Part shown: in pieces, positions 1 to 64,000 of the stretch
Position numbering within the stretch: position 1 is the stretch's first letter
How the letters are laid out: the number at the start of each line of letters is the position of its first letter
Assembly (NCBI GenBank): GCA_951406725.2
Contig: OX597815.1
Span: 186,868,001 to 186,932,000, forward strand
Source of the DNA: Octopus vulgaris
Lineage: Eukaryota
DNA length: 64,000 nt
Direction of reading: 5' to 3'
The notes under the pieces: model-generated
The model's database searches: none
The model's input: the letters and a program-made list of their open reading frames with translations, nothing else
What the model was told of the DNA's origin: nothing
Position numbers and translations under genes: made by a program

Positions 1-458
1 TCGAGAATAGAAAAATGATGGGCGTTTTAATGGAAGTGCCCTAAGCGCTACTGTTGATTGTCACTGCACTGAAAGCTGATAAAATGCTACATTGTATGAT
101 TATAAAATGATTAAGCCTATTTAATTGTATGTAAGCCGAACCAATATAGCAAGTAATTAAAGACACAGTTGCAACATATGGCTAATATTATATTTTCAGA
201 GAAATAAGATTGGCCTATAACCTATATTAGCGTTCCAATGAGATTACTGAAACTGATGGGTTTTTTTTGTGTTGATCTGAATGGCAGTAGTTGAATAATT
301 AAGGACGTACGGAAGATACGATAGGTCAAATGAAATAAAATGTGCGATAAATGATTGCCACATTGTAAAGGTAATCTTCTGTCTTTATTAGAAAGTTTAT
401 AACAAAGTTATAAATAAAAAAAAGATATATACGCGTGTGTATGGATGTACGATATAGT

Positions 459-786
459 GAAAGCGCGTGGCTTAGTGGTTAGGGCATTCAGCTCACGATT
501 GTAAGGTCGTGAGTTCGATTCCAAGCGAAGCGTTGTGTCCTTGAGCAAGACACTTTATTTCATGTTTCTCCAGTCCACTCAGCTGGCAAAAATGAGTTGT
601 ACCTGTATTTCAAAGGCCGGCCTTGTCACACTATGTGTCACGCTGAATCTCCCTGAGAACTACGTTAAGGGTACACGTGTCTGTGGATTGCTCAGCCACT
701 TGCACGTTAATTTCACGAGCAGACTGTTCCATTGATCGTATCAGCTGGGACCCTCGTCGTCGTAACCGACGGAGTGCTCCTTTTTT
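459..786 (+). mobile_element. tRNA-derived SINE with CORE-like central domain
   Basis: A box TGGCTTAGTGG, B box GAGTTCGATTCC, central GTGTCCTTGAGCAAGACACT. 12-bp direct repeat ATGTACGATATA at 445-456 and 787-798 (TSD). Confidence 0.85.
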
Positions 787-1051
787 ATGTACGATATATA
801 AATCGTGTATGTATGATATATAAATCTAACCAGTTCTATGACAACTAATTTCATAGCGTTTGAATGAGAATTCATCATCATAATCATCATCATCGTTCTT
901 ATTGTTCGATCGTTTCTGGCTTGTACAGTATCGCTTCCTACAGCATCACCTGCCCTACCTCACTGTTCCTGAGGAATGTGCAGCATTGTGTGTGTTCTTG
1001 TTTTCTTAATGTTTGTATTGCATTGCTGTGTGTATAATATGCGTTGTGTTA

Positions 1052-1300
1052 AAGGCGGCGAGCTGGCAGAAACGCTAGCGCGCCGGGCGAGATGCTTGTT
1101 CAAATTCCGCCGAGGTCGACTCTGCCTTTCATCCTTTCGGGGTCGATAAATTAAGTACCAGTTACGCACTGAGGTCGATGTATTCGACTTAATCCGTTTG
1201 TCTGTCCTTGCTTGTCCCCTCTGTGTGTAGCCCCTTGTGGGTAGTAAAGAAATAGGTATTTCGTCTGTTTTTACGTTCTGAGTTCAAATTCCACCGAGGC
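1052..1300 (+). mobile_element. Abundant SINE family A (GGCGGCGAGCTGGCAGAA head; Meta-like domain), one unit plus a partial second unit
   Basis: Motif GCCTTTCATCCTTTCGGGGTCGATAAATTAAGTACCAG, repeated many times across the window. Confidence 0.8.
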
Positions 1301-1638
1301 AGTTTTAAGGATGATGAGCAAAACATCCATGTTTCCAGAGATTAATTCTTCAAACACCCAAAGAATTCCTCTCAGTACATGGCTATGATGCTCCTCCACC
1401 TACTTCTGCTCGTGATCAGAGATGCGCATATCGTCAGCTGCTAAGGGACATGGTCAACTGGTTAAGGTCAAACAACTGACAAACAAATCTGTGGTATTGA
1501 GCAGAATATTTGCTGTAGCCTATCTTTTATACCAAGACAACAATGTACATGATAACACTTCCAATCAGTTAAGATCATAAGCTATGAGAGCCACTGACTG
1601 GTACCGCATCATTATTATTGTTGTTTTTGTTGTTACCG

Positions 1639-1641
<3 letters not shown>

Positions 1642-1705
<64 letters not shown>
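1642..1705. repeat. (ATT)n microsatellite
   Basis: Perfect trinucleotide run. Confidence 0.95.
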
Positions 1706-1706
<1 letters not shown>

Positions 1707-3098
1707 TCCGCCAAGGCCGACTTTGTCTTTCATCCTTCCAGGGTCGATAAAATAAGTACCAGTTGAGTATTGGGTCCGACTTACCCAACTCTCCTAAAAT
1801 TGCTGGCTTTGTGTCAAAACATGAAACTGTTGTTATTATAATAAAGTGGTGAGTAAGACGGATCCTTGGAATGTGGGACAAAATACCTAGTGGTGTTTCT
1901 TCCGGGACTTTACGATCTGAGCTCAATTCCTGTTGCTAAAATTAAGTACTTATCAAGCACTTGGTCAATGATATCAACTATCCCCCCACACACACACAAA
2001 ATTACTGCCTTGTGTCTAGATTAGAAAGAGTTATTATCATTGCCTACATCATTATTAGTATTACATTCTTAGCTATTGTACGTGTTTCTTTTAGCTCTAC
2101 CAGACGGTGGATTTTTACTTAATGAAACTATATGGAAAAACATTTTTAAAGCGGAACTTCGAAATAGAGAGACAATGCAAATTTAATTGATTGCATTAAT
2201 TCTTACGCGTTTGGATTTTTTTTTTAAAAAAACAAAAAAATACTTCAATTTGCGACAGAGTAATTATTCTCTTCTGATAGTCGTAAACAAACAAAGCAGT
2301 ATTTAAAAGCATCAAAAAAAATTCGCATGAAGACAAGTCTGTTTTTTTGCAGACAACAGACAGAAGCAAAAGGAAAAATGTATTTATGTTGCAAGTAACA
2401 AATAAGAATTTCCTGGCATAAAACAATTCTGAAGATTTTTTAAAGACTCGGTTAATGATAACAACAAGAGCGGCATTAGAATTAGACCCCGCGTAAATTT
2501 CGCGAAAGAAAATATTACAAGTACCATTTCGAGTAACTGGATTCTATGTCTGGATTATCCGTCGGAGAAAAAGTCTACTTGGAAAAGCTGCGTGATAAAG
2601 GACGATGCACCTTTGCCCCTTATTGAACAACGTTAAAGAGAAAATAATTTACCTCAGCATCTCGATAGACATTATGATTTTTATCATGCTTCGCAAAGAT
2701 TAATCACGAGAGGTTTTGATAAACGTGTGGAATAGCATATCCTCGGTCGCTTGAGGAAGATACAATGGAACAATGCGCGTAATTATTCAAAGCAAAAGGT
2801 AAAAGTTAAAAAAAGAAAACAGACAGACAAAGCTAGTGTGTTACGCAACTACCTACAAGCTAGTATCACAATATTGGTGGGGAACAGGCAACGCAAGAGT
2901 CAAAGTAAGTGATATTTATTAGTGACGACATTCTTATTTGGTGCGTTTCACTTTTGTGATGCAATACGGGCAGATTGTAAACGTCGAAATAAACAAACCA
3001 ACATAGGATTTGATGGAGACCATAGAGAAATTGCGGTACTGTTCCCTGTTGAGAGTACAGGAAATTGCAATGAAATATATGATACGGAGTAGATATCC

Positions 3099-3307
3099 TA
3101 TGAGGAGGTGCTGAAAACTTCCTGGCTTTGAGCAACAGAAAATACAGGAGGGTCAATTAATTTTAATTATGATTTTATTCAACATATATCACCTCTCAAA
3201 TTCACACACTTATTGCAGCGGTCCTTCAGCTTTTCTAAGCCCTATAAAAGAACTCAGAAGGTTGGGCGTCCAACCAGGCCTTTCGCGACACCCTTAAAGC
3301 CAGGAAC
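3099..3307. mobile_element. mariner-type MITE
   Basis: Terminal inverted repeat remnants TATGAGGAGGTGCTGAAAACTTCCTGGCTTT ... AAAGCCAGGAAC, starting at a TA. Confidence 0.6.
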
Positions 3308-4677
3308 ATATTACGTTTATATCAATAAGATCCTCTTGAGGGTTTCCTGTCCTGAGTAACTAGAAAAGCAGAGACAGTAACGGAACCAGTGGGTGTTGAA
3401 TATATTATCTTATTCAGCCTTATGATAATGACATAGCGTCTGTTTTAAGTCTATAAATTACAAGTTTCTCGGAGTGGAGGTTGTATTTTTTTATTGTTGG
3501 GAATTTCTTACTTTGGTCCATTGAAAGAGATTCTGTTCTTTGCTATTATTGAATTATTTCTGTCTTTATGGTTTCCTATTCTTAATTTTTCTTTCATTTC
3601 TCTTCATTTCTAGTTTTGTTCAAGTTATTTTGTTAGTTATACTCTGTAGATGTTCTAAGATTTCGGTTTGTTTGGTTTTGTACTTACTAGTTCTATCTGC
3701 GTTATTTACTTTCTCAATGGTTTTTCTGTGAGTCCATTTTTTTCTTCTGTTTTGTTACCTTTGGTTTCGTAATCTTTCTTTCTTTTAAATCTTCTATTTA
3801 CATTAATGATATTTCTTTCATTTTGAAAGCATATCTTTTTTAAGTTTACCATTCTTCCGAGGCTTTGCGTTACATTTAAATTCAAATTTCATACAAGTAC
3901 ATTGTCGTAGTTTAAGGGCGGTCGAAAGTCGTCAAATAAAAACATATTTCCCTCCAATCCATTCCTGAATTCTCTATTCGTTTTATTTGCAAGACTCGAA
4001 GAATAAATTCCGGCGCTTTGTTAAGATTGATATCATATTTGTCCAGATACCGACTTATATGCTTTGGGCGATGTCAAGTTTTGCACGCATGCGCCATTTA
4101 TCATTCAAAGTGCTCGTTCCCCTTTTCTTCACTTTAAGTTGAACGATACGTTACATATTTGTATAATGTATAATTGTTTTATACTGTGGTGAAGAACGGA
4201 ATCAGTTTACACGTGGTGTTAGATTGAATATCATGAACGTGTGTATTACATTAATCATTTGTGGTTATCAGTAATAAATTTTACAAGTGCTGCGTACGCA
4301 GTTTTCCTTCAATATTTTCGATATTTATTTCTATTTAATGGTGTTTTTCAATTACTGGATATTTCCCTGGGCTGTCAAGCAATTTGTTCATGATAAATGT
4401 CAAGTACCGGGGGTCGTTATGACTGACTAACGCCTTCTATTAAATTCATTATAGCCATGTACCTACAGTAGAAAGTTGATGTCCATAGATCAGTGAGGAA
4501 GGAGCGGTTAGAAGAATTGATGAGGTTCTTTCATTCTGAGGAGAAAAGAGCCTTAACAGGTCAACTTTGGATTCTTTCCGGCTTTGGATCATTTTACGAT
4601 AACTCAAATAAATAGCATCTAAGTATTTTTTGTCAATCAACTTGAATACATCCGCAACCAAACTGGATAAGTTTATA

Positions 4678-5105
4678 AGGCAGCAAGCTGGCAGAAATGT
4701 TAGCACGCCGGGCGAAATGCTTAGCGGTATTTCATCTGCCGCTACGTTCTGAATTCAAATTCCGCCGAGGTCGACTTTGCCTTTCATACTTTCGGGGTCG
4801 ATTAAATAAGTACCAGTTACGCACTGGGGTCGATGTAATCGACTTAATCTCTTTGTCTATCCTTGTTTGTCCCCTCTATGTTTAACCCCTTGTGGGCAGT
4901 AAAGAAATAAGAAACGTTAGCACGCCGGGCAAAATGCTTAGCGGTATTTCATCCGTCCTTACGTTCTGAGTTCAAATGCCACCAGGGTCGACTTTGCCTT
5001 TCATCCTTTCGGGGTCGATAAAATAAGTGCCAATTGAGGACCGGGTTCGATATAATCAACACGCCCTCTCCGAATCTGCTGACCTTGTGCCAAAATTTGA
5101 AACCG
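4678..5105 (+). mobile_element. SINE family A head-to-tail dimer
   Basis: Two consecutive copies of TTAGCACGCCGGGC...GTTCAAA...GCCTTTCAT...GGGGTCGAT. Confidence 0.8.
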
Positions 5106-5561
5106 TTATTGTTGTTGTTGCTGTTATACTTTAATTGCTATTCTCTGCAGTCTTACCAATCTGTATTTTGTCTTACGTTCTCACCTTATCAAAGAGATCA
5201 GTATCATTCATCAAATTATGAGTTGTTATTTATTATAAATATCTTTTAATAGAGAATATTTCTACTTATTTCAGAGAACAAGTTATGAAAGTCGAGTTTA
5301 TTACCCATTTTTTCAAAAGCAAGGCAACAAAATCAAGATAAATCAAGCGAAACATGTACGAGAATTGAAACAGAGACACGTACTTAGCTCGAAGAGCGAG
5401 CGCTTAACAAAAGGGGGATCACTTGTTCTATTTCCTATTGTTTATTCGATTTTCAAAATCAATATCACTTTCCAAGTATCTGAAAGACTTTTATTATTTA
5501 ACTGAAAGTTGAAAGTGAATAACTGTGTGTTACATGAAGAGACACATCAATGTAACCCCAA

Positions 5562-5562
<1 letters not shown>

Positions 5563-5623
<61 letters not shown>
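5563..5623. repeat. (AAT)n microsatellite
   Basis: Perfect run. Confidence 0.95.
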
Positions 5624-5625
<2 letters not shown>

Positions 5626-6369
5626 ATAACTTCATTTGATTTTGTAAATTAACGATCGGGTGTGTTTACTTTTTTTGCCTATACACTGAATTCTTTTGCC
5701 CCAGGTGTCAGGAAGACACTTGCCAAGAAATGGAAATAAATATAAAAGAACAACAACAGAAACGTGAAAGGGTTAAACTCTTCTACTTTAAAATCAAGAT
5801 GGCTGAAATTCCCTCTAGTGTATCAATCGATAAATATATTCTGAAAAAAATATGGAGAAAATGTGATTTGTAATTTTTTTAGATTAAAATGAAATATTAC
5901 ATTAGATGCACTTAGCATTTGTAGCAACAGGGCCTTAACATTATTGCTGGCGAAAAAAACTTACTTTGCAACGATTAAAGCCATAGAGCGTCTCTGCAAG
6001 GGAGAGCGTATAGAAAACTTAGTATTTAGAGATCAATAAAATTTAATGGAAATTTTGAAGCAGCTAAAAAAAAAGTATGCTCAAATTTTCGTTCTTTGTA
6101 AGTTTTCAAAATGGTCTTTATTCTGATCTGTAAAGACTGCTAAAATACTCGTTCTATAAGTCTAATAAGGACGAATACACAAAAAGGTATAAAGATGCAA
6201 TCATAACATATTATTTTACAGTGATACTGCAGCAATATTTAAAACGAATTTTTTTTTTTAACTTTTGTGTGTAGTTTATACATACATGCTTATATTATGT
6301 GTTGCGAAATTTTCAAACTGCATTTAATTATTTTAATATATGAAACATAAATTCTATTACCAAATAAAT

Positions 6370-6765
6370 ATAAGTTAAATTTTATATAATCCTATATAGC
6401 ATTAGATAAATGACGTGTTCTATAAGTGAAAAATTAGCTTCTGCTTGAAATTACTTCCAGTTTATTTCGTCTGCCGCTACGTTCTGAGTTCAAATTCCGC
6501 CGCGGTCGACTTTGCCTTTCATCCTTATAGACGTGTTCTATAAGTGAAACAAAAATAAGTTAAATTTTATACAATCCTATATAGCATTAGATAAATGACG
6601 TGTTCTATAAGTGAAAAATTAGTTTCTGGTTGAAATTACTTCCAGTTTATTTCGTCTGCCGCTACGTTCTGAGTTCAAATTCCGCCGAGGTCGACTTTGC
6701 CTTTCATCCTTATAGACGTGTTCTATAAGTGAAACATTGGTTTCTTGTTAAAATTACTTCCAGTT
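6370..6765 (+). repeat. ~185-bp tandem duplication containing a SINE fragment
   Basis: ATAAGTTAAATTTTAT... begins at 6370 and again at 6555. GACGTGTTCTATAAGTGAAA occurs four times. Confidence 0.85.
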
Positions 6766-7221
6766 AATACGATAACTTACAACATTTAAAAACCCTAAAG
6801 AAATTTACAATGTTTCTGTCTTAAAGTGTCTATTTTTATCAGAACTATTACTGCTTATAATTATGATTTCTGTGATAGTCGATGTCGTTCTGCCGATTCT
6901 TGTTATCGTGCTTAACAAAGAGAGTGGAAGGTAGGTGTATCCCTGCTATTCATTTGAAACGTTTGTATTAATTTAGCATTAGAATTCTTCAAGTTGTATA
7001 AAAATAGTTATTGTCTGCATCATTCGAAAGAGAAATAAATTCTGCCTAAGGTGTAAAAGATACCAATAATTTGTATGGTGTTAGTAACAAAATATTTTGT
7101 AAAAAATAGAACTTTTATCATCGGTCTTAAATTTATTTTCGCCAGTGTATTACGAAATGTAAATTGCTCTACCAATCACACACACTTAAAAGGTATTACG
7201 TTTTCAGACAACGAATTTTCT

Positions 7222-7829
7222 TTTCTACTCTAGGCACAAATTCCGAAATTTGGTGGGGGGAAGGGGCTAGTCGATTAGATTGACTCCAGTACGCAACTGA
7301 TACTTAATCCATCGACACCGAAAGAATGAAAGGCAAAGTCGACCTCAGCAGAATTTGAACTCAGAACATAAAGACAGAAAAAATATCGCTAAGCATTTTT
7401 CTCGGCGTGCTAACGTTTCTTATTTCTTTATTGCTCACAAGCGGCTAGACATAGAGGGAACAAACAAGGATAGACAAAGGTATTAAGTTGATTACATCGA
7501 CCCCAGTGCGTAACTGGTACTTAATTTATCGACCCCGAAAAGATGAAAGGCAACGTCGACCTCGGCGGAATTTGAACTCGGAACGTAAAGACAGACGAAA
7601 TACCTATTTCTATTTCTTTACTACCCACAGAGAAAACAAACAAGGACAGACAAACGGATTAAGTTGATTATATCGACCCCAGTGCGTGACTGGTACTTAA
7701 TTTATTGACCCCGAAAGGATGAAAGAGAAAATCGACCTCGTCGGAATTTGAACTCAGAACGTAACGGCAGACAAAATACAGCTACGTATTTCGCCCGGCG
7801 TTCTAACGTTTCTGCCAGCTCGCCGCCTT
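7222..7829 (-). mobile_element. SINE family A trimer
   Basis: Three reverse-complement units. Imperfect flanking repeat AGACAACGAAT (7206) / AGACAATGGAT (7830). Confidence 0.8.
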
Positions 7830-8096
7830 AGACAATGGATATTTTGATGCATAAATTCTAGTAAAAACAGAAAATCAGTAACATGCAGTTAAAAGGATTC
7901 TTTTACTGGTTTCCATCTTTCAAGTGAAGAATACTGAGGCACCGCCTTTAAGGTAATTAGCTGATTATAGTAACCCTCGGAACTTTGTTGCGTACTATTC
8001 TATCAATCGCGTATAAAGGGACGTTGTTCGGAACGAAATACTAAAAGTTATTTTTGTTCGACACACATATATATTGTTTGGTTATGAATCGCCGTT

Positions 8097-8397
8097 ATGT
8101 GTGTATCTGAGTGTGTGTGTGTGTGCATGTGCGTGTGTGTATGTGCGTGTGTGTATGTGCGTGTGCGTGTATCTGCGTGTGTGTGTATTTGCATGTGTGT
8201 GTGTGCGTGTGAGCATGTATGTATGCGCGTATGTGCGTGTGTGCCAGTGCGTGCATTTGTGTGTGTGCGCGCGTGTGAGTGTGTGTGCGTGTATCCGAGT
8301 TTGTGTGAGTATGTGCGTGTGTGAATTTGCGTATGTGTGTGTGTTTGTGCGCGCGTGTGTTCGTGTATGTGTGTGTGCACATGTGTGTGTGTGTATG
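8097..8397. repeat. Degenerate (TG/CG)n microsatellite
   Basis: Alternating purine-pyrimidine tract. Confidence 0.9.
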
Positions 8398-8439
8398 CCT
8401 AACCACTAAGTCACACGCCTTCACTCTCCAATGATATCG

Positions 8440-9600
8440 TAAGTAACTTGGAGCATGAGTTGTTGAGAATTCCCTTTTTTCCTAACATATGTTTGTTAGG
8501 ATTAAGTAATGATTAATAAACATTTATTGATATACAAGGGTTCACTGTAACTTCAAGTTTGGCATCGTGTGGCTTATTTAAATATACCTTGAGAGGATTA
8601 TATCGAAATGTAGGATTACTATGTTTCGCTAATTATAACCATACTAGCAGTATCGCCCGGCGTTGCTCGGGTTTGTAAGGGAAATAACTATATAAGCATT
8701 TTTAGAGAGTTATAGCCAAAAAATAGCAAAAAAATGCATTAAAAATGGGAAAAAAATGATGGTAAATTTTTTTTTAAATCGTTGACTCATCGTAGACATT
8801 TTTAGAGAGTTATTTCCCTTATATGATAGCGAAAAAATGCATTAAAATGGAAAAAATTTATGGTAATTTTTTTTTTTAATCGTAGACTCATCGTAGACGC
8901 GCGCTAATACCCAGAAGGGCTCGATATGAATCACGACTATAAGATACCCGCTTTTGGTTACTCTGCACCGCAAAATGTGGGAGTAGTTAGGAATCTAAAT
9001 CGTAGGAGACAGACACACAACTTGACTTTTATATATAAAGATATTCCGGATAGAATTTTGAAAGACGCAGACATTTTCATCAAAAACTTAAGCATAACTA
9101 TAACCTTAGAAGTTAACATTAATACGTCAGCTTCGCAGATGTTACTCTTAATTTAAGTAATGGTCTCTACAACCGATATAGAAAACCTACCGAGTCATTA
9201 AAGTCGTGTTAATAAATAGTCTAACCACACAAGATCAATAACACAAAGAGCTTAGTTAAGAACTTTTCTCTTAGAATATCCAAGGTTTCCGCTAATGAGC
9301 ACCATTTTAACGAGCACCATTTTAACGCATTATAACGAGGCATTACTTAGACGTAGGTCTCTAACTATTTTCTGATAACGTTAAGATAACCGAAATTTAT
9401 GTAGAAAAATTGTTGTACAATACGCCTCGCGTAATTTAAAAGTAATAAACTCAATGACTAAAGAATGCTGTTTTTCATTATAATAAGCATTCCCTTTCGA
9501 CACAAATTTCTCTATCAGCACCATAAATTTTTTAATTGAAATGCTGTGATCCTATCCTACTCGACTACACCTTAGTTTCATCTAACCTGACTAAATTAAA
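8440..9600 (+). pseudogene. Decayed Penelope-like (Hydra-type) RT remnant interrupted by a Helitron
   Basis: Fragmentary translations GLYRNVGLL (cf. GLYRDDGL), VSFADVTLNLSNGLYNRYRKP, SNHTRSIT, LRISKVSANE, HYNEALL, ILSYSTTP match PLE RT palm/thumb motifs. Many stops and frameshifts. Confidence 0.65.
8644..9041 (-). mobile_element. Non-autonomous Helitron
   Basis: On the minus strand it starts TCTTTATATATAAAAG and ends with hairpin CCCGAGCAACGCCGGG followed by CTAG. Inserted between A and T, with no TSD. Confidence 0.8.
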
Positions 9601-9770
9601 TCAAAATAGATTTAGTGATGGCAGTTACAGTTATTTTACTATATAACTAACGCGCGTAACTCTTCTCTTAACTCGTATTGCTTAGCTAAAGAAACAGTCC
9701 ACAATGTTTGCTGGAAAACACCTCTAATAAGACACATTTCGGCTTAACTGCTAATTATCGTTTTTAAAAA

Positions 9771-10325
9771 ATGTCAACATACGCATGTTGTGAAATCTGT
9801 GTTGTTACCATCAACATTAACAAAGCTTTTGAGCGGGTCTGCCACGCGAGCCTTCTGTTAAAATTGTCCTCGTGGGCCTCATCCATCTTTCATCTCCTGA
9901 ATCAGCAGCTTCCTATCAAATTGCACTATCGTGGTCTGACCCGCTCTCTCGCAACCCTGGTGAGATCCACAATGGCGCAATGCTGTCATCTCTGGGCTGG
10001 AACTGTTTCTACACGCAGATATCATACACTGCATCCACAGAAAGGCCATTCAACTGATTATCACAGACACCCTCCACCATCTAATCTACATGAGTACCGT
10101 CTTATTTCTCTGTCTTTTCGATCAGGATTTACAATGGCCTGTTCTCCTCAGAACGAGTTGTCTTATCACAAATCCCTTCCACTCAGGCACTCTCGACTCA
10201 TTCGTTTCTCCTCCAAACAATGTTAGGCCCCACGCTAGCTATTAATTACCTCTGCGCTCCAGTTCTTTTCCCACCGTTGATGGCTTTTCAGTGTAAGAAG
10301 GATGTCAACCGCATTAATCACACAC
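9771..10325 (+). pseudogene. Jockey/CR1-group LINE RT remnant
   Basis: VVTININKAFERVCHASLLLKLSS resembles xLDISKAFDRVWHxGLLxKL. Heavily deleted. Confidence 0.6.
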
Positions 10326-10457
10326 TGGCGTTATAGGGTCTACAAAGATTATGAGCAGAAGTCTTCCAGATACAGAAATTGAGAGAAAATTATATTTACC
10401 AATTCTTGTTACATCCTGATTATATTAATGCCTAATTAAATAAAGTTTAGAAAAAAA

Positions 10458-10797
10458 GATCCCCTTCGGTCATGAATAACTATGGGATTGCACCCTAGAA
10501 AGTTCCCATCCGAGGTACAAGTCCGAGCAAGGTTGTTTATGGAAGACCAGCAGTCGCCCATGCCATGCATACCAGTCTCCCGTCTCCCCACACCACCGAT
10601 GTTATCCAAGAGGAAAAATTAAAGGCCGATACAGCTCAGCACCAGTGACGTTGCAACACATTTCTACAGCTGAGTGAACTGGAGCAATATGAAACAATAT
10701 CTTGCTCAAGAACACAACACCCAGCCCGATCCAGGAATCGAACTCACTACCTGATAATTGCGAGCCCGGTGCTCTACCCCCTGAGCCATGCGCCTTC
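10458..10797 (-). mobile_element. tRNA-derived CORE-like SINE (same head as 459, different tail)
   Basis: Minus strand GGCGCATGGCTCAG...GAGTTCGATTCC...GTGTTCTTGAGCAAGA. Tail shared with the copy at 26693-27010. Confidence 0.8.
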
Positions 10798-11066
10798 AAA
10801 AGTTATAGCTCTACAAAATATTATCTTGGTCTTTTTAATAACCTAGAATATTATTCTAAATAATTTGTCTTTGATATAAATAACGTTAGAGATAATATTT
10901 ATAACATAAACCTTTAATATCCATAATAACTTTTACTAATAACTATAAAGCTAAATTATCAAAGCATAGAATTACATAAGTTGACAGGATTTAATAATGA
11001 GGAAGCTAATGACGTATTGATAATCTATTTATCAGTTTGAGATTTATAGGTGTGTGTGTGTGTGGG

Positions 11067-11121
<55 letters not shown>

Positions 11122-11164
11122 TCGCGTGCATGTTTAGTTATAGCTTGTATGTTTATAGTAAAAT

Positions 11165-11690
11165 AGAGTCGAACCCGACAGAATTTGAACTCCGGACGCA
11201 AAGCCCTACGAAACTCCGCTAAGCATTTTACCCGGCGTGTTAACAACCCTCTCAGCTCCCTACCTTAATATTATTATTATATTTATTTTTTTATTGCCCA
11301 CAAGAGAGGACAAACAAGGAGAGAGAAAGGGATTAAGTCGATTAGATCTACCACGGTGCGTAACTGGTACTTATTTAATCGACCCCGAAAGGATGAAAGG
11401 TAAAGTCGACCACGATGGAATTTGAACTTAGAACGTAGCGGCTGACGAAATACCTATTTCTTTACTACCCACAAGGGGCTAAATACTGAGAGGACAAACA
11501 AGGACAGACAGACGGATTAAGTCGATTATATCGACCCCAGTGCGTAACTGGTACTTATTTAATCGATCCCGAAAGGATGAAAGGCAAAGTCGACCTCGGT
11601 GGAATTTGAACTCAGAACGTAACGGCTGACGAAATACCGCTAAGCATTTCGCCCGGTGCGCTAACAATTCTGCCAGCTCCCGGTCTTAAT
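11165..11690 (-). mobile_element. SINE family A multimer
   Basis: Two full and one partial reverse-complement units. Confidence 0.8.
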
Positions 11691-13407
11691 ATTATCATTA
11701 TATTTAAATCTCTTCTCTTGGTTCACCAGACATAAAATTTCCTCATATATGAGAACTTCTTGATCCTAGCGTAGTTGCGCGTCTTCGGGTGATTTGCTTA
11801 AATTTGTTACAACTACGAAACTTCTAATGCTATTTATAATTCTTAGAACAGCTTTAATTTTATGCAGTTCCTTAAACCAATTAAGGAATGAATGTTCGCG
11901 TGCACACGAATTGCTTCATTGATCAACAATAACTTAGGCTTAACATCCAAACCATGACTATTTTCATCCCAGTAAAATAAAGAAGATTGGCAAACACTTA
12001 TTCTTCGTTTCATACGAAGGTGCTTCTAAAAGAAAGCACTATCTGTCCTACCCTTTAAGAGAGAGGAATTCTCTCTCCCCCTCACTTTCTTTCCCTCTCT
12101 CTCCCTCTCTTTCTTTCTCTCTCTTTCCCTCTCTTTCTGTATCTCCCTCACCGTTGCTTTATCCCTTACATTGAATGAAGCACAACTGTACGAAAAACGG
12201 AACCAATGTTTTCAGTCAAGTCCTTTTAAAAAAAATTGCGTCACAAACGCTGATAACCGACCAATAAAATTTCGGTAAAAAAAAATCCTGCAGCAAAATA
12301 GCAACCAGGATGTTGGAACCGAAAAAAAACATAATGAAGATACTTCAGCAACTCAAATCCAACAAATCCGCAAGTCTCCGATCAAACTTCATTAATTCTT
12401 GCACGAGTGTTTCAATGGATCAATCAGTCTGTTGTGTGTAACCTATGTTAATATAGTTAGAACCGCACAAAGATAAATAATTTTTCCTACATATAAGACA
12501 TAAGAACTTAGAGACTTGAAAGCAGCTTGCCAGTGCAGGTGCAATCAGTCGAAAACCCCGTGTACCGGTTACCAATGAGTTTCATTGGTCCATCAGCAGA
12601 GAACGCACACTGTTTCGGGGCCTTCCTTTCGACGGCTCAGCAGCGCACCGCACCCCTCACTGATGTAAAGCCCCAACTGGTCCAATTGACTAGTATTTGA
12701 ACTGAAGTCCATTTTGAGATCATCACCTTTCCAGCCAGGTTTCATCATTCTTTTTTTTTTTTTTTGGCCATGTCCAATGTCTGGCACTCACAACTGTCGC
12801 CTGAATTTCTTTCAAGATGGCGTTAGACATCAACTGATAGTAGCTACCGTTTCAGTTTGGACTCCGGTAAACCCCTACATCCAACTTCTATAGAAAAGTG
12901 TATTGCACCCCAACCAGCATCTATACGGTCTTCCAGTAGCATCTCATAACGCTCGTCTTTCCTAATAATTAAATGGAACTCCGTGGAAAGCTGCCGGCTG
13001 GACGCGAACCTTCAATAATCTAGTTTGGTGTACCATCAATTATACTAAAACAAGCTTTTACTTTCTTGTATTAAACGCTTTATTCTTATCGGGTAGAAAG
13101 ATCGATTACATTTAGAACGCAAATGTAGACGCATCAAGAAATATGTAAACAAGTCTGTATTTTACACTTTTCTGCCAACAGCGAGAAAATTTTCTCCATG
13201 ACAAAATACAGTGAATGGCTTTCTTTTGAGTTCGAATATGCCTCAAGCGTATTTGAATCGGAAACGAGTTTACATTTATACACACCGCTGCTCAACGCTG
13301 TTACTCCGTATTCTATTTACGGTGAACTGCTGAATACTGCAACCAGTCATTGAACAATGACGAGAATCTCACAAGAGGGACCTGTCTCGCGTATTTCCTC
13401 TTCGCTG

Positions 13408-13452
13408 CTGCTGAAGAGCAGATATCCACTCCGAAATGGATGCATCCAACAG
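13408..13452 (+). ncRNA. Degenerate hammerhead-like motif
   Basis: CTG-CTGAAGA-(stem II remnant)-CGAAA-TGGATGCATCCA (perfect palindrome)-A-CAG. The cleavage-site U is missing. Confidence 0.4.
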
Positions 13453-14044
13453 ACTGATTAGGAAACGCTACGAACTGACTACTCACAGTGTTTATATTTT
13501 TGTGTCTACAGCGATAAAATTTTCTTACAAGTTTGAATATACCTCAAGCATATTTGATCTGATAACAATTTCGCATTATATTTTAATATCAACTTCGAGG
13601 CATTAAAACATTGCAATATTAGACTAATTGAAAAATTGCTTCGGCAAACAATTAGCAAAGTTTATTAAATTACGTTCTAAAACCCATAAAATATGAATAC
13701 ATTGCCAACGCACGCGCGTGCGTGCGTGTGTGTGTATGCCGTTAGTAAAAGAACAAAACCCCAATATCGTCACTATCAAATGGGAAGTAGGAAAATCTTA
13801 GAAATTACCAAACCATACTCACTGGATGGTCATAGTAAATGTTTACCTTGGAGAAGATGGAATTACTTTAGCCATACAAAGGCTGCTCTGAGCTCACTTA
13901 ATCCCCATTTCCACATACAACAATAACATTTTCAAAATATAAAATCCATTAAAAGCCATGTCCCTATATACAGATTAAGAGGCAGTCAAAAATTCATCTC
14001 TTTCTCTAAAAACGTTTCTACCGCAATTATTTTACCACCCATTA

Positions 14045-14625
14045 CTGGTTTAAAATTTTGTCACAGGAGAGGGGCTAAGTCGATTACATTGACCCCAGTG
14101 CTCTTCTGGTACTTGTTTTATCGACCACGAAAGGATGGAAGGCAAAGTCGACCTTGGTGAAATTTGAACTCAGAGAGTAACGACGAACGAAATGACGCTA
14201 AGCATTTTACCCGGTGTGCTAACGATTCTTTTCCACTCTGGGCACAAGGCCCCACATTTTGGGGGAGGGGACCAGTCGATTAGATCGACCACAGTACGCA
14301 ACTGGTACTTAATTTATCGATCCATAAAGGATCAAAGGCAAAGTCGACCTCGACGGAATTTGAACTCAGAACGTAGTGGCTGACGAAATACCTATTTCTT
14401 TACAACCCACAAGGGGCTAAACACAGAGAGGATAAACAAGGACAGACAAACGGATTAACTCGATTATATCGACCCCAGTGTGTAACTGGTACTTAATTTA
14501 TAGACCCCGAAAGGATGAAAGGCAAAGTCGACCTCGGCGGAATTTGAACTCAGAACGTAACGGCAGACGAAATATGGCTACGCATTTCGCCCGGTGTGCT
14601 AACGATTCTGCCAGATCGCTGCCTT
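14045..14625 (-). mobile_element. SINE family A multimer
   Basis: Three reverse-complement units, followed head-to-head by a + strand copy at ~14653-14870. Confidence 0.8.
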
Positions 14626-14967
14626 ACTACCACTCAGCATTACGTTTCAATCAAGGTGGTGAGCTGTTAGAATCGATAACACGCCGGGCAAAACGTTTTG
14701 AGTCGTTTCGTCCGTCCTTTCATCCTGAGTTCAAATACCACCGAGGTCAATTTTACTTTTCATCCTTTCGGCGTCAATAAAATAAATACCAGTCGAGCAC
14801 AGTGACCGATGTAATCGACTTTCCCATCCCGCAAAACTGCTGGCCTTGTGCCGAAATTTGAAACCAATTTTACATTTCCATGTTGATTTTCACTTTCTTT
14901 ATTCGAACTTCCATTTTCATCTTATGAAACATTACTTCTTATTACTCTTTTGCACCTGTCTTATTTT

Positions 14968-15207
14968 ACTCCAGTTTGCTGGACATTGTTGTAGAGCTGA
15001 AAACGAGGCAATTTTTACTCTTCTCCTCTGGAAGCCATCTACTCGCAATACCAGAGGACGCACACTCTCCTACCCTGATGTAATCTCCAGGGATACAGGC
15101 ATCCAGCAACAGGACCTCCGTAATGCCATGATGGACTGTGAAGTCTGGCGTAGCATGGTAAATTCCATTGTCTCGACCACGGTCGAACAATGATGATGAT
15201 GATGATT
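14968..15207 (+). mobile_element. RTE-group LINE 3' end
   Basis: LQFAGHCCRAENE...LLLWKP...RGRTLSYPDVISRDTG...AMMDCEVWR then stop, with a (GAT)n tail. Confidence 0.75.
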
Positions 15208-16218
15208 TTACTCTATTTAACTCACTATTTACTTCTCATAACATTATTTTATCATCATATTACTACATTATATTATTACACCATTATATTATCATAGGCT
15301 GCTTTATCATCATATATAATTTATTTCATCGTTATATGTTTATATTTTTATGTTATATTACGTTTATATTATTACGTTATAGTATTTTATATTATATTAT
15401 TTTCGCTGTTCCAAAAGCCATAACTTAACGACACTTCAGCCAATCGAATTGCATAATTTTCTCTCTACTTTATGTCCATGATTCATCTAACGTCTCAACC
15501 AATCACACCACTTAATTCGCTTTCTGGTTTGTGGATCATGACTCATCACACGTCTCAACTAATCGCACTATGAGCCGATAAGACAGTCTCGACCTGCTCG
15601 CTTGATCTGTTAGAAATAACAGCCAAATCTCTTTCAAAACGCAACCCACCGATGCAGAAAAGAATGAACAATATAGACAATAGAATTCCAGATATGCAAA
15701 AAGAGACAGCAGTTACGGTTTAAATGCCTTTGATCATAGATCCTTTCGATCAGTACAGCAACCAATCATAGCGCATAATTCATTCGCTGCTTTATAGTCT
15801 CAACCAATCACAACTTATTATATATCACTACGCCAATAGCCCTTCTTGGTTTTTATATTACTCTTTTGTGGTTTCTATTTTAATAACTTTTATTCGGTTT
15901 GTTTATTTCATATTTATATTTTATTTTTACCAGTTTTTATTCTAACAATAGCTACAACTCGCCGGAGTTATCTTCAGTCGCCTGATGAACGGAAACGAGA
16001 GACACCAAATGGCAACTCACAAGATTTCAGTCGAATAAATCTTGATTCAAACTACTTCATACTCAGTACTTCTCTCGTTAAATAGCACACCCATTTCTGT
16101 AGCATTTGGTACATTATACTGCTCGTTGAATAGAATTGTGGGCAAGCTGCCTCTATAGCAAGCTAGCTAAACCAGGAAAATATACACGATTAACGTTTCG
16201 ACGATAAACACATCTAAC

Positions 16219-16451
16219 AAGGCGGCGAGCTGGCAGAACCGTTAGCACGCCGGGTGAAATGCGTAGCCGTATTTCGTCTGCCGTTACGTTCTGAGTTCAA
16301 ATTCCTACGAGGTCGACTTTGCCTTTCATCCTTTCGGGGTCGATAAATTAAGTACCAGTTACGCACTGGGGTCGATGTAATCGACTTAATCCGTTTGTCT
16401 GTTCTTGTTTGTCCCCTCTATGTTTAGCCCCTTGTGGGTAATAAAGAAACA
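16219..16451 (+). mobile_element. SINE family A monomer with TSD
   Basis: 16-bp perfect direct repeat GATAAACACATCTAAC at 16203-16218 and 16452-16467 defines a ~233-bp monomer. Confidence 0.9.
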
Positions 16452-16996
16452 GATAAACACATCTAACCTCAGCAGAATGCGCCCTTTGTTTAACAACACA
16501 GCGAGTGATACAGTAAAAATTTGAAACGGGAACTTCAATCATAATGAATCTTGCATTGGTCGATTACACAACCGTGGATGTCTCCTCTATGGATGCTTTT
16601 CAGGAACTCTCTTGTGATACCTTGGTGATCCTGACCGTTTATCTTCTAGGATTCCTCTGTTCATCATCAATTTAAGAAGCACCGTTAACACAGTTGAGCT
16701 CTTCCGCTGCCTCTTCATAATCTGCTGCGCTTCAGTTCCATGACTTCACCGTATCCCTGGCAGAGTGGCTGAACGGCTACTATGCCTTGTCAAAGAGCAG
16801 CCCTTAACTATGAAAGGCACAGTCGTCCTTCTGTGAGGTGTTTTCAAAATGCCAACATACCCAACGGGTATTTTGACATAACATTATACAGGTTTGATTT
16901 TATATTATTATCTTATATCATTGTATGATATTCATACATTATGATTACACTATTTCATAAAATTGAGAATAATTACATCTAAAAGAAATCACTGCA

Positions 16997-17300
16997 GAGG
17001 CCCATGGCCTAGTGGTTAGAGCAGCGAACTTACGGTCGAGGAATCGCGGGTTCGAATCTCAGACCGGGCGATGTGTGTGTTTATGAGCGAAACATCAAAG
17101 CTCCAAGCGGCTCCAGCAGAAGGTAATGGCGAACTTCTGCTGATTCTTTCGCCACAACTTGTTCTCACTCTTTCCTCCTGCATCTAACAGCTCACCTGCG
17201 ATGGACCGACGTCCCGTCCAAGTGGGGAACCTGTACGACATTGAAACTGGGAAACCGGCCCTTATGAGCCAGGCATGGCTCGAGAAGGAACAAACAAAAG
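16997..17300 (+). mobile_element. tRNA-derived SINE family C with V-domain-like tail
   Basis: TGGCCTAGTGG / GGGTTCGAATC boxes. Tail CCTGCGATGGACCGACGTCCCGTCCA. Confidence 0.8.
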
Positions 17301-17309
17301 AAGGTACTT

Positions 17310-17960
17310 CCCCTTCGTTTTTTCTCGAAGAATGAAGGTGGTCATGGGAAGCTCATGTTACCAGATGATACCTAATGCTCATTGGGATTTTTGACCATAA
17401 ATCGTAAAACCCTCCACTGCCGACCCATTGGAAGTGGTGATCAAATCCTTACCCATCTCCTCCTCCTGGCTTCCTGCTTAGCGCTTTCACTTTCTTGCTC
17501 ATAACAGGCGATAGATTTTTTCTGCTGCCTCCTTAATCCTGCGAGTGCTGTCTTTTTCTGTTTTCCCATCATTCGAGTCACTGTAAGCATTCTGCATAAC
17601 AGTTCAGCCAACTTTCACCAGAAACAACTATGCCTGCCAACCTTCTCCTTCCAATCTTTTAAAAGATTCTGGAATTTAACGCGCTTTCATTGAAAGACTT
17701 CATCAAACATTTTCCACGAGACTGTATATTCTGCCAAGACGATCTTCATTGTTCCAGATCACAGAACTCCACTCGTTCTCAGGTCAGCTTGTTGGTCTAA
17801 GGTAACTAAAGCATTCCTCATAAATTTACTTTCATACCCCATAATTATTCTCCTGGCAGCGGTTGACGGTTTTTCTCTCTACCTTGATCGCTAGAGTCGG
17901 TTTCTACTGAGTTCAGGATTCCATGCGCTTCTCATGCAATAATGAGTTAACGAGTGCCAT
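17310..17960 (-). pseudogene. HERO-like non-LTR retrotransposon 3' remnant (restriction-like endonuclease)
   Basis: KIVLAEYTVSW...KRVKFQNLLKD...RIKEAAEK resembles ELTVPWE...AAEK of HERO-clade RLE domains. Confidence 0.55.
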
Positions 17961-18872
17961 GTTTGATTGATAAGTTAAACAATTAGAGAAATAGTTTATA
18001 TTCAGAGATTCTTCTTATAAGGGAGTTTGTTGGTTGGCTACATATCTTACGGTACCATATCATCATTATATTATTATGTCAATATATTTATATAATACAT
18101 TATCCTTGCTCCCGGTTTTATGTGAGCAGTAACTTACCACACATCTCGTCCAATATATAATTCACTCTCCGTTTTATAGTCATGATTCACTTCACATCTC
18201 AGCCAATCCTATCATATTTTATTAGCGACGGACATGACTTATCGCACTGCTTTATAAGCTTTCTTAACCAATCAACCTACAAGATTCTTTCTGTTTTATT
18301 GGCCATGATTCATCACACATCTCAACCAATCATACAGTTCATTCTCTGTTTTATCGGCAGTAACTTACAACACTACTCAACCGACCAAACCACATTATTT
18401 AAACTCTGTTTTCTGGACAATAACGCTCAACTCATCTCACTCAATTAAGCCACATAATTCGTATTTCGTTCGTAATGATTCACCGTACGTCTCAATCAAT
18501 CAAAACTTACTTGGAAGTTCCGTAACCTTAACCATTCCTTTATTCTCTCCTATAAAAACCATCACTTCAATACACAAATTTTCATGTTTGTATCGGTTTT
18601 TTGTGGCTTCTAAATTTTATAGCATTTGTCCGGGTTTCTTTTTTTTTTTTTTTAATTCTTTTATTCATCTTCTTTTTAATGAGAGTCTCGAACATTCAAC
18701 CAGTAATTACAAACCCACAAAAAAATAATCAACACCAGTCCGACATGCGCAATTGGACAACTTCGAGGAGCGAACACTAAGATTTCATCTTATCACAGTC
18801 TACTGCAATTTATTGACTACTTTTTACTTAAATTACATACGCATTCCTATAGTTTTGTTTTATTTGTTATAT

Positions 18873-19230
18873 ACAGGGTGGTCCAAAAGTCACTGAGGGG
18901 TTTTGATTTTTAATAACTCCCTTATTTTTACAAATAGGTGTATGAAATTTTAATTCAATATAGAGGAGATAATGGAGATTAATTGTCATTAGTCCTTTTT
19001 TATTATACCTCTTCATTATGCATGAAAAATTATATCTCTTAAATGGCATCCATTTTCAGCTTCACACATCCGTGTCCTTTCTAAAACCTTCTCCTTGAGG
19101 TATCATCACGAGTCAAGGCTGGTCAAGTCAGTTGACATTGCAGTAGTGAGAAATGTATTTTTTCTCCAAAATATTGCCTCAGCAACTGTATTGTCTCCCT
19201 TGCGGTATGAGCAGTTACCTCATCTTGCTG
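18873..19230 (-). mobile_element. Tc1/mariner remnant
   Basis: TA-CAGGGTGGTCCAAAAGTCAC terminus. Degenerate DLTxLD..YL...KV-like coding on the minus strand. Confidence 0.45.
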
Positions 19231-19239
19231 GAACACAGA

Positions 19240-19786
19240 AGGGACAAAATACTAAGTAGAGCTTTTCTTTTGGGGAAGAAGAGAAAGAAAAAAAACACAA
19301 GAGAAAGGTTCGAATTCCGATCAAAAGGAATCGTGAAAAAAAAAGTGGGGGTCGATCAATAGGGATCGTGTATCACAGAAATGTCAATGTATAAAGGGAA
19401 AACAGATTAAGTTTGTCCGTGGATAGAAAAGCCCACGAAAAAGACCACGGGAACCTTGGGCAATAGTGTCATGCAAAAAGAAAACACATGACAATAAGTG
19501 ACTCTCTTGTTTCCTTTCTTTTTTTTTTTTTGCTTCATAGGATTATGCTCAAGCTGGCTCTGTCATTCACACGTGCCATCCTTGCTACATTCATCCATCT
19601 TTTTTTGAAACATTCACTAGACAAAATTTCCCTCTCTACTCTCACCTTCCTCTTCAAGTGATACTTAAAGAAGTCGATGAGAAATTGACCAGAGAGGAAA
19701 GTGTTTGTCTCAAGACCTTTCAAGTGCGTCCACCATACACATTCTTTCGCCATAGTCACAAGTACGATGAAAATGGCATAGATAGA

Positions 19787-19790
<4 letters not shown>
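19240..19790 (-). mobile_element. Tx1/L1-like LINE 3' end
   Basis: [17 protein letters not shown]...CFKKRW then stop, followed by a UTR. Abuts a (GATA/GACA)n tract. Confidence 0.55.
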
Positions 19791-20325
<535 letters not shown>

Positions 20326-20627
20326 ACTGCATTTATTGAAACCTGATTGTGTGAATCGGTACTTAGAGTTTCTCATACTTTATCCTTAGGCGACTGAATT
20401 TGTGAAATTGCAAGCGTCTTTATATAAACATATCGATTATTGAAATTCGATCTGATGATACTGAAAACAGCTTAGGTAGTGCTAAATGGTTGCATGCGTG
20501 GGCGAGTGAATGTGGAGGCGAACATAAAAGAAGACGAGGCGGTGATAATAAGACAAACAAAGAAGGAAAGAAAGGAGCTAGAACAAAAAGGAAAGGACAT
20601 AGCGGGGGGGGGGGGGGGGAGAACACG

Positions 20628-21003
20628 AGAAGAAGAAGAAGAAGAAGAAGAAGAAGAAGAAGAAGAAGAAGAAGAACGGAATGAAGAAGAAGTAAAACGG
20701 AATGATGATGAAAAAGAAGAAGAAGAAGAAGAAATAAAACGGAATGAAGAAGAAGAAGAAGAAGAAAAACGGAATAAAGAAGAAGAAAAAGAAGAAAAAC
20801 GGAATAAAGAAGAAGAAGAAAAAGAAGAAAAAGAAGAAAAACGGAATAAAGAAGAAAAAGAAAAAGAAGAAGAAGAAGAAGTAAAAAGGAATAAAGAAGA
20901 AGAAAAACGGAATAAAGAAGAAGAAGAAGAAGAAGAAGTAAAAAGGAATGAAGAAGAAGAAGAAGAAAGGAAGAAGAAGAAGAAGAAAAACGGAATAAAG
21001 AAG

Positions 21004-21036
<33 letters not shown>

Positions 21037-21142
21037 AAAGGAATAAAGAAGAAGAAAAACGGAATAAAGAAGAAGAAGAAGAAGAAGAAGAAGTAAAAAG
21101 GAATGAAGAAGAAGAAGAAGAAGAAGAAGAAGAAGAAGAAGA
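20628..21142. repeat. (GAA)n-based compound repeat
   Basis: GAA runs punctuated by AAA(C/A)GGAAT. Confidence 0.9.
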
Positions 21143-21467
21143 GGGGGGCTAGGGACGAAAGAAAAGTAGAAAATGTAAAAAAGTGACGAGGGTAGATCTA
21201 AAGGATCGTCGATGTCTTTGAACTGACAAGAGAAAACCAGAAGTAGTTTAGTGAAGTGTGAAGATTTGGGGGTTTTTTATGATTTGTTTACTCGGCTCTT
21301 TTTGAAGATGGCGTGTGTCTTACGTTTTGATTAATTCCTTATTTTAAAAACAAGTAGGAGGACACCTGAAGTTGGATTTACTTTTGGTTTTTATCTAATT
21401 TTTATTTCTATGCTCAAAATGTTTGCTTCGTGGCATACGCACACATACATACATAAATACATACATA

Positions 21468-21843
21468 GGCGCAGGAGTGGCTGTGTGGTAAATAGCTTGC
21501 TAACCAAACACATGGTTGCTGGTTCAGTCCCACTGCGTGGCATCTTGGGCAAGTGTCTTCTGCTATAGCCCCGGGCCGACCAATGCCTTGTGAGTGGATT
21601 TGGTAGACGGAAACAGAAAGAAGCCTGTCGTATATATGTATATATATATATATATATATGTGTGCGTGTGTGTGTTTGTGTGTGTGTGTTCGTCCCCCTA
21701 GCATTGCTTGACAACCGATGCTGGTGTGTTTACGTCCCCGTCACTTAGCGGTTTGGCAAAAGAGACCAATAGAATAAGTACTGGGCTTACAAAGAATAAG
21801 TCCCGGGGTCGATTTGACTGAAACAAGTAAAAGAGTAAAGAGT
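21468..21843 (+). mobile_element. SINE family B (GGCGCAGGAGTGGCTGTGTGG head, internal TA/TG microsatellite, GAGTAAAA tail)
   Basis: Near-identical to 41952-42360 and 52980-53390. Confidence 0.85.
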
Positions 21844-23104
21844 ATACATGCATGCATACATACTCGAAGCGACAAGTCGCCTATTTGGCGTGGGAGACTG
21901 TTTATCGAAAATACGATGAATAATATCTCCAACTTTGGAGCCACAACTACTAGCCATGTTAAATAATTGGTTAATCTTCAGATTAATTAACTGGAGGGGG
22001 CCTTTTGTTCACGATCGTAGTGATTTTCGACTGAAACTTGAATTTAGCAAGCAGAGAGTTACTACAAACAACATGGCTGGACACAACATCAACAACAACA
22101 CAATCGAGGAACAGAACGAAAACAACAGCTCAACAGGCATACATATGAGGAGACTGAGCAATTCCAGGTTTAAAGGATATCGCGAAAGGCCTGGTGGAGA
22201 CCTAACCATCCGAGTTCTTTAACAGAGCTTAGAAAAACTGAAGGACCACAGCAGTAAGTGAGTGAATCTGGATCGTCTCGCATTTTCTTTTATCCAAAGC
22301 CAGGAACTTTTCAGTACATACATACATACATACATACATACATTCATACATACATACATACTTACGTACGTAAGTACATATATACATACAAACAAACAGA
22401 CAGACATATATACATAGATACATACATAAATACACGCCAGTGCAATTTGATTCATTCCCAGTCGAAAAACACCTGTTGTTATATTCTTGTTGTTTGTATT
22501 TGTCATTGTGTACCATATTCCCCGTTTTTTTTTTTTTTGTCTTTGTTGCTGTGCACATTCGGTAGCTTTCATACAAAAAAATCTAATGCTCTTAGCTTAG
22601 ACTATGCAATCTGCAAGTTCATGTGGTAGTGGTGACTGTTATGTTTTACAATTTATAGCTGCCAGTTGCCCAGTGCTCTAACCATTGAGCCATGGGTCTT
22701 CACATACATTTAGTTTAGGGATCATTTTAATTCTTTCCAACCACCGTAATTTTCTCAAATAACCATCAGAATTTTCTACACGGATGTAATTTTTGCATGT
22801 TGATGAAACTCACATTCATCTTCTCGAGAAATTAATAGCAGAAAAGTTTCCTGCTACATAATTCCACAGAATGTGAAGGATGTTTCCAAGGAAACTGGCA
22901 ATTACGACTTCTGGCATGTGGCCAATAGACGTTTTCGATTGGCTACAATTACATAATTTTAGAGGCTTGGAACATATTGATTATTAAATTCGAGAGAAAA
23001 TTAAAGTAATTTTTGTCATCGGCGTGTAAAGCTACATCATTGTACAGACTTTGAAAAGATTCTGGCGGTTATTTCAGAAAATTCCGATGTTTGGAAATAA
23101 CTTC

Positions 23105-23224
23105 AAAAGTTCCGGGTTCATTCCCACTTCGTAGCACCTTGGACAAGCGTCTTTTACTATAGCCTCGGACCGACCAAAGCCTTGTGAGTGGATTTGGTAG
23201 ACGGAAACTGAAAGAAGCCCGTCA

Positions 23225-23265
<41 letters not shown>

Positions 23266-23470
23266 TTGTGTCTGTGTTTGTCCCCCAACATCGCTTCACA
23301 ACCGAAGGTCGTGTGTTTACGTCCCCGTAACTTAGCGGTTCGGCAAAAAAGACCGATAGAATAAGTAGTAGGCTTACAAAGAATGATTCCTGGGGTCGAT
23401 TTGCTCGACTAAAGGCAGTGCTCCAGCATGGCCGCAGTCAAAATGACTGAAACAAGTAAATGAGAGAAAA
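23105..23470 (+). mobile_element. SINE family B, 5'-truncated
   Basis: Same body and internal (TG)n tract. Confidence 0.8.
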
Positions 23471-26400
23471 AATGAGAGAATACTAATACATAATGAAAGA
23501 AAGATTACGCTCTCAGATTTCAGGAGACTGTTAGGAGACCATTACTTACTGGATACTGATTTCCCAGTACAAGCCTTGAATAACTCTAAACATTATTCAC
23601 ATAGAACAATAACGACTCAAGGTGAAAATAATGTTTACCACTACCTTCATATCCCTATCGCCTCAACTAAGAAATAGAGTAGAAAATGTAAATTTGGTGA
23701 CATCAGTTACAGAAATATGTTTTCTCTCATACTGAAAACGTGATGGCTCTCAATATTTCTTGGAACTGCAAAATGTTTAGATTTTTACAGCCTTAAAAAT
23801 CATTCTTTCCGTAATTAACACGTCCTTCTGAGGAGATGGAGCAGTGAGCAGTGTTTTGCAAACGAATTGAGCGAAACCTATTTGCAGCAAATGGATTTTC
23901 TGTGTGTTTTCTTCACTCATTGAAGAATTCGAAAAAGGAAGCAAATGGAAAAGTGTTGACAACTTGATCTCTTCACACGCCGTTCTAATGAATGAAAAGA
24001 CAATTGCTTCGTGCGCATTAAAGAGTATAGTGTTTAGGGCCAAAGCATTTCAATGTATAGGAATATATGACGCAAATTCTATATTTGAGTAAATTTTAGT
24101 ACAACGCATTTACATTTACATTATTTGCAAAAATTGATAAACTGCTAAAAAGGCTGGTCTTAGTTTCATTTGACAAGTGAGTGACAGACAAATTAAACAT
24201 ATGAAACTTTATAGATGAACTATTTCATTGGAAAACCACTTAAGGTCAAACGTTTTTATAGATTTCTTAATTTAAGAAAGCTTAAGAAAATTAGAGATGG
24301 AGTACATTGGTTTCCTAAGCCATCAGAAATAAACCAAATTATTTGGAATAAATCTAAAACCTTCGAATGTCATTCGGATATTAATACTTCTGATATGCAA
24401 GAATTTATTATAATATAAACGAAAAAGGGAGAAGATTCATAAATATAAGGAAATAACTTAATTTCAGAATCTATCATTTTACTTCAAAGAAAACCCTGCG
24501 AGGACTTTCACTATTTTCTGATGAATTAGCAGCGACTATTATTAATAATTCGAGATTCAGAGAAATATAGATAGGTGCATTAATACGAAAAGTAGTAAGA
24601 CTGAGGAAAAAATTCCGGTAATCATATTAGTTTAATTTAATCTTATCATTTACATGTATATAACTTTGTCCGTACATGCCCTGAATATATATATATACGC
24701 TAACAGCCAAAGAATTTACTCCACCCAAGATTCTTCCCAGTTGCTACTAACAGGAAAACTACACATTATATTCTTCTCTGGCACAAATATTTCAGGCTCA
24801 ATATCCTATTTCTTTACTACCAATGTTACACTCTACACCTCACCTTTGTCTCAAAAGTGAATTTTTCCTCTGTTATCTCGACCGCTCCTTCAAACCCTGT
24901 AGTCATAATGAGCTATTTGACTTCCTTTCTTGGAGTCATCATCATTTTCGGTGCTTTCAATGCACACAGCTCTCCCTGAGTTCTTTCTCATCGTTCTACA
25001 ATTGTCTGCATTAGATAATACCCACACCTATCTCGTATTCTTTACAGATACGCCGACATAGAAATACTGGCACCCATGACCTGAACTTTCCTTACAAACT
25101 TTAACCTTCTAATATTCAAACTGAAACATCAATCGCAATGGTCTCATAATATCCGGAAACTGTCTTGAATGACCCCGGAAGAATGAAAGGTAAAGTAAAG
25201 TCGATCTTGGTAGGATTCGAACTCAGAACATTAAGGAACGTGACTTTCTACCAGCTCGCCGCCTTTAACCCATTTTGTCCCTCTGTCCTCGTTTGAGGAC
25301 AGTTGTATTTGGTTTGTTTACTGAAATAAAGGTTAACTGGACGCAAAATAGTGCTTGTTGTATTTATTTAACCATTGTATTTGGTTTATTTACTGCAATA
25401 AATGTGAACTGGACGCTTCCGTATGTTTGTTATCCCGATTTATATAAATATCTTCAAAATTTCGACAGGGTCAACCTGGGTTAAATAATCCTTTCTACTC
25501 TAGGCACAGGGCCTGAAATTTTACGAAAGGGTTCTAGTTTATTACATCAACCTCAGTGCGTAACCGGTACTTATCTTATCGAAGACGAGAGAATGAAAGG
25601 CTAAGTCGACGACGGCGGCAATTGAACTCAGAACGAAAAGCTCAATAAAATACCATTAAGTATTTTGTCCAACATGGTGACGACTCTGCTATCGTGTCGT
25701 CTTTAAATAATGAATAGTATTGTAGAGTGCAGAGTAAGATAAAAAAATTATTTGCTTCTTCAATGATCATTGCTTATAAAACATTCAGTGGCCATTGTTT
25801 GTTTATCCTGCCAGTCTGTAAACAGATACATATTATTATTATTGGTTTTGCAAGCGTTTTTGAACTTCTAGCACATTTGAGAATCTCTCATCTTACATTT
25901 CCATTCTAAAGTTTCATTATAGTTTGCTCAAAAAACAATATAAATCAATAGTAAAAATGTAGTTACAAACAGTGAAAAATTTCAGATTTTATCACATTGA
26001 AGTGTCATAAATTTGATGGAGATATTTTCTTATTCACAGATATAGTTTGAAGTTTAATTATTTTTCCGCTACAAAAGTGATCAAATATTTTAGGCAATAT
26101 TACAAAATAAATTACTTTTATAATCGAATTATGAGCTTGCTATCAACTTTATTTTCGTATAAGATACGTGACCTTTATATAAAGATTACATATGAGAGTT
26201 TTCCTTCAAATAGCCACCATACGTCGTTGATAGCTTTGTTCAATAAGGTGATATCTGATATTAAATTATCTATGAAGTAACTGCCAGTATTTAACTGTTA
26301 AGTGAATTTTAGTTAATGTGGACACCCATTCGAGACTGAAAATTTCGAAAATCGGTTCGTATGCATTTTTTCTCTTTTCAGCCTCGAACTGGTGTTTTTA

Positions 26401-26692
26401 ATATTTAATACCATCTTACATTGAATTATGTAATTTATGTCATAAATATTATACATGCCGTGTGGGTGTCAATTTAAAATGTACATCTTTGAATTAAAGT
26501 GTATAATTTTGATATAAAATGTACAGCTGTAGAATAAAATATATAACTTTCATAAAAATGTATAATAGTTATGTATGCAGCTATCATGGTAGAGGATTCA
26601 GTTATATGACTGGAAACGAATCATCAATTTTCTCTATGTTTTGTTTGCAATTATGATCTATAAATATATATATATATATATATATATGCTGA

Positions 26693-27126
<434 letters not shown>

Positions 27127-27473
27127 CTTTCTCTCTCTCACTCACACTCCCTTTCCCCCTCTGAAGGAGCTCAACTACTAAAAATAGCAATCAAATCTTT
27201 TTCAAATTGTCCCTGCTCTCTTCAAAATGAGAGCACATTAGATATTGTAGTTCAACCCTAAAGACAGGATGCTTACGACGGCAATGTTCTTAATCATTTG
27301 TTTACTTGATTAGAGCCGAACTAGGCCTCAACAACTCACACACACACCACACACACCCTTTCTCTCTTTCTTATCCCTCTCCCCTCTCTCTCTTTTTCTC
27401 TCCTCCTTATCTCTCTCCCGCTCTCTCTCTCTCTCTCACACACACGCTTCCTTTCCTCCTTATCCCTCTCCTC

Positions 27474-27504
<31 letters not shown>

Positions 27505-27598
27505 GCACACTTTCTCTCCTTATCTCTCTCCCGATCTCACTCTCACTCTCTCAAACACACTTTCTCTCCTCCTTATCCCTCTCCCCTCTCTCTCTTTC

Positions 27599-27641
<43 letters not shown>

Positions 27642-27664
27642 GTTTCTTTCTATCTATCTCACAT

Positions 27665-28975
27665 CTATGAGGTTTCTACCGAAAGTATTGCAAAAGTAAT
27701 CATAACTAAAAAAATTATTCAAATTTCACACGTAACTTTTCCTCTATGGAAAGGTACCACTCGACATAAGCTTCATCACGAGTGATGCACTTATGCCATC
27801 GTTGAGTCCAACTTCAGACCCCTCGTTTTAAAAAAACTGTAGTTTTACACTCTCGTACCTACTTTTTCACGACCAGTTTTACCTCATCTCTGTTATCAAA
27901 TTATTGCCCTCAAATATTGTTTTTCATTGAACCGAACAGGTTCGTCGGAAGACACTAGATCCAGGCTATACGCTGGTTGAGGAACCACCATCCACCTCAA
28001 TTTGCTGATTGCCTGATTTCTTACCAAAGATGTGTGCGGATGATGAATGTGGATCGTTTTCAGATTCCTTATCGTTGTCTCTTCCGCCGAACGGTTTCCC
28101 TATCTTTTAGTATTTCAATGTAGAGTTCACTGTTCATAATACAGCTATATTCTAGAAAATCAAGGCGAATTCTCTTTGGTCATCCCAAAAAAACAAACAC
28201 CATGACGGTTTAGGTTTAGAAAAGGTTTAGCACCTTTCCATGGACAGAGCCTTCGCAACCGAATCATAAAGGTAAACCGACGTTTCATATCCTGCCACCA
28301 GATTGGGAAAAAAACGTGGTGTCCGTCTTCATTATCTTCAAACTCTTTTAGGAAATCTGGGAAGGCTTCCACTCTTCTCTCTTTCAAATCAAGTGCCAAC
28401 TGCCGAGATACACACTTTGCACCAAAGCGTTTCACCATCTTACGTAGTGCATTGCCATCCAGGTGTTTGTTTGTTTGTTAAGCTAAGCGGTCTTCATGCC
28501 AGAGCTCGCAAGATCGCGCCTTCTGTAGTGGGAGAAGTCCGAAACGTGGTCCTTTGCAGAAGAGAAAGCAGGTCAACCCCCGACACAGAGAGCATCGACG
28601 GATGGGTGAATGTGCATCCAGGCTCAGCGGTTGCGTAGGAAGTCGGGGACAAGAAACAAGAAGAAAGAGTGAGAGAAAGTTGGAGCGAAAGAGTACAACA
28701 GGGGTCGCCACCACCCCCTGCCGGAGCCTCGTGGAACTTTAGGTGTTTTCGCTCAATAAACACACACAACGCCCGGTCTGGGAATCAAAACCGCGATCCT
28801 CCGACCGCTGCCCTAACCACTGGGCCATTGCGCCTCCATCCAGCTGTGTAATAGGGTCGCTGATTGTGACTTGTCTGTCTGTGCCAATCGGTTCATCCAC
28901 TCACTGTTGATTCAATTCAGTGGTCGTATTTTATGGCGTGTCACTGCGTGATTTCTCTTCAATGCAGGTTTTTAT
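27665..28975 (-). pseudogene. mariner transposase remnant
   Basis: LRWMVVPQPAYSLDLVSSD..LFGSMK (cf. HPPYSPDLAPSD) on the minus strand near 27930-28000. Interrupted by a SINE. Confidence 0.6.
28467..28837 (-). mobile_element. SINE family C with distinct tail ending (AAAC)n
   Basis: Head GGAGGCGCAATGGCCCAGTGG. TSD CCATCCAG(G/C)TGT at 28455-28466 and 28836-28847. Confidence 0.85.
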
Positions 28976-29168
28976 TTTAAACTTCATTAATCTATGCCCC
29001 GGTGGGAGGGAAAGCAAAGTTCACTTCAACGGGATTTGAACTCCTTATAGTCATTTTAGTAAGCAAGCTGTAGCCCTTTTTGGATGTTGGCCAGCATGCG
29101 CACCTCCTTCATCAATAAGTTAATGATGTTTCTTTTTTTTTTTTTTTTTGTAACCCATTATTTGCCTG

Positions 29169-29477
29169 CATGGCCCAGTGGTTAGGGCAGCGGACTCGCG
29201 GTCGGAGGATCGTGGTTTCGATTCCCAGACCGGGCGTTGTGTGTGTTTATTGAGCGCAAACACCAAAAAGCTCCACGATGCTCCGGCAGGAGGTGGTGTC
29301 GACCCCTGTTGTACTCTTTCGCCCCAACTTTCTCTCACTCTTTCTTCCTGTTTCTTGAGTAACGCTGCAATGGACTGGCGTCCCGTCCAGCTGGGGTGAA
29401 CACATACGCCACAGAAACCGGGAAACCGGGCCCATGAGCCTGGCTAGGCTTGAAAAGGGCACATAAATAAAATAGAA
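29169..29477 (+). mobile_element. SINE family C with V-domain-like tail
   Basis: TSD ATTATTTGCCTG at 29157-29168 and 29478-29489. Confidence 0.85.
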
Positions 29478-30221
29478 ATTATTTGCCTGTAGTGAAGACA
29501 AGAAAGAAGATTGACTATAGAGAAAGAGTTATTCTACCAGCATGTGCAATATGAACGACCTATGTCAGTTAATAAAAAGTAATATCCACTTTTCCAATTG
29601 CTTTCAGTAGAACCTTGTATGTCTGTCTATTTGTCCATATATCTATCTATTAATTCATTTGCTTACAGGAAAACTTCCACAGCTTTCTAAAAAAAAAGTT
29701 ACAGTTGACTTCTAAGAGAAACGACTACAAGTAACGGAAATTGGATTTGAAACATATGTAACATATATAAAACGTTATAAATTTCAGAACACATTTGTGG
29801 TCTTTTGTCAATGTGAGAAAACATTTTTACTTTTGTTGATGTAATTTGATCGGTAAACATCAGATCATATTACAAATAAAATATTAATCTTTAATCTTTC
29901 TAAAGTTATCGGTGTTGCCATTTTTTTTTTTTTAATTCTCCTGGTTTGATTAATAAATGTTGTTTATGTATCAAGGTAGATTCAGCGAGCTACACTCCAG
30001 TTTCTGGTCATATGTCAAGAATTTATGAAACCATTATTAATGGTGTTCCACGGTGTCAAAGATAGAATTTTGGGATTCAAATGTACCATAAATTAGCAGT
30101 AACCCATTTGGTAGTCTCTACGTCTTTCTTTAAGTTAAAGCTCGTCGGGTGAGCGCAAAGTTTTGTGTTGGATATGATAAAAGACATTTGAAGGGAGGAA
30201 AGCCAGCTGTTTTCATATAGT

Positions 30222-30460
30222 CTTTTACTCGTTTACGCTTTTATTCGTTTCAGTCATTTGACTGCAGTCATACTGGAGCACCACCTTAAGTCGAATAAAT
30301 CGAACCTAGGACTTATTCTTTGTAAGCCTAGTATTTATTCTTTTGGTCGAACCGCTAAGTGACGGGGACGTAAACACACCAGGATCGGTTGTTAAGCGAT
30401 GGTGGTGGACAAATACAGATACAAACAATAAATAACATAAATATATATATATATATATAT
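30222..30460 (-). mobile_element. 3' half of a SINE family B copy split by the PLE
   Basis: Reverse complement of the family B tail, ending in the internal (TA)n. Confidence 0.85.
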
Positions 30461-30470
30461 AACTTACTGC

Positions 30471-32816
30471 ATGAACCGAATTTATCCAACAACATTACCC
30501 TTCAACAAAAGAGTATACATCCCAAGACGTACTAATGACCACATGGAAGCACAGTTCACTATAGCTAGGACCAAACTTAGACAGATTTTAGGATTATACA
30601 TTAAGAGACAGAGACAGAATAAGACAGATGCCCAACAACTAGGGATTAAACCTGCATGTGGCCTACAGAAGCTCATTCAGCGCACGAGGAACGGAGAGGT
30701 GATATGCCTTCCCACGGATAAGTCCGGCAGGATGTCAATAGACAGCTTACCGAACTACATCCAGGCAATGCAACCTCATATCGCCAATACAAAAATAACA
30801 ACTGTACAGGCGCATGAGGAGAGAGAAAAGGTCCTCAATGCCCACATGATGATGTGGACAATTGTTCTGGGACCTCAGAAACGTACTGCAAAGAATTTCC
30901 AAGCCTGGAACAATGATATCCCGGCACTGTATGGACTTCGCAAGGACCATAAAGGTTTTACTGACCCTATAGCAGGACCACCAACAAGACCAGTCTGTGG
31001 AGCGAATATCGCTAGCAATTACAGAATCTCCTACTTCCTCTCAATGATCATACGCCCTATAATCAGGATGTCACCTGATGTGTGTGACAGCACAGAAGAT
31101 CTCCTAAGCAGGATCAGTGACTGTAACAAAACTTGTGACTTGACAGGATGTATAGTAGGTGGCATGGATGTGGTATCCCTATACCCATCGATTGACGTAG
31201 ATTTTGCAGTGGAGAAGTGCGTGGAGATGATCAACGAGAGCCAGGTGGAGTTCTGTAATGTCGACACAGAAGAACTGGGCCTCCTACTTAGACTGACATA
31301 TAATAGTGAATACTTAGATAAACATAATCTTAGTAGTTTCTGCCCCAGTAGATGTTTAAGAGGTAGACCGCCTACAATTACTTCTATGGCTAGGAAGACA
31401 CATATAGAAAGATGGCGCGGATGGACCAGAGCCATACGGAGCCCCGCAAATGTCCATCAGGTAAAGAAAATGATCGCACATGCACTAGGAGCTAGTATAA
31501 GAGTTACCCTAAAAGGCCACACATTTAAATTTAATAATAAAATATATGCCCAGGACGTGGGGGCAGCCATCGGTGTTAGTATCGCTGGTGATGTGGCCAA
31601 CCTCTTCATGGTATGGTGGGACAGAAGGCTTAAAGAATGCCTACTGCAGAAATCCATACTCGTAAACATGTACTCTCGCTATGTTGATGATATCAATATA
31701 GTAGTAAAGGCACCCCCACAAGAGAGTACTGTTGATATAGTAATAGAAACTAATACTATGGAGAGCATCCAGCAAATAGCTAACTCCATCCACCAGAGTA
31801 TTAAGGTCACAATAGACTACCCCACTAAACACCCCAACCATAGACTACCAGTACTAGACACTGAACTCTGGCTAGAAATTGTGAAAAATAAAACCCAAAT
31901 CCTTCATTCATACTATGCAAAACCTATGGCCTCAAAATACCTGATCCACCGGAACTCAGCCATTGCGGGCAATGCCAAATTCAATATTTTGATGGCAGAC
32001 CTCGTCAGAATAATGAGAAATGTGTCACGCATGTGCGAGCCTACAGAATTAAAGAGACACATACAGTATTTCATTCACCGCATGCAGTTCTCAGGTTACA
32101 GCCATAAAGAAAGGATCAGAGTATACAAAGGAGCCATGAAGAAATTTGATAATATATTATGTAATGATAGGAATGGGATTTGCCCACTCTATAGGAACAA
32201 GTCATGGAACACTATAGAAAGGACAAAAAAGAAAATAGGGAAGGCCAACTCTTGGTATGATAGCCATAAATACCAGAGTGTCATGTTCGTTGACACCACC
32301 CCTGGAGGTGAACTAGCGTACCGCTTTAGAAGGACCCTAGATAAACTTAAACTAAGAATTAAGGTTGTTGAAAAGCCAGGCAACCCTATCAGATCTATAA
32401 TTGGTAGAAGCTATCCTTTTAGTAGAACTCTCTGTACGGATAACTATTGCACTGTATGTAGATTTAGCCCACAAACGAACTGTAAAGCCAGAAATGTGGT
32501 CTATAGTATAAGATGTATAGAGGGACGATGCAGTAACAAGACAGTAACATACGTAGGGGAAACTGCAAGAAGCATTGGTGAGCGGGTGAATGAACATTGG
32601 AGACAACTCAAGGAAGGTAAAAGCTCATCGATTCTGTACCAACACGCCGAACAAGAACACGGGGGATCAATCAATAACATAGAGATTAAGATATTGTCAA
32701 CACATAGAACAGATGCAACAATTAGACAAATTACAGAAGCTACACATATAATAGAAAATAAACCTAGCCTGAATAGAAAACTAGAATGGAGCAATAGCGC
32801 ACACCACAACATATGA
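30471..32816 (+). CDS. PLE polyprotein: reverse transcriptase plus GIY-YIG endonuclease (781 aa)
   Basis: RT motifs PTDKSG, LYGLRKDHK, PTRPVC, DVVSLYPSI (A), QDVGAAIG (B'), RYVDDI (C), LPVLDT (E), YAKP. Cys linker CTDNYCTVC..C. EN motifs NVVYSIRC..C..YVGETARSIGERVNEH..YQH..RQITEA..SLN. The frame stays open upstream into the (TA)n, so the true start may be lost. Confidence 0.93.
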   Translation: MNRIYPTTLPFNKRVYIPRRTNDHMEAQFTIARTKLRQILGLYIKRQRQNKTDAQQLGIKPACGLQKLIQRTRNGEVICLPTDKSGRMSIDSLPNYIQAMQPHIANTKITTVQAHEEREKVLNAHMMMWTIVLGPQKRTAKNFQAWNNDIPALYGLRKDHKGFTDPIAGPPTRPVCGANIASNYRISYFLSMIIRPIIRMSPDVCDSTEDLLSRISDCNKTCDLTGCIVGGMDVVSLYPSIDVDFAVEKCVEMINESQVEFCNVDTEELGLLLRLTYNSEYLDKHNLSSFCPSRCLRGRPPTITSMARKTHIERWRGWTRAIRSPANVHQVKKMIAHALGASIRVTLKGHTFKFNNKIYAQDVGAAIGVSIAGDVANLFMVWWDRRLKECLLQKSILVNMYSRYVDDINIVVKAPPQESTVDIVIETNTMESIQQIANSIHQSIKVTIDYPTKHPNHRLPVLDTELWLEIVKNKTQILHSYYAKPMASKYLIHRNSAIAGNAKFNILMADLVRIMRNVSRMCEPTELKRHIQYFIHRMQFSGYSHKERIRVYKGAMKKFDNILCNDRNGICPLYRNKSWNTIERTKKKIGKANSWYDSHKYQSVMFVDTTPGGELAYRFRRTLDKLKLRIKVVEKPGNPIRSIIGRSYPFSRTLCTDNYCTVCRFSPQTNCKARNVVYSIRCIEGRCSNKTVTYVGETARSIGERVNEHWRQLKEGKSSSILYQHAEQEHGGSINNIEIKILSTHRTDATIRQITEATHIIENKPSLNRKLEWSNSAHHNI

Positions 32817-33336
32817 CAATAGTGGATCCTGCAAACATAATAAATACACAGGTAATTAAAGAAACAGAAATGAATATCTATATGTGTATGTATGTGTGTA
32901 TATGTGCATATATATGTATATGTATATGTATATGTATGTATATATATATATGTATATGTATGTGTATATGTATGTATATATATATATGTATATGTATATT
33001 CTTTTTTTTTTTTTTTTTTTTTTTTCGATTAGATTTATTATTATTATTAATAATATTGTTGTTATACATACATACAAGCATATGTAATGATAATAATGGG
33101 TGGATGTAAACACATGAACAAAATTAGAACAAAAGCAACAACAACAAAAACAAAATACAAATTACAAGAATGTATATAACCAGAAGATACAAATATTACA
33201 GGCATCCCCCACACACACTAAATAAACATAGACGCACATAGAGATATAAGCATGCGCAAATGAAGACATACAATAGAAATACAAAATGGCTGACGGTTAG
33301 TAAGGAGAGACACAAGTAAGTGAGAAGAAAACAAAG

Positions 33337-33380
33337 GACCACTGATGCGGTCACAGGAGTGTGACGAAAGAACTTTGGCC
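33337..33380 (+). ncRNA. Minimal type I hammerhead ribozyme variant 1
   Basis: GACCA-CTGATG(CG)-GTCACA GGAG TGTGAC-GAAA-GAAC-TT-TGGCC. 6-bp stem II, CCA/TGG stem I. Core differs from CUGANGA. Confidence 0.65.
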
Positions 33381-33556
33381 GAAATAAGATTAAGATTAAT
33401 GTAAAAAATAAATATCACTGAAGCAAAATAACACCAAATATATAGTGCGTGTGTTTTTATTGGCTAAACTGGCAATATGACCATTCCGAAATATAACAAT
33501 ATCTGTTTCAACACACGACTTCACATAAAAAAATCTTGCACAACAAATATTTAAAC

Positions 33557-33609
<53 letters not shown>

Positions 33610-33640
33610 CACACACTGTCGAAGCGTTCCTGTCACAATC

Positions 33641-33683
33641 TGAACCTGATGAATGCTTAAATGCAAGAAAGTATACTAGTTCA
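33641..33683 (+). ncRNA. Minimal type I hammerhead ribozyme variant 2
   Basis: TGAAC-CTGATGA-A TGC TTAAAT GCA A-GAAA-GTATAC-TA-GTTCA. 5-bp stem I, intact core boxes, palindromic stem III. Confidence 0.8.
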
Positions 33684-33839
33684 ATGAGAATAGACATTTA
33701 ATATTTAATTTTCAATATTTCATTTGTTCAGTAAGACGATCGATACTTCATTTCATTTCTTTCTTGCTATATATTCTATATCCTATATTAATATTATAAT
33801 ATAGATAAAGCATAAAACACAGAGTTGAAATTCCTTTGA

Positions 33840-33842
<3 letters not shown>

Positions 33843-33878
<36 letters not shown>

Positions 33879-33980
33879 GACGGGCTTCTTTCAGTTTCCG
33901 TCTACCAAATCCACTCACAAGGCTTTGGTCGGCCAGAGGCTATAGAAGAAGACACTTGCCTAAGGTGTCACGCAGTGGGA
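33843..33980 (-). mobile_element. 5' half of the split SINE family B copy
   Basis: (TA)n then CGACGGGCTTCTTTCAGTTTCCGTCTACCAAATCC, collinear with 30222-30460. Confidence 0.85.
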
Positions 33981-36900
33981 ATAAAAACTTAGGTCTCACC
34001 GAGACGGAATAATTATTTCTCTAACATACGCTCAGGGCCTGAAATTTTGCGCAAAGTTATTTGATACCACCGGTCAGTGAACTTGACCGATAATATTCGT
34101 GATTGGCCCCGGTGGAAGGGAAAGCAAAGTTCACTTCAACGGGATTTGAACTCAAAACGTAAAGGGCTATAACAAACTGCACAAAATAGTTTTCTTCCGA
34201 TATCCTAACGATTCTGAGAAACGATGACTCTCAGTCCATGGAATAATAATGTTCAAATTAATACATCCATCAATAGACATTCTAGAAGAATTAGAAACTA
34301 AGCCAAAATTGGGATTTGAACTTTAAAAAAATTTGAAAATATTAAGATATTTTCTTTTGACACTGTGCTGTTTCTGCAATGCTCTCAAAACGCTGCTGTT
34401 TTGTTACAATTATCGGCCCAGACATCAAGATAATAAATGATGGCAAAAATTTTTACAAATACAAGCTAAAACTAGTGATTTAGATGAAATGTTACCAATA
34501 GCAAAACAGATTCCTAATTTGATTTCTTGTTTGATATTCGCAAAATTCTGCATTCTGTAATGGTGCAGTACAGATGTGTCCACAAAATATTTAATACTTA
34601 AAGTAAATTAACCTGATACTGTTAATGAGAAAATTTATCGCTTAAGCCTTATCGACAAACATCGCTGACAGAAAACGTGAAGAGGCGTAATGCTCATTTA
34701 TTATCAGTGAAGCTAAAACGGTATTCTCTTTACGCTGCCAAGAGCTGCTGTCCATAATCCTATGCATTACCAAATAATTAAAATTTCAGATTGAAAAAGA
34801 TTATCTTCGCAGTTAACATTATATTATGAATACCAAATATAGAATTAACATTTTGATATCTCCCATTTCTCCCCTATTTCATTTTTAATTTATTAACTGT
34901 CACTATTATTATTTTCTCGTATGTTGTTTATTCGTGGTTGTTAGAATCGTCTTTCTCTTAATTTCTCAAGCACTTTATCTCCATCTTCTGTCAGAATGCT
35001 TCTCGGAAATGTTCTTTCTCCTTTGTGACTAGATAAGGAGTTATTAAACAAAAGACTAAATTTATATTGGAAATAAAATTGCTCATGCCTCTCCCGTGAG
35101 CATTTAAACTGGAAATCGAAACCGATTTGAAACACTTGCGTAGTCGGATCGTGCCCCTTGCTCTAATGTGCTTACTCCTTATGCCAATACAACCTGCAAT
35201 AACAGTTGACTTACTATCAAGAATATACGAAGGCTGCTGGCGATCTTTAGCCATGACTTCTGTAATATTTACTGTATGATTTCTAAAATCCAGTTATTAT
35301 TCTTCACATGAGACTTAGATTTGAATAAGATACAATGAAAATCTGCTACCATTTTCAAATCACGGCCCTTAAAATTATAGTAAAATATTTATCCTCTAAA
35401 CCATTTCATTTCTATATATAGACAAAGACTATATAAATTTTATACGAACCGGGTTTTTTTTTCTTTTTAATTGTTTATCAAAATAAATACGAATACAATA
35501 AACTTTCAAGTTTTGGATTTTTGTTATTAAACTTGCGTGAACTCTACACTCTATTGCTTTCTCTGAAACTTATTTTATTTTTCTTATGGTTTACCGAAAT
35601 AAAAGCATGCCCGAACCGAAGATTCATGAACGTGTACTTTAATAAAGATGCTTGATAACGTAAAATATTCATGCACAGGATTTCACTTAGAGCCAAATGT
35701 TACTATAATTTACCTTAATGTGTTTCAAACCATTTTTCCAATAATCTGTCTAAACCGTATTTTGAATTTGCTGTCCTTACAAATTGTGCTTCTTTGTTTC
35801 TTATTTTTCATCCTCCGACATTAGAGAGATGTTTCTCTGTTCTTCTTCCTCTGGGTAGTAATAATGTCTATTATGGGTTTCGTACATGAAAGTCGAGAGA
35901 GGCATTTACACCTAAAAAATAACTCGTTGATTATACGATACCCTTTAGGGTAGAGAGCTGTCCCCTTCCGCATATATGTATTTATATTGGATTATAAATA
36001 TTCTTACCAAAGAAATAATACTGCTTCATTAATATAATACCCGCTGTCTCTTATTAGAGACGATATCAATTCAATTAAACCAGTTCCATCTCAGTATATC
36101 GACATTTTGAAAGCACCAGACAATATATGAAATGAAAACATCGTGTATACTTTAATGAGAGGCTGAAATTCGTCTTTATGTTGTAAGATGAGGACATGTT
36201 AACTCGGCGTTGTCCATCCTCCTCCAGGCTATTAATTACAGCTAGAAATTGTAGTTATGAGAATTGAAATGACTCAATTAAATTTGAATATATATTACAG
36301 TGTCGACCTTGGCTTGCCGAGAGCTAGGTAATTCTATAGTTCTTTGGACAATGAACACATCTAACCAAATAATATTATTAGGAATTTTAAACTAATACAG
36401 CCCATTAAATCGACAGCGAGACCCTAAGGGAAATCACAAAACGTTAATTTACCATAATGTGCTTGGTTTGACACTTTTAGTTAATTACTAATTCCTACAG
36501 TAAGTAAATATTTGCTTAAGCTGTAATTTTTCCCAAAGGGTGTATGAATCAAGAATCTATTTTGAAGTTTCAATAATCTAAAAGGTTAGTTCTTAGTCAT
36601 TCGTTATGTTTATCTGACTGGGATAGGTAGTTAACATTTAAACACATATCTGATCGTTACAGGATATATTTGGTTTATTTTCTCACTCGGGGTCGGATAA
36701 TGAAATGGATTCATTCAATTCATGAGTTAGTAAATATTTAAACACTTAAGAGTTATTTTAGCGTCGCATCAAATGTTTGGACAAGCGTTTTGTCTTGCTA
36801 TTCCGACTATACACATAGACGCTCATAAAATAGAAATGGAAGCCGTAAATATCAATGGACTCATAAAACAATGTGCAAATAAACGATGAAAATAAATTCC

Positions 36901-37399
36901 ATCTTACATTATGGCTGAGTGATAATTTCTTTGGTAGACTTAAAATAAAGAAATAAAAACTGTACATTTATTGTATCACAAGCCTGAGACGTCATGACTA
37001 AAATATAAATCAGGTCTTCATAAAAATCATGATTTCTAAACAAAATGTGAGAATAAGTGTAAAATAGATAATTCCAACTATATTTTAATGCTTACGTTTG
37101 GCAACTTAACGCAGTTTTGGTGTTAGAAATCTAACTTAAAAGTATTTCTTTCTTCTGAAGGCACAAGGCCTGAAATTTGGAGATGTGTGGGGGGGGGAGT
37201 TTAACAGATAGCATCGACCCCAATACTCAGCAGGTACTTATTTTATTGCTACCGAAATAATGAAAGTAAGGTCGACCACGGCGGAATTTGAACTCAGATA
37301 AAAAAAAAAAAAAATTGCGATCAAGCGTTTTTGTCCAGCTCACCACCTTAATCACTTAAAGAGACACTGGTTTCAAATTTTGGCACAAGGCCAGCAATT

Positions 37400-37608
37400 T
37401 TAACGGTTCGGCAAAAGAGACCGATAGAATAAGTACTAGGCTTACAAAGAATAAGTCCTGGGGTCGATTTGCTCGACTAAAGGCGGTGCTCCAGCATGGC
37501 CACAGTCAAATGACTGGAGCACCGCCTTTAGTCGAGCAAATCGACCCCAGGACTTATTCTTTGTAAGCCTAGTACTTATTCTATCGGTCTCTTTTGCCGA
37601 ACCGTTAA
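37400..37608. repeat. Perfect 95-bp inverted repeat with a 19-nt spacer
   Basis: Arms 37400-37494 and 37514-37608 are exact reverse complements, made of the SINE family B tail. Confidence 0.95.
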
Positions 37609-37650
37609 GTACCGGTTGAGAACTGGGATCGATGTAATCGATATATATAT

Positions 37651-37702
<52 letters not shown>

Positions 37703-37737
37703 ATCTATGTATGTAGGTATGTATGTATTTGGAGCCA

Positions 37738-39648
37738 TATCCTCGAACATAGAAATACCTTTTTCGATATACGCAAATGCTTGCTGCATTTTCTTAATGG
37801 TAAAGTGACGTGGCTCAGGTTCGACTTCCTCTTCTATATTTTGTTTCCCTTGTAGCTCTCTCAAATCCTCGTATATCAACGGCTGCTTGTCTTTTTCAAA
37901 TAAATCCGTGAAATCCTCCTGCTCCAAATCCATTTCCAGTTCTTTGCTCGGAGTCACCAACGTTTTCTTGATGGCAACAATATCAAACCCCTTAAAGCCA
38001 TTCACCAATTGCGGGCATAACTTCTTCCATACACCATTCATAGCCATGCTCTGTACATCATTCCATGCCACTGCTAAGTTCTCTAGAGTCTTGTAGATAT
38101 CGTATATCTTCCAAAAGTCACGAACTGTGATGGACTCATGAAGATCAGTTGCTGCTATTGCTTGCCGCAGCGTACGCTTCATATAGCAACGCTTGAAGAT
38201 AGCAATTAGTCCCTGATCCATTGGCTGCAGAAGAGACGTGGTGTTGGTAGGGAGGTATACGACGGTAACGTTGGGGTCAAAATCTACGATGCTTTCCGGA
38301 TGGCCAGGAGCATTATCTAAGATAAGTAAAACCCTTCTCCTAGCAGTACTTCTCTACTGCTGTGATAAAATGACTGAAGAATCAATCTTCAAAAACACCA
38401 ACAGTAACCCATGCTTTTGAATTAGCCATCCATACAAAAGGGAGAGATGCCTTGGGTATGTTCTTCAGGGCACGGGGGTTGTGTGCATGATACACAAGCA
38501 ATGGCTTTAACTTAAAATCTCTTGCACAATTACCTCCCAACAAAATGGTCACACGTTCTTTTGAGACCTTGTAGCCTGGAACAGTTTTCTCCTCCTTGGA
38601 AATGAATGAACGGTCAGGCAGTTTTTTCCAATACAATCCAGTTTCGTCCACGTTAAGAATTTGTTCAGAAAGAAACCCGTTTTCTTCGATGATTTTCTTT
38701 AATGCATAAGGAAAGTCCGCTGCTGCTTGTTCGTCAGCGGATGCACTTTCACCTTCTTAATGGAGTGATAACTTCTTCGCTCCTTAAATCTCATGAACAA
38801 TCCTTGACTTGCCTTGAACTCTACATCCTACTCATCTGGATATTTTTTTCTTCAGGTCCTCAAATAAAGACAGCGCTTTCTCTTGAATGATTTCTTGACT
38901 AATAGTAGCATGCTGACGATTCAACCTAACAAACGAAAGAGAAAGAAGACTTTCCATTTCTTCAAAGATTTTGCCTCTTATTGATGACAGTGTTCTTCAT
39001 CCCTGGGGCTTCAGATTTGATATGTGCTAAAATCTTGGCCTTATTTTGTACAATCGTCGATACAGTTGTCCGACTCATCCAAAAAGATCGTGTAATTGCT
39101 ACCACTTTTTCACGGCGTTTTATCATAGCCAGTTTATCTTCCGGCGTTATAGCATGACGCTTAGCATTTTCACTATGAATTTTCTTAGGAGCGGTGGGGG
39201 CAAAAAATAAAATCACAAATGAATGGAAATAAGAAAGTAGCCGATAAACATACATAAACCAGTCTGAATTCAAAACAATCGTGGGAATCACAAGTGACAA
39301 CGACGCCTAACGGTAGATATTGGAATTACAGTGCAATATGAGATCTGAAAGACGATAAACAAGACAGCACAGCTGATTTCATGACTTCGTTTACTAAGCT
39401 ACACAACTTTATGGTGTATATCTTAACATTTACTGTACAACTTTTGATATGATTTTATATGTTTTTATTCTTATTTATTGTACAGCAACATGATTTTATG
39501 TGCTCTTAACGGTTTTCTAGTGATTTTACAATTCCAATATTTGTGGCGGACAGACGTAAAGTCGAGTAAAATGACTCAACTTGATTTTTATTTTTCTATA
39601 TATTATTTTTGAAAACCGACATATAATCGAGAACGACTTAAGCCGAGG
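37738..39648 (-). pseudogene. Tigger/pogo DNA transposon remnant (HTH plus DDE_1 transposase)
   Basis: KRHAITPEDKLAMIKR..SRTTVSTI, NVDETGLYWKKLPDRSFI..KERVTILLGGN, QPMDQGLIAIFKRCY. Frameshifts and stops. TIR-like CGACTTAAGCCGAGGT near 39632-39648. Confidence 0.85.
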
Positions 39649-39679
39649 TGCGTGTGTGTGTGGTTGTGATTTGATGTAA

Positions 39680-39747
<68 letters not shown>

Positions 39748-40698
39748 GTGAGTTTGTCTTGTCTATGTTTGTCCCTCTTCACCGCTTGACAACCGGTGAT
39801 GGTGTGTTTACGTCCCTGTAACTAAGTGGTTCGGCAAGGAGACTGATAAAATAAGTACCAGGCTCTGAAAAAAAGTTTAAGTACTAGGGTTGATTCGTTC
39901 GGCAAAGAATTCTTCAAGGCAGTACACCAGCATGGCCGCAGTCTAATGACTGAAATAATTAAAAGACGAAAGATATATACCCTATTAAAACTAGTATAAT
40001 ATAAACCTCAGAACTATATTAAATAATGTTAATGCGTTCTCTTAAGTAGTCATGGTCACCAGAATGAGGTGAGATCATGGAATTTGTAGAAATTATATTC
40101 AATGCATCTGCAGCCTGATTTATATTGGTGCGTTTCAATTGGATGGTACTTAAAAGGGGTATAAGTGATTCTGATATCTGTTCACACTGATATATCTATA
40201 AGATTCAGAGAAAATCTTGCGTCATTAGAAACTTATTGCTCTCTTGTAAGTAAAAGCATAAAGAATAGTTTACTTCAGGCCTTTGAACGTCTTCCAAATA
40301 TGAAATATTGGACAGTTAAGAATGTGTTTCGACTATTTTGAAGTTAATACTTGATTGGAACTTGCGGCCATATCACTCACTGTCTATCTCTCTATATTTC
40401 TCTCAATCTATCTGTCCTAGGTTTCTGAGGTTTCTGTCTCTATCTCTGTGTAGCTCTCTCTATATCTTTTACTATTTATCTTTATCTACCACTCACACAT
40501 ACCTACATGATTCTGCATGTACATTTTCCATTCGTTGGTATCGACACGCATACATGTATGCAGGTATATATACATGGATATATACATGCATAGAAATATA
40601 CATATGCACGTATGTACTTACGTGCCTTCATACAAACATACATAGATTGAGAAAGACTGACAGACCTACATAACTACCTACCTACCTACCTACCTACC

Positions 40699-40888
40699 TA
40701 CATACATACATACATACATACATACATACATACATACATACATACATACATACATACATACATACATACATACATACATACATACATACATACATACATA
40801 CATACATACATACATACATACATACATACATACATACATACATACATACATACATACATACATACATACATACATACATACATACATA
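40699..40888. repeat. (CATA)n microsatellite
   Basis: Perfect run. Confidence 0.95.
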
Positions 40889-41951
40889 CGTATATATCCA
40901 CACACCCATTCGTACATAACGAAATCACATAATCACGTCGTTGAAACTTCCCAGAGCAATACATATTTCTATTTCAAAGATATAATTTCTGTAGATAATT
41001 CAATGAGAAGCAACATAAATTATGTATAGATTCTTGACAAATATGAACTAACAAGAATTTCTTTGAAGTTTCGGGATAAATTTTGTTTTCTTGCAAGGGA
41101 TAATTTGATAATTTCTTCTACTTGTTTATGTTTAAGACGTCTAAGTGCGATTCTTGAAATATTTAATTGCAACAGCTAAAAACAATTTTCACTGATTTTA
41201 GTAGTAATCAATAAAAAAAGTGTGAATATATTGATTCTCTATATAATTTATCACAAAAAAAGCCCAGTAATAAAAGGGTTCTTTTTTTTTCTTTTTAAAG
41301 ATATTTCAAAGAAAAGCAGAAAAAGGTAGACGTTATGTATAAAAGCTTTAATATCGGATTAAGCTCATTAAAAGATTCTGCATAATCATATATTTTCAGA
41401 ATAATTTAGCAACGAGCCTTATGCGAAATTTAGTGGATTACGTAACCGAAATATTTTTAATCAAATTTCAAGAGTCTTAAACGTTAATAACTTTCCGAGA
41501 AACACTATAGTAATACAATTTATGATATTGTAAAAGCGTGGAGATTGTAAGAAGCGGTAGAATGCCGGACTAAACGTTTTGCGTTCTTTAGTTAACGTCT
41601 CTTTACGTTCTCAGTTCAAAGCATGCTTGGATTGATTTTTACCTTTCATCCCAGCGGAGTCGATAAAATAATTATCAGTAATCGATTTAATTGGCTATAC
41701 CTTTTAACTTAAAATTTGTGGCCATGTGCCAGCCTAAGTTAAAAAAATCAATATTTCAAAACATACGCTAACAATAGGCTCTTTTGCTAGAATCTCTAAT
41801 AATTAGCTATATGTTTACTCTACTTGGACTGAAATAAGTATATTAGAGATAATCCTCTCTAATCATCTTTACAGCCAATAATGGCAGCTATCATTAGAAA
41901 ATGTTAAGAGATTTTGATTTCCATATCTGCTTCGAATGTAAATTATACACA

Positions 41952-42360
41952 TGGCGCAGGAGTGGCTGTGTGGTAAGTAGCTTGCTAACCAACTACATGG
42001 TTCTGGGTTCAGTCCCACTGCGTGGCATCTTGGGCAAGTGTCTTCTGCTATAGCCCCGGGCCGACAAATGCCTTGTGAGTGGATTTGGTAGACGGAAACT
42101 GAAAGAAGCCTGTCGTATATATGTATATATATATAAGTGTGTATATATATGTGTGTCTGTGTTTGTCCCCCTAGCATTGCTTGACAACCGATGCTGGTGT
42201 GTTTACGTCCCCGTCACTTAGCGGTCCGGCAAAAGAGACCGATAGAATAAGTACTGGGCTTACAAAGAATAAGTCCCGGGGTCGATTTGCTCGACTAAAG
42301 GCGGTGCTCCAGCATGGCCGCAGTCAAATGACTGAAACAAGTAAAAGAGTAAAAGAGTAA
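41952..42360 (+). mobile_element. SINE family B, full length
   Basis: Head, internal TA/TG tract, and tail ending (GAGTAAAA)n. Confidence 0.9.
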
Positions 42361-42419
42361 GGCTTCTTTATCAATTTCTTTCTTTCCCCCAGAGTGACAT
42401 TTTATTTTATATCGGAACC

Positions 42420-42965
42420 AGTGAAAAATAGCGTCGACATTGACTACAGGTTACAAATGGTTTGTTCCATTTCTGATGGTGAGAGTGACGAGAAATTGTG
42501 AAAGATGGGAGAACAAATATCACAAAGTGCATTTTTAAATTCGAAGTCACTGTCTTTTGTACGGCTTTTTTTTTTTGCAGATGTTTACTTCCTTCACCAA
42601 TATATTAGTTTGAAAAGTCTTTGGTTTCAATGGTTATTGTGCGTTGCTGTGGCATTGAATTAGCTGAACACCGTCCTTGTTCTCCTGATTTGTCCCCATC
42701 TGACTAACATCTGTTCCTCAACATGAAAAAATCACTTAGTTTGAAACCAGTATCGCAGTGATGGTGATGTCATATCTGCTGCTGATGATGATGATGACTT
42801 ATTTGACCAACAGGACGAAAGTTTCTTCACCAACGGAATCCAAGCACCGCAACACCGATGGAAAAAATGCCTGGACACAAGGCGGAATGGTGAGCTATGT
42901 TGAAAAATTAGCCTCATATAGTAACATTCCATGGCAGTATCTTAGTCAGCCTATGAACCCGTACT
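42420..42965 (+). mobile_element. Internally deleted mariner element
   Basis: SPDLSPSD*HLFLNMKK..QDESFFTNGIQA..HRWKKC, a mariner C-terminus. Confidence 0.65.
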
Positions 42966-42999
42966 ATAGTGGCTAAATTCATATCGGCAAGATTTATTC

Positions 43000-43423
43000 T
43001 TATTTATTTACTGCCCACAAGGGGCTACACACAGAGGGGACAAACAAGGACAGACAAACGGATTAAATCGATTATATCGACCCCAGTGCGTAACTGGTAC
43101 TTATTTTATCGACCCCGAAAGGATGAAAGGCAAAGTCGACCTCGGCGGAATTTGAACTCAGAACGTAGCGACTGACGAAATACATATTTCTTTATTACCC
43201 ACAAGGGGCTAAACATAGAGGGGACAAACAAGGACAGACATAGGTATTAAGTCGATTACATCGACCCCAGTGCGTAACTGGTACTTATTTTATCGACCCC
43301 GAAAGGATGAAAGGCAAAGTCGACCTCGGCGGAATTTGAACTCAGAACGTAGCGACAGACGAAATACCGCTAAGCATTTCGCCCGGCGTGCTAACCTTTC
43401 TGCCAGATCGCCGCCTTAAAGAT
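43000..43423 (-). mobile_element. SINE family A dimer with TSD
   Basis: Flanked by ATATCGGCAAGATTTATTC (42981-42999) and ATATCGGTAAGATATATTC (43424-43442). Confidence 0.85.
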
Positions 43424-43444
43424 ATATCGGTAAGATATATTCTG

Positions 43445-44960
43445 TCTATGGAAATGTCCGAACATGCTAACAATGGTTTGTCCAGTTTTGCTAGAGAAAT
43501 TTTCCTCTCGCAGCTTCCCATCGATCTGGGGAGCCAAGTTCGATCAACAAAAAGCTTCTGAAAACTGCAATTGAAGAAAATCCAAATCAGACTATTCGAG
43601 AATTAGCAAACAGTTCAATCCAAGTCCCACATCGTTCATAAGACAATTCCATTAACTAGGAAAAGTATTCAAATTTGGTCAGTGACCCGTCATCATATGA
43701 GTGTTTCTCAGCTTGATCAAAGAATCGCCGTCTGCTCATCATTGAAAAGAAAACTTGATACCGAACATTTCTTGGGTAGAAACATCACAATTAATCAAAA
43801 TTGGCTTCTCTATAATCATATACAACGAAAACGACAATGGCTGGCATCCAATGAAAAAAGGAGAGTCTATCCCCAAGTCAGAAATACGCCCGAAAAAAAA
43901 TTGTATCCTATATTTAATGGCATGTGAAAGGTGTCGTCTATTATGAAGTGTTAAACCACACCGGCAGGGGAAAAGACACCGTTGACGGGAATTGTGCCGC
44001 CAACGGTAGAATTGACTATCCCGCACCCGGAGGAAGACGAATTATTAGTCCTCTTCTATAGAGGCGGAGGGGTAGAAAAGGTGGTGGAAAAGCACCATAA
44101 GGGAGTACCTTTAGCCAGCACACAGGATCCCGACTGGCCTCCGCAGATAGCCGTGGAGGTCATAACGTTACCCGTGATGAGTAGGCTGAAGGGACTCAAT
44201 AAGGAATATCGCTTGTGGCCGGGCGACGCCGACACGGCACCCGCTTTGATCTTAAATGAGGCGTAGGTGATGGCAGAGTATGCGGGCACAAGCGATGTTG
44301 AGGAGGAATAGTGATAAGAGGTTGAAAAGCCTCAAAGAAAGGTAAGAGGCTTAGCACTTCATTTTGTTATTGAATTATGTTATTGAATATTGTGAACAGT
44401 GTAGAGGTTTGTTGCCTTGTGAACAATATACAAGAGATCAATGTTCTTGGGAAAAATCGATCGGTGGGCGTCGTTTTTTTCCCCCATTAATCATCATTTT
44501 CATTTTCACTTCATATAACATTATGTCTGTGTCCAGCCCGCAGCTTCCTTTCTCTGTGTAAGGCCTTATGACCAATATAATGAAATAATGACGTGTCAAA
44601 CAAAAACGTAACAATTAATGCGTGCGGAGAAGGATTGCCGTCAATTAAAAAAAACTGTACAAAAATTTACAGAAGATCACCCATCATAGGTCAGTCGTAA
44701 AGGAGTCTTGCTAGGCAACATATTATTCCAGTCACTCAGGAAAAGATTATGGCACTTAATATCGAAATTGTGCATCATTTTGTTTGTTCTCCTAACTTTA
44801 CTCCATTTAACTATCATATTTTCAGCTTATTACGAAAATTATTTCGAAGAACAAAAGTCTATTAACTGTGAAGAGATGAAAAATGATATTAGGTTTTTCT
44901 TTGCTTCGAAACCTTAAAAATTTTACTCTTGAGGGATCAATAAATTGCCAAATAGATGGG
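43445..44960 (+). pseudogene. mariner transposase remnant with internal insertion
   Basis: HRSGEP..LLKTAIEENPNQTIRELA, FLGRNIT..NWLLYNHIQRKRQW, FFFASKP..GINKLPNRW. Confidence 0.75.
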
Positions 44961-45925
44961 ATAATAAGTACTAGGATTGATTTGTTCGATTAAACCCCTG
45001 AAAGCAGTGCCCCAGCATGGCCACATTCCAAAGACAGAAACAAGTAAAAGACGAAGCATTAATTGCAAACTAAAGGACTAAACTTCTTATCGAAGTAGAT
45101 TTAAACTGATTTGCGTGCTTCTGAAACTAATCTTAATCAAGTCATGATATCTGTTAATCACTGTCGCTTTTAGAATGTTAACATTTTAATGTGGCATATG
45201 TATTCCTGAAAAAACGACCGTTTTCATTTTCGTCAGCATTGCAAATTCTCTCAGAACGATTATATACTTGCAAAGTAAAACAATAAGCAAGTTGACTAAA
45301 GCATATTATCGCGAGAAACATATATTTAGAAACTTCAAAAGTTCTTATTTATTGCCTTCTATCTCTCGATATATTTATACGAATAACATTTATAAATCTA
45401 TGCTAATACGATAATGCTCAATCTCAACAATATTACATTCAATCATTATTCAAACCTATTGATTTAGCGGTAATAACTTTCTCAACGAAGCCACTACATT
45501 AAACAATATAACTATATTTATCTTGCGTATCTACTTTAGGAAATATTGTTTGATTGTTTCCCATCAAAATATTCATTAATATACAGTTGATAATTAGCCA
45601 ACACAGAGCGACATTCTATCTTCTATCTCGATTTATTCCGGTTAACAACAGCTGCAATATATTTCATGTTCATAAATTTGTGATATTCATTTCCATACAT
45701 CGTTTTTCTCATGTGTAAATATATGTGTTGTGTGTTGTGTGTGTACTACAGATATGTGTGTGCGTGTATGTGTGTGTGCATACGTATATATACGTCTTTA
45801 TACGTATAAACATATTAATACAAACTACAGATATTCTATTATCATTACAAAACTTTCTTGGCATAAATGCAATCGTCAAGTCATGCAACAACCATATTTG
45901 AAAACATAACATTAAGATATATATA

Positions 45926-46078
45926 TATATATGTGAATTTTTTGCCTAATGAGATAAAAAAAACCAAGGCTGTATAGAGATATTAGAGTATTTATAGATA
46001 TAAGGTCTATCTATAAATGCTCTAATATCTCTATACAGCCTTGGTTTTTTTATCTCATTACAAAAAAAATTCATATAT
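45926..46078. repeat. ~150-bp imperfect hairpin
   Basis: 45947-46000 pairs with 46008-46060 (one mismatch, one A-run indel). The outer arms also pair. Confidence 0.9.
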
Positions 46079-46225
46079 ACACACGCTGACATAGAACCAA
46101 CGTTCAACCCTTTATTCGCAATATTATCAAATCTGGAACTTAACTATGGTCTGTGTATAGCACTTATTCAGCATTACCTGACATCTATGGGTCTCAATGA
46201 CACCATTATCTCATATATATATGTA

Positions 46226-46314
<89 letters not shown>

Positions 46315-46552
46315 TGCACACACACACAAAGTATGGAGGTTTAGTTCACAGGTGATCTAAACGATTAGGTACGCTACGTAAGTGCTGTAACGGATTACTG
46401 GGGCTCCAGGGTTATAGCTGAAACAGTAGTTATGGAGCCATTGCAGATTTCCGATGCAGCGGATATATAACTGTTTAAACAGGACGTCAAACATTAAGAC
46501 AAAACAAACATCTCAAGTCATATACACTATTATTATAGGAAGAAATTCAAAA

Positions 46553-46606
46553 TCTTAAAACTGTTTCTTAGATATCCCCGAGTATCAAACATTCCGTCAT
46601 CAGAGA
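46553..46606 (-). ncRNA. Degenerate hammerhead-like motif
   Basis: Minus strand TCT-CTGATGA-(29 nt, weak stem II)-GAAA-CAGTTT-TA-AGA. Confidence 0.45.
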
Positions 46607-46790
46607 GAAATAAGGGGGAGAATATGGAAAATGAGAATGGTGTATAATATGACAAGATTAGATGAAAGGAGTAAAAGAATAAAGAGATGGAAAGAGAGAA
46701 GAAAAAAAGCATAAAAGTTCATAGTTCAATTTTTCGAAGTAATAGAGACCATATATATAAATATATATATGGTCTCTATTTTTAACAAAA

Positions 46791-46828
46791 TTGTCCGACG
46801 AACGGAAACGTGAAACTCCGAGTAACAG
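46791..46828 (+). ncRNA. Minimal hammerhead motif with one core substitution
   Basis: TTGT-CCGACGA-ACG GAAA CGT-GAAA-CTCCGAG-TA-ACAG. Followed by AATAAA and ending in (TA)n at ~46933. Confidence 0.65.
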
Positions 46829-46930
46829 CTTTTGCTAAATCTCTGCTGCTTTTAAATAAAGCATATTACTCTACCTCTGGTATTTGAGTACTCTTATTTC
46901 CACCTTGTTTCACATTTATGTGTTTACTCC

Positions 46931-47022
<92 letters not shown>

Positions 47023-47024
<2 letters not shown>

Positions 47025-47300
47025 AGGCGCAATGGCCCAGTGGTTAGGGCAGCGGACTCGCGGTCGTAGGATCGCGGTTTCGATTCCCAGACCGGGCGTT
47101 GTGAGTGTTTATTGAGCGTAAACACCTAAAGCTCCACGAAGCTCCGGCAGGGGTGGTGGCGATCCCTGCTGTACTCTTTCGCCACAACTTTCTCTCACTC
47201 TTTCTTCTGTTGGCCTGCCCGCTTAGCCAGCGGAGTGGGGTCATTTGAAGGCTAAAACAATGTGACCAGCGATGTGTAGCAACATCTGATAGCCTGGTAT
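47023..47300 (+). mobile_element. SINE family C, third tail type
   Basis: Same head. Tail shared with 55937-56240. Lies between (TG)n and (TA)n. Confidence 0.85.
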
Positions 47301-48486
47301 ATATATCAGTGTGTGTTTATATATATGTATATATGTGCATGTACATACATGATATGCATGATATATATCATAACTACATAAATATAATTACATGGATATA
47401 CGCACATATATATATATTTAATTGTTTTGCTTTGTTTTTGTTTTTGAAAGGCCAAAACAATGAGAGTTATAAGAAATAAGGTAAGTCAATGGTTTGTTGT
47501 CTTTTTTTTGTTTTGTTTTATTCTGCTCTGCAATCTGTATATGTGTGCGCGTATATGCGTAGGATTGCTACGAATGCGCATGATAACATTTCTATAATAG
47601 CCAACCAGTTGCTTGTAGTTCTGTTCCTCCCACTTAAAATATGGTTTCGTCTTAACAATAGTGGTTTCCCAATGTTTCGTTTCATGGTGTGAACACTAAC
47701 CTGGATATTTTGGATGTGGCATTTCTGCAGATGTTTTTTTTTTCTGCGGAAGAAGCATCAGCAGTCAAATGTTCATTAACCCGGATATGCACCTGTATGA
47801 TGGTGTTTCCAATGTAGCCAGTACTGAGACGCTAAATAATATCGGAATGCATTCAACAAATAGTGTCCAAGTGCATTCTGTGGGATGACGACAGCAGCTG
47901 GGGAGCTGACCAGAACTTGGGAGCTGACCGGAAGAGGAAGGGTGCAGGAGTGACGCGCGCGCAGGCAGGGGACAGTTGGGCCTTTTCGATCGGGGTAGCC
48001 GACAGTGCTGGACGTGTGAGCGCTTCGACAAGGTAAGGGAAAAGCAGCTGCTATTTTTAGCGTTCGGGTCGGGCCACGTGGAGGGGTGCGTTACCGCCGG
48101 AGAGGTCTGCGTCGACGAAGAGAAGGTAGGTGTCTTTACTTCAAATCTCCCGCATACACCACACATTCAACAAAGTGTCCGAATGCATTCATTGTGGACT
48201 CGGAATAGCACTTGTATGAGTCGCAGGTCCGAATTCAAGGTTCAGGGAAATACTAATTCGGAGGCAGTTGTTATCCAGCTGGCTACCAGTCAATATTGAT
48301 GCTATAGCGTTCAACTACACTCCACTGTGGATCTGAGAGGCAAAGTTGCAAAATACCTATTACTGCTGGTTGAACAAATCTATGGGCCTATCCGAAATTT
48401 TACTGAACCAGGTAGCACATTTATGTTGAACTGATGAATCATCGTCAGAATGAAGGTCTGGATGTGGGAAGGCCTTGTAGTTTGCT

Positions 48487-48725
48487 CCCTGCGACGATTT
48501 CATCTCAATCGAAGGAGAGGGACTGTCTCCGTCCGGGTTGCGGATCCGTGGAATAAGCTGCCGGACGAGATGGTGAAGATGCCGACGACCGCTCGGTTCA
48601 AAGTCTCCCTTGACCATAAGTGGCCTGAACTCTTTACATGAACACTACCCTGTACATAACTCCATGTCCCCCTACATGGCCTTGCTTTTTTGCTTTTTGA
48701 GCCAAAAAATTAACTAACTAACTAG
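48487..48725 (+). mobile_element. CR1-like LINE 3' end
   Basis: RRFHLNRRRG..SVRVADPWNKLP..RFKVSLD.KW then stop, with a (TAAC)n tail. Confidence 0.75.
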
Positions 48726-49348
48726 TTGGCAGAGAACAGAAAAGACTCTCATGACAAATGGACTTGTAGTGCTAATTCAACAGAAGCCCTAAAACCTAGG
48801 ACAATGTATCCTAACAAAGATGGTCACTTGTTCCCATCAGGCGACGTCAAACAGAATATTATCTATCTCCTTTGCACTAAGGATAGAAATGTTTGAGTTC
48901 AGTGAGGTATTACCTCTGATTGTAGAAAGGGACTCTAGGAATGTACACGGGAGCTTCAACATGGTAAATCACACATTCAAGAAGAAAAAGGTACCCTTGG
49001 ATTCGATCCGTCAGCAGACAGAATGATCGGTCTACCAAGCATACGAACTTCTTGAGGATGAGGAAGAGGAGTAACTTGCACGAAAGCATTTATAAGATAA
49101 CGAAAGATATACGCTAACTATATTTATACGCTGACTATATCTAAGTGCGTTTCTCTTCTGTGGAAAGAATCTAAATATGCAAACTGCTGCAGTTGCGCAG
49201 ATGGTTTGTGACAAGAAGCTGCAGATGATAGATAGTCAGCAGAGCTAATTAACACAGCACCCTCCCATTAAACATCCATAATTAATAACATTCACCATCG
49301 TTAATGCAGTCAAATACACATGTCTGTGATATTTCTAAATTCTGAGAC

Positions 49349-50145
49349 GGTAAGCAGGCAGAAACGTTAGCACGCCGGGCGAAATGCTTACCAGTATTTC
49401 GTCTGCCGTTACGTTCTGAGTTCAAATTCCGCCGAGGCCGACTTTGCCTTTCATCCTTTCGGGGTCGAATTAAATAAGTACCAGTTACGCACTGGGGTCG
49501 ACGTAATCGTCTTAATACCTATGTCTATCCTTGTTTGGCCCTTCTATGTTTTGCCCCGTGTGGGTAATAAAGATACGTATTTCGTCTGTCGTTACGTTCT
49601 GAGTTCAAATTCCGCCGAGGTCGACTTTGCCTTTCATCCTTTCAGGGTCGATAAATTAAGTATCAGTTACATACTGGGGTCGATGTAATTGACTTAATCC
49701 CTTTGTCTGTCCTTGTTTGTCGCCTCTATGTTTAGCCCCTTATGGGCAATCAAGAAATGAGAAACGTTAGCACGCCGGGCGAAATGCTTAGCCGGTATTT
49801 CGTCTGCCACTACGTTCTGAGTTCAAATTCCTCCGCGGTCAACTTTGACTTTCATCCTTTCGGGGTCGATTAAATAAGTACCAGTTACACACTGGGGTCT
49901 ATATAATCGACTTAATCCGTTTGTCTGTCCTTGTTTGTCCTCTCTGTGTTTAGCCCCTTGTGGGTAGTAAAGAAATAGGTGTTTCGTCTGCCGTTACGTT
50001 CTGAGTTCAAATTCCGCCGAGGTCGACTTTGCCTTTCATCATTTCGAGGTCGAAAATTAAGTAGCAGTTGCGTACAGCGATAGCTCTAATCGACTGTCCC
50101 TCACTTCCCCAAACATCTTGGGCCTTGTACCTTGAGTAGAAAAGT
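49349..50145 (+). mobile_element. SINE family A tetramer
   Basis: Four consecutive units. Confidence 0.85.
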
Positions 50146-50281
50146 AAAGAATCTTCTTTTTGTACTAAAGCACACACCGGGTAAACTGCATAGTGACATT
50201 TCGTTCGTCATCGCGTTCGTCCGTTTTTACCTTCCATCGAAGTAGACTTTGCTTTCATTTTTTCGGGGTAAATAAAGTACC

Positions 50282-50512
50282 TATTTCTTTATTACCCACA
50301 AGGGGCTAAACATAGAGGGGATAAACAAGGACAGACATAGGTATTAAGTCGATTACATCGACCCCAGTGCGTAACTGGTACTTAATTTATCGACCCCGAA
50401 AGGATGAAAGGCAAAGTCGACCTCAGCGGAATTTGAACTCACAACGTTGCGCCAGACGAAATACCGCTAAGCATTTCGCCCGGAGCGCTAACGTTTCTGC
50501 CAGCTCGCCGCC
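50282..50512 (-). mobile_element. SINE family A monomer nested antisense in an older copy
   Basis: TSD TAAATAAAGTACC at 50269-50281 and 50513-50525. Confidence 0.85.
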
Positions 50513-51649
50513 TAAATAAAGTACCAGTTAAGCGTTGGATCTGAAGTAATCAATTTGTCCCCCACCCTCAAAATTACTGGCCTTGTGCCAAAATTTGCAA
50601 CCGATATTTTTCTTCTTCTTAACCCAATTTAATTTTAGATTTCTAGCAATATAAGAACTCATTTATACATGTGTTTTATTTTCTAATCCATTACTAAATA
50701 TAGACTTGAACATTTCAGTATAAGTCTTTCTCTTGGTGTTTTTTATTGTTTTGTCTTGTTCGTGTTCGTTTTTACCTCCTTGCATTTTAAATCCCATGGG
50801 TTTTTAAATCTCCCCTATCTTGAACCTTAAATGCAATGCATTATTATAAGAACTTGCTCATTCATATTAATTTTTATGTGGCGGTTTCTGTATCAGATGC
50901 TTCGTGAATGAACTTAGCAAATTAGATTCATTATTGAATGTAAGGCTCCCGGGCTAACTACGAATAATGCAATTTACTCTAATTGCAAACTTTCTAACTG
51001 CAGGCTGAATGTGTCGTACACCCGGTCCATATTACAATATGATTTATTCAGAAATTACTCTTCATCCTAATTTTAACTTACTTTATTCTATTTTATTTAT
51101 TTTAGTTTTATTTTATTTTATTAATGCGATCGATTAAAACACAGGGTGAGAATTTGAGCATCTTCCTCAGAAGTCAAGTCTCAATGATTAAGCTCGAATT
51201 GTCTGGACTTTAAATCGTAAATTCCTCTACTAACATTCGACGCATATTCCTGAACAAACACTGCACCAGTTTTAAATCCGCAGGTTTTATAAATTATTAG
51301 GCAAGATTATTGAACAAATCGTCCCTAGGATAACTTACTTAATAAATCGCGGCCTAAATGCTGATCTAGATAATTCTGTACAATTCAAAAATGTGCAATC
51401 GAATTAATTTCGAAAATTTGGGGGAGGGGACCAGTCGATTAGATCGACCTCAGTACGCAACTGGTACTTAATTTATCGACCCCGAAAGGATGAAAAGCAA
51501 AGTTGACCTCGGCGGTATTTGAACTCAGAACTAGGAGGAGGATGAGGAGGAGGAGGAGGAGGAGGAGGACAATGGATAGAAGTTTAGGTGTTTATAATAA
51601 ATAGAAAAAAAAGAGGAAAAGAGAACGTGAAGAAAGAAAGAAAACCGAA

Positions 51650-52250
51650 ACGTACGAAAAGGTGTCCTCCGCAGTAAGTCAATTCTTGAAAGCGGTTTGC
51701 CGTCCGGATGCTGGGCTTCGTAGAATTTGTTTCTTCTCAGTTAGACAAAGAAATCTATACTTCTGGGTTCTAATCATATACCCTTTTGCTCTTTCGAGTA
51801 CTTTCCAATTGATGTTATGTTAGACCTTTCTGTCCTATATATATATGCTCTGCCAACATCGTGGTTCTTATTTTACTTGATTGAAAGATAACAAAGTGCT
51901 ATAGAACCTTGTATTTATATTGGCCCCACCCCATGCTGATATAACGCTTTTTTCACTGGCCATATAACCTCATTTACGTGGACGTAGTGGATACTTGCTT
52001 GAAACATAACCTGGCTGTTTGGGGGGGGGGGGTCGGCTAATAAAATCGTTCCATTATGACATAAATCGCTTTTACAAACGGCTTTCTGTATGCTTGCTTC
52101 CCACCATGAATCATTTGGTTTTTCGTTTACAATCAGAAAGTCCACGTCGGTCAGAATCACGCTTTCTGATACATACACACTTTGTATACAATGACAAAAT
52201 ACATAAATCACATAATATTATTGCTTGAAATATTACCGATTTCGTATTAA
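51650..52250 (-). pseudogene. Decayed PLE GIY-YIG endonuclease remnant (Hydra-like)
   Basis: VCKSDLC..VMFQASI..TRFY..SF..INWKVLERAKGY..LCLTEKK on the minus strand, with frameshifts. Confidence 0.5.
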
Positions 52251-52979
52251 ATTTTCTCATGGGCAATTTTTTGGGAAAAACCATCATGCCTCGAACAAAT
52301 ATGAACTGCTGTAATCTATTAAGTTAAGCATACATCATAAACCAATAATTTGTATATTTTCTCAGTAATATTATCATAGCCTTTGTGTATTCATTCTTGT
52401 TACGTTTTTTTTTAATGTTATTGTTTTTACATACTCTGCTATGTCTTTGAATGTCTTTATCAACATATTCTTCGTAATGGTATTAAAGCAGTTTGTATAT
52501 GGATATTATTCTCATTGCTGCTTATCTCTATCTCGGGAATCATCTTCATGTAGTTAAATCATTGATGACTACAACTTAATATTTCTTTTAAAAATATATT
52601 AGGTGGTGAGCAGGCAGAATCGTTAGCACGCTGGACAAAATGCTTAGCGGCATTTCGTCCGTCTTTACGTTCTGAGTTCAAATTCCACAGAGATCAACTT
52701 TGCCTTTAATCCTTTCAGGGTCTATAAAATAAGTACAAATTAAACACTGGGGTCGATGAAATCAACTTATCCCTCCCCCCAAAATTGCTGGTGCCAAACT
52801 TTGAAACCAATATCATTTTTTCAAAAGATAAGGCAGCTAGCCGGTAGAATCGTTAGCACGGTGGACAAAAGGCTTAGCGGCATTTCGTCTGTTTTTACGT
52901 TCTGAGCTCAAATTTTGCCGGAGTCGACATTGCCTTTCATCCATTCAATCCATTCGGGGTCGATAAGATAAATACCAGT

Positions 52980-53390
52980 TGAGCAGGAGTGGCTGTGTGG
53001 TAAGTAGCTTGTTTACCAGCCACATGGTTCCGGGTTCAGAACCACTGCGTAGCACCTTGGGCAAGTGTCTTCTACTATAGCCTCGGGCAGACCAAAGCCT
53101 TGTGAGTGGATTTGGTTGACGGAAACTGAAAGAAACCCGTCGTATATATGTATATAGATATATATGTGTGTATATGTTTGTGTGTCTGTGTTTGTCCCCC
53201 CAACATCGCATGACAACCGATGCTGGTGTGTTTACGTCCCCGTAACTTAGTGGTTCTGTAAAAATAGACCGATAGAATAAGAACTACGCTTACAAAGAAT
53301 AAGTCCTGGTGTCGATTTGCTCGACTAAAGGTGGTGTTCCAGCATGGCCGCAGTCAAATGACTGAAACAAGTTGAAAGAGTAAAAGGAGT
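52980..53390 (+). mobile_element. SINE family B nested in a family A array (~52600-53460)
   Basis: Full family B body interrupts ...TACCAGTTGAG / GGTATCGATTTAATC. Confidence 0.8.
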
Positions 53391-54345
53391 GGTATCGATT
53401 TAATCAACATAGCTCCTCCCAAAAAACTGCCGGCCTTGTGCAGAAATTTGAAACCAATTATACTTTTAAACAGACATTTTCAATGTGGAGTATATACATT
53501 TTTGACAAGTGACTATTTCAATTTACCTCGGCATCGCGACTTTTCTTCCAAATGGACGATATATACTTACGAAACAAAGCAATACGAAACACGTTATTAA
53601 CTCAAGAATGCCAGGTATTTAAGAACACTTCATAAATTCATATTTATCATCTTCTCTGATGACGTATTATCCAAATACTACTTTGTCTCAGCTAATATAA
53701 TGTCGAATCCCAACAATATCACAGGCAATCATTATTCAAACGTATTGCTTTATAACTTATAACTTTCATTTGCAAACCATCATATTCAACTCTATAACTT
53801 TACTTATCTCATTTATCCATTTTATTAAATATTAATTGTTTATTTCATGTCACCAAAATATTCATTGATATACATATGACCATTATTTATGCAGAGCTAC
53901 ATCATAGCTCCATTTTCTTCTACTTAACAGCAGCTGCAACATATTTTATATTCATAAATTTATGCTATTCTCATTTCCATACATCAATTGTCTTGAAGGT
54001 TATTCCAATGTTACTGTATTTTTATTCATAAATTAAACATAATAATATTTTTTTTTCTTAAATAATAAATGATTGCTTCGTGATTACATCTTTAGCTCTT
54101 CATCTAAAACTTACGCTGCCTTTATCTTCACATTGTGTATTAATATGTGCGCACGCATGCATACACATCTATCCACACACACATAAATCTTTCTTGGTGC
54201 GTGTGCGTGTGTGTGTGTGTCTGTGTGTGTATGCATGTGTGTGTGTGTGTATAAACTTAGTGGTTAATATTTATTTTCATATAGAGATATAAGCTTCAAG
54301 AAACGCGTGTGTATGCGAGTATATGTATATGTGTGTGTGTCTGTT

Positions 54346-54379
<34 letters not shown>

Positions 54380-54493
54380 ACACCAAGTAAGTTAGGGGTT
54401 GTGGATCCAACCCACTAAGGGATAATACTTATCCAATATACTGTTGGTATAATACCCAAATTATTAATATACAAGTGTTACACATGTATATAG

Positions 54494-54587
<94 letters not shown>

Positions 54588-54821
54588 TATTCCGTTTTTA
54601 ATCATTTGAAATCTTCCTCTGAAGAAGGAGCTGGTTTCTAACAAAGATAAAATGCTTCATTGTTGGAATGTAGATAACGAAAACAATGTCACGTTCAGAA
54701 CTTGAGAAAAGACTTCCATATTTTTACCGTTACAATTACATATTATATCTGTAATCTCCGAAAACCCTAGCTTATCCAGATTGTCACTTATACATTTATT
54801 TTTTAAAAAAACCATGGATGG

Positions 54822-55192
54822 AAGCACTCCGTCGGTTACGACGTCGAGGGTTCCAGTTGATCCGAATCAACGGAACAGCTTGCTCGTGAAATTAACGTGT
54901 AAGTGGCTGAGCACTCCACAGGCACGTGTACCCTTAACGTAGTTCTCGGGGATATTCAGCGTGACACAGAGAGTGACAAGGCCGGCCCTTTGAAATACAG
55001 GTACAACAGAAACAGGAAGATAGAGTAAGAGAAAGTTGTGGTGAAAGAGTACAGCAGGGATCACCACCATCCCCTGCCGGAGCCTCGTGGAGCTTTAGGT
55101 ATTTTCTCTCAATAAACACTCACAACCGAAATCGAAACCGCGATCCTATGACCGCGAGTCCGCTGCCCTAACCACTGGGCCATTGCGCCTCC
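54822..55192 (-). mobile_element. SINE family C head with the tail of the 459-786 SINE
   Basis: Tail GTTGTACCTGTATTTCAAAG...GTCGTAACCGACGGAGTGCT is shared with 596-779. Confidence 0.85.
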
Positions 55193-55899
55193 AAAAAACC
55201 ATAAGCACCAAGTATTATTGGTATGAATGTGAATTCGTAATCTGTATATGAAAGCTGGAAGTATTCACATCAGCAGGGCGGCTGACCTCTGTTACAGTAC
55301 ATACTTCTTCTTGTATGTTCCAAACAACAATTATCAGCCTGTCATGGTTACACTTTGTTTTGATGAGAATCTTCCACCAGTATTCTTTGTGTGTTGTTTG
55401 TTCATGTATTCAATAACAGAGGAATTCTCAATATATCTATTCCAAGACAGTCCTTTTTTTCTCCTTCGAATGGCATCGTACACTGTTGTAGCAACAGCGT
55501 TTTGTCGCATACGAGGTAGATCTGAATGGCATTTTGCAGGAAGTGCTACTCATATATACATCTTCCACAGAAATAGGACATAATCTACATTTTTAGTTGC
55601 ATCTCTTGTTTAAAAGGTATTTCGTAACAATTTTCTGTTCTTGGATAGGAAATGCATAGCCTTCAAAGTGTGATGTAACGCAGAGGTGACGAGTCCAAGG
55701 GAGGCTACAACCCATGTCAAAATTACTGTCATCGTACGTTCTAAGTTCAAATTCTGCCGGGGTCCGCTTTGCCTTTTATCCATTCGGGGTCGATAAAGTA
55801 AGTACCAGCTGTAAAGTAAGTACCCTCCCCCTAAATTGTTGGTCTTGTGCCAAAATTTAAAACCATTATTAGTCTCCTTCATACCTTTGCATAATCTTT

Positions 55900-55936
<37 letters not shown>

Positions 55937-55943
<7 letters not shown>

Positions 55944-56239
55944 ATCACGTGTCCGACCAGGCCATCAGATGTTGCTACACATCGCTGGTCACAATACGCT
56001 TCGCATTGTTTTAGCCTTCAAATGACGCCACCCCGCTGGCTAAGTGAACAGGCCAACAGAAGAAAGAATGAGAGAAAGTTGTGGTGAAAGAGTACAGCAG
56101 GATCAACACAACACCATACGGAGCCTCGTGTAGCTTTTAGGTGTTTTCGCTTAATAAACACTCACAACGCCCGGTCTGGGAATCGAAACCGGGGTCCTAC
56201 GACCGCGACTCCGCTGCCCTAACCACTGGGCCATTGCGC

Positions 56240-56240
<1 letters not shown>
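55937..56240 (-). mobile_element. SINE family C, third tail type
   Basis: Homologous to 47023-47300. Flanked by (TA)n and (CA)n. Confidence 0.85.
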
Positions 56241-56321
<81 letters not shown>

Positions 56322-56352
56322 TGTGGTTTTCACATGCAGGTCTCCTTTGAAG

Positions 56353-56640
56353 TACTTTACTTACTTGTACTTGTGGCGACATTCACCCTGGGCGGGTTGA
56401 GTCGGCTTCTTCTACCACCCTTGAAACATCTCGAACCATTGCAGCCCACGCACGATGGTCCTGCGCCAGTTCACTGGAGATAGCGAGCCAGTCACGGTTC
56501 CATCGGCGCAAGCCGACCACCTGCGGTCCCGTGAGCACGGAGCGGTCCTCCTTGATCGTCGTAACCCAGGTCTTCAGCTGCCCGCCTGCACTTTTCCACC
56601 AGTTGGGAAGTGGAGTTGGGAGAAGGACATCTCCTTTGAA
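56353..56640 (-). mobile_element. RTE-clade LINE 3' end
   Basis: GGQLKTWVTTIKED..WNRDWL..ELAQDHRAWAAMVRD then stop, with tail CAAGTACAAGTAAGTAAAGTA. Confidence 0.75.
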
Positions 56641-56976
56641 GTATGTTAGTCTGGTTGTTTGGGGGTTTTACCGACACGTAAAATATTGTTCTCTTCATTT
56701 TCAGTAGAAAGTCTATGTATTTATTTTTATTCAAATGCTGTCTGAGAGACGCTGTACGACATTTCAAGGTTGTCTGCACAGATTTCAAGTTTCTACTTCC
56801 TTCCTCTCTATTTAGGCAGAGCTTATCGTTATCATTATTTCTGTGTAAGTTTCTAGTTGATGTCTGTCACGATTAGTTTAAAATGAGACATTATTTTTGC
56901 TATCAACATTCCAACGATGGAGCTTTATATCTTTGTTAGAAACCAGTTCTTTCCTAAGAGGAGAACATACATACAC

Positions 56977-57007
<31 letters not shown>

Positions 57008-57149
57008 CACACACACACATACATATACACGCACACATACATATACACACACACACACACACACACATACATACATACATACATACATACATACATACAT
57101 ACATACATACATACATACATACATACATACATACATACATACATACATA

Positions 57150-58256
57150 ATTTTTACATAAACAGTGACCTAGACCACCTCTACCTAATACGAAAACAAG
57201 GTTGCAGAGGCTTAACATCGATCTAAAATGCTTTTGAATGTGGCATCATATCCCTTCGGCAACATCTTTTAACTACTAAGTGTCACAGTGCATCTCTTGA
57301 CTAAGTTTACTTACATAAGGCTGATAACATCATAAGACTTGGAAGGCAGCTCCTTGAGCAACACTCTTTGTCTGATAACCTAGAATACATGCCCAAAGAA
57401 GTCGACGACTCTACCGCAACATATCATCAGATGAAAGGATGAACCTATATGAGCAGAAGACTATACATGAAGATGTCACCCACATCATAATCAGTTGTCC
57501 GAAAATATCATCACGGTTATATCTACCGATGAGACATGACGTTGTAGCTAGGATTCTCTATAATGAAATCTGCCAGAGGGATCATCCCGAGGACAAAGAA
57601 ATAAGAATCCACAATATGGTAGAAGCCATAGCCATTCATAATAAAAAGGAATACTGGTGGAATGTTCCAATGAAGATCTCAACAGAGCTGATATAATGAT
57701 TTGGGATAGGGAAGAGAAATTGTGCACAGTTGAGGAAATTAGCTGCCAGCGGATGTTAACATGAAGATCGGTGAAAAAGAGAACACCTATTCTGAACTAT
57801 TGAGGAATCTGCAGTTACTCTATCCAGATTACAAGTTCAGATTTATACCTGTAATTATTGGTGCCTGGGATATGTAATACACTACCAAAATACCAATCTT
57901 GAGAAATTAGGCTTCTCAAAACCAGAAAGAAGAAAGAATTCGAAGACTACAGATTCACTCCATCACTGGAACTGTAAAAATCTGTAAAATTTTCCAGAAG
58001 TTTATAATTTAAATATATATATGAGCATGTCTAGATATGCAACTATATGCATGAGAATACATAGATAAAACATACAAATCTGCACATACGCATACATACA
58101 TACATACATACATACATACATACATACATACATACATACATACATACAAAAATACCCTGTTGTTGATGTTGAAATTCCAATGAAGGAGACTTGGATCTAG
58201 GTTAGAAACTGGTTCTTTCTCTATTGGCAAGACATCTTGAAATAAACTGAATAATG
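57150..58256 (+). pseudogene. R4/Dong-like non-LTR retrotransposon remnant
   Basis: LDHLYLIRKQGCRGL, EDVTHIIISCPKI..YLPMRHDVVAR, YWWNVP, FIPVIIGA. 3' UTR with AATAAA. (CATA)n on both sides. Confidence 0.75.
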
Positions 58257-58882
58257 ACATACATACATACATACATACATACATACATACATACATACAT
58301 ACATACATACATACATACATACACACATAGACACACGTGTGTGTGTGTGATTGTGTGCGTATGGGGGGTGAGGTGTATTCAGTTTTTATCTCAGTTTCCT
58401 TATTTTCTCTCTATTTCTCATTCACTGTTTCATCTTTTTATTTTGCCACAACATATCTTGAACGACATCAAATGAAAACACAAAAAATATTTTGGTGCCT
58501 TTTATACAAAAATTTGCACTTCTTCTTTGAACTTTAACTAATAAACAATGCACTTTCCTAGACAAGAAAGGTTTTGTTTATTTGTTTTTCATAGAAAGAT
58601 ACATGAAGTATTTATGTGGTTGATCGACATGCGAGAAATAGCTACGTAATCTCCCTCAAGTTGCACCGTAACGGCTTACGAAAATATATATGCCTAAATA
58701 AAAAGATGGAATCGTTATCATTTACCTGCAATTAGTTGCAGCCATTTGACTGCGGCCATGCAAATCGATCCCAATGCGTATTTCTTTTAAAGACTGGCAC
58801 TTATTCTGTCTCTTATGGTGAACTGCTACGTTACGGGGACGTAAACAACCAACACTGGTTGTAAAGTGATGGGGAGGCAATC

Positions 58883-58914
<32 letters not shown>

Positions 58915-58917
<3 letters not shown>

Positions 58918-59081
58918 CGCAGACGTGGCTGTGTGGTAAGATGTTTGCTTCCCCAGCAACACGGTTGCAGGTTCAGTCCCGCTGCGCGGCACCTTGGGCA
59001 AGTGTCTTCTACTATAGCCACAAGTTGACCAACGCCTTGTGAGTGGATTTCGTAGACGGAAACTGAAAGAAGCCCATCGTA

Positions 59082-59112
<31 letters not shown>

Positions 59113-59320
59113 TTCGTGTCTGTACTTGTCCGCCGCCACCGCTTCACAACTGGTGTTGGTGTGTTTATGGTGCCGTAAGCTAGCGGTTCGAAAAAAAGAG
59201 ACTGATGGAATAAGAACCAGGCTTAAAGGAAAATAATATGTACTGGAAGCGATTCTTAAAGGCGGTGCTCCAGTATGGCCGCAGTCTACTGAATGAGACA
59301 AGTAAAAGAATAAAAGAATA
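58915..59320 (+). mobile_element. SINE family B, diverged, flanked by antisense family B pieces
   Basis: Family B body. Minus-strand halves at ~58735-58890 and ~59325-59450. Confidence 0.7.
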
Positions 59321-59702
59321 TATCATACGACGGGCTTCTTTCAGTTTCCATCTACCAAATCAACTCACAAGGCTTTGGTCAGCCCGGGGCTATAGTAGAA
59401 GATACTTGTCCAGGGTGCCACGCTGTGGGACTGAACCAAGGATCACATAGCCTGTGACTATATATATACATCATCTTATAACTAACTTTGAGCTTTGACA
59501 TGAACTTTGACGCATGTATTTGCGAAAATAAATTCTACAAGAATAAGTTTTCACTAAGAATAAGAATTCAATAACATAGAATTAAAATTTGGTGATTCCA
59601 ATTGTAGAGCTTCGGTCTTAATTGGAACAAGGACAAATATCCGCAAAGAACTTTGCACACAGCAAAATCTATACATATATATAACAAGTTTATTTGCCCG
59701 CT

Positions 59703-59947
<245 letters not shown>

Positions 59948-60325
59948 CGTCGAACGTCGGGAAGCAAGAATTAAGCAGCCATCAGCAGTCTTGTTCCGGA
60001 ACCAGTCTTAATTTCCTGCAGAAGAAGTTCAGTTTTCCTCTTCAATGCCCTTGAGCTAGACGTGGACGCCACACGGTGTCCGTCATTCCGACTGAAAGTT
60101 GTGTGACCTCGCATGCTTGCCATGTATCAATAACTCGATGAAGTGTTGTTGTTGTTGTTGTTGTGATAACAGGTGACGAAAACGAGTATCTACAATGGTG
60201 AACTACTTTAAATAGAATATACAGCAACGGAACAAGCTGTTAGATAACAATAACAATAACAAACAACAACAAACAACAACAATAATAATAATAATAATAA
60301 TAGAAACAAAATTGAAAGAAGAACC

Positions 60326-60371
<46 letters not shown>

Positions 60372-60394
60372 GAAACAAAATTGAAAGAAGAACC

Positions 60395-60456
<62 letters not shown>

Positions 60457-61129
60457 TAAAGCTAATCGGAGAGAATCTGCACAAAACTCGATTTGAAAGC
60501 GACTGAAAAACATTGTCGAACTAAAACGTTTCACTAAGAATATGTCACCTTCGAAAACAACAACAGCAACACCAACAACATCGACAAATGACAAAAATAC
60601 AAAATACGCTGTTGTTGTTGTTGTTTTTGTTGTACGTGACATAACAAGAAGATAAAGTTAAGAGAAAATTTGAACGAGGAACATGTCATATCTGATAAGC
60701 TGATATAGTGACGAAAGAGAAAGTGAACGTAGAAAAAAATTTTTTTTTGAAAGCAAGTTTTCAACATTTACCATTTCGTTAAATGCTCACACTTGTTGTT
60801 TTTTTTTTTTTAGAAGTCACTAAGCATTGTCAGGAATATTTGTTGTATTATTAATACGAATATGTTCCTAAACATACAATTCTTCGGTGTTTCACAGTAC
60901 ATCAAGATTTTCAAAACGAATTAATGGGGAAAACAAAGATATATATAAAAAAAAAATGTTTGAACTTGTTTCAAGGGAATTAATACACACCGCACACACA
61001 GACACACACATGCGCACTCAAACACACGCATACACATATACACACACACAAAGAGACAGACATACACAAAGTAATTCTATTTCAACAACTACAAAAGTTC
61101 TGTACATTTTTACATTACTTCGTTAACCA

Positions 61130-61920
61130 TAGACACACATATACATATTCAAACACAAACGTATATATATATATAAAATGTATATATAATGCTTGTATGC
61201 ATATACAGATAAATACATGTCTGCATAAATACCTACATATATGCATACGCACACACATACTTACATACATACACACACACACACACATACATACATACAT
61301 ATACACACACACATATATACATACATATCTGCATGCATGCATACACACACACATATGCATACATATATATACACACATGCATACACAGACACATATGCAT
61401 ACATATATATACACACATGCATACACACACATACATGTATACATACACATATACATATACAAACATGCATACACACATACAAACATACATATATACACAC
61501 ACATACATACAAGCATACACACATACATACACACACATACATACGCACATACACACATACATACATACATACATACATACATACATACATACATACATAC
61601 ATACATACAAGCATACACACATACATACACACACATACATACATACATACACACATACATACATACATACATACATACATACATACATACATACAAGCAT
61701 ACACATATACACACACACATACATACATACATACACACATACATACATACATACATACATACATACATACATACATACATACATACATACACACATACAT
61801 ACATACATACATACACAGGTATGCCTTAATTCTCTTTTGACAGACATACAAATTTGTCCCACAAACACACACACACACACATACACACACACACGTGCCC
61901 ACACACAGACACACAAACAT
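61130..61920. repeat. Compound (CATA)n/(CA)n microsatellite
   Basis: Source of the spurious HTY/MYVC ORFs. Confidence 0.95.
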
Positions 61921-62399
61921 ACTAAACTATTGATACACTGTACGTTGCTTCCAACATTTTTGTTTTGTTTTGTTTCTTTTTGTTTTGTTTTGTACTTTTT
62001 TTTTGCTTTGTTTTTCCTTGTTAGGTGTAAAAGTTAAGAATGTTAAAGCAGAAATTAATAAGAATTACTCTTTTATTCTTTTACTTGTTTCACTCATTTG
62101 ACTGCGGTCATGCTGGAGCACCACCTTTAGTCGAGCAAACATTGAATGCCTATGGGTATCCACCCGAGTCAAATAGAAATCAAAGGGATCCACAGACAAA
62201 AAGTAGCTGAGAACCAGTGTTCTACATAATATATATTTGCGTGGCTTGTAATGCTAGATCCTTTAGATTTTCATTTTGTATTTGTTTATATATGTTTTGA
62301 ACATTCACATAGCAGTTATTATTATAAGAATTATTTCTGTTTTCGAACATAAGCATTTAAAAAATATTCAATAACAACTGTGATAAGGCTAGCTATTCA

Positions 62400-62870
62400 A
62401 CTTGAAAGATTTTGGGTGCTATATCAGGTTAAAATACCGTGAAGCTGAACTGAGAGAGATGCAGACAGTTAGCCAACAAAGATCATGCAATTATATTATT
62501 CATGAGTACTGTCCACTAGACGGTAATTGTCTAGCAAAGTTGAAAGTATACAGTTCAAAGGTCGAATCAAACAGCAGTGATCAATCTAAAACATGGATTG
62601 GGGCAATGGAAATCACGTTTAAAAACCGTTATTACAAGGATAAACATTCATTTGTCAGTCCCGACAGAGAATATGCTACGGGTTTGTCGAATTCGTGAAG
62701 ACAAGTCCTCACGAATTCAAAATTCAACCTTATTGGAACAGGAGCCTCAAATCAAAGACGTAGCGTGACCTTTGTTTGAGCGGAAAAATGAGAATTTAGA
62801 CTCAAAGCACAGTTTGAATAAAAGAAGTGCACTGTTAATGCCTTGTGTGCATACGGCTAAGTATCCTTTA
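62400..62870 (+). pseudogene. Decayed Hydra-type PLE linker plus GIY-YIG endonuclease
   Basis: SCNYIIHEYCPLDGNCL..KVY..TWIG.MEITFKNRYY..KHSF..YATGLS, then DLCLSGK and LNKRSALLMPCVH. Confidence 0.7.
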
Positions 62871-63235
62871 TATAAACACAAGCCTCCTTGAATATCGTTC
62901 TGGTTCCCAAAAACCGTTATTTTTCGAAATGTTTGATAGGTTTTATTGGTATATTTTTAATATGTGTGTGCGCGTTTCTGTATATGAGTATACGTATATA
63001 AACTTATGTATTTACGTATACATATATACATACAATTTTTTCTTCTTTCTCACCTTTTTCTTCCTTTCCTTCTTTTTCTTTAACACAACTTTCAGATACA
63101 AACACACACACACACACACACACATGCTTTCTCACTTTCTCCCCATTCATCACCGTCTTGTACTATCTTATATCTCTCCCCACCACTACACAATAATACT
63201 ATAAAAAGAATCAAAATTCCTGTAAAACTTAGTTC

Positions 63236-63275
63236 AATTTGAAGACTCCACTAGAGTGGACGAAAGCGCTAATAT
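63236..63275 (+). ncRNA. Degenerate hammerhead-like motif downstream of the PLE remnant
   Basis: TTGAAGA-C TCCACT AG AGTGGA C-GAAA-GCGC-TA. Stem I is weak and C3 is mutated. Confidence 0.5.
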
Positions 63276-64000
63276 ATATGATATATGATTTATAAAAACA
63301 TGTAACATACTAATAAATATCTGTAAATATAAAACCATTCAGATTTCTGAGTACCTCATTTCTTCTAATACATGTATACATATACGTACACATGCATGCG
63401 TCTGCAAAGGTGCATACATATGTACATGAACATCCGCATATACACTCGTTGCTTTTTTTAAAACATTAATTAAAAGCATTAATTAAAAGTATTACTTAAA
63501 AGTGATATTTTGGAACATTGCTTAAAAAAACAACGCGACTTCATGACTTCAGTTGTATGGAATTTATGATGTTGACAATAAGATTGTCACGAGAACCAGA
63601 AATGAAATAAAAAGCGTGAGCTTGAAGCAGCCGTTTTCGCATGTGATGTTCACAAAGGTTTTAAAACGATAGCGAGAAGTGTTGCCTTCAAACTTGCGTT
63701 CCATATTTCAAAAAATATTCAGACAGTGGATATTCAGAACCAGGCTCGGTTTACCAGCTGGTGATCAGAAACGAGCAACTCGGAGTACTCGAAATCGGAG
63801 TGTTTCAGTTATAATATATTTAAGAATACTCTACATTTGAACTGAGTGCTTTAATTTATCTCTTCTGGTGAATCAACAGACAGATAGACACACACACACA
63901 CACACACACACATACATACATATCAGTTAGGATATTATAACACTTATATATACATATACATATATATTTATACAAATATACATACATGTATACATACATA

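Follow-up and report, generated by a model that had tools for sequence, protein, structure and literature searches.

The window, meaning the whole 64-kb stretch of Octopus vulgaris DNA analysed here, contains a single long open reading frame (ORF) that is not of low complexity. It lies on the forward strand and runs from stop to stop over 30441..32816 (791 codons), which leaves 781 stop-free codons when counting from the first in-frame ATG at 30471, as the initial annotation had reported. The next longest ORF of this kind is a 303-aa DDE-transposase-like fragment (37442..38353, reverse strand). The long frame belongs to a Penelope-like element (PLE) set within a TA microsatellite, and its features are as follows:

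30437..30461, no strand: part of the target (TA)n microsatellite remaining on the upstream side, (AT)12.5 (from TRF and the sequence)
30462..33559, forward: 5′-truncated PLE copy, corresponding to positions ~1493/1494..4588 of a 4,588-bp family unit (from homology limits against 29 other copies and the full unit)
30471..32816, forward: ORF of 781 codons plus stop, with an internal Met as start, sharing the reading frame of the family ORF and corresponding to its C-terminal 62%
30909..32200, forward: reverse transcriptase (RT) with fingers, palm and thumb, about aa 150-580 (from motifs, the structural model and telomerase RT matches)
31254..31514, forward: additional segment, predicted to fold with confidence, that separates RT motifs A and B (about aa 265-351) and sits where telomerase has its IFD (pLDDT >90; present in all relatives examined)
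32433..32495, forward: zinc-finger-like linker C-X4-C-X2-C-X7-C-X4 directly ahead of the GIY motif (kept in 26 of 26 aligned relatives)
32490..32783, forward: GIY-YIG endonuclease domain with CCHH residues (weak Pfam match; I-TevI match over model residues 677-774)
32817..33502, forward: 3′ UTR, which forms pseudo-LTRs in longer insertions, with (ATGTAT)n at 32870-32999 and T24 at 33002-33025
33503..33559, forward: optional tail of ~55 nt, present in this copy
33558..33609, no strand: downstream part of the target microsatellite, (TA)26 (from TRF)

Base 30461 and the terminal TA of the copy are indistinguishable from the microsatellite. The element had initially been drawn over 30462..33842. 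Its start holds, and its end is moved inwards to ~33557-33559, at the beginning of (TA)26; beyond ~33615 there is no sequence in common with other copies.

The motifs originally read from the translation are found exactly where they were placed, with the Asp of motif A at 31167-31169 and the YVDD box at 31680-31691. In the C-terminal domain, VVY (32496-32504) and YVG (32550-32558) enclose C685 and C690, and are followed by H712 and H728/H733. All 26 relatives keep the first Cys and the two His; the second Cys varies. The Gln of motif B is aa 364, and a TDKSG motif is located upstream of the RT domain at aa 84-88. An RT followed by a C-terminal GIY-YIG in one ORF is the hallmark of the endonuclease-bearing (EN+) PLEs of C-terminal type, and this arrangement, with telomerase RT (TERT) and I-TevI fold matches within one chain, bears out the identity proposed at the outset.

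Sequence profiles recognize these domains poorly. The Pfam matches are under the curated cut-offs for both RVT_1 (E 0.0054, 16.9 bits vs. 29.6) and GIY-YIG (E 0.0025, 18.5 bits vs. 22.6), and a search of the PDB by sequence returned only a chance match (E 0.2). The AlphaFold model of the window protein is a confident one (pLDDT 93.7, pTM 0.91). When it was compared with 48,161 chains using VIA-align, the best four were all TERTs (6uso, 9swo, 6zdp and 7bg9, with Z of 14.5, 14.2, 14.0 and 12.3), while the RTs of DGRs, LINE-1, retrons and R2 gave Z values of at most 12.3 (LINE-1 11.4, R2 10.3). By structure, the predicted RT of the octopus element would thus resemble telomerase RT more closely than it does the RTs of LINE or LTR elements. 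The C-terminal domain of the model superimposes on the catalytic domain of I-TevI with a Z of 9.9 and an rmsd of 2.1 Å over 88 of 92 residues. Motifs A and B are 128 aa apart in the window protein and 117-141 aa apart in all 160 relatives in which both motifs are present, compared to about 60 aa in canonical PLEs, a figure taken by eye from supplementary Fig. S1 of Craig et al. (2021; PMC8557442).

The family to which this copy belongs has a unit of 4,588 bp, defined on locus L037, and a full ORF of 1,270-1,272 codons. The N-terminal part of the full-length protein includes a domain kept across relatives at 28-49% identity, which is rich in helices at first and then has YGG..LPPKFA.Y..RW. Pfam assigned no family to the 1,309-aa full-length protein at E up to 0.1. 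Two domain names, PF28514 (DUF8422) and PF26215 (HTH_animal), were attached to the protein by an atlas only.

The unit 5′ end is carried by 34 loci, some of which are two views of one insertion. At 30 of these 34, position 1 is abutted by a partial copy in direct orientation whose last base is unit position 4588, in other words a pseudo-LTR. An inverted, 5′-truncated copy also abuts at 21 of those 30 loci, and the resulting head-to-head pairs have independent truncation points. Tandem arrays of up to 2.86 units occur, and 5′ truncation is variable from copy to copy. The ~55-nt tail is found in 13 of 30 copies and missing from 16, with one ambiguous case, which defines two alternative 3′ termini; the 3′ end adjoins TA-type repeats in 27 of the 30. 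The pseudo-LTRs and inverted copies expected of PLEs are therefore present in the family, though not at the window copy, where neither a pseudo-LTR nor an inverted partner was found upstream, whether in the sequence itself or by comparison with other copies. The absence of an upstream pseudo-LTR had already been noted in the initial annotation.

The family is also biased towards its 3′ part. A 200-bp probe from the 5′ end gave 76 first-look candidates and the RT core 858, these being candidates and not copy numbers, and in three DNA runs the summed contig depth increases ~50-90-fold between 30418 and 32683. No contig spanned the (TA)n junction at 30426-30473. A 200-bp 3′-UTR probe yielded no candidates in the O. 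vulgaris genome, which is no sign of rarity, since the search skips very common words.

In canonical PLE clades, including those with a C-terminal endonuclease, the pseudo-LTR usually harbors a hammerhead ribozyme, which is absent in Naiads. Rfam detected none on the window (E up to 1) or on the full unit plus pseudo-LTR (E up to 5), and a strict-core descriptor, whose reach stops short of degenerate or permuted forms, had no match on either strand of 8.7 kb. The tail gives no RNA fold signal (z +1.1). A near-core, hammerhead-like string in the 3′ UTR (~33341-33369) has a C in place of A9, an extra base and no significant fold, and was therefore not treated as a ribozyme. Rfam "miRNA" matches were driven by microsatellites and fell below the cut-offs, and a scan for bacterial promoters and terminators is inapplicable to an animal genome.

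How old is this family? The window copy is nearly identical to at least 40 others. All 40 scored matches are 99-100% identical over 2,355 bp, and with a 200-bp RT-core probe each of the 40 that were scored reaches 100%. Distances were taken from 30 copies, those that scored best among 2,552 first-look candidates; as they were chosen by score, the sample is biased towards young copies. Their pairwise p-distance has a median of 0.33% and a maximum of 0.71%; its minimum is 0.0000, some pairs being identical over 2.3 kb. The 781-codon stretch is open in 27 of these 30. The genome thus contains near-identical copies and not solely diverged, broken ones, and copies at 90-96% identity are present as well, which indicates a long residence of the family. 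Private substitutions, seen in one copy each, show a neutral-looking pattern (11 synonymous, 47 non-synonymous). The shared ones are distributed differently (8 synonymous, 3 non-synonymous; Fisher p 0.00088), and this predominance of synonymous changes among those that define subfamilies points to successive functional sources.

These data agree with the first impression of a young, possibly active family. Judging from its DNA, the family probably transposed at some time in the last million years or so, and it may be mobile today as well. It could instead be young but already extinct, after a single burst less than about 1 My ago that left no competent source copy, although this seems unlikely. 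The ORF is indeed interrupted at 23 of the 34 loci with a unit 5′ end, and 10 of the 23 breaks fall inside an N/S-rich, low-complexity coding stretch, a hot spot of frameshifts; activity, moreover, is deduced here from genomic DNA. However, nine of the 34 loci keep the complete ORF together with an upstream pseudo-LTR. The pairs with zero differences and the mostly synonymous subfamily changes also argue against extinction, as do the pieces of the element found in run X6, which comes from a differently labelled organism. These pieces have 0 differences and a depth 65-230 times that of the flank, whereas the flank itself has diverged (9 substitutions and 8 gaps in 415 nt). Run X11 yielded contigs of the ORF (713 nt, 0-2 differences); it is labelled RNA only by guesswork, and a repeat could be assembled from a small DNA run as well.

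Returning to the window copy, the sequence common to the other 29 copies continues upstream of the point corresponding to 30461, and 11 of the 29 reach unit position 1. In a long family copy the same frame stays open upstream for 488 further codons. The unit has 4,588 nt, of which the window copy thus lacks 1,492, with 488 N-terminal residues and all of the DNA upstream of the ORF, and the 5′ truncation suspected from the start is confirmed. The ORF, previously described as intact, is open but corresponds only to the 3′ 62% of the real one. Because of these missing parts, the window copy likely has neither a promoter of its own nor a complete protein. The N-terminal domain would be essential, given its conservation and, by analogy, the dimerisation helix predicted in an anole element. 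The segment 30462..33559 is therefore very probably a 5′-truncated, non-autonomous copy of a very young, high-copy O. vulgaris PLE family with a C-terminal endonuclease, inserted inside (TA)n and most likely produced by target-primed reverse transcription that stopped early.

It is very improbable that the window copy is instead a complete autonomous element, with a true 5′ end at 30462 and a real gene starting from the ATG at 30471. The frame is open, this ATG is 10 nt from the boundary, all of the RT and endonuclease motifs are there, and the homology of every copy to the window seems to begin at 30461. This common start is nevertheless only apparent, since the other copies were being compared with a truncated one. 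They share sequence further upstream, including the 488 additional codons and the domain conserved in relatives, and the window has no pseudo-LTR ahead of the ORF. As for a domesticated host gene encoding a co-opted RT-endonuclease protein, the long intact frame amid decayed repeats might evoke one, but the idea can practically be set aside in view of the hundreds to thousands of dispersed matches, the neutral pattern of private substitutions (the window copy having two non-synonymous ones of its own, V109I and S231G), the TA repeats on both sides, the transposon-type termini and the variable 5′ truncation.

For a truncated PLE copy, the anatomy of the family suggests how insertion could proceed. 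The GIY-YIG nuclease, guided by the Cys-rich linker, would nick TA repeats, and the 3′-OH at the nick would prime cDNA synthesis at either of two start sites near the RNA 3′ end, giving copies with or without the tail. That the tail is found in some octopus copies and missing from others agrees with the two RT start sites demonstrated in vitro for the Poseidon element of the anole (Frangieh et al., 2024; PMC11167929). Templates longer than one unit might generate the pseudo-LTRs, and priming from both nicked strands the head-to-head inverted pairs, as far as can be judged from the anatomy. Premature termination would leave 5′-truncated copies, the window copy among them.

Where does the family stand among known PLEs? 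The printed alignments and descriptions of Craig et al. (2021; PMC8557442) show resemblances to two clades. Nematis (Arkhipova, 2006, as described in that paper) likewise has a C-terminal GIY-YIG with CCHH. By eye, the linker spacing C-X4-C-X2-C-X7-C-X4-GIY printed for Nematis_C4 is identical to that of the octopus family, and a YGL.K.HK block is common to both. However, the octopus family has TDKSG where Nematis has DKGG, and its motifs A and B are separated by ~128 aa instead of about 60, two traits that speak against plain membership of Nematis. It also differs in its large conserved N-terminal domain, in that no canonical hammerhead was found, and in its marine-invertebrate hosts. Neptune shares the C-terminal endonuclease, the CX2-5CxxC linker and CCHH, and a bias towards insertion in TA repeats, as seen in the octopus family, has been hypothesised for this linker. 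Yet the distance from CxxC to GIY is ~25-30 aa longer in Neptune, judging by two printed sequences, and the octopus family departs from the DKGG, the LPKIHK block and the normal A-B spacing of that clade (Craig et al., 2021).

The Hydra clade deserves attention, as it includes Hydra-1_Obim from Octopus bimaculoides, which is 2,507 bp long and associated with (TA)n. A cephalopod host, a C-terminal endonuclease, insertion in TA repeats and an N-terminal motif containing RW are all shared with the octopus family. According to the same printed descriptions, though, Hydra elements lack CCHH, have a CxCX5C linker, DKT, a YRDD-type motif and canonical hammerheads, and are shorter than 3 kb (Craig et al., 2021; PMC8557442). 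Membership was rejected on these grounds, the octopus family having CCHH, CX4CxxC, DKS, YVDD and a 4,588-bp unit, with no hammerhead found. The Naiad and Chlamys groups, with an N-terminal GIY-YIG and CxC, were discarded since the endonuclease here is C-terminal and the full-length N-terminus has no GIY-YIG. The Penelope/Poseidon clade, in which no zinc-finger linker precedes GIY, does not fit either, since all 26 relatives have the linker. Nonetheless, the Poseidon element PAc of Anolis carolinensis shares several traits with the octopus family, namely a tandem and pseudo-LTR organization, a tail that may be present or not (attributed in PAc to two sites of RT initiation) and a helical region that precedes the RT on the N-terminal side. 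By its published description, it differs in its Penelope/Poseidon affiliation, its lack of a zinc linker, a tail of 30-40 bp compared with ~55 nt, and a hammerhead at the junction between pseudo-LTR and ORF (Frangieh et al., 2024; PMC11167929).

It is possible, if rather doubtful, that the octopus family is the tip of a large unnamed clade of C-terminal-endonuclease PLEs from marine invertebrates, which would be characterized by TDKSG, a short, Nematis-like zinc linker, the conserved N-terminal domain, no canonical hammerhead, and a conserved, well-folded insertion of ~65 aa that separates motif A from motif B at the IFD site. None of the strings TDKSG, LRKDHK and PFNKR is present in the supplement of Craig et al. 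(2021), a weak indication as this document prints only selected canonical references. Were such a clade real, an IFD-like element would not be confined to the N-terminal-endonuclease branch of Naiad and Chlamys, which would have a bearing on the relationship between PLEs and telomerase. That question would gain a further data point should the A-B insertion prove a homologue of the telomerase IFD and the group stand as a clade of its own.

The novelty initially attributed to the family is weakened by a recent survey (Genome Biol Evol, 2026; PMC13282606) that counts, for O. vulgaris, 31 "recently active" PLE families with 336 insertions. Its criteria (at most 2% divergence, at least 90% of the length) would capture full-length copies of the octopus family. 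Section 7 and Table 1 of that article give counts only and do not describe O. vulgaris PLEs family by family, assign them to clades or set out their protein anatomy. As it stands, the present analysis is the confirmation of an ordinary feature of the O. vulgaris genome, already reported at the class level.

The family nevertheless offers a clean example of PLE insertion anatomy in a cephalopod, with dozens of near-identical insertions from one very young family. Since these display pseudo-LTRs, inverted pairs, arrays, two 3′ termini and strict TA targeting, they lend themselves naturally to a test of the model of PLE RT initiation derived in vitro. There is also a practical side for genome annotation, in which the gene models derived from this element need to be masked: dozens of O. 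vulgaris "hypothetical predicted protein" models are fragments of it, and "HGSNAT-like" models, at least one from O. sinensis and two from O. vulgaris, cluster with it.

The element in the window belongs to a family with near-identical copies in the Octopus vulgaris genome (2.8 Gb, 227 contigs). A DNA search with 30462-32816 yielded 2,552 first-look candidates, and each of the 40 matches scored reaches 99-100% identity across all 2,355 bp. When the window was set against 29 other copies, homology always started at 30461. This position is however ruled out as a family-wide 5' end by upstream sequence that the other 29 copies have in common and the window lacks, which bears out the 5' truncation proposed in the initial annotation. 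Upstream of that position, 11 of the 30 copies carry another 1,492 nt; the remaining 19, window copy included, are truncated at varied positions. As measured on L037, a contiguous long copy, the full unit is 4,588 bp long; its unit-unit junctions are direct and head to tail, and the last unit closes with ...AAACGTA, after which (TA)n begins. From this layout it follows that the window copy represents unit positions ~1493-4588, or window 30462..33559. The end first annotated, 33842, was thus too far, taking in ~285 bp of unrelated sequence.

Features of the window discussed here
Directly upstream of the window copy, no strand: (AT)12.5
30462..33559, plus strand: the window copy, a 5'-truncated Penelope-like element (PLE)
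Directly downstream of the window copy, no strand: (TA)26
37442..38353, minus strand: DDE (pogo/Tigger-type) transposase C-terminal-like fragment of 303 aa, the next longest frame, low-complexity ones aside, after that of the PLE, running into a (CA/TA) microsatellite

Directly upstream of the target TA repeat lies a SINE-like repeat (30212-30417), whose summed contig depth reaches hundred-thousands to millions in four of four runs, and whose contigs have numerous variant joints and loose ends; it is among the genome's most abundant repeats. On the other side, 33843-33980 holds a second (AT)17 tract and then another dispersed repeat, which recurs, at 76-90% identity, beside copies L012 and L013.

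The PLE frame, open over 791 codons from stop to stop (30441..32816, plus strand), is the sole long frame in the 64-kb window that is not of low complexity; the long both-strand "ORFs" at 19710-21276 and 60984-62037 are microsatellite or low-complexity artefacts. Its first in-frame Met is the ATG at 30471, which opens the 781 codons originally described, and the motif coordinates given at that time were exact (motif A Asp 31167-31169, YVDD 31680-31691, VVY 32496, YVG 32550), as was the mention of CCHH residues, the two Cys lying between GIY and YIG and the His farther on. Since Pfam support was weak for both domains, with matches under the Pfam cut-offs (16.9 bits for RVT_1, 18.5 bits for GIY-YIG), the structure of the window-copy protein was predicted from a 122-sequence alignment (mean pLDDT 93.7, pTM 0.91). 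Among 48,161 PDB representatives, the four chains closest to the model are telomerase reverse transcriptases (RTs; Z 14.5, 14.2, 14.0, and 12.3), with the DGR, LINE-1, retron, and R2 RTs ranked below. For residues 677-774 the match is to the GIY-YIG catalytic domain of I-TevI (Z 9.9, rmsd 2.1 A, 88/92 residues). At 9 ORF sites the window copy does not have the letter commonest in the 30-copy comparison; two of these changes, V109I and S231G, are private and non-synonymous, and another, E363V, is also present in two other copies.

In long copies the frame continues open upstream, reaching 1,312 codons from stop to stop, and an ATG at unit position 30 begins an ORF of 1,270-1,272 codons. Another in-frame ATG lies within the upstream pseudo-LTR, a direct 5'-truncated copy preceding the full unit. 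Of the long ORF, the window copy retains the 784 in-frame codons at the C-terminal end and has lost 488. One component of the lost part is a helix-rich region followed by the block YGG..L.LPPKFA.Y....EK...K.RW, which is kept in relatives of merely 28-49% identity; the other is an Asn/Ser-rich low-complexity stretch of ~280 aa, against 10-40 aa in relatives. For the Poseidon element of the anole, dimerisation is predicted to run through an extended N-terminal helix (Frangieh et al., 2024; PMC11167929). By inference, the window copy would encode an incomplete protein and have lost its upstream promoter, whatever that promoter is. The full-length set comprises all 34 loci whose identity to the unit's 5' 200 bp is at least 98%, some of them being two sides of one insertion. 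The ORF is complete in 9 of these loci and carries an in-frame internal deletion in one; 10 are broken at codons 263-333, making the Asn/Ser-rich stretch a frameshift hot spot. On L037 this stretch spans about 4050-4880, where the opposite strand is open too, for 291 codons.

A pseudo-LTR is present in 30 of the 34 loci, position 4588 of the direct copy adjoining unit position 1, and in 21 of these 30 it is itself adjoined by an inverted 5'-truncated copy, usually with a truncation point different from that of the direct one. In the remaining 4 the inverted copy is adjacent to unit position 1, and at none of the 34 loci does unit position 1 abut host DNA. One locus on contig C19 (G000:C19:14371126-14386906; L035 and L036) carries a 2.86-unit head-to-tail array with inverted partial copies on its 5' side. 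This is the PLE arrangement as drawn in Fig. 2 of Craig et al. (2021; PMC8557442). In the first 30-copy sample, 14 of the 19 copies truncated within the first 1.5 kb (15 by eye) adjoin an inverted copy, and just two, one of them the window copy, border TA-type host repeats directly there. At the 3' terminus such repeats adjoin 27 of the 30 copies. At this terminus, 16 of the 30 end without a tail in ...AACAATAT (one with a variant ending), 13, including the window copy, are ~55 nt longer, and one is not assigned. Frangieh et al. (2024; PMC11167929) explain an optional tail of this kind by two RT initiation sites lying side by side. A 200-bp 3'-UTR probe (33330-33529) gave no first-look genome candidates though the copy is present, maybe because very common words are skipped.

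How young is the family? Over the ORF, the 30 best copies, a sample biased to the youngest, differ pairwise by a median p-distance of 0.33% (range 0-0.71%), and the 781-codon stretch is open in 27 of them, the exceptions being L014, L023, and L029. With the O. vulgaris calibration of JC 0.09 for about 25 My (PMC13282606), 0.33% would correspond to roughly half a million years for this youngest-biased sample. Singletons make up 63 of the 75 variable columns, and their 11 synonymous to 47 non-synonymous substitutions are what neutral decay would be expected to leave. Variants found in at least two copies stand at 8 to 3 (Fisher p 0.00088), which shows that the lineages giving rise to copies were under purifying selection. 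Copies at 90-96% identity are also present in the genome, and the PLE lineage is therefore a long-standing resident rather than a newcomer. The 5' 200 bp give 76 first-look candidates and the RT core 858, and summed contig depth climbs about 50-90-fold along the window copy in three DNA runs, this being the 3' bias expected of incomplete reverse transcription. Low-depth contig joins across 30581->31581 and 31621->31757 (runs X2, X5, and X11) suggest an internally deleted derivative. None of the listed runs is recorded as RNA; ORF contigs occur in X11, whose RNA label is a guess. In run X6, from a differently labelled organism, pieces of the element have 0 differences and a depth 65-230 times that of a unique flank, whereas the flank itself carries 9 substitutions and 8 gaps over 415 nt. 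No contig bridges the TA junction of the window copy in the runs compared.

A 2026 repeat annotation of O. vulgaris counts 336 near-full-length insertions in 31 PLE families that it calls "recently active" (PMC13282606), and the class to which the young window element belongs is therefore already known; only its clade is potentially new. A mid-2026 preprint still lists eight PLE clades. Naiad is ruled out because the endonuclease of the octopus family is C-terminal, and Penelope/Poseidon because a linker is present. The Hydra clade is described as having lost CCHH, with a CxCX5C linker, DKT, and a size <3 kb (Craig et al., 2021; PMC8557442); the octopus family has none of these four features and does not resemble the printed Hydra-1_Obim protein. 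By eye, its linker, C-X4-C-X2-C-X7-C-X4-VVY, falls about 25-30 aa short of the Neptune and Naiad linkers as printed and is identical in spacing to that of the printed Nematis_C4. TDKSG replaces DKG, and the N-terminal domain is conserved, in 26 of 26 aligned relatives. Also shared by these 26 is a distance of about 128 aa between RT motifs A and B (117-141 in all 160 relatives that have the two motifs), compared with ~60 aa in the canonical PLEs and ~115 in the TERTs of supplement Fig. S1 (Craig et al., 2021; PMC8557442). The model folds the extra segment (about aa 265-351) with confidence; it occupies the position of the TERT IFD, of which it may be a homologue. The full unit, pseudo-LTR, and inverted copy yielded no canonical hammerhead. 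Relatives form 318 clusters at E <=1e-30, of 7,294 at <=1e-3; the closest outside Octopus is 47-49% identical, and those named come from a jellyfish and a sea cucumber. Judged from these sequences, the family may be a divergent Nematis-like lineage or an unnamed clade.

Dozens of O. vulgaris models called "Hypothetical predicted protein" are fragments of this retroelement (proteins P0051, P0123, and P0124 and members of their clusters). The same 90% cluster also takes in XP_029654103.2 (O. sinensis) and CAI9741621.1 and CAI9741622.1 (O. vulgaris), all named heparan-alpha-glucosaminide N-acetyltransferase(-like), and these are likely chimeric or mis-named annotations.

What the first reader, a model, noticed from the sequence alone, without database searches (positions are those of the whole stretch)
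33337..33683. Two different, non-canonical minimal hammerhead ribozymes in tandem in the PLE 3' region
Seen: HHR1 (33337-33380) has CUGAUG-CG in place of CUGAUGA, a perfect 6-bp stem II, GAAA, a tiny stem III (GAAC) and a CUU site. HHR2 (33641-33683) has CUGAUGA, an A.A opposition where stem II normally closes, a palindromic GUAUAC stem III and a CUA site. They are ~300 nt apart, in the sense orientation, and unrelated outside the core. Known: PLE pseudo-LTRs carry minimal type I HHRs with palindromic stem III that are thought to cleave as dimers. Inferred: cleavage at both sites would release a ~300-nt RNA that might circularise (retrozyme-like), or define the template 3' end. The core deviations may be family-specific variants rather than decay, since the ORF is intact.
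Basis: partly seen in the sequence, partly recalled or inferred. Interest (0 to 1): 0.78.

Follow-up and report, generated by a model that had tools for sequence, protein, structure and literature searches.

The report
Chance-nested hammerheads from two Penelope families
Both hammerhead-shaped RNA motifs are real, but they belong to two different Penelope-like jumping-gene families that sit in the same TA repeat of an octopus genome, so the pair is likely an accident; the notable point is that the younger family spread to thousands of copies carrying a changed core base (A9 to C) whose effect on self-cutting is untested.

Summary
The Penelope-like element (family A, Nematis-type linker) ends at 33557, before a (TA)24 tract. 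None of 29 other copies carries HHR2. HHR2 lies in a ~230-nt 3' fragment of an older, Neptune-type family B. Both families end in (TA)n, which explains the nesting. HHR1's natural partner is a second HHR1 about 4.6 kb away across the full ORF (9 of 12 long copies). The window copy itself is 5'-truncated.

C9 is in 3,666 genomic matches against 2,139 with A9. It arose from A9 ancestors and recurs in one distant relative. The mismatch at the base of HHR2's stem II runs through its lineage. The inserted G, the palindromic stem III and the U3 variants have printed precedent. I found none for A9C, but could not read Lünse 2017. Cleavage is untested. There is no support for a 303-nt circle or for a ribozyme-defined 3' end.

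The parts
30462..32816 (+). 5'-truncated RT + GIY-YIG ORF of PLE family A (Nematis-type short linker); begins right after a (TA)n tract and lacks about 525 N-terminal residues
33336..33380 (+). HHR1: minimal type I hammerhead motif of family A's pLTR; C9 at 33348, unpaired G at 33349, predicted cleavage after U17 at 33375
33477..33557 (+). First 27 codons of the family-A ORF (MTIPKY..., ATG 33477) repeated at the element's 3' end; 33503-33557 is the ~56-nt tail present on one of the two end types
33558..33616 (.). (TA)24 tract plus short CA-rich spacer: end of family A and likely shared insertion target
33617..33843 (+). Short 3' (pLTR-only) copy of an older PLE family B (Neptune-type linker in long copies), followed by (TA)17; the 5' edge could lie up to 3 nt further upstream
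33641..33683 (+). HHR2: minimal hammerhead motif of family B; unpaired A.A at the base of a 3-bp stem II, 8-nt palindromic stem III, predicted cleavage after A17 at 33678

Best explanation
HHR1 and HHR2 are the terminal-repeat hammerhead motifs of two different Penelope-like families, and they likely lie together only because both families insert into (TA)n tracts. Shown: family A ends at 33557; HHR2 sits in a separate family-B fragment; long A insertions carry HHR1 twice, about 4.6 kb apart, flanking a 1,310-codon ORF that starts 102 nt after the upstream cleavage site. Inferred: in such tandem copies the two HHR1 motifs would pair their AGAACU stem III strands and cut slowly as a homodimer, giving a unit-length RNA that may be re-ligated; B motifs would do the same through AGUAUACU. 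Inferred: A9C, and later C17 to U17, weaken HHR1 without having stopped the family's spread. My odds for HHR1 as a dimer: weak cleavage 0.5, none detectable 0.3, near A9 level 0.2. The window copy, lacking its 5' end and upstream pLTR, is likely inert, and the 303-nt interval has no selected role.
For:: 29 of 29 other copies end at the same junction into (TA)n with unrelated flanks; the HHR2 segment is its own repeat (best other matches 83-94% identical) with its own ends, tail and inverted copies; 4 of 29 scored B loci run upstream, and L040/L043 reach a broken GIY-YIG ORF with a long Neptune-type linker. B-type motif within 600 nt downstream in 2 of 81 A ends; 3 of 45 B motifs have an A-lineage end upstream, each with a different spacer; direct HHR1 pairs 4,539-4,649 nt apart in 9 of 12 chosen long loci; between older subfamilies D and A-old, flank 48 of 103 columns changed, core 0 of 11, stem II 0 of 12; family C has U3-A8 plus compensatory changes in stems I and II; stem I UGAAC/GUUCA becomes GGGAC/GUCCC in B's sister family. 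Cervera and De la Pena 2014 (PMC4209133): monomer inactive, dimer and trimer weakly active for a Schistosoma minimal HHR.
Against: No cleavage was measured. HHR1's dimer helix is poor (two A.A mismatches; forced energy +2.4 kcal/mol against -7.2 for HHR2), so even the homodimer may not form. Family-A 5' ends do not pile up at the cleavage site (1 of 93 at 33376, 5 of 93 in 33369-33380; 58 of 93 run through it), so the genome gives no direct sign of cut linear templates. After A9C arose the sample has no power to show continued selection (1 change in 33 core and stem columns; about 2 expected from the flank rate of 8 of 125). The 12 long loci were picked by me from 30 for having long 5' parts. 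Both stem III strands start AG and end CU, so a heterodimer is not strictly impossible (forced energy +4.1).
Confidence: 0.85

Rival explanations
1. HHR1 with C9 is catalytically dead or nearly so, and family A has gone on transposing without a working ribozyme; the motif is a relic not yet eroded.
For: A9 forms a sheared pair with the general base G12 (PMC11300833; PMC2553840). Two changes fixed in succession (C9, then U17) and the dimer helix went from a G.U-containing palindrome in family D to one with two A.A mismatches. No pile-up of 5' ends at the site. Naiad and most Chlamys PLEs proliferate without canonical HHRs (PMC8557442).
Against: Stems I and II and the other 10 core positions are unchanged from A-old to the youngest subfamily (low power). 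U17 and the U7-to-C variant (1 of 30) fall at positions that the consensus allows to vary. C9 recurs in a distant relative with an open 753-codon frame and an otherwise complete motif (L324).
Confidence: 0.3
2. The C9 core followed by an unpaired G is a fully tolerated alternative core, for example with C bulged out and the extra G pairing with G12, and has been fixed more than once in this PLE clade.
For: C9 in 3,666 matches including the two youngest subfamilies (1.3% and 0.3% within-group divergence). G or T at position 9 together give only 233 matches against a control of 549. An independent C9 occurs in 1 of 8 hammerhead-like motifs found behind related ORFs in 16 metagenome loci.
Against: A single successful source element explains the copy number without selection on the ribozyme. 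L324 is one contig. The G.G pairing idea rests on recalled base-pair geometry, not on a call. From recall (De la Pena and Flores 2001, not read here), a G inserted after A9 was harmful in a viroid hammerhead.
Confidence: 0.25
3. One reading: the two motifs act together in one transcript, cutting out a 303-nt RNA that circularises as a retrozyme or sets the template's 3' end.
For: Same strand, 303 nt apart; both stem III strands begin AG and end CU, so two 2-bp ends of a heterodimer helix can be drawn.
Against: Different families; pairing not inherited. Retrozymes are head-to-tail repeats of one unit (bioRxiv 10.64898/2026.07.22.740005), whereas adjacent B copies seen here are inverted. Native fold predicted to mispair both motifs. 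Copy 3' ends lie 127-183 nt past the HHR1 site. The window copy has no upstream pLTR.
Confidence: 0.04

Closest known systems
Minimal hammerheads (min-HHRs) of metazoan Penelope-like elements (Cervera and De la Pena 2014, PMC4209133)
   Same: Type I layout, short stem I, unpaired base between positions 9 and 10.1, G10.1-C11.1 (HHR1), little or palindromic stem III, position in the pLTR, two copies flanking the ORF in long elements, many single copies. Their Fig. S3 text also shows an inserted G (Nasonia), U-A closing of stem II (Hydra), U3 with G8 (Saccoglossus), U3-A8 (Schistosoma) and one AGAAA box.
   Different: All 56 representatives have A9 (their descriptor demands it); HHR1 has C9 as the family state. 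The stated consensus for the inserted base is H (not G), while this clade mostly has G. HHR2's lineage keeps an unpaired base on both sides at the foot of a 3-bp stem II.
Small stem-III-diminished PLE hammerheads that cleave as dimers (Lunse, Weinberg, Breaker 2017; seen only as cited in review PMC6765202)
   Same: Short palindromic stem III, PLE association, predicted dimer cleavage.
   Different: Paper not held, so whether it lists C9 variants could not be checked.
Natural hammerhead core variants (Perreault et al. 2011, PMC3088659)
   Same: C3-G8 to U3-A8 covariation, insertions near C3, and a mismatch at 10.1-11.1 (U.U) are described.
   Different: The section read names A6C, A6a, U13a, U15.1-A16.1 and 2a/2b insertions but not A9C; its Figure 5 could not be seen.
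Nematis and Neptune clades of C-terminal-endonuclease PLEs (Craig et al. 2021, PMC8557442)
   Same: RT followed by CX4CxxC linker and GIY-YIG with CCHH; pLTR, inverted truncated copies, tail at one end, (TA)n bias.
   Different: Clade placed by linker length against their Fig. S2 text, not by a tree with references. Family A's tail is ~56 nt (30-40 bp described); its ORF has a long N-rich N-terminal part.
Non-LTR retrozymes (bioRxiv 10.64898/2026.07.22.740005)
   Same: Short non-coding HHR-bearing units related to pLTRs; family B's short copies resemble the 'monomers'.
   Different: No head-to-tail array of either unit was seen here; the 303-nt interval joins two unrelated units.

Membership tests
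PLE minimal hammerhead (HHR1) | Core C3 U4 G5 A6 N7 G8 A9 ... G12 A13 A14 A15.1 ... U16.1 H17 | tested here: not met
   A9 is C in the window and in 3,666 genomic matches; all other core positions match. Descent from A9 motifs is shown, so it is a variant, not a consensus member.
PLE minimal hammerhead (HHR1) | Stems I and II with covariation among relatives; unpaired base after position 9; G10.1-C11.1 | tested here: met
   (core 0 of 11 and stem II 0 of 12 columns changed against 48 of 103 flank columns between D and A-old; compensatory changes in family C).
PLE minimal hammerhead (HHR1) | Palindromic stem III allowing a dimer | tested here: inconclusive
   AGAACU self-pairs at four of six positions; forced helix +2.4 kcal/mol.
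PLE minimal hammerhead (HHR1) | Located in the pLTR, twice in long elements | tested here: met
   Direct pairs 4.54-4.65 kb apart in 9 of 12 chosen loci.
PLE minimal hammerhead (HHR2) | Consensus core and palindromic stem III | tested here: met
   CUGAUGA, GAAA, U-A17; AGUAUACU self-duplex -7.2 kcal/mol; stem I covaries in the sister family.
PLE minimal hammerhead (HHR2) | Paired 10.1-11.1 directly before G12 | tested here: not met
   A.A in 26 and C.A in 2 of 28 exact-pattern matches, none Watson-Crick; C.A dominates the first 100 listed of 660 sister matches. One of 30 similarity-picked copies (L042) has A-U.
Hammerhead ribozyme (either motif) | Self-cleavage after H17 | not testable with these tools
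   Needs a bench assay.
Non-LTR retrozyme (the 303-nt interval) | Head-to-tail repeats of one HHR-bearing unit | tested here: not met
   Two unrelated units; adjacent B copies are inverted.
EN+ Penelope-like element (family A) | RT plus C-terminal GIY-YIG, pLTR, tandem and inverted copies | tested here: met
   Weak Pfam RVT_1 and GIY-YIG matches below cut-off for the window ORF (none for the full-length L116 protein); motifs visible in the translation; structures.
Nematis clade (family A) and Neptune clade (family B) | Placement in an RT tree with reference elements | not tested
   No reference sequences on hand; assigned only by short (A) versus long (B) spacing after the CX4CxxC motif.

The most novel reading that the evidence does not exclude
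The C9-plus-G core is a working natural hammerhead variant that arose at least twice in one PLE clade (octopus family A and the distant element in L324) and is invisible to standard descriptors. The octopus subfamily series A9/C17, C9/C17, C9/U17 is then a dated natural experiment on whether Penelope-like elements need their ribozyme.
Probability: 0.3. Interest if true: 0.55.

Novelty: new variant of a known kind. Interest (0 to 1): 0.33.

Why it matters
The headline tandem is an accident and matters little. The remainder has modest value: what PLE hammerheads do is still open (Craig et al. 2021 even suggest they may be passengers), and here a very young family with open 1,310-codon ORFs amplified to thousands of copies after changing A9, the partner of the catalytic G12. 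Assaying the three successive versions gives a useful answer either way: a new tolerated core that descriptors should allow, or evidence that a PLE can spread with a disabled ribozyme.

Tried and rejected
Rfam: no hammerhead match among 36 hits at E<=10; uninformative for minimal variants. I first read adjacent B hits as head-to-tail retrozyme arrays; one search showed they are inverted, so this was rejected. HHR2's A.A as a private mutation: rejected. C9 as a private mutation: rejected. Cleavage-defined 5' ends of family A: no pile-up. Expression: no RNA holder listed on record (14 holding runs are only guessed to be RNA). laid contigs only, so it says nothing on RNA ends or level; it was used only for variant letters (A at 33348 in 11-16% of depth in three runs and 60% in a shallow fourth; C at 33375 in 91-93% of depth in three runs and 26% in the fourth). 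The microsatellite-rich stretch between ORF and HHR1 was not examined with reads. My own relaxed hammerhead scan scored HHR1 but not HHR2 at its threshold. Trees: one search left out L134, L145 and L161 (unrelated or too short), and its bootstrap had not settled; C9 rows L162/L163 fall outside the main C9 group, so one or two origins within octopus cannot be told apart. Literature not obtained: Lunse 2017 and a hammerhead mutagenesis review tried by PMC id; the eLife mutagenesis paper PMC9901934 gave no A9-specific number in the passages read, and its supplements were listed but not read. Earlier scan notes: none for this genome or sequence.

Full report
Observation. The two motifs are in the sequence as described. 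HHR1 (33336-33380) reads stem I, CUGAUGC, an unpaired G, a 6-bp stem II, GAAA, GAAC, UU, stem I. In standard numbering there is one true core change, A9 to C (33348); the following G is the extra base between 9 and 10.1 that PLE hammerheads normally carry. HHR2 (33641-33683) has a consensus CUGAUGA, an A on each side at the foot of a 3-bp stem II, GAAA and the 8-nt palindrome AGUAUACU. The bare core pattern is no rarer than chance in the window (10 matches, 6.3 expected) and Rfam reports no hammerhead; the case for the motifs rests on genome-wide counts and covariation.

The element. The ORF at 30462-32816 encodes RT and GIY-YIG parts (weak Pfam matches) and is 98% identical to a protein named from Octopus vulgaris. 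It starts directly after a (TA)n tract and shares nothing upstream with 29 other copies. Long copies encode 1,309 residues from a start codon that corresponds to window 33477, inside the 3' repeat; 4 of 12 fetched long loci have frames of 1,310-1,312 codons stop to stop. The window copy therefore lacks about 525 residues and the upstream pLTR. Its linker has the short spacing of Nematis in Craig et al.'s Fig. S2 text; this is a motif assignment, not a tree.

HHR2 is not part of it. The 39 other best matches to 33060-33830 are 98-99% identical but stop at the (TA)n. All 29 fetched copies end at the same junction and continue into unrelated DNA. The HHR2 segment is a separate, older repeat with its own two 3' ends (with or without a ~36-nt tail) and inverted copies. 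Four of 29 scored loci extend upstream, and two reach a broken GIY-YIG ORF with the long Neptune-type linker. A B-type motif lay within 600 nt downstream in 2 of 81 distinct A ends: the window, and L038, which was fetched for its B copy. From the other side, 3 of 45 B motifs (not all distinct places) had an A-lineage end within 700 nt upstream, each with a different spacer: the window, L033 (older family C) and L038 (with a SINE-like insert between). Repeated but non-identical nesting is what shared (TA)n targeting would give (inference; the bias is described in PMC8557442).

The real pair. In 9 of the 12 long loci HHR1 occurs twice in direct orientation, 4,539-4,649 nt apart, flanking the ORF (I chose these 12 from 30 for long 5' parts). 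This is the arrangement Cervera and De la Pena tabulate for full PLEs. In 93 copies sampled by position on contig C1, 3' ends cluster at 33502 (49) and 33558 (21), 127 and 183 nt past the predicted cut. The 5' ends are scattered: 1 at 33376, 5 in 33369-33380, and 58 copies run through the site. So the cut does not set the 3' end of copies. Templates were mostly uncut or re-ligated; the data cannot tell these apart.

C9 is a lineage trait. HHR1 is identical in 29 of 30 close copies; the exception changes the free position 7. Across the genome one pattern gives 3,666 matches with C9 (control 59), 2,139 with A9 (control 69) and 233 with G or T (control 549). The first 30 loci of the A9 and of the C9 lists, three rows dropped, resolve into a series: family D (A9, 16.4% within-group divergence), A-old (A9, C17, 8.5%), A-mid (C9, C17, 1.3%) and A-young (C9, U17, 0.3%; 13 rows including the window, support 100/97). 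Between D and A-old, 48 of 103 flank columns changed but 0 of 11 core and 0 of 12 stem II columns, which points to past selection on the motif. A further old family C has a U3-A8 core, A9, and compensatory changes in both stems. After C9 arose the test has no power (1 of 33 core and stem columns changed, flank 8 of 125). Among 16 related metagenome loci with 3' sequence, 8 showed a hammerhead-like motif behind the ORF; one of the 8, L324 (46% protein identity, open 753-codon frame, ending in (TA)n), has U3-A8 with C9 and the extra G. As the older octopus families have A9, this is likely an independent origin, but it is a single contig.

HHR2's oddity is also inherited: A.A in 26 and C.A in 2 of 28 exact matches, and mostly C.A in the first 100 listed of 660 sister-family matches, which also carry an extra pyrimidine at the start of the core and a compensatorily changed stem I. 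One similarity-picked copy has A-U there.

Mechanism. Shown: the architecture above. From the literature: a Schistosoma minimal HHR was inactive alone and weakly active as dimer or trimer (PMC4209133); A9 makes a sheared pair with the general base G12 (PMC11300833). Predicted: the B homodimer helix is stable (-7.2 kcal/mol), the A homodimer weak (+2.4) and the A-B heterodimer weaker (+4.1); in the native 361-nt region both hammerheads misfold (stem probabilities 0.14 or less). I conclude that HHR1 likely works, if at all, as a slow homodimer in full tandem elements, and that the HHR1-HHR2 interval has no role.

Against print. What I saw: Cervera 2014, parts 1-2 of 4 of the text and parts 1-2 of 3 of the supplement (figures as extracted text only); Craig 2021, passages, a supplement search and one supplement part; Perreault 2011, passages and section 8; the retrozyme preprint, parts 1-2 of 5; PMC6765202, PMC9901934, PMC11014351, PMC3376415, PMC11300833 and PMC2553840, passages only; Lunse 2017, only its citation. 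The inserted base, an inserted G, U-A closing of stem II, U3 variants and one AGAAA box all occur among Cervera's 56 representatives, which all have A9 by design. Searches for 'hammerhead ribozyme' with 'A9C' gave 0 papers; octopus with hammerhead terms gave nothing relevant by title and abstract; Craig's supplement had 0 hits for two C9 cores spelled with U, DNA spelling not searched. A9C may still be in Lunse 2017 or in figures I could not see.

Verdict. New variant of a known kind, interest 0.33.

Noticed in passing
window 33613-33622 (family B; L198-L225, L256-L267): Family B copies have a sharp 5' edge about 25 nt upstream of the hammerhead: 16 of 28 pattern-picked copies start in this 10-nt span, and most of 12 sister-family loci start near the same place. 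It could be the transcription start of a short non-autonomous unit whose template was not cut by the ribozyme.
   Followed up: partly
window 33329-33368: No family-A 5' end falls inside the hammerhead core and stem II in the 93-copy sample, although ends are frequent on both sides; two other loci do break at 33345. It may reflect junctions preferring AT-rich sequence.
   Followed up: partly
L062-L085 (family C): Older relative of family A with a U3-A8 hammerhead core and compensatory stem changes; 2,848 first-look candidates.
   Followed up: partly
L256-L267 (sister of family B): Core reads C-U-U-G-A-A-G-A after stem I: either U3 with G8 plus an extra C, or C3-G8 with an inserted U; 660 matches.
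   Followed up: partly
L324:2493-2540: Metagenome PLE with a U3-A8, C9, extra-G hammerhead motif behind an open ORF.
   Followed up: partly
L327:1676-1722: Hammerhead-like motif with G in place of U4 behind a related ORF; its closest relative L323 has the consensus core.
   Followed up: no
L116:3951-7880: The full family-A ORF has a long asparagine/serine-rich low-complexity N-terminal region, and its first 27 codons are duplicated in the pLTR.
   Followed up: no
window 37442-39306 (- strand): Broken reading frames that look like a Tigger/Pogo-type DNA transposase (family name recalled, not tested).
   Followed up: no
window 1022-55796, many copies: Abundant ~180-240-nt interspersed repeats in both orientations, SINE-like (families D13-D15, D18, D19).
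   Followed up: no
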